Shown here: positions 1 through 24,764 of the stretch, piece after piece
How the letters are laid out: each line of letters opens with the position of its first letter
How positions within the stretch are numbered: position 1 is the stretch's first letter
Source of the DNA: Spirochaetia bacterium
GTDB lineage: Bacteria > Spirochaetota > Spirochaetia > CADAEX01
Assembly: GCA_045606105.1 (NCBI GenBank)
Contig: JAZURI010000006.1
Coordinates: 1-24,764, forward strand
DNA length: 24,764 nucleotides
Direction: 5' to 3'
Notes under the pieces: model-generated
Database searches by the model: none
What the model saw: only the letters and a program-made list of their open reading frames with translations
What the model was told of the DNA's origin: nothing
Program-made: the position numbers and the translations under genes

Positions 1-86
<86 letters not shown>

Positions 87-121
87 TTTTTTATTTTTCT
101 TTCTTCTTCCTTTCCTGAAAA

Positions 122-730
122 TTATTTTCTGATAAGTTCTATTTTTCCGGCTGAAATGTTCTTGATTTCTTTTTCCAGGGCTTCATATGCAGCTGCGGCA
201 ATAACCCCTTCTATTCTTATCTTTTCTGAAAAATCTTCTTTTTCAATTCTTACATTTCTGTTCTTGAGGATATATCTTATCTGATCGTAAAAATCGTAGG
301 ATATGTCAAAATAAAAACTGTTTTCTTCTATTAATTCTTTTATAGGCAGGGCACCTATGGCATCCTTTGCGCTTTGGGTATAGGCCTTGACCAGTCCGCC
401 TGTTCCCAGGAGCGTACCACCGAAGTACCGCACCACTGTACAGAGTACATTGGTTACCCCGCTGCCGTTCAGAACCTGAAGAACCGGTCTTCCTGCAGTT
501 CCTTTCGGTTCTCCGTCATCGCTCATTCCTTCAGTTCTGCTGTTTTTCTTTCCTGTTATGAAGGCATAGACAACATGTCTGGCACCGGGATGCTCCTCCC
601 ACAGCTGTCTTACTATTTCCTTTACTTCCTTTTCGTTGGAGACAGGAAAGCACTGCCCGATGAATCTTGAGTGTTTTTCGGTAAATTCTGTTCTGCTTGT
701 GCCGTCGGGAACAAGAAGAGGTTCATCCAT
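122..730 (-). CDS. yigZ: YigZ/IMPACT family protein
   Basis: Motifs EKHSRFIG, ARHVVYAF, SDDGEPKGTAGRP, VVRYFGGTLLGTGGLVKAY; start overlaps the upstream stop (TAATG). Confidence 0.93.
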   Translation of the reverse strand: MDEPLLVPDGTSRTEFTEKHSRFIGQCFPVSNEKEVKEIVRQLWEEHPGARHVVYAFITGKKNSRTEGMSDDGEPKGTAGRPVLQVLNGSGVTNVLCTVVRYFGGTLLGTGGLVKAYTQSAKDAIGALPIKELIEENSFYFDISYDFYDQIRYILKNRNVRIEKEDFSEKIRIEGVIAAAAYEALEKEIKNISAGKIELIRK

Positions 731-1386
731 TATTTCTCTTCCAGCTCTTCAAACATGGCATCAACGGTGGTTACGATATATTCCTTGAAATGGCCGTATA
801 CAAGCTTCTGGAAAAAGCGGTCCACACATGGTTCGCATACAATGTAATAGTCACTGTGGTTACGGTCCTTGATCTGTTTCTTGATATAGTCCAGGAGCTG
901 TTCCTTGTTCATGGAGGCAAATTCAGCTTTTTTCAGCATCTGGGAGTTTTCGTACAGGCATTCGGTATATTTTTTGCTTTCAAAAACCTCATCGATGGTC
1001 AGATCCAGGCTCTCCTCCTCCTGCATGGCTACAGAGCAGATATCACAGTAGCCGGTGGTGATTTTTGCCTTCTCCCACTGAATGGAGGTATTATAGATTC
1101 TATCCAGATAGTTGTAGAGCATTATCAGCTTAGGAATGTCTCCCTCCTCCTGATCCCTGGCCCAGTCCAGAATGCTTTTTTCATCCTTGTAGACAGCAGC
1201 GGTTGAGGCTTTTGCATCAAGAAGAAGTCTTACGGCATCAATGCTGCCTGCACTTACGGCTCTTCCCAGGGCGGTCATGTTGTTCTCATCAAGAATATCT
1301 ATGTTCTTGAATGTATCAATCCCTTCCTGAAGCTTATTGATATCGCCGCAGTCTGCAGCCTTGAAAAAATCTGTGGTTGAAATCAT
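730..1386 (-). CDS. Ankyrin-repeat protein with C-terminal CxxC...CxxC region
   Basis: ANK-like segments FFKAADCGDINKL, DENNMTALGRAVSAGSIDAVRLLLDAKA and KSILDWA; CDIC and CEPC motifs; SD-like GGAG upstream. Confidence 0.72.
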   Translation of the reverse strand: MISTTDFFKAADCGDINKLQEGIDTFKNIDILDENNMTALGRAVSAGSIDAVRLLLDAKASTAAVYKDEKSILDWARDQEEGDIPKLIMLYNYLDRIYNTSIQWEKAKITTGYCDICSVAMQEEESLDLTIDEVFESKKYTECLYENSQMLKKAEFASMNKEQLLDYIKKQIKDRNHSDYYIVCEPCVDRFFQKLVYGHFKEYIVTTVDAMFEELEEK

Positions 1387-1397
1387 TTTATGCTCCG

Positions 1398-1835
1398 TTA
1401 AAGTCTTTCGGTGAGTTTATAGTGTGTTTTCTGGAAACCCAGGTCCATGAAGAATCCGATTGCCCGTTCTCGGACAATATTACAGGATATCTGGAAAAAC
1501 TTGCACTTGTTTTCCAGGGCAATATCCTTGGCATGCCAGTAGAGCTTTTCTCCGATTCCCGAGCTCCTGTATTCCCTCAGGACATACATCTCCACTATCA
1601 CCGCTACTTTGGCGGAATGGTGAAGGGCGTTCTGGATCTGCATGCCGGCAAAAGCCACCGGTTTTCCATCTTTTTCGGCAAGAAGATAATATGAGTTTTC
1701 ATTTTCGAGTTCTTCCCGAAAAATCTTTTCGAATTCTTCCCTTTGGGGATTTATTCCCTCAAGTTTGCAGATAAACTGAAATATAAAATCCGTATCTGCC
1801 AATTCGGCATTTCTTATTATAATATCTTCCGACAT
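1398..1835 (-). CDS. GNAT family N-acetyltransferase (PhnO-like)
   Basis: IIIRNAELAD start, motif A VEMYVLREYRSSGIGEKL, C-terminal RERAIGFFMDLGFQKTH. Confidence 0.88.
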   Translation of the reverse strand: MSEDIIIRNAELADTDFIFQFICKLEGINPQREEFEKIFREELENENSYYLLAEKDGKPVAFAGMQIQNALHHSAKVAVIVEMYVLREYRSSGIGEKLYWHAKDIALENKCKFFQISCNIVRERAIGFFMDLGFQKTHYKLTERL

Positions 1836-1841
1836 ACTTAT

Positions 1842-1870
1842 ATTTTAATATATCTTTTGAAGCAAGTAAA
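1842..1870 (-). promoter_or_regulatory. Putative sigma70 promoter, leaderless GNAT transcript
   Basis: TTTACT-17-TAAAAT, 6 nt, then ATG; no SD. Confidence 0.5.
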
Positions 1871-1919
1871 CACTTTTGAATAAATTTAATTTTAGTTATG
1901 GACATTAATTGCATAAAAA

Positions 1920-1928
1920 TGATATAAT
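1920..1928 (+). promoter_or_regulatory. Putative extended -10 promoter for the PiT gene
   Basis: TGaTATAAT about 80 nt upstream of the ATG; SD GGAGG before the start. Confidence 0.5.
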
Positions 1929-2008
1929 CCCTCTTTATGAGAGTAAGAGAAAAAATTTTGTCTAAGTCATGGATTACCATGCCGGAGACTGAAGGAGGTA
2001 TTTAATAA

Positions 2009-2962
2009 ATGAGTATTATCTTTCTTCTCAGCGGTCTTTACATGGGCTGGTCCTTGGGAGCAAATGACCCATCCCATATTTTCGGTACAGCCGTAGTAAC
2101 AAACATGATCAAGTACAGGACAGTAATCATCCTGCTCTGTATCTTCCTTTGTCTCGGTGCTGCACTTCAGGGGGCAGAAGGGCTCTCCACTTTGAAAAGC
2201 ATCGCATCCCAGACTGAAATGTCAGCTTTCGTAGCAGCATTTATTGCAGCTTCCACTGTTCTTCTGATGGTCAAGTTCAATCTGCCGGCTTCCACTTCAC
2301 AGGCTATGCTTGGTGCCATTATCGGTATCGGTTTTGTAAACTGTAACGCAAACCTTTCAAGAGTGCCTGCAATCATGGCTTCATGGGTTCTCACACCTGC
2401 GGGATGTGCGGTTATCTCCATGATTCTTTATCCTATTTTCTCAGCAATTCTTAAGAAGGCAAAGCTTTCTGATAAAAAATACGACAGAATCCTCAAGGCT
2501 GTAGTAATCATCTCCGGATGTTACGGTTCCTACTCACTGGGTGCAAACAACCTGGCAAACGTTACCGGTGTATATTACGGAACACTTCTTACACTGAATC
2601 AGGCTATCTGGATCGGTGCAATCAGTATCTGTCTCGGTGTAATCACCTACAGTAAGGTTGTTACAGATAAGGTAATGAAGACAGTAGGAAAGGAGCTTGT
2701 TCAGCTTACTCCTTACGGAGCTACAATCGCGGTTATCGCCATGGCTGTAGTAATGCAGATTTATGCAGTTATCGGTATTCCGGTTTCTTCAGCTCAGGCT
2801 CTCGTAGGTGGTTCCCTGGGTATCGGTCTCATCAAGAGAGAAAAGATCGGTATCAGACCTCTTATCAACATCTTCATCGGATGGATTACAACACCGCTTA
2901 TCAGCTGTGTACTCTGTTACGGAATCTACTTCGTAATCAAAAACTGGATCGGTTATCCATGA
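2009..2962 (+). CDS. PiT (PHO4) family inorganic phosphate/anion transporter
   Basis: Duplicated signature GWSLGAND...FGTAV and SLGANNLAN; LPASTSQA and IPVSSAQA repeats; hydrophobic multi-TM protein. Confidence 0.9.
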   Translation: MSIIFLLSGLYMGWSLGANDPSHIFGTAVVTNMIKYRTVIILLCIFLCLGAALQGAEGLSTLKSIASQTEMSAFVAAFIAASTVLLMVKFNLPASTSQAMLGAIIGIGFVNCNANLSRVPAIMASWVLTPAGCAVISMILYPIFSAILKKAKLSDKKYDRILKAVVIISGCYGSYSLGANNLANVTGVYYGTLLTLNQAIWIGAISICLGVITYSKVVTDKVMKTVGKELVQLTPYGATIAVIAMAVVMQIYAVIGIPVSSAQALVGGSLGIGLIKREKIGIRPLINIFIGWITTPLISCVLCYGIYFVIKNWIGYP

Positions 2963-2969
2963 TAAAACG

Positions 2970-2998
2970 CCGGGTCTTCTTCAGACCCGGTTTTTTTT
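2970..2998 (+). terminator. Intrinsic terminator
   Basis: CCGGGTCT-tcttc-AGACCCGG followed by T8. Confidence 0.9.
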
Positions 2999-3012
2999 AC
3001 TCAACAAAATAC

Positions 3013-3039
3013 TAAACAAGACACAATTTTTTCCGATAA
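3013..3039 (+). promoter_or_regulatory. Putative sigma28 (FliA/SigD) promoter
   Basis: TAAA-N15-TCCGATAA versus consensus TAAA-N15-GCCGATAA; ends 7 nt before the ATG at 3047. Confidence 0.62.
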
Positions 3040-3046
3040 AAAATAT

Positions 3047-3841
3047 ATGGGAAAGCCTGCTGTAAAAAAGACATCAAAAAGTAAAAAATCAACTAAACGC
3101 AAAAAAAAGAAATCCGGCCTGGGGTTTTCCTTCTGGTTTGCTCTGCTGTTTTTCATAGTGCTGGTTTTTGCGGTAGGACACAAGCCTATCAGGAATGCGG
3201 TTGCGGAAACAGACTTTTACAAGAAATTCTTTACCGAAAACAGTGCCTCCGAGGCAGTAGTTGAAAAGGTGGAAAAGAAGAAGGGAAAAGCTGAAGAAAA
3301 AAGCGCTCCCGTTGTTAAGGCTGAAAAGGAAACCGTAATTGACCTGAGAAACGAAGCTGAATCGGCAGATACCAGGGTTGTGGAAAAAACAGACAGGACT
3401 GACAGTCAGACAGCAAAAAGCGTCCGTGATTCTGCCCTTTATTATGTCCGTATTACCGATGAAGGCAATATAGCCCTTACCAAGACCGTAAGAAAGGTCT
3501 ATTACTCAGGATCCCCTCTCAATGCATCAATAAATGCCCTTCTGGAAGGTCTCTCCTCCAGTGAGCTTAACAAGGGGCTTATTTCACTTATTCCGGAGAA
3601 GACCAGGCTTCTGGGTATTTCTGTGGAGAGCGGAGTGGCCAGTATCAACTTTTCCGAGGAATTCATGTTCAATACCTTCGGCAAGGAGGGTACCATTGCC
3701 CAGCTTATGCAGATTGTCTATACCGCTGTGGAATTCCCTACTGTAAGAGAGGTGCAGTTCCTTGTAAACAATCATAAGGTAAATTATCTCAGCGAGGGAG
3801 TATATACCGGCGAGCCTATCGGAATAGATTACTTTAATTAA
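3047..3841 (+). CDS. GerMN-domain membrane-anchored protein
   Basis: Basic N-terminus, one TM helix, charged linker, then ALLEG...ISLIPEKTRLLGISVESGVASINFSEEF...QIVYTAVEFPTVREVQFLVN. Confidence 0.88.
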   Translation: MGKPAVKKTSKSKKSTKRKKKKSGLGFSFWFALLFFIVLVFAVGHKPIRNAVAETDFYKKFFTENSASEAVVEKVEKKKGKAEEKSAPVVKAEKETVIDLRNEAESADTRVVEKTDRTDSQTAKSVRDSALYYVRITDEGNIALTKTVRKVYYSGSPLNASINALLEGLSSSELNKGLISLIPEKTRLLGISVESGVASINFSEEFMFNTFGKEGTIAQLMQIVYTAVEFPTVREVQFLVNNHKVNYLSEGVYTGEPIGIDYFN

Positions 3842-3844
3842 TTC

Positions 3845-3873
3845 TTGCCGATTTCATATTTATCGTTTATATT
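3845..3873 (+). promoter_or_regulatory. Putative sigma70 promoter
   Basis: TTGCCG-17-TATATT; SD GAGGTG at 3882-3887. Confidence 0.5.
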
Positions 3874-3891
3874 AAAAAAAAGAGGTGAAAT

Positions 3892-6273
3892 ATGAAAGTT
3901 GTTATTATCGGAGGCGGTGCAGCCGGCGCCAGTTGTGCGGCAAGACTCAGAAGACTTGATGAAAAAGCTCAGATTACAATTATCGAAAAAACATCCGAGG
4001 TTTCCATTGCTAACTGCGGACTTCCTTATTATATATCAGGAGTAATCAACGAACGGGAAAAAATCCTGGTTTCAGATCCTCAGAAATTCAGATCTTGGTT
4101 TAATATCGAGGTTGAACTCAATACAGAAATTGCAGAAATAAACAGGGACGAAAAATTTGTCCTTACAACAGACAACAGAAAATTTGAATATGATTATCTG
4201 GTACTGGCTACCGGTGCCGCTCCTATTGTTCCTCCGTTTGAGGGACTGGACAGAAGCAGAACCTTTGTAGTCAGATCTCTTGACGATGCAGACCGTATCA
4301 AGGGCTTCATAAAAGATAACAATGCAAAAAATGCCGTTATCGTAGGTGGCGGCTTCATAGGTATCGAGGTAGCGGAAAATCTGGTGGAGCTTGGAATAAA
4401 TACCACACTGGTGGAGCTTAACAACCAGATTCTTGCCCAGGTTGACCCGGAAATTGCCCTTATTGCATACAATCATGCGGTGGAAAAGGGGATAAACTTC
4501 ATTCTTTCCGACGGAGTGAAGAACTTCAGGGAAGGAAAGGTGGTACTGAACTCCGGCAATGAGCTGGACTACGATATCTGTATCCTTTCTATCGGGGTAA
4601 AGCCGGAAACTGCCCTTGCCGTAAAGGCTGGACTCGATATCAACAGAGGCATAGTGGTGGATGATCATCTCCGTACCTCTGACAGCAGCATCTATGCAGC
4701 CGGAGATAATATTGAAATCATCGATTTTGTAACAGGCCATACAGGGCTCATTCCTCTTGCCGGCCCTGCCAACAGACAGGGAAGAATAGTTGCCGACAAC
4801 GTTGCAGGGCTTGATTCTGTCTATAAGCAGACCCAGGGAAGCAGTGCGGTAAAGGTTTTTGATCTGACAGTATCGGGAACCGGAAACAATGAGAAGCAGC
4901 TTAAGCAGAAAGGTATTTCTTATCTTAAATCATATATCTATGCCAGATCCCATGCCGGATATTATCCTGATTCCGACATGATTCTTTTCAAGCTTCTTTT
5001 CGACAAGGAGGGAAATATCCTGGGTGCTGCCGCCGTAGGTGAAAGCGGTGTGGAGAAAAGGATTGATGTAATAGCCACCATCATCAGGAATCACGGTACA
5101 ATATACGACATGAGAGATGCGGAGCTTTGCTATGCACCTCCTTATTCATCAGCAAAGGATCCGGTAAACATTCTTGGAATGAATGCCGAAAACATTATCA
5201 TGGGACTCATGAAGCCGGCCTATATGGAGGATCTTGAGGATGCCTTCATCGTGGATGTCCGTCCTGAAATTGCCTTTAAGCTGGGAAGCATAAAGGGTGC
5301 GGTAAACATTCCTATTACAGAAATCAGAAGCAGAATGGGTGAAATCCCGAAAGACAAAAAGGTGGTTCTGACCTGCAGTACCGGTTATACAAGCTACTGT
5401 GCCCAAAGGATTCTTCTCCAGAACGGATTTGATAATGTTTACTCCTTCATGGGAGGCAACGATTTTTATCGGGAGCTTACAAGAAAGCCCCGCAGTCCAA
5501 AGGGAGGTAAGGCCGAAGAAAAGGCCGGTCCCATAGAAGATTCTGATGCCGTAACAATCGATGCCACCGGACTCCAGTGTCCCGGCCCTATCATGAAGGT
5601 AGCAAAAAACCTTGCATCAGCCGAAGACGGAACTGTTTTCCGCGTACTGGTTACAGACAAGGGATTTGCCGCTGATATCGGAGCCTGGTGCAAAAGTACC
5701 GGCAACACATTGCTGAAGCTTGACAGTGAGGGGAAAAAGATAGTTGCCCTGATAAAAAAGGGAACTGCTCCGGAGACAAAAGAGCTTGCTTCATCTGCTC
5801 CGGCAGCCCGTGGACAGACCATAGTGGTTTTTTCCGACGATCTTGATAAGGCCATTGCCGCGTTCATTATTGCAAACGGAGCCAGAGCCGCAGGTAAGGA
5901 TGTAACCATGTTCTTCACCTTCTGGGGACTCAATGTGCTGAAAAAAGGGGATGTATCTGTCAAAAAGGGTTTTGTGGAGACCATGTTTGACATAATGACT
6001 CCGAAAGGGGCCGGAAAGCTGACCCTTTCCAAGCTTAATATGGGCGGTATCGGAAGCAGCATGCTCCGGGGTGTGATGAAGAAGAAAAATATCCTGACCC
6101 TGAGTGAGCTTATCGGACAGGCCCGGGAAAACGGTATCAAATTCATTGCATGTACCATGTCCATGGATGTAATGGGAATCGTACCTGAAGAGCTTATAGA
6201 CGGCGTGGAGTTCGGCGGTGTTGCAAAGTATATCGGAGAGACAGAAAAGTCCGGCTCAAATCTTTTTATATGA
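3892..6273 (+). CDS. FAD/NAD(P)H-dependent CoA-disulfide/persulfide reductase fused to rhodanese, TusA/SirA and DsrE2-like domains
   Basis: GGGAAG FAD motif, SIANCGLPYY active-site Cys, GGGFIG NAD motif, YAPPYS; rhodanese VDVR...CSTG; TusA DATGLQCPGP; DsrE2 FFTFWGL and ACTMSMDVMG. Confidence 0.93.
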   Translation: MKVVIIGGGAAGASCAARLRRLDEKAQITIIEKTSEVSIANCGLPYYISGVINEREKILVSDPQKFRSWFNIEVELNTEIAEINRDEKFVLTTDNRKFEYDYLVLATGAAPIVPPFEGLDRSRTFVVRSLDDADRIKGFIKDNNAKNAVIVGGGFIGIEVAENLVELGINTTLVELNNQILAQVDPEIALIAYNHAVEKGINFILSDGVKNFREGKVVLNSGNELDYDICILSIGVKPETALAVKAGLDINRGIVVDDHLRTSDSSIYAAGDNIEIIDFVTGHTGLIPLAGPANRQGRIVADNVAGLDSVYKQTQGSSAVKVFDLTVSGTGNNEKQLKQKGISYLKSYIYARSHAGYYPDSDMILFKLLFDKEGNILGAAAVGESGVEKRIDVIATIIRNHGTIYDMRDAELCYAPPYSSAKDPVNILGMNAENIIMGLMKPAYMEDLEDAFIVDVRPEIAFKLGSIKGAVNIPITEIRSRMGEIPKDKKVVLTCSTGYTSYCAQRILLQNGFDNVYSFMGGNDFYRELTRKPRSPKGGKAEEKAGPIEDSDAVTIDATGLQCPGPIMKVAKNLASAEDGTVFRVLVTDKGFAADIGAWCKSTGNTLLKLDSEGKKIVALIKKGTAPETKELASSAPAARGQTIVVFSDDLDKAIAAFIIANGARAAGKDVTMFFTFWGLNVLKKGDVSVKKGFVETMFDIMTPKGAGKLTLSKLNMGGIGSSMLRGVMKKKNILTLSELIGQARENGIKFIACTMSMDVMGIVPEELIDGVEFGGVAKYIGETEKSGSNLFI

Positions 6274-6340
6274 TAATGACATGTTGACTTTCTTCCTTGA
6301 TTTGAGGCATTATAAAAACAGCATCTATTAAGGAAGAAAT

Positions 6341-6940
6341 ATGGGAATTGGACTTTTTGTTTTAGTAATCGGTATATTGACAGCATGCGGCCTTTCAGAC
6401 GCCATTCTCCGCTCCACATGGCAGAGGTTTTACTATACCCGCGGTTTTACTTTTTTTACCAAGGATTATGATTTTCCATATGCCTTCAATATAAAAAGAC
6501 TTGATATCCTGATGAAAAGGGAAAATGCAGACAAGAAATACAAGTCTGATATTGTATTCAACATCTTTGCAAAGAATGCCATTGCCTTTTACGACAAGCC
6601 GAGCCGTGCAGGCTTCGGTGTAAAGAAGCGTTCTTATTTTTCCGTTCTCCACGGTATCATGGTATATAAGGACGGCAAGCTTACAGTAGCCGGTGTATTT
6701 GACTATCTGGCTCTTCTCTTCATTCCTGTAATGATGATTGCCATAACAGCCTATTCCGTAAGAACCTTCAAGGAAGGGTACTGGATCAACGCCGTTATCC
6801 TTGCCGCACTTATGGTAATTTTCATCATCGGCTTTATCTATACCCTCAGAACCCAGAAAAAACGCTTTATCGAAATCGGCAACATCATGGTTCAGATAGG
6901 CCAGAAAGAAAAAGACAAGGATCTTAAAGACCTCGAATAG
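6341..6940 (+). CDS. Hypothetical membrane protein (about 3 TM helices)
   Basis: SD AAGGA, hydrophobic N-terminal and two C-terminal segments; 4 nt gap to the kinase gene. Confidence 0.75.
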   Translation: MGIGLFVLVIGILTACGLSDAILRSTWQRFYYTRGFTFFTKDYDFPYAFNIKRLDILMKRENADKKYKSDIVFNIFAKNAIAFYDKPSRAGFGVKKRSYFSVLHGIMVYKDGKLTVAGVFDYLALLFIPVMMIAITAYSVRTFKEGYWINAVILAALMVIFIIGFIYTLRTQKKRFIEIGNIMVQIGQKEKDKDLKDLE

Positions 6941-6944
6941 GAAC

Positions 6945-8213
6945 ATGAACCTTCGTCGTTTCTGCAAGGATAAGCAGTTATACATTCTTTTTGCACTGTT
7001 TTTTCTGGTATTCTTCGTATTCCTGCAGTTTATGTCCACCTCTTTTTTCGGTGTGATGAAGGATAAGATCGACTATCGGATTGAGCTCAACACTCTCTAT
7101 AACAAATGGCTCCTTACAAAGCATTCCGTTATCAATTACCTGACCTCGGACCGGAAGCAGGCCCTGGACCGGGTGGTTCTGACCAATGTCAGCTCCTTTG
7201 ACAAAAGCCTTTCATATCTGGATTCCGAGGACGAAATGGCATCGGACCTGGAAATTCTCATAAGCCAGTGGTCTGTAGTAAAAAACCGTATTTACGGAAT
7301 TGCCTCCTCCAACAACAGCTACAAGAATTTCGAGACCAATCTTTACTGGATATACAATGCCACCAACAGCTTCGATTCAAACCTGCAGCAGTGCATGTCC
7401 AAGGTCGATAACTTCTATCAGCAGAGGCTGGCAGACCTGTGGCGCATGTTCTACATAGTGGCGGCCCTGGTTTTCATATTTACCATTGTCGTGGTTTTTT
7501 CGGTAAACAAGATGCTGAAATCAGCCCGTTCCGAAAAGGAGTACAGGGTTCTGGTTTCCGAGCTAATAAAGAACAGGGAAAACTGGAAGCATAACATGGC
7601 ACTGGAAATCCACGATACGGTAATCCAGAACATGTCATTTTCCAAGATGCTCTGTCTGGACCTTATCAACTCTCCCAACGACGAACACCGGGAGGAAAAG
7701 CAGCAGGCCCTTACCAACAGGATTATCCATGCCTTGGAGCAGATACGGGATATTTCCTATGAAATCAGACCTCCTGAGCTGGCCCGGGAGCTGAAGCAGA
7801 TAATCATGCTCTATGTGGAGAACTGGAAGGAGAAGTTCGGTAAGGAGTGCGAATACCATTTTGCCGGGCTGGAAAGAATCCGGGTTACCGATGCCTTCAA
7901 GCTGAACCTTTACAGGATTATCCAGGAGCTGCTGACCAACATAGGCAAGCATTCGGATGCAACCTTTGTCAGGCTGAACATAATAGTTTCTTACCCATAT
8001 ATTCTGGTAAAGCTGGCCGACAACAGCAGCGGTTACAATGTGGAGAGTGCCATGAGCAAGTCGGACGGAAAATCCCATTCGGGTCTGAGGGGCGTTACCG
8101 AAAGGGTAAAGATATCCCAGGGCGAAATAAAAATAAAATCTGAAACCCAAAAGGGAGTTACCATCATCATGGAATTTCCGATAGAAGGAAACACGGAAGC
8201 AAATGGAGAATAG
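6945..8213 (+). CDS. Sensor histidine kinase, HisKA_3 (NarX/UhpB/DegS-like)
   Basis: Two TM helices flanking a helical extracytoplasmic domain; H-box LEIHDTVIQ, YEIRPPEL, N-box RIIQELLTNIGKHS, G2 SGLRGV.ERV. Confidence 0.9.
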   Translation: MNLRRFCKDKQLYILFALFFLVFFVFLQFMSTSFFGVMKDKIDYRIELNTLYNKWLLTKHSVINYLTSDRKQALDRVVLTNVSSFDKSLSYLDSEDEMASDLEILISQWSVVKNRIYGIASSNNSYKNFETNLYWIYNATNSFDSNLQQCMSKVDNFYQQRLADLWRMFYIVAALVFIFTIVVVFSVNKMLKSARSEKEYRVLVSELIKNRENWKHNMALEIHDTVIQNMSFSKMLCLDLINSPNDEHREEKQQALTNRIIHALEQIRDISYEIRPPELARELKQIIMLYVENWKEKFGKECEYHFAGLERIRVTDAFKLNLYRIIQELLTNIGKHSDATFVRLNIIVSYPYILVKLADNSSGYNVESAMSKSDGKSHSGLRGVTERVKISQGEIKIKSETQKGVTIIMEFPIEGNTEANGE

Positions 8214-8868
8214 GATAAAAGTCTTCATAATCGAGGACCATACTTTTACAAGAGAAGGAATAAAGGCGATAGTCAGCAGGGATTCCCGCATCGAGGTGGT
8301 GGGTGAAAGTGACAATGTGGACGACGGCTACAACGAGGTAAGCAGGATAAGACCCGATATGGTGCTTCTTGATATTTCCCTTCACGGCAGTTCCGGTCTG
8401 GTGCTGGGAAAAAAGCTCAAGAATATTCTTCCGGAGCTGAAGATCATAATCATTACCGCCTTTTCAAAGATGGACTATGTGATGGATGCCCTTGAAAGCG
8501 GTCTGGACGGGTATATTCTCAAGGAATCTCCGCCGGACGATATGCCGGATATCATAGTCAGGGTTTTTAACGGCGAAATGTTTATCGACAACAATATCTC
8601 CAACAAGGTAATCAAGAGCCTTATAAGAAAGGACGATCCCGACCAGTCGGAGGAGGACAGCACCGTATACGGAACATTGTCCTTCAGGGAACAGCAGATT
8701 CTCAGGCTTCTGGTGGACGGACTGCCGGTAAAGGAGATAGCAGACCAGCTTTTTATAAGTGTCCGGACCGTGGAGAACCACAAGGCCAACATAATGCAGA
8801 AGCTCAAGTGCCGTAACACTGTGGAGCTTGTAAGATATGCCATCAGTATAGGATTGATAGATGTTTAG
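8203..8868 (+). CDS. NarL/LuxR family response regulator
   Basis: Receiver IIEDH...PDMVLLDISL...GYILK; HTH LSFREQQIL...ISVRTVENHKANIMQKL. Confidence 0.95.
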   Translation: MENRIKVFIIEDHTFTREGIKAIVSRDSRIEVVGESDNVDDGYNEVSRIRPDMVLLDISLHGSSGLVLGKKLKNILPELKIIIITAFSKMDYVMDALESGLDGYILKESPPDDMPDIIVRVFNGEMFIDNNISNKVIKSLIRKDDPDQSEEDSTVYGTLSFREQQILRLLVDGLPVKEIADQLFISVRTVENHKANIMQKLKCRNTVELVRYAISIGLIDV

Positions 8869-9844
8869 AAAAATACCGAAGCTGCTTCTGTTGCTGGTGC
8901 TGATTATGTCAGTCGTTTCCTGCGGCGGCAAGGAGAAAGCCAAGTCGGCAAGCAGGCACTCAAAGGAAAGTCTTCCTATAAAGTCCTCCTATCTCAGAAG
9001 TACCTTCTATACAGCCGGAATAGCATTGGCTACCCTTATCAATTCGGAAACCGACTTTATCGCCATGAACATGTCTTCAGCCATCAGCGAGAACCAGAAG
9101 GTGGAATCCCTGGGGGACGGCAGTGCAAAGCTCTGTTTTCTTTCGGGTCCTGAGGCCTATATGGCATTCAACGGACATCCCGATTACTGGGAGCGTCCCC
9201 AGAACATAAGCGCACTTTTCGGTTTCTGTCCTACTCAGTACAGCATAATCGTAAAGTCTGCCGGAATAAAGAAGCTGGAGGATCTGGCCGGAAAAAGGAT
9301 AGCCATCAACTCCGACAAGACAGTTACGGGAGACCTGTTCCAGTATCTTCTGGAGCTGAACGGAATAAACAGCCGTAATTCAGCGATTTTCAGGGTCCGG
9401 GAGCCTATCGGGGAAAGCATGTTTTTCAGGGGCGATGTGGATGCCATCTGGTACGGCATGGGGCAGGGGCATTCTGTTTTCAAGGATTATCTCAGCTACA
9501 AGACCAACATGATCCCTTTCAGGCTGATTTCCTGCGGACAGGAAAACAGGCTCAGGGAATTTCTTACGGTTTATCCGGTCTTTTATACAGATCCGCTCCG
9601 GGTGGACGACAACATATCATCGGAAAGCTCGCTGACCTCCTTTTCATGTCTTGCATCAACCGATTCCCTGAGCAGCGATACGGCATACCTTGTTACCAGG
9701 ATATGGTTTGAGAACAACGATTTTATCAGGCAGTTTCTGGATTTCTATACCTATGATAGGGCACTTGAGGATGCACTGAAGCTCCCGATACCGATGCACC
9801 AGGGAGCCATGAGATATTTTAAGGAAATAAATCTTATCAAGTAA
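8861..9844 (+). CDS. TAXI family solute-binding lipoprotein (divergent)
   Basis: Lipobox VVSC; SAISEN, YMAFNG, IKKLEDLAGKRIAI, GDVDA and the C-terminal IPMHQGAMRYFKE typical of TAXI receptors. Confidence 0.82.
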   Translation: MFRKIPKLLLLLVLIMSVVSCGGKEKAKSASRHSKESLPIKSSYLRSTFYTAGIALATLINSETDFIAMNMSSAISENQKVESLGDGSAKLCFLSGPEAYMAFNGHPDYWERPQNISALFGFCPTQYSIIVKSAGIKKLEDLAGKRIAINSDKTVTGDLFQYLLELNGINSRNSAIFRVREPIGESMFFRGDVDAIWYGMGQGHSVFKDYLSYKTNMIPFRLISCGQENRLREFLTVYPVFYTDPLRVDDNISSESSLTSFSCLASTDSLSSDTAYLVTRIWFENNDFIRQFLDFYTYDRALEDALKLPIPMHQGAMRYFKEINLIK

Positions 9845-10016
9845 TCTTTACAAAAAGATTGCACTTGCAGATTCCGTCCTTGATAAACTCGTCGCAAGGG
9901 CAGAGTGTGGATTCATCCTTGTTGAGGCGGCATGGACAGTGTCCCTCTTTCTTTTCAATGCCGGTTATGATCATATCCACATATTTTCTGTCCGGATTAA
10001 GTCTGTATCCCTGCAT
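9837..10016 (-). CDS. Minimal ferredoxin:thioredoxin reductase catalytic (beta) subunit-like protein, 59 aa, absent from the ORF track
   Basis: Manual translation MQGYRLNPDRKYVDMIITGIEKKEGHCPCRLNKDESTLCPCDEFIKDGICKCNLFVKIT*; LNPD, CPC-x9-CPC-x8-CKC-xLF; ATG overlaps the thioredoxin stop (TAATG). Confidence 0.87.
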   Translation of the reverse strand: MQGYRLNPDRKYVDMIITGIEKKEGHCPCRLNKDESTLCPCDEFIKDGICKCNLFVKIT

Positions 10017-10327
10017 TATTTCAACTCCTCAACTTTTTTCTTGAGGGTGGCAAAGTCAAAATATCCTTCTGTTCTGGACAATGCCTTCTTGTTCTTGAAA
10101 AAAATAAGGGTCGGAACTGCAGAAATATTGAATTTCAATGCCAGTTCGGGACAAGCGTCTGTATCAACCTTGATGATATCCAGATGCTCTTCCTTGCTTA
10201 ATTTTTCCAATACAGGAGAAAGCTGTGTGCAAGGTCCGCACCAGGTTGCAAAAAAGTCCACGAGTACCAGAGAGTCTGCTCTGTCCATCATTTCTTCAAA
10301 TCTTTCATCAGAAGCGTAAGCAATCAT
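10016..10327 (-). CDS. trxA: Thioredoxin
   Basis: VLVDFFATWCGPC active site, cis-Pro segment AVPTLIFFKN; SD AAGGAG. Confidence 0.93.
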   Translation of the reverse strand: MIAYASDERFEEMMDRADSLVLVDFFATWCGPCTQLSPVLEKLSKEEHLDIIKVDTDACPELALKFNISAVPTLIFFKNKKALSRTEGYFDFATLKKKVEELK

Positions 10328-10395
10328 TTTCTTCTCCTTTATTTAAATATAACAAGTTAAATTTCATTTGTGAAGTGTTAATTCAATTTATTCTA

Positions 10396-10424
10396 TTGAC
10401 AAAGGGTATGACTATCTATAAAAT
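10396..10424 (+). promoter_or_regulatory. sigma70 promoter of the tRNA cluster
   Basis: TTGACA-17-TAAAAT with an AT-rich upstream region, 12 nt before tRNA-Ser. Confidence 0.8.
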
Positions 10425-10436
10425 TACAGTACTAAT

Positions 10437-10521
10437 GGAGAGGTGGCCGAGCGGTTTAAGGCGGCGGTCTTGAAAACCGTTGATGTGCGAGCATCCGTGG
10501 GTTCGAATCCCACCTTCTCCG
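10437..10521 (+). tRNA. tRNA-Ser(TGA)
   Basis: GGAGAGG/CTTCTCC acceptor, anticodon loop CT-TGA-AA, long variable arm, GTTCGAATC; CCA not encoded. Confidence 0.95.
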
Positions 10522-10535
10522 TTTTTTTTTGGTTT

Positions 10536-10622
10536 GGAGAGATGGCCGAGAGGCCGAAGGCGCTTCCCTGCTAAGGAAGTATACGGGTAACTGTATCGGG
10601 GGTTCAAATCCCCCTCTCTCCG
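10536..10622 (+). tRNA. tRNA-Ser(GCT)
   Basis: GGAGAGA/TCTCTCC acceptor, loop CT-GCT-AA, long variable arm, GTTCAAATC; CCA not encoded. Confidence 0.95.
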
Positions 10623-10632
10623 ACTTTCTTTT

Positions 10633-10706
10633 GTGCCCATAGCTCAGCTGGATAGAGTATCAGATTGCGGATCTGGTGGTCGGAGGTTCGAATCCTCTTG
10701 GGCATA
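10633..10706 (+). tRNA. tRNA-Arg(GCG)
   Basis: GTGCCCA/TGGGCAT acceptor, D-arm AGCTCAGCTGGATAGAGT, stem TCAGA, loop TT-GCG-GA, stem TCTGG, GTTCGAATC. Confidence 0.93.
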
Positions 10707-10753
10707 TTTTTTCCCGATGGCATGGTTTTTTGCTTTACATACAAAAATTTTTC

Positions 10754-10783
10754 TTGACAATTCAAAAAAACACATTTTATTTT
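10754..10783 (+). promoter_or_regulatory. Putative sigma70 promoter of the repeat lipoprotein
   Basis: TTGACA-18-TATTTT. Confidence 0.45.
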
Positions 10784-10800
10784 TAAAAAAAAGAGAAATC

Positions 10801-10837
10801 CTCTCCTCTTGAAAATTTTTTCGGGGGGGGAGGAGAG
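10801..10837 (+). promoter_or_regulatory. 5' leader hairpin pairing with the RBS and containing a G8 tract
   Basis: CTCTCCTC (10801-10808) is the exact complement of GAGGAGAG (10830-10837); G8 at 10823-10830; ATG at 10841. Confidence 0.55.
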
Positions 10838-10840
10838 CCA

Positions 10841-11791
10841 ATGAAAAAGAAATCAACAACATTACTGATTGTTCTCTGCTGCATGATGGCACTGTTCTTT
10901 TCATGTGACAGCGGAGGGAGCGGCGGTTCCGAAGCTGAGGCTATAAAACTGCCGGTAGTGGGAAGCGTAATTCCTGATGGCGCATACTTTGCCAGGTGGA
11001 ACGGAACTGCATACGAGGGTGTTCTTTCAGGCGGAGATCAGTTCCCTGCCACATTCCAGGAAAAAGATATATTCCTGTACAGAGACTATGCTTACAGATA
11101 TGGCCTTGATTATGATTATAATATAGTTGCAGACGGCTGGGGTGTAACAGTTGCATATGACGGAGCATATGGAGGTGTGGATGCTGCATCGTTTCCCGGA
11201 TTTGCATTCAAGGATAAATCAACATTTGACAACGCCGGACTTATATGTGAAAGCATAAACGGCAAGAAGATAAAGAGTCTGAATAATTTATTTTATGGTT
11301 GTGTGGCTCTTAAAAACTTTGTCGATGATTTTGCGGTTCCGGCAGGTGTTACAGATTTGTATGATATGTTCGAAGAATGTAGTTCGTTGGAAACCCTTCC
11401 TGCCGATTTCAGGATACCTGCCGGTGTGACAGATGTGGGCTGTATGTTCCATGAATGTAGCTCGTTGGAAACCCTTCCTGCCGGCTTCACCGTACCGGAT
11501 AGTGTTACAGAAATGTATAGAATGTTCTATGGTTGTACCTCTCTGGTCTCCCTTCCTGCCGGCTTCACCGTACCGGATAGTGTTGCAAGAATGTTTGATA
11601 TGTTCAATGGTTGTACCTCTCTTTCCGGAACAATTACCATAAATACCAATCCGACATCTTTTGCCAGATGTTTCGAGAACGCGGGAAAAGATACGACAGA
11701 CGGAATCGTTCTGAAAGGTTCATCAACCAAGCTTGATGCTCTGGCTGATACAAAAGGAGCCGGCGGTAAAGTCACCGTAGCAGCTCCGTAA
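10841..11791 (+). CDS. Surface lipoprotein with 26-aa DUF285/BspA-like leucine-rich repeats
   Basis: MKKK plus hydrophobic stretch plus LFFSC lipobox, Gly/Ser linker; repeats of type VT.M..MF..C.SL..LP..F.VP. Confidence 0.82.
   Translation: MKKKSTTLLIVLCCMMALFFSCDSGGSGGSEAEAIKLPVVGSVIPDGAYFARWNGTAYEGVLSGGDQFPATFQEKDIFLYRDYAYRYGLDYDYNIVADGWGVTVAYDGAYGGVDAASFPGFAFKDKSTFDNAGLICESINGKKIKSLNNLFYGCVALKNFVDDFAVPAGVTDLYDMFEECSSLETLPADFRIPAGVTDVGCMFHECSSLETLPAGFTVPDSVTEMYRMFYGCTSLVSLPAGFTVPDSVARMFDMFNGCTSLSGTITINTNPTSFARCFENAGKDTTDGIVLKGSSTKLDALADTKGAGGKVTVAAP
11336..11622 (+). repeat. Intragenic 78-bp tandem repeat (about 3.7 units; boundaries approximate)
   Basis: Identical 35-mer CCCTTCCTGCCGGCTTCACCGTACCGGATAGTGTT at 11472 and 11550; GAATGTAGyTCGTTGGAAACCCTTCCTGCCG at 11375 and 11453. 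Confidence 0.88.
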
Positions 11792-11795
11792 CTGT

Positions 11796-11824
11796 AAAAA
11801 AGCTCCGGAAATCCGGAGCTTTTT
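11796..11824. terminator. Bidirectional intrinsic terminator
   Basis: AAAAAAGCTCCGGA-aa-TCCGGAGCTTTTT between convergent genes. Confidence 0.9.
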
Positions 11825-11841
11825 GTTTATTATATTTCAGG

Positions 11842-12528
11842 TTATTTACAGATAAGGGTGCCGAGATAAGGCTTGTCTGTAAGGATATTTTCCAGGTTTT
11901 CGATATTTTTTCCGTCTGCAACTATTACATCCAGTCCCAGATCGGCTGCCTTTCCGGCGGCGATAGGATCAAACGGTACATTTTTTCCCGGAACCCATTC
12001 GGTGCCTACGATTTTTCTGAAATCCTCCCACTTGATTTCATCCAGCGGTACTGCATCCGGATTCAGTTTAGGATCGTCTGAGAAAACCTTTGCAATATTT
12101 GAAAGGTTTACTACTGTTTTTCCGCCGAACCGTTCTGCAAGATAAACTGCATCAAAATCGGTTGAGAATCCCGGCTTCCAGCCTGCTCCCACCAATATTC
12201 TTCCTGTAAATTCGATATCTGCGGATGGGTCTGTCACCACAGGATCAAGACAAAGCTCTCCGAAAATGGATTTTACCAGCTGTGCGTTCAGTCTTGTGGC
12301 TGTAATTCCGATCCAGTCCTGTACATCTGCCGGAGCATTGCTTTCGATTTCCCTGAATGCCTTCTGGTAAACACGGGCCGGAGCTCCTCCGCCGATAACC
12401 AGGATAAGTCTTCTTTTCTCATCCTCTGCAAGATATTTTTCCACAAGAGCCTTGAATCTCTTCAGAAATTCTGTGTCCACTCCGTCCGGAGCAACTATTG
12501 ATCCACCTAATGATAATATTTTCAACAT
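11842..12528 (-). CDS. pyrH: UMP kinase, archaeal/spirochaetal type
   Basis: ILSLGGSIV, VIGGG..ARVYQ, DWIGITATRLNA, GWKPGFSTDFDAV, DPK, PFDPIA. Confidence 0.93.
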   Translation of the reverse strand: MLKILSLGGSIVAPDGVDTEFLKRFKALVEKYLAEDEKRRLILVIGGGAPARVYQKAFREIESNAPADVQDWIGITATRLNAQLVKSIFGELCLDPVVTDPSADIEFTGRILVGAGWKPGFSTDFDAVYLAERFGGKTVVNLSNIAKVFSDDPKLNPDAVPLDEIKWEDFRKIVGTEWVPGKNVPFDPIAAGKAADLGLDVIVADGKNIENLENILTDKPYLGTLICK

Positions 12529-12534
12529 GGCTAA

Positions 12535-12563
12535 ACTATAAAACGATTTCCTTTTTATTTCAA
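12535..12563 (-). promoter_or_regulatory. Putative sigma70 promoter, leaderless pyrH
   Basis: TTGAAA-17-TATAGT, 6 nt, then ATG. Confidence 0.68.
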
Positions 12564-13417
12564 TATTTTCTGTGACGAACCTTAACCATCATGTCCAGCT
12601 TTACCGAATATGGGAAGGTATCCTTGATTTCCCTCATGGCTGCCTTCCTGATCTTTCCGATAAGCTCACCCCCTTTTCCTATAAGAATGCGCTTCTGGCT
12701 TTCGGTATTCACGGTCAGAAATGCCCGTACCCACAGCCTTTCCATTCCGTTTTCCTCCTGCATTTCCATATCTGCAATCTCTACCGCTATGCAGTGGGGA
12801 ATTTCATCCTGGGTCCTGTTGATTACCTTTTCCCTGATAATCTCACTGATTCTGAAATCCACCTCCTGATCGGTGTAGTATTCCTCAGGATACATCATCG
12901 GACCCTCAGGAGAGGCCTCGAACAATGCGGCGATAAGCTCCTTTACCCCATCCTCGGTTCTGGCCGATACATTGAATATCTTCTCCGGGGATATTTCAAA
13001 CCGTTCCGCAAACCAGCTCTTCCTTTCCCTGGCTGTCTCTTCATCTGCCATATCACTCTTGTTCAGTGCCACGATAATGTTCTGTCCGCTTTCCTTGATG
13101 ATTTTGGTCAGAGTCTCCTCTTCCTTGCCCGGTTCTCTGGTCAGGTCTGTCACATAGAGTATGAAGTCTGATTCCTCCAGTGCCGAAAACATCACATCCT
13201 GAAGCTCCACGTTGGATTTCTTCTCGCTGACATAATAGCCCGGTGTGTCCAGGAATACCAGCTGTCCCTCATCGGAGGTCATGATTCCGCGGATCTTGTT
13301 CTTGGTGGTCTGGGGGGTTCTGGATACAATGGAAACCTTGTACCCGCACATTGTGTTGATTAAGGTTGACTTGCCTGCAGATGGTCTGCCGGTTACCGAT
13401 ATAAATGCTGATTTCAT
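12560..13417 (-). CDS. era: GTPase Era
   Basis: GRPSAGKSTL, PQTT, DTPG, NKSD, YPEEYYTDQ, EIIREK, KH domain ILIGKGG. Confidence 0.96.
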   Translation of the reverse strand: MKSAFISVTGRPSAGKSTLINTMCGYKVSIVSRTPQTTKNKIRGIMTSDEGQLVFLDTPGYYVSEKKSNVELQDVMFSALEESDFILYVTDLTREPGKEEETLTKIIKESGQNIIVALNKSDMADEETARERKSWFAERFEISPEKIFNVSARTEDGVKELIAALFEASPEGPMMYPEEYYTDQEVDFRISEIIREKVINRTQDEIPHCIAVEIADMEMQEENGMERLWVRAFLTVNTESQKRILIGKGGELIGKIRKAAMREIKDTFPYSVKLDMMVKVRHRKY

Positions 13418-13424
13418 TGATTAC

Positions 13425-13453
13425 AGAGTATTGGGAATCGGCAAAAAAAGCAA
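13425..13453 (-). promoter_or_regulatory. Putative sigma70 promoter, leaderless era
   Basis: TTGCTT-17-TACTCT, 7 nt, then ATG; no SD. Confidence 0.6.
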
Positions 13454-13478
13454 GAGGCCGCCTCTTCGGGCAGCCTCT
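13443..13478 (-). terminator. Intrinsic terminator downstream of hsp20
   Basis: Minus strand AGAGGCTGCC-cgaaga-GGCGGCCTCT then tgcTTTTTTT. Confidence 0.75.
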
Positions 13479-13509
13479 GAGCTAAATATTAAGGAGAGAA
13501 AAACTGTTT

Positions 13510-13917
13510 TTAATTGATCTTGATTGTCTTAGGCATCACCTTTTCCTTTTTAGGTACCTCAAGCCTGAGAAGTCCGTTGGTGAAGGTAGCCTTGATTCCT
13601 TCGGCATTGATATCCTCCGGAAGTGTGAAGCTTCTGGAAAATTTCTCGTGTCTTTCGCTCATGATGTAGTGGGTCTTGTCATCCTTTTCCTCAACCTTCT
13701 TCTCTGCATTGAATGTAAGATGATTCTTGTCAATCTTTACCTCAAGCTCTTCCTGTGTGAACCCCGGAAATTCTGTCTCGAAAATATACTCCGAAGCAGT
13801 TTCTTTAATATCTGTGAGCGGAACTCTGATTCTGCCTGTTGCAGTCTTCGCAATTTCCGGTGCAAAAAATTCGTCAAAAAATCTGTTAATTGGTCTTAAT
13901 GATACTAATTCTGTCAT
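13510..13917 (-). CDS. Small heat shock protein Hsp20/alpha-crystallin family (start revised to ATG 13917)
   Basis: PLTDIKET...EFPGF...FSRSFTLPEDI...ATFTNGLLRLEVPK; SD GGAGG at 13927-13931. Confidence 0.94.
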   Translation of the reverse strand: MTELVSLRPINRFFDEFFAPEIAKTATGRIRVPLTDIKETASEYIFETEFPGFTQEELEVKIDKNHLTFNAEKKVEEKDDKTHYIMSERHEKFSRSFTLPEDINAEGIKATFTNGLLRLEVPKKEKVMPKTIKIN

Positions 13918-13942
13918 AATTTTTATCCTCCGATAATAGTTA

Positions 13943-13959
13943 TGCAAGTGCTGTGCCAA
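13943..13959 (-). promoter_or_regulatory. sigma54 (RpoN) -24/-12 promoter of hsp20
   Basis: TTGGCACAGCACTTGCA matches TGGCAC-N5-TTGCA exactly. Confidence 0.85.
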
Positions 13960-14046
13960 CTTTTTGATAAAATTTATAAAGCTTTATATTGTAAAGAGAT
14001 AAAGCGATAATGACACTGTAGTGTGACTGAGGCTTCAGAAAGGTGA

Positions 14047-14106
14047 TTTGAGTCATAATGAAACAATGGTAAAAATGATACTCGCAGTGTTTCAAAATGA
14101 CTCAAA
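14047..14106. promoter_or_regulatory. Paired inverted sites, candidate upstream activator sequences for a sigma54 enhancer-binding protein
   Basis: TTTGAGTCATAATGAAACA (14047-14065) and TGTTTCAAAATGACTCAAA (14088-14106) match 17/19 as an inverted repeat; each is internally quasi-palindromic (TCA-N3-TGA). Confidence 0.6.
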
Positions 14107-14116
14107 TGGATGGGCC

Positions 14117-15619
14117 TTATTTTTTATGTGTGTACCTTTCGGTGGTTCCGAAGGCGCTGAGCTTTCCGTCCCTGATCAGCGATACTGCCCCGTGACCGCA
14201 GCATATATAGAAAGGCTTTGTACTTTTTTCTGTAAAGTCGGCAGCTATGGCCATCAGGTCCTTCCGTTCCTTTCTGGCCAGGTCGCTGTCCACATTCACC
14301 GATGTCATGAACAGGTCTGCCAGCTGGTTGTACCTGGTTCTTTCCGGGGATATGCTCTTCAGGTTAAGGGCACTGTCCACGGTAAAGAAAAGTCCCGCTT
14401 CCGGCTCCAGGAGAAATACCTGTCCGTACTGATGTCCGCCGTGGCTTTCCAGAACATGGAAGGTGAGTCCGCAGGCCTCCAGCTTGCCGTAAACCGGGAA
14501 GGCACCGATTTTTCCGGCTTCACATTCCGGCTTGTCAAAAGGAAGATTTCTTGTGGGTGGAAGCCATTTTGAGAAGGTTCCGATCATTTTTGTATAGATC
14601 TTTTCCAGGTCTGATGCTTCGGTTACCGATTTATAGGCTCTGTTTCCGTTTCTGATCAGGTCTATGGTTCCGGGATGGGAATATGGTGTAATGCCCAGAT
14701 ATCCGGTTCCTCCGCAGTGGTCTGCATCACCGTGGGAAACAAAAAGTCTCTTGGTCTTGCCGTTCTGCCAGAGGCCGAAGCTTTCCAGCATCTTCATTAT
14801 ATCCTCGTGATAGATTCCGTAGCCGGTGTCTATCATAAGGGCCTCAGTTTCCGATTCCAGGATATAGACATTTCCTCCGCACGGAAACTGGAAACAGTAA
14901 AGCTCTGTTCCCGGCTTTACGGTGATTTTCTGGTAGTCGGCATAGAAGCCGTCGCCGGTGGTCCTGTCCAGGATTTCCCCGTTTTCATAGATTTTCATGA
15001 AGATATCTTCCGGATCGTATCCCAGTTTTTTAAGCTCAAAGGCTATGTTGTTGATATCGGCCAGGAAGGAGAGGACGAAATGGTCTCCCGGATCGTGGGT
15101 GAATTTTCTGATTCTGTTGGCATAGGAGATGAAAAAGACCCGATTGTCCAGATCCTCGTTGTTCGGAGTGTATTCCACAATATCGATGACATATCTTTCC
15201 TTGAGGCAGTCGAGAAAAGCCATTACGCTCTGGCTTTCGATGGCATTGAGCATGAGAACCAGGATATTCTTTTTCTGCTCGTCGTGGTTGTCAAATTCCA
15301 TGAGAGTGATTACCGCCCCGGCATCATCGGCCATGGTAAGGACTTCGGATACTGCCCTGACACGGTCCGGCAGTGTGATCTTTATCTTTATGAAAAGAGG
15401 TTCTGTGATGGTTGAGACAAGATGACCCGATTTTTCCAGCTCCTGCTCCAGCTCCCGGCTGCTGCCTGAGATTTCAAAAAAGGCGATACTGCTGTCCAGA
15501 CGGCTGTTGTACAGAACTTTTTCAAGAAGGGCATTATGCCTGTTGATGACGGCAACTATGCTGCGTATCTGTGAGCTGTCCTTGATTCTGGCGGCAAAAG
15601 AAAAATTATCGGTTTTCAT
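14117..15619 (-). CDS. Metallo-beta-lactamase-fold hydrolase with N-terminal ACT-like domains
   Basis: MIDTGYG, SHGDADHCGG, GGH, CGHG motifs; ACT-like ITLPDRVRAVSEVLTMADDAGAVITLMEFD; overlaps the metH end by 14 nt. Confidence 0.8.
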   Translation of the reverse strand: MKTDNFSFAARIKDSSQIRSIVAVINRHNALLEKVLYNSRLDSSIAFFEISGSSRELEQELEKSGHLVSTITEPLFIKIKITLPDRVRAVSEVLTMADDAGAVITLMEFDNHDEQKKNILVLMLNAIESQSVMAFLDCLKERYVIDIVEYTPNNEDLDNRVFFISYANRIRKFTHDPGDHFVLSFLADINNIAFELKKLGYDPEDIFMKIYENGEILDRTTGDGFYADYQKITVKPGTELYCFQFPCGGNVYILESETEALMIDTGYGIYHEDIMKMLESFGLWQNGKTKRLFVSHGDADHCGGTGYLGITPYSHPGTIDLIRNGNRAYKSVTEASDLEKIYTKMIGTFSKWLPPTRNLPFDKPECEAGKIGAFPVYGKLEACGLTFHVLESHGGHQYGQVFLLEPEAGLFFTVDSALNLKSISPERTRYNQLADLFMTSVNVDSDLARKERKDLMAIAADFTEKSTKPFYICCGHGAVSLIRDGKLSAFGTTERYTHKK

Positions 15620-18005
15620 CTTTATTCCTTTTAATGAGTTTCATTGTATCGAGAGCTTTTTTTACAGCCTCTACTCCGTTGGCTGCATAGCCTGCCCCTA
15701 TGGATTCGGCCCATTCTGCAGTAACCACCGCACCGCCCACCATGAATTCGGCATTGATTCCCGCATCCCGCACTGCCTTGATGACTTTCGGCATCCGTAC
15801 CATGGTTGTGGTCATGAGGGCGGAAAGGGCAATTATTTCCGGCTCTGTTTCCAGGGCCCTGGCTACTATTTCGGAGTCTTTAACATCCTTGCCCATGTCA
15901 ATGACCTCAAAACCGTAGTTTCTCAGCATAAGGATTACTATGTTCTTGCCTATGTCGTGGATATCCCCTTCTACGGTGGCAAAAAGGATCCGTCCCGGCT
16001 TCTCTCCGGTCTCCTGTCCCAAAAGCGGCTCCAGTATGGTAAAGGCCAGCTTCATTGTTTCTGCCGATGCTATGAGCTGAGGGAGGAAATATTCCTTCTT
16101 TTCATAAAGGTCTCCCACCTTGATGATGGCAGGAATCATGATTTTTTCCAGGAGGTGGCCCGGAGTGAGACCGGCTGCCAGGGCATTGCTTACCGCCCCC
16201 TTGATATCGTCCCTGATGCCGTTGATTATTCCGTTTTCAATCTGAAGCTGTGGCGGTGCCTGGTCGGAGGCTGCAGCTGCCGGCTTGGATGAGGTACCGG
16301 AGAACCGGGCTACATAGACGCTGCCGTCGTTATCCTTTCCGCAGAGAAGGTCTGATGCCATCTTGATGTTTACTAGTATCTCCTCCGACGGGTTGGCTAT
16401 GGCATGGGTAAGACCCGCTTTTACAGCCATGGCCAGGAAGGCGCTGTTTATCCATTTCCTTTCAGGAAGTCCGAAGGAGATGTTTGAAAGTCCGAGTACT
16501 GTTCCGAAGCCCTGTGATGAGGCCCATTCCAGGGTCTTCAGTGTTTCCAGGGGAGCCCTGCTGTCGGCGGAGACTGTCATGGTCAGGCCGTCTACCAGGA
16601 TATCCTTCGGGGTGAAGCCGTATTTTTCGGCCTCTGCATATATTTTCTTTATTATTTCGATTCTTTCTGCGGCAGTTTCGGGAATCCTGTTGTCCATTAT
16701 CGGAAGCAGGATGAACATGGCACCGTATTTTGCCGCTGCAGGGAGAAGCTGCTTCAGTCTTGTCTCCTCGCCGGAGATGGAGTTGAGAAGTGCCCTGCCG
16801 GGATAGTATCTCAGTGCTTTTTCGGCAGCTACCGGGTCTGTTGTATCTATGACAAGGGGAAGGCTGTTCTGGGGTGCAATCAGGGAAATCATGTTGAGAA
16901 GAGTTTTTTCCTCATCGATTCCCGGCATTCCCGCATTGATATCGAGAAGGGATGCACCGCAGCTTTTCTGGTCTCTGGCCATGGCCTGTACGGTGGCGAA
17001 GCTTCCCTCCCTGAGCTCTGCCTGGAGCTTTTTCTTTCCAGTAGGGTTGATTCTTTCACCGATGATTGCCACCGGAGAGGTGCTGTCTGTTATCAATGCT
17101 TCCCTGGCGCTTGTTACGGCCATGTATTCCCGCCGGGGAATTTCTGTAAGGGGAGCCCCTTTTATAAGCCTAGCCAGTTCTCTTATATGATCCGGAGTGG
17201 TACCGCAGCAGCCTCCGATAAATTCTGCACCTGCCTTGACAAATTCAGGACCGTAGGAGGCAAATTCCACGCTTCCCATAGGAAATCTTGTTCTGCCGTT
17301 TTCCACGAAAGGGATTCCTGCGTTGGGCTTTGCAAAAAGAGGAACCTTGGCCAGGGGTCTCATTCTCCTGACTATTTCCAGCATTTCGGCAGGCCCTCCG
17401 GAGCAGTTGCAGCCCACGGCATCGGCACCCAGGTTCTGGAGTGTTATGATGGCAGCCTCCGGAGTGGTTCCGTTAAGGGTACGCCCTGTTTTTTCGTAGG
17501 TCATGGAGACTATGGCAAAGGCATCCGGGGCTGTTTCCTTGATTGCCAGCAGAATGGCTCTGGCCTCCTGGATATCCAGCTGGGTTTCCACCGCAAAGAA
17601 ATCCACATCGGCTTCCAGCATTCCCCGTACCTGTCTCTTGTACAATTTTACCGCATCGTCAAATTCCATCTCTCCGAAGGGCCTGATGAACCGGCCGCAG
17701 GGACCGATGGAGCCTCCCACCGGAATGCCTCCCGATGCCTCCTTGGCAAAGGTCACCAGCTTCCTGTTTATCTCCTCGGTTCTCTCTTCGGCGCCGTATT
17801 CCGCCAGCTTCACGGGATTTGCCCCGAAGGTGCCGGTCAGTATCACATCGGAGCCGGCTTCCGCATAGCATCTGTGGATATCCTTCAGGACCTCGGAGTG
17901 GTCCAGGACCCAGAGCTCCGGACATACACCGGAAGGCATTCCCCTTTTCTGAAGCTCTGTACCGATGGCACCGTCAAGAATCTTTATCTTTTTGTCTTTA
18001 ATCAT
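15606..18005 (-). CDS. metH: Cobalamin-dependent methionine synthase, Hcy/folate/B12 domains only (no reactivation domain)
   Basis: LDGAIGTEL, GCNCS and GGCCGTTP Zn ligands, IIGERINPTGKK, LGLSNISFGLP, GDIHDIGKNIV, SALMTTT. Confidence 0.95.
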   Translation of the reverse strand: MIKDKKIKILDGAIGTELQKRGMPSGVCPELWVLDHSEVLKDIHRCYAEAGSDVILTGTFGANPVKLAEYGAEERTEEINRKLVTFAKEASGGIPVGGSIGPCGRFIRPFGEMEFDDAVKLYKRQVRGMLEADVDFFAVETQLDIQEARAILLAIKETAPDAFAIVSMTYEKTGRTLNGTTPEAAIITLQNLGADAVGCNCSGGPAEMLEIVRRMRPLAKVPLFAKPNAGIPFVENGRTRFPMGSVEFASYGPEFVKAGAEFIGGCCGTTPDHIRELARLIKGAPLTEIPRREYMAVTSAREALITDSTSPVAIIGERINPTGKKKLQAELREGSFATVQAMARDQKSCGASLLDINAGMPGIDEEKTLLNMISLIAPQNSLPLVIDTTDPVAAEKALRYYPGRALLNSISGEETRLKQLLPAAAKYGAMFILLPIMDNRIPETAAERIEIIKKIYAEAEKYGFTPKDILVDGLTMTVSADSRAPLETLKTLEWASSQGFGTVLGLSNISFGLPERKWINSAFLAMAVKAGLTHAIANPSEEILVNIKMASDLLCGKDNDGSVYVARFSGTSSKPAAAASDQAPPQLQIENGIINGIRDDIKGAVSNALAAGLTPGHLLEKIMIPAIIKVGDLYEKKEYFLPQLIASAETMKLAFTILEPLLGQETGEKPGRILFATVEGDIHDIGKNIVILMLRNYGFEVIDMGKDVKDSEIVARALETEPEIIALSALMTTTMVRMPKVIKAVRDAGINAEFMVGGAVVTAEWAESIGAGYAANGVEAVKKALDTMKLIKRNKDENR

Positions 18006-18006
18006 T

Positions 18007-18597
18007 TCAATTCACCCCTGTAACTGCTATTACCGATTTTTCCGGAATCAGAATACAGCTTTCCGAAAGCTTTATATCCAGACTCTCCAGATTCAGGAGC
18101 CTGTGGAAAATTCTCTGTGTTTCCAGACTGAAATCCCCGTATCCCGGTGAAAACCTCTTTCTGCTTACGGAACGGTTTTCCCGCTTCAGCATGATTCCGG
18201 CATATTTTACCAGCCAGTCCAGACCGCAGTCTGTGATTTCGCTGGCTGCTGCATCAAAGATAACGGCCTTTTCCATGTTCTCCTTCTGGAGCTCTCCGAT
18301 GATTCCGGTTATCTCTCTGCCTGAGGTGGCAGCCATGACCATTACGGAAGAGGCTGTTTCGGGCAGTCTTGAAGGAAGGGTACCGGTGATAAGGTCGCCG
18401 GTGGAAAGGAGTATGCCGTTTTCGGCCGGTGTGAAAGGGAAAATGGAATATGTCCCCTTCAGGGAGATATGGGAGGCGGCCTCCTCAATCACATTCCTGA
18501 TTATATCCAGCCGGCAGCTGAGTACGGAAGAAGTGCTTTTCCTGTAGCCCAGTCTGGAAAGAATGCGGTTGTAAGGGATTTCGTAGTTTATCTCCAT
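18007..18597 (-). CDS. Stand-alone methionine synthase AdoMet-binding reactivation domain
   Basis: MAAT.G, DAAASE, RFSPGYGDFSLE.Q, LIPEKSV.AV.G; lies 1 nt upstream of metH. Confidence 0.9.
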   Translation of the reverse strand: MEINYEIPYNRILSRLGYRKSTSSVLSCRLDIIRNVIEEAASHISLKGTYSIFPFTPAENGILLSTGDLITGTLPSRLPETASSVMVMAATSGREITGIIGELQKENMEKAVIFDAAASEITDCGLDWLVKYAGIMLKRENRSVSRKRFSPGYGDFSLETQRIFHRLLNLESLDIKLSESCILIPEKSVIAVTGVN

Positions 18598-18677
18598 AGC
18601 TTATTATGTCATATTTTTTTAAATGTATAAACTACTTTGTTGCTTTTGGATTCTCTTCGTGATAGTATATTTTCATT

Positions 18678-19706
18678 ATGACAAACAGACTCAAAATTTT
18701 TAAAGGAATCTTGATTTTCCTTTTCGGTGTGGTGCTGTCTGTCCCATGTATGTCTCAGGAGGCAAAATTGAAAGACGGATTGTATGCAAAAATAGTTACA
18801 ACAAAGGGTGATATCCTTCTTACCCTTGAATTTGAGAAAGTTCCTCTTACAGTAATGAACTTTACAGGTCTGGCCGAAGGTAAGATCAACGGCGGAAAGG
18901 GAATCGGAACACCGTTCTATGACGGACTTAAATTCCACAGGGTAATCGACAATTTCATGATCCAGGGCGGATGTCCCAAGGGTACCGGAACAGGCGGCCC
19001 GGGCTACAGCTTCCCGGATGAATTCGACAGCTCTCTCAAGCATACCGGCCCGGGAATCATTTCCATGGCCAACAGCGGTCCCAACACCAACGGAAGCCAG
19101 TTCTTCATCACACATGTGGAAACACCTTGGCTTGACGGAAAGCATGCGGTTTTCGGTCATGTGGTAGAGGGTCAGGATGTGGTAAATGCCATCAGACAGG
19201 GTGACAGGATCAATAAGATCGAGATTATCCGCGTAGGTGAAAAGGCTGAGAAGTTCGCAAATGACGATGCAACCTTCAAGGCTGAGGTAAAGGAATTTGC
19301 GGCAAAGGCACAGGCAAAGTTTGCAGCCAAGCTGGAAGCTGACAGAAAGCTGGTTGAAGAAAGATATCCTGATGCAATCAAGACAGAATCGGGACTCCGC
19401 TACATTGTAAAGAGGGAAGGAACCGGAAGTGCATCTCCAAAGATGGGACAGAGAGTTCAGACTCACTATCAGGGAACTCTTCTTGACGGTACAATGTTCG
19501 ACAGCTCATATCTCAGGGGACAGCCTCTTGTTTTCCAGGTAGGTCAGGTTATCCAGGGATGGAACGAAGCACTTATGTCCATGAAGAAAGGGGAAAAGAG
19601 AACTCTTATCATTCCGCCTGAGCTGGGATACGGTGCTCATGGTGCCGCAGGAGTTATTCCTCCTCATGCATATCTTATATTTGAAGTGGAGCTGCTGGAT
19701 TTCTGA
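18678..19706 (+). CDS. Exported dual-family PPIase: cyclophilin plus FKBP fusion
   Basis: Signal-peptide-like N-terminus; [40 protein letters not shown]; [43 protein letters not shown]. Confidence 0.95.
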
Positions 19707-19707
19707 T

Positions 19708-20325
19708 TCAGGCTCTGTTTTCCATGGCCTTTCTCTTTTCCTCCGCTCGCTTGAGCATGACGGAGAGAAGGGCTGATATCATGGCTGTACAGGCCCGGAG
19801 CCTGTCCTTCCGGGAAAAGCTTCTTGCTTTTGCAGCCATGGAAATCTTTTCCCACTGAAAAAATATCTCAGGAATAAAGCTTATGGTCACGGCAATTGCG
19901 GGAATCGGATCTGTTTTCCGAAGAAACGGAAAAATTCTGCAGATTCCTTTCCAGAGGTCTTCAAGTCCGTACTGAAGCTGGATGGAGGATGTGGTTTCAA
20001 ACATGACCAAGGCAGCCATTGCGGTTACGGCCAGCCTGAAGGTGTAAAGAAGTCCCTCCTGAAGCTGATCCGGCCCTGAAAGAAGCCTGAAAAGTGTTAT
20101 CATGAGGCCGATAACAGGAACAAAGGCCAGCTTTCTGACTCTTGAAAGGGGAATTCTGCCTAAACGGTAGAATATTACCGGCGGCAGGGCCCAGAGCAGC
20201 ACCCATGGAAAAGAGGCTGCAAAGGCGGCAACCGAAATGATGCACAGAGCTGCCAGCTTCAGCAGGGCAGGGGCCTTGTGTACGGGTGTATTTCCCTTGC
20301 GGTAGCTGAAAAGAGCTACATCCAT
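19708..20325 (-). CDS. ECF transporter transmembrane T component (BioN/CbiQ-like); start revised to ATG 20325
   Basis: YRKGNTPVHKAPALLKL, ETTS, FIPEIF, A.KAR and AMENR coupling motifs; start overlaps the ATPase 3' end. Confidence 0.85.
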   Translation of the reverse strand: MDVALFSYRKGNTPVHKAPALLKLAALCIISVAAFAASFPWVLLWALPPVIFYRLGRIPLSRVRKLAFVPVIGLMITLFRLLSGPDQLQEGLLYTFRLAVTAMAALVMFETTSSIQLQYGLEDLWKGICRIFPFLRKTDPIPAIAVTISFIPEIFFQWEKISMAAKARSFSRKDRLRACTAMISALLSVMLKRAEEKRKAMENRA

Positions 20326-21032
20326 AGCATATCCTTTACAGAGGTGTATGAGACGAGAGGATTTCTGATTCCCCATTTTTCGGTTCCCAGATTGAGTCCC
20401 TCCTGAGGAGGTCCGTCAAAAACCAGCTCTCCCTTGTTAAGAATCATGAAACGGTCTGCCAGGGCCAGGATTTTTTCAAGCTCATGGGTAAGGACAATAA
20501 CGGTCCGGCCCTCCTCTTTGAGCTCCTTCAGAAGGGTACAGACCTGTCTGATTCCGTCCCAGTCCAGATTGGCAAAGGGCTCGTCAAATATGAAGATACT
20601 GCATTCCAGAGCTGTGATTCCGGCCACGGAAAGCCTTCTTTTCTCACCGCCGGACAGAAGCCGTGCAGGGGAGGAGGCCTTGTGCTCCAGATTGAATTTC
20701 TTCAGAAGCGAGGCAGTCAGGGTCCTGATTTCATCCTTGGAGAGGGATGTGTTTCTGAGTCCGAAGGCAATATCCTCCTCCGGGGTTTCTCCCAGAATCT
20801 GTGCATCCGCATCCTGAAAAATAAGTCCGACCCGTGTCGATTTATCCTTTATGATGCTGCCTGAATCGCTTTTTTCAAGACCTGCAATTATGGACATGAG
20901 AACACTTTTTCCCGATCCGTTTGCACCGCCGATAACGATGAATTCACCCTTGTCCGCCGAGAAGGAGACATTTCTGAGGGCTGTGGTATTGCCGAAGGTT
21001 TTGGTTATGCTGCAGACTTCAAGAATTTTCAT
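20316..21032 (-). CDS. ECF/ABC transporter ATPase (BioM/CbiO-like)
   Basis: GANGSGKS, FQDADAQI, LSGGEKRR, FDEPFANLD, LTHE. Confidence 0.93.
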   Translation of the reverse strand: MKILEVCSITKTFGNTTALRNVSFSADKGEFIVIGGANGSGKSVLMSIIAGLEKSDSGSIIKDKSTRVGLIFQDADAQILGETPEEDIAFGLRNTSLSKDEIRTLTASLLKKFNLEHKASSPARLLSGGEKRRLSVAGITALECSIFIFDEPFANLDWDGIRQVCTLLKELKEEGRTVIVLTHELEKILALADRFMILNKGELVFDGPPQEGLNLGTEKWGIRNPLVSYTSVKDMLWM

Positions 21033-21565
21033 TTTTTCAGATACGCTCCGATTATGTTCCTGAATTTTCCGGCAAGAAAAACTGTAAGCACCAGCTTTAT
21101 CAGATTACCCGGAAGAAACGGGAGTATGACTGCGGCTGCAGCCATGGAAAGGGTGCTTTCGGTTACCTTTGCAAAACCGACCGCTCCCGATACAAAAAGT
21201 ATGATATTGGCTGTAACTGCGGCGGCGATGATGACTGCCAGTTTTCTTCCCCCGGAACTGTTTTCGGTGATAAGCTTCATGATGAGACCGGCCGCCAGGG
21301 CTGAAAGAAGATAACCTACCAGGAATCCGCAGGTAGGGCCGCCGATAAGGACATACAGACCCCCTTTCCCCGAAAATACCGGAAGTCCCAGAATTCCCAG
21401 GAAGAGAAACATGAGAACTGCGGCGGCTCCCCGGACCGGTCCCAGAAGCATACCTGCAAGTATGGCAGCCATGTCCTGTATGACTACCGGAACTCCGGCC
21501 GGGAGCGGAATCTGGATAAAGCAGCCTGCACATATAAATGCAGCAAAGAGAGCTGTATAAATCAT
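21029..21565 (-). CDS. bioY: Biotin ECF substrate-binding component BioY
   Basis: ALFAA, VPVVIQ, LGILGLPVFSG..GG, GPTCGFLVGY, PFLPGNLIK. Confidence 0.92.
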   Translation of the reverse strand: MIYTALFAAFICAGCFIQIPLPAGVPVVIQDMAAILAGMLLGPVRGAAAVLMFLFLGILGLPVFSGKGGLYVLIGGPTCGFLVGYLLSALAAGLIMKLITENSSGGRKLAVIIAAAVTANIILFVSGAVGFAKVTESTLSMAAAAVILPFLPGNLIKLVLTVFLAGKFRNIIGAYLKK

Positions 21566-21608
21566 ATCTACTGATAAATTATCTTAATGACACAGTTTGG
21601 TCAACGAC

Positions 21609-21637
21609 TTGTTATGCTCTCCTTTTTAGGCTATTAT
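21609..21637 (+). promoter_or_regulatory. Putative sigma70 promoter, leaderless MFS gene
   Basis: TTGTTA-17-TATTAT, 6 nt, then ATG 21644; back-to-back with TTGACC on the minus strand (21599-21604) for bioY. Confidence 0.6.
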
Positions 21638-21643
21638 TCAGAT

Positions 21644-22987
21644 ATGAAAAATAACAGGATTCCACTGTCTGTACAGGTTATCTACGGAATCGGGGTAAGC
21701 TATGCGGTCTTTGACCAGATTTTTGCCCAATGGGTTCTTACCTATTATCTTCCGCCGGGGAATTTCAGCTTCTCAGCCTTCATGTCTCCTTTGTTCATTG
21801 CTCTGGCACTGATAATATCCAGATTTGTGGATATGGTTTCCGATCCGCTGGTAGGATTCTGGTCCGACAGGTGCAGTACCCGCTTCGGCCGCCGTATTCC
21901 CTTTATTTTTCTGGGTGCTCTTCCCCTTGCCTTGAGTACGGTGGCTTTCTTTTATCCGCCGAAGGGGGGAGGGGCGGACTCCTTTCTGTTCCTGGCCTGC
22001 ACAGGAAGCCTTTTCTTTATTTTTTACACAATAGTAGGGGCTCCGTACAATGCCCTTATTCCGGAGCTGTCCGCCACCAGGGAGGACCGGCTCAATCTTT
22101 CCACCTGGCAGGCTGTATTCAGGCTTGTCTATTCGGCTGTAGCCATGATTCTCCCCGGTATACTTATTTCCGTTCTGGGAAAAGGGGATGATGAAAAGGG
22201 TCTCCGTATAATGGTAATGCTGCTGTCAGCCTTTGCATTTGTGGGACTGATGGTTGTCTCCTTCGGGATAAATGAAAGAAAATATTCGGGAGGAAGGGTT
22301 TCCGACTGCAGTCTGAAAGGCTCCATGAAAACCATTTTCGGGGAAAAATCCTTTGTCAGATATCTGGGAGGACTGACCTTCTTTTTTATCGGATTCAATA
22401 TTTTAAGAGCCTCCATGAATTATTTCGTGGTGGATATAATGGGATGCTCCGTGGCTTCTATTACTCTGGTATCAGCACTGTTTTTCGGAACTGCGGCGCT
22501 CTTTTTCTATCCTGTAAGGAAAATTTCCTATAAACTGGGCTACAGGAAGCCGATGCTTGCATCCCTGATAATGCTTGTGGTTCTGAGCTTATCTCTTTCC
22601 CAGCTGGGAAAGATGCTTCCTGCTGTCTGGGGCTTCGCCATCTTTACCCTGTGCGGTATTCCGGTGGCCGGTTCTGCATTCATTTTCCCACAGGCAATGC
22701 TCAGTGAGATAAGCGCCTGTGTTTCCGAGAGTACGGGAAAGCCTATCGGAGGTCTTTTTTTCGGAATCCAGGGCTTTTTCCTGAAAATGGCATTCCTGGT
22801 TTCAATTGCGGTGCTTCCGGCTGTGCTGGTGTGGGACGGCTCGGTTCCGTTTCTGCAGATGATGATAAGCGTACCGGAGCAGCCTGAGGCAGAGGGAATT
22901 TACAGAAGTGCCCTGACTGCAGGACTCTGTTTTGTGATTTCCTTTATTTTTTATTGGCTTTATAAGGAGAAAAGAGCTGATGTGTGA
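21644..22987 (+). CDS. MFS transporter, glycoside-pentoside-hexuronide (MelB-like) family; start revised to ATG 21644
   Basis: SRFVDMVSDPLVGFWSDRCSTRFGRRIPF, PYNALIPELS...DR..LS; about 12 TM helices. Confidence 0.88.
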   Translation: MKNNRIPLSVQVIYGIGVSYAVFDQIFAQWVLTYYLPPGNFSFSAFMSPLFIALALIISRFVDMVSDPLVGFWSDRCSTRFGRRIPFIFLGALPLALSTVAFFYPPKGGGADSFLFLACTGSLFFIFYTIVGAPYNALIPELSATREDRLNLSTWQAVFRLVYSAVAMILPGILISVLGKGDDEKGLRIMVMLLSAFAFVGLMVVSFGINERKYSGGRVSDCSLKGSMKTIFGEKSFVRYLGGLTFFFIGFNILRASMNYFVVDIMGCSVASITLVSALFFGTAALFFYPVRKISYKLGYRKPMLASLIMLVVLSLSLSQLGKMLPAVWGFAIFTLCGIPVAGSAFIFPQAMLSEISACVSESTGKPIGGLFFGIQGFFLKMAFLVSIAVLPAVLVWDGSVPFLQMMISVPEQPEAEGIYRSALTAGLCFVISFIFYWLYKEKRADV

Positions 22988-23537
22988 TGATGTGAAGAAA
23001 AATATTGCCATGCTCAACAACCGGGCATTTGAACTTTCCGAGGAGGAAAACTATGTGGAGGCGGCTGAATGCTGCAGCAAGGCACTTGCCCTCTGTGCTT
23101 CAGTTTCGGTACCCGATTCCATGAGAGCCAGGATTCTTTTCAACAAGGCCATGGTTTTCATAAAAATGGGAGAGGTGGACCGCGGAACGGAAATCCTGAA
23201 AACCGCATCGGATCTGGTGCCTGAGGATGCAGCCTTTCTTACCGACTGCGGACTTCTGTGCTATAACAACCAGTGCTTCTGCGAGGCCGGTTTTTACTAT
23301 AATCTGGCAGAAAGGACAGGGCAGCTGGGAGGAGCTCTCCTTAACAATATCGGAGTGCTGAACTTTACCAACGGAGAATATGAATCGGCCCGGAATTATT
23401 TCGAAAGGGCGACGGAGGCAGACAGGGGAAGCCTGGATGCATGGTTCAATCTGGCCGATACCTACGAGATTCTGGGAGAGAACGAGAAGGCTGAGGCTGC
23501 GAGAAAGGTATATCTTGAGCTTGAAAAAGGGAAATGA
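22980..23537 (+). CDS. Tetratricopeptide repeat protein
   Basis: TPR-like units LNNRA...EAAECCSKAL, LLNNIGVL...ARNYFERA, AWFNLADTY. Confidence 0.85.
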   Translation: MCDDVKKNIAMLNNRAFELSEEENYVEAAECCSKALALCASVSVPDSMRARILFNKAMVFIKMGEVDRGTEILKTASDLVPEDAAFLTDCGLLCYNNQCFCEAGFYYNLAERTGQLGGALLNNIGVLNFTNGEYESARNYFERATEADRGSLDAWFNLADTYEILGENEKAEAARKVYLELEKGK

Positions 23538-23567
23538 AAAGAGGTACTATATTTTTTTTTCATAATA

Positions 23568-23576
23568 TGCTATAAT
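23568..23576 (+). promoter_or_regulatory. Extended -10 promoter of adk
   Basis: TGcTATAAT; SD AAGGAG upstream of the ATG. Confidence 0.6.
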
Positions 23577-23606
23577 TAAATTTAATATAAATTAAGGAGT
23601 TAACGA

Positions 23607-24281
23607 ATGAATATTCTTATTTTCGGACCTAACGGAAGCGGCAAGGGAACACTTGGCGCAAAAATAAAAGAAAAATATCCGGTTGCACACATTGAATCAG
23701 GTGCTATCTTCAGAGAAAACATCAAGGGCGGAACAGACCTGGGAATGCAGGCTAAGGCTTACATCGACCGCGGAGACCTGGTTCCGGACGAAATCACAAT
23801 TCCTATGATCCTCGACAGACTCCAGAAGGATGACTGCAAGGACGGATGGCTCCTCGACGGTTTCCCAAGAAACAAGGTACAGGCTGAAAAGCTTGACGAA
23901 GCGCTCAAGGCTAATGGAATGAAACTCAACTACGTTGTTGAAATTCTCCTCGAAAGAGAAATTGCCAAGAACAGAATCATGGGTAGAAGACTCTGTGCAA
24001 ATGACAACAACCATCCAAACAACATCTTCATCGACGCTATCAAACCAAACGGAGACGTATGTCGTGTATGCGGCGGAGCTCTTTCTGCAAGAAACGATGA
24101 CCAGGATGAAGGCGCAATCACAAAACGCCATGACATTTACTACAACACAGAGAGCGGTACACTCGCTTCTGCTTACTACTTCAAGGACATTGCTGACAAA
24201 GACGGTTTCAAGTATGTAACTCTCGACGGAAGCAAGAGCGTTCCTGAAGTTCTCGCTCAGATGCTTGAGGCTCTTGAGTAA
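23607..24281 (+). CDS. adk: Adenylate kinase with C-x5-H-x15-C-x2-C metal-binding LID
   Basis: GPNGSGKGT, HIESG.IFR, GDLVPD, WLLDGFPRN, GRRLCANDNNHPNN...CRVCGG, R.DD. Confidence 0.96.
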   Translation: MNILIFGPNGSGKGTLGAKIKEKYPVAHIESGAIFRENIKGGTDLGMQAKAYIDRGDLVPDEITIPMILDRLQKDDCKDGWLLDGFPRNKVQAEKLDEALKANGMKLNYVVEILLEREIAKNRIMGRRLCANDNNHPNNIFIDAIKPNGDVCRVCGGALSARNDDQDEGAITKRHDIYYNTESGTLASAYYFKDIADKDGFKYVTLDGSKSVPEVLAQMLEALE

Positions 24282-24305
24282 GATATAATTATACTGTGAA
24301 GTATG

Positions 24306-24337
24306 AAAATCCCCTGTGAATGCAGGGGATTTTTTTT
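24306..24337. terminator. Intrinsic terminator, probably bidirectional
   Basis: AAAATCCCCTGT-gaat-GCAGGGGATTTTTTTT between convergent adk and Rpn. Confidence 0.9.
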
Positions 24338-24346
24338 ATGGGCGGG

Positions 24347-24571
24347 TCAGAGCGCCGCTATCTGCTCCGGGGAAAGGCCGGTGATTTCCGATATGGTTTC
24401 TGACGGAATATTTTTTGCCTTCATTCCGCGGGCGGCCTGTTCAAGCCCTTGTTCCAGTCCTTTCTCAAGGCCTGTGTCATAGGAGGCAAGGAGTCCCGAC
24501 TGGTAATCCAGCTCCCCCTTGATTCTGCTTTCCTGTATGGCCCATTCCTTCAGATCCTTGCTTATGTTCAT
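24347..24571 (-). CDS. Candidate nested in-frame small Rpn protein (RpnS-type), 74 aa
   Basis: GGAGGA (24578-24583), 6 nt spacer, in-frame ATG (24569-24571) giving MNISKDLKEW...EQIAAL. Confidence 0.55.
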   Translation of the reverse strand: MNISKDLKEWAIQESRIKGELDYQSGLLASYDTGLEKGLEQGLEQAARGMKAKNIPSETISEITGLSPEQIAAL

Positions 24572-24764
24572 CAGTATTCCTCCGGTATTCATGATTTCCG
24601 GACTGCTTTCCATTATGCTGTTGAGGATATCCCTTTTTGTCCTGTCAGTTCCGTCTCTTAAAAATATAACCCATTTCTCCAGTTCAGACAAGTTTTTTAT
24701 CTCCCTCTCTCCTATCTCCACCAGAGGCATCTGTATGAAGATTATCTGAAGCCTGTCGGTCAGC
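24347..24764 (-). CDS. Rpn family PD-(D/E)XK nuclease/putative transposase, C-terminal part (5' end outside window)
   Basis: Frame is open to the window edge (LTDRLQIIFIQMP); LEKWVIFL, GLEKGLEQGLEQ repeats, A..MK......I.EITGLS.EQI tail. Confidence 0.86.
   Translation of the reverse strand, partial: LTDRLQIIFIQMPLVEIGEREIKNLSELEKWVIFLRDGTDRTKRDILNSIMESSPEIMNTGGILMNISKDLKEWAIQESRIKGELDYQSGLLASYDTGLEKGLEQGLEQAARGMKAKNIPSETISEITGLSPEQIAAL

Follow-up and report, generated by a model that had tools for sequence, protein, structure and literature searches.

The DNA analysed here, a stretch of 24,764 nucleotides that we call the window, carries on its minus strand a cassette of two genes: a WCGPC thioredoxin gene and, downstream of it, a 59-residue open reading frame termed mini-FTR (Table 1). 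The thioredoxin is recognised by both the Pfam Thioredoxin model (90.3 bits) and TIGR01068 (101 bits). The genes overlap by one base in the sequence TAATG, in which the thioredoxin stop codon TAA (10018-10016) shares its last letter with the mini-FTR start codon ATG (10016-10014). Translation of the frame gives a protein that begins MQGYRLNPD and runs through three CxC pairs to its end (C27PC29-x9-C39PC41-x8-C50KC52-NLFVKIT), in agreement with the earlier note on this DNA, which had described a 59-residue minus-strand frame starting in the thioredoxin stop codon and carrying CPC-x9-CPC-x8-CKC. GGAGG-like sites also precede the mini-FTR gene in most of 12 loci listed. The GC content of the cassette (0.39-0.43) is slightly lower than that of the genome (0.46), a difference too weak to serve as an argument for transfer.

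Table 1. Features of the thioredoxin/mini-FTR cassette in the window.
Feature	Position	Strand	Basis and remarks
mini-FTR coding sequence, 59 aa + stop	9837..10016	-	ORF reading; stop TGA 9839-9837
Thioredoxin gene, 103 aa, WCGPC	10016..10327	-	ORF and domain scan; upstream of mini-FTR
Shine-Dalgarno sequence of mini-FTR, GAGGAG	10030-10025	-	Within the 3' end of the thioredoxin gene, 8 nt ahead of the ATG
Shine-Dalgarno sequence of thioredoxin gene, AGGAG	10334..10338	-	Sequence reading
Promoter-like TTCACA-17-TATATT with upstream TG, ahead of thioredoxin gene	10346..10374	-	Consensus match only

The mini-FTR frame is a genuine gene under strong purifying selection. Its shortness, an overlap of 8 nt between its 3' end and the convergent gene, and a scan between the convergent genes that found no terminator-like site would all suit a chance ORF or an unexpressed, decaying remnant. 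Such a reading is nevertheless very unlikely. Against the ortholog in a syntenic Spirochaetia MAG, whose thioredoxin gene is 90% identical to that of the window, dN is 0.094 and dS 1.39 (dN/dS about 0.07); across the family, 3240 pairs give a median pN of 0.18 and a median pS of 0.64. At least 225 species genomes hold relatives that are 62-83% identical, and every one of 124 candidate proteins (32-104 aa) was matched at E<=0.01. The frame is also preceded by a Shine-Dalgarno sequence and is covered by contigs from RNA libraries. The latter stem from a single study (three metatranscriptome runs) and span both genes (9429-10325; 9501-10224 together with 10195-10331; 9655-10224), although by the tool's own warning such contigs prove neither transcription nor a single transcript. 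Furthermore, the exact 59-residue sequence is already present, nameless, in the public protein collection (NCBI, Logan, ENA) on 42 contigs, and several relatives bear the JGI or NCBI name "ferredoxin-thioredoxin reductase catalytic subunit", so that the earlier description of the gene as unannotated has to be withdrawn. As a separate observation, metatranscriptome contigs end at 10325-10331 where a DNA contig continues, a weak hint, from one study, of a promoter site.

By its sequence, mini-FTR reads as a single-domain homologue of the FTR catalytic subunit (FTRc), about half its size. The homology had been proposed in the earlier note, and profile comparisons bear it out. The Pfam family FeThRed_B (PF02943) is matched over profile positions 17-87 of 106 with 22.3 bits (E 1.4e-4), a marginal pass of the gathering threshold of 22, and mini-FTR is absent from the list returned by a six-frame scan of the whole genome with this model. 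The sole NCBIfam match, FtrB_double_U, scores 15.6 bits where the cut-off is 160. A single-sequence search returned the FDR 4tpu as best match (E 3.4e-4), and a profile built from 34 family members reached 4tpu at E 1.5e-7, the Grx-FDR fusion 7pwe at 4e-6 and FTRc chains at about 4e-3. In the profile alignments, all six cysteines are in register with 1dj7, 2pvg, 2pvd, 4tpu and 7pwe, and Lys51 falls under the active-site His of FTRc (His86), as had been claimed, or under the Tyr of the FDRs 4tpu and 7pwe. Structural comparison points the same way: mini-FTR is predicted to share the FTRc/FDR fold. Its AlphaFold model (pLDDT 95.1, pTM 0.76) retrieved only FDR/FTRc chains at Foldseek ranks 1-13 (TMq 0.68-0.74, E 1.7e-3 to 4.8e-2), with 4tpu at rank 1. 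VIA-align placed 58-59 residues on FDR/FTRc chains with an rmsd of 1.6-2.1 A and Z of 6.4-7.0, values that the tool's own note places in the range of common arrangements; for FTRc chains, Z was 6.8-7.0.

Compared with FTRc from Synechocystis and plants, mini-FTR retains a compact core. All 59 residues superpose with an rmsd of 1.6-1.8 A, and the two share the register of the three CxC pairs, the CPCR motif, the x8 spacer before the third pair and L-F/Y after it, as well as a genetic pairing with thioredoxin. In contrast, the solved FTRc chains in the alignment have 107-117 aa and CPC-x16-CPC-x8-CHC, which confirms the figures quoted earlier for the reference proteins, whereas mini-FTR has 59 aa, an x9 spacer and CKC. 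It therefore misses three features of FTRc membership, namely the CHC His, the x16 spacer and the chain of about 110 aa, and it covers only FTRc residues ~24-94, without roughly the first 23 and the last 20 and with shorter loops. FTR also has a variable subunit, FTRv, for which PF02941 had no match at E<=0.1 in the genome (99.03% complete) while a Synechococcus control was positive. Unlike the hosts of FTRc, the mini-FTR host is a non-photosynthetic gut anaerobe.

Among known systems, the best matches by sequence, at 32-37% identity, are the Methanosarcina acetivorans FDR (4tpu) and the Desulfotalea psychrophila Grx-FDR (7pwe), which resemble mini-FTR in their anaerobic hosts, lack of FTRv and non-His residue at the active-site position. 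These chains are, however, 173 and 196 aa long with an extra rubredoxin or glutaredoxin domain, carry Tyr (CYC) where mini-FTR has Lys (CKC) and, in 4tpu, have longer spacers of x14 and x12. Atypical thioredoxins and NrdH-like redoxins are reportedly FDR substrates, in work ascribed to Wei et al. of 2015 and Prakash et al. of 2018. The mini-FTR frame ends after 59 aa with no rubredoxin, glutaredoxin or other domain fused to it. A search for fused or longer forms yielded one candidate, a 137-aa PF00266 protein on an 817-base contig that looks unrelated and was set aside. The absence of both a variable subunit and a rubredoxin domain, as seen in the earlier note, thus holds at these wider scopes. 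TrxB and the ferredoxin-dependent flavoenzyme relatives (FFTR) share the proposed role, thioredoxin reduction, but with an unrelated fold and chemistry (flavin, CxxC, ~310 aa). The family profile finds a single copy of mini-FTR in its own genome. A possible second or selenoprotein copy was rejected: the sole six-frame PF02943 match (C2:88135-88224, 13.2 bits, one TGA) lies off-frame in another gene, presumably of coaBC type, and reading its TGA as U gives nothing FTR-like.

Short single-domain proteins of this kind are widespread. At E<=1e-3 there are 1046 clusters of short FTRc-like proteins, with no curated family, and mini-FTR has the features of the short form (50-125 aa, CxC-x9-CxC-x8-CxC, no other domain). 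Among the best 150 representatives (52-125 aa), 110 bear the motif, 71 of these with the spacing (9,8), and the third pair encloses H in 49, C in 18, K in 12, R in 9 and I in 7, besides others. It is thus common for a short form to have His, Cys, Arg or Ile in place of the Lys, and the CKC clade is one branch among such variants. The substitution of CKC for CHC stressed in the earlier note is present, but it is one of many, and many short forms keep CHC. Close relatives are more uniform: of the 120 listed (of 124), 112 have K in the middle of the third pair, 5 have R and 2 have A, and 119 keep CxC-x9-CxC-x8-CxC. Conservation of the cysteine triplets, a check that the earlier note had itself named, is therefore found. 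His26 ahead of the first CPC is nearly invariant. As a stand-in for the lost active-site His it was considered and rejected, with no covariation over 121 representatives: sequences with H in the third motif have H (18) or Y (30) ahead of the first Cys, and those with K have H (6) or Y (6) there. Three sister species in the genus (G001, G002 and G008) have CPC-x9-CMC-x15-CHC short forms that adjoin a peroxidase-like or Fe-S protein gene rather than a thioredoxin gene. A full-text literature search found no paper on gut-bacterial short single-domain FTRc-like proteins or on the CKC variant, although earlier FTR/FDR papers may describe such forms.

What does the host genome say about the need for such a protein? 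The window's genome encodes a canonical TrxB with the motifs CASC, GGGDSA and HRKDRFRA, a second thioredoxin (WCAPC, on contig C1), NrdD, PFOR (1895.6 bits) and two small 2x[4Fe-4S] ferredoxins; a ferredoxin gene lies at C1:30667-30852. With a canonical TrxB at hand, the organism does not require mini-FTR to reduce thioredoxin, and the earlier proposal that thioredoxin is reduced from ferredoxin rather than NADPH does not fit this organism. Since the genome keeps TrxB, PFOR and ferredoxins and the cassette occurs in only three species of the genus, the cassette is an extra system beside NADPH-TrxB in this small-genome gut spirochaete and was probably acquired laterally.

The situation is different in two Firmicutes-labelled orders, in which mini-FTR is anti-correlated with TrxB (called at E<=1e-30; the counts come from related, non-independent genomes of unstated completeness). 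Among 101 genomes of the order to which genome G022 belongs, 52 carry mini-FTR, 35 have a TrxB-like gene, 7 have both and 21 neither, so that 45 of the 52 carriers are without a TrxB-like gene (odds ratio 0.12, Fisher p 7e-6). For the order of genome G025, also with 101 genomes, a TrxB-like gene is missing from 6 of 7 carriers of mini-FTR and present in 92 of 94 non-carriers (Fisher p 1.5e-7). TrxB-less carriers have a canonical thioredoxin in 5/5 and PFOR above the cut-off in 4/5. Weak TrxB-like matches of ~415 aa in G022 and G025 were rejected as hidden thioredoxin reductases, as two translations read by eye have no TrxR-type CxxC motif; we take these proteins to be GltD/NfnB-type flavoproteins. 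They also show an N-terminal Cys-rich stretch. In many small-genome gut Firmicutes, no thioredoxin reductase of a known type other than mini-FTR seems to be present. The anti-correlation gives indirect support, from orders other than that of the window, to a ferredoxin-to-thioredoxin function.

Taken together, mini-FTR is probably a minimal single-domain [4Fe-4S] disulfide reductase of the FTRc/FDR class that shares a transcript with the WCGPC thioredoxin, is coupled to it in translation and has it as substrate. The mechanistic model for such enzymes is established for the Synechocystis and spinach FTR. By analogy, C27, C39, C41 and C50 are the predicted ligands that would hold a [4Fe-4S] cluster beside a C29-C52 disulfide. 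Ferredoxin reduced by PFOR would supply one electron, the disulfide would open with C52 forming a bond to the cluster and C29 attacking the disulfide of thioredoxin, and a second electron would free the reduced thioredoxin. Lys51 may replace the active-site His of FTR or Tyr of FDR as charge or proton partner. A complex prediction of mini-FTR with the neighbouring thioredoxin and 4Fe-4S lends weak support to the pairing. It scored 0.54 against 0.25 for the best control, above a mark passed by 58/80 solved complexes and 2/110 mismatched pairs, though at <=0.60 the passes comprise 7/80 solved complexes and both mismatches. The runs agreed on 100% of contacts with partner pLDDT >=88; FTR-Trx complexes have already been solved, so the pass may reflect memory. 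Counted against the reductase reading are the FeThRed_B score at threshold, the absent FTR His and the Ala found at that position in 2 of the 120 relatives listed.

The gene neighbourhoods of relatives raise the question of whether the adjacent thioredoxin is the main substrate. The coupling claimed in the earlier note stands for the window, with its 1-base overlap, but not for the family at large: only 31 of 80 related loci have a same-strand thioredoxin gene at a distance of up to 700 nt, in branches spread across the family tree (8 changes), and 49 of 80 have none within 3 kb. Desulfoferrodoxin and flavodiiron genes adjoin the mini-FTR relative in some loci. In 32/80 loci a radical SAM gene stands 9-177 nt upstream of it, and in 28/80 it precedes the gene for a membrane-anchored Thioredoxin_2 CPHC protein. 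The last two contexts and the loci without an adjacent thioredoxin gene would suit an FDR-type Fe-S disulfide reductase acting mainly on another partner. Candidates are a redoxin of the NrdH or Grx kind that supplies class III ribonucleotide reductase, a Trx-like protein in an extracytoplasmic pathway, and a radical SAM protein. The NrdD of the window's genome would fit as well, as would the activity of FDRs on atypical thioredoxins and NrdH-like redoxins described in PMC6262447. We nevertheless regard a different main substrate as unlikely. The radical SAM context is essentially confined to one clade (3 changes) and may reflect one arrangement peculiar to that lineage, TrxB-less carriers that have it encode one canonical thioredoxin elsewhere, and the window gene itself is coupled to a canonical WCGPC thioredoxin.

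The electron donor and the chemistry itself can be questioned in a similar way. The missing FTRc ends and shorter loops mean that the ferredoxin docking surface may differ, and the M. acetivorans FDR requires its rubredoxin domain as a relay; mini-FTR might therefore reduce thioredoxin with flavodoxin, rubredoxin or an oxidoreductase directly. The PFOR and small ferredoxins of the window's genome, the PFOR in 4 of 5 TrxB-less carriers and the lack of any rubredoxin or flavodoxin gene linked in the window make this improbable. Equally, the very small size of the protein, the change of His to Lys and the high variability of this position across short forms could indicate that reductase chemistry was lost with the His, leaving a non-catalytic Cys-rich partner of thioredoxin that binds metal or senses redox state (with a Zn or Fe site, or as an Fe-S sensor). 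We give this little credence: a sensor does not account for the near-complete conservation of all six cysteines, which includes the non-ligand C29 and C52, and the anti-correlation with TrxB is what functional replacement, not sensing, predicts.

A broader proposal can be advanced tentatively, at a confidence just short of even: that a 59-residue protein on one [4Fe-4S] cluster, with Lys in place of the His regarded as important in FTR, is a complete and self-sufficient thioredoxin reductase and the smallest known; that it is the sole route in many reduced-genome gut Firmicutes without a TrxB-type flavoenzyme, tying their thiol redox to ferredoxin and not NADPH; and that the thioredoxin-mini-FTR module moves between phyla, here into a gut spirochaete. 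If mini-FTR works as proposed, it would define a minimal scaffold for Fe-S-mediated disulfide reduction, and the naturally occurring replacements of the His by Lys, Arg, Cys or Ile would serve for probing the FTR mechanism. It would also fill the apparent thiol-redox gap in many uncultured gut bacteria with small genomes, which possess thioredoxin yet lack a reductase of the TrxB type, and would place a core housekeeping function in a gene of fewer than 60 codons, hidden by size-filtered views of annotation.

The small minus-strand ORF behind the thioredoxin gene of the window, here called mini-FTR, is a real, conserved gene. As the earlier note had proposed, it starts in the stop codon of the thioredoxin gene (trx), which is borne out by the coordinates tabulated below and by the one base that the trx TAA stop (10018-10016) shares with the mini-FTR ATG. 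GAGGAG stands 8 nt 5' of this ATG, and the 3' ends of mini-FTR and the convergent NMT1_3-family gene overlap by 8 nt (9837-9844). The translation has the Cys pattern C27PC29-x9-C39PC41-x8-C50KC52, and the trx product matches Pfam Thioredoxin (90.3 bits) and TIGR01068 (101 bits, cut-off 96.8). The pair forms a cassette of two genes on their own with no further partners in line, and a scan of window positions 9500-10800 found no terminator-like hairpin.

Features of the mini-FTR locus, and genes of a second short subfamily in sister species
Feature	Position	Strand	Remarks
mini-FTR	9837-10016	-	59 codons, protein MQGYRLNPDRKYVDMIITGIEKKEGHCPCRLNKDESTLCPCDEFIKDGICKCNLFVKIT
trx	10016-10327	-	upstream of mini-FTR; 103 aa, WCGPC
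tRNA genes Ser, Ser, Arg	10436-10707	+	upstream of the trx-mini-FTR pair
NMT1_3-family gene	8861-9844	convergent to mini-FTR	3' end overlaps that of mini-FTR
CPC-x9-CMC-x15-CHC gene	L097:1495-1692	+	
CPC-x9-CMC-x15-CHC gene	L098:1498-1698	-	
CPC-x9-CMC-x15-CHC gene	L099		

A protein search over candidates of 32-104 aa gave 124 matches out of 124 at E<=0.01, and the 120 matches listed are 58-94 aa long and 62-83% identical to mini-FTR. The three Cys pairs, on whose conservation the earlier note had staked its reading, are kept as CxC-x9-CxC-x8-CxC in 119 of these 120 relatives (P0116, the exception, lacks one Cys), with K (112), R (5) or A (2) in the middle of the third pair. Relatives were also sought by a pattern scan with one genome per species, in which at least 225 genomes encode one and from which the best 80 loci were retained. 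Furthermore, dN is 0.094 and dS 1.39 between mini-FTR and its ortholog in L007, a Spirochaetia MAG locus collinear with window 8350-13928 at 77-86% nucleotide identity, and the medians are pN 0.18 and pS 0.64 across 81 family sequences (3240 pairs). The exact 59-aa sequence is on public record (NCBI, Logan, ENA), nameless, from 42 contigs of which the longest has 24764 nt, and some relatives carry the database name FTR catalytic subunit. Given this conservation, selection and public record, the gene is real but was wrongly described as unannotated. In a single study, three metatranscriptome runs gave contigs that span both genes and end at 10325-10331, a DNA contig continues past these ends to 10609, and a promoter-like site precedes trx at 10374-10346; together, the contig ends and this site give a weak hint that the pair is transcribed. 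At window position 10046, inside trx, all three runs have T, whereas the window and the best DNA run have G, most likely strain variation.

The protein fits best as a minimal form with a single domain in the ferredoxin:thioredoxin reductase (FTR) and ferredoxin:disulfide reductase (FDR) group. It barely passes the Pfam FeThRed_B gathering score (22.3 vs 22 bits), and its sole NCBIfam match is FtrB_double_U (15.6 bits vs a cut-off of 160). Among solved structures, the single sequence finds 4tpu, the ferredoxin-dependent disulfide reductase of M. acetivorans (E 3.4e-4), and 7pwe, a Desulfotalea Grx-FDR fusion (E 5.7e-3); a 34-member profile finds both (E 1.5e-7 and 4.2e-6) and also six FTR catalytic subunits (FTRc; E 3.7e-3 to 7.3e-3). 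The alignments match all six Cys to those of FTRc and FDR and place K51 under the Tyr of CYC in FDR and the His of CHC in Synechocystis FTRc, in agreement with the substitution that the earlier note had read from the sequence. The AlphaFold model (pLDDT 95.1, pTM 0.76) retrieves FDR and FTRc chains at Foldseek ranks 1-13 (TMq 0.68-0.74, E 1.7e-3 to 4.8e-2), with E above 1.9 for the rows that follow next. VIA-align places 58-59 residues on FTRc ~24-94 (rmsd 1.6-2.1 A); since its Z of 6.4-7.0 is in the middling range, the fold argument rests partly on the sequence match. Three marks of plant-type FTRc are missing from mini-FTR, namely its His, its x16 spacer and chain size, and a variable-subunit partner; the FTRc aligned here have x16/x8 spacers and 107-117 residues, matching the figures in the earlier note. 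Compared with archaeal FDR, it lacks the rubredoxin domain and the Tyr. The expected lack of a variable subunit and rubredoxin domain held: PF02941 has no match in the genome of the window, the ORF has no fused domain and a search for longer forms gave a single, unrelated-looking 137-aa hit, nor does the genome have a second mini-FTR copy. We found no literature on such short forms or the CKC variant, although the main papers on FTRc diversification and FDR lay outside our coverage and may contain an earlier description.

By analogy, mini-FTR is predicted to work like FTR and FDR. In this scheme the cluster ligands would be C27, C39, C41 and C50, the active disulfide would join C29 to C52, and Lys51 would take the place of His or Tyr; ferredoxin would give two successive electrons, reducing thioredoxin via a C29-Trx heterodisulfide. 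When mini-FTR was modelled in complex with the adjacent Trx and a 4Fe-4S cluster, the prediction scored 0.54 against 0.25 for the best control ('weak support'), with 100% contact agreement between runs and partner pLDDT >=88. Of 80 solved complexes, 58 attain that mark, as do 2 of 110 mismatched pairs; only 7 of these 80 do so with a score of 0.60 or less, a band that also holds both mismatches that passed. Because FTR-Trx complexes have already been solved, this pass may reflect memory.

The strongest evidence on function is the distribution relative to NADPH-thioredoxin reductase (TrxB). Among 10 hand-picked carriers (5 with Trx and 5 with radical SAM context), TrxB-like genes turned up in 2 (316.7 and 336.7 bits), and the best match in the other 8 is <=96.1 bits. 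In one Firmicutes-labelled order (101 genomes), the family profile matches 52 genomes and a TrxB-like gene (E<=1e-30) occurs in 35, with 7 having both and 21 neither (table [[7,45],[28,21]]; odds ratio 0.12, Fisher p 6.8e-6), the genomes being related, not independent, and of unstated completeness. When TrxB must exceed its curated cut-off, 7 genomes remain and the overlap is 1, via a weak 29.8-bit match. In a second such order, also of 101 genomes, 7 have a strong mini-FTR match, a spurious match in G146 (21.9 bits across 18 residues) being excluded; a TrxB-like gene is absent from 6 of these 7 and present in 92 of 94 non-carriers (table [[1,6],[92,2]]; p 1.5e-7, again for related, non-independent genomes of unstated completeness). 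Canonical thioredoxin is encoded in all five TrxB-less carriers examined, directly upstream of mini-FTR in one (G182), and PFOR is above cut-off in four. The weak TrxB-like matches of ~415 aa in TrxB-less carriers are presumably GltD/NfnB-type flavoproteins, and inspection by eye of two translations, from G022 and G025, found no TrxR-type CxxC active-site motif.

The linkage to thioredoxin seen in the window recurs in part of the family, a same-strand thioredoxin gene lying <=700 nt away in 31 of the best 80 loci (29 upstream, 2 downstream). Within the same 80, a radical SAM gene (PF04055, ~296 aa) precedes mini-FTR in 32, a membrane-anchored Thioredoxin_2 protein with CPHC is encoded downstream in 28, and Spm-like membrane genes lie opposite in 7. 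On a poorly resolved tree of the 59-aa proteins, radical SAM context is near a single clade (3 changes) and Trx linkage is scattered (8 changes), so that the latter looks general and the former lineage-specific. The radical SAM gene, uncharacterised and with weak best matches to NrdG2 and glycyl-radical activases, lies 9-177 nt upstream of mini-FTR in gut MAGs labelled Bacilli or Mycoplasmatota, where mini-FTR is also followed by the gene of the CPHC protein (L011:2092-2988 and L011:3348-3986, with 31 or 27 more loci). Part of the Trx-linked loci also have desulfoferrodoxin, a flavodiiron protein and an ArsR regulator, which in L017:2357-3578 and L072:3210-5070 form an oxidative-stress cluster with trx and mini-FTR.

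A profile search over 1.84 billion representatives returned 1046 clusters at E<=1e-3, of which 69 reach E<=1e-10. Three CxC pairs occur in 110 of the best 150 representatives, spaced (9,8) in 71, with H (49), C (18), K (12), R (9), I (7) or others (15) in the middle of the third pair. From these counts, short single-domain forms are a large, varied group in which His is often retained, and the CKC proteins are one clade of it. The 18 C-C-C forms (e.g. P0124, P0131, P0137) have a seventh Cys beside the predicted active site. Sister species in the genus of the window have another short FTRc-like subfamily (CPC-x9-CMC-x15-CHC, 65-66 aa), encoded directly after a glutathione-peroxidase-like gene in one species and after a 432-aa Fe-S (hydrogenase-like) gene in another.

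Two further features were seen in the window. A 793-aa fusion (3892-6273, +), 3.5 kb from the cassette, joins a CoA-disulfide-reductase-like pyridine nucleotide-disulfide oxidoreductase to rhodanese, TusA and DsrE-like domains; the architecture is that of a sulfur-trafficking protein or a persulfide reductase. Just past the tRNA cluster, 10716-11795 is an insertion relative to L007 carrying a lipoprotein-like DUF285 gene (Mycoplasma-type repeat; 10841-11791, +).

The genome of the window (1.46 Mb, 11 contigs, 99% complete, 46% GC) encodes a canonical TrxB (346.8-346.9 bits vs a cut-off of 343.45; CASC, GGGDSA and HRKDRFRA motifs), so the claim that thioredoxin is reduced from ferredoxin rather than NADPH was overstated for this organism; apart from this and the word 'unannotated', the earlier note was largely right. 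It also encodes a second thioredoxin (WCAPC, 40% identical to that of the window), PFOR (1895.6 bits), two small 2x[4Fe-4S] ferredoxins and NrdD. The host order is represented by 20 genomes from four genera of one family; 19 of them have a TrxB-like gene, and the CKC gene is found only in three members of the genus of the window (G000, its own genome, G006 and G007), with none in the 11 genomes of the other three genera. G006 has mini-FTR at the same site with neighbours identical in kind, and the closest non-spirochaete relatives among the matches listed are from Bacillota-labelled MAGs (<=78% identity). We infer that the trx-mini-FTR cassette is an accessory system in this spirochaete, acquired laterally.
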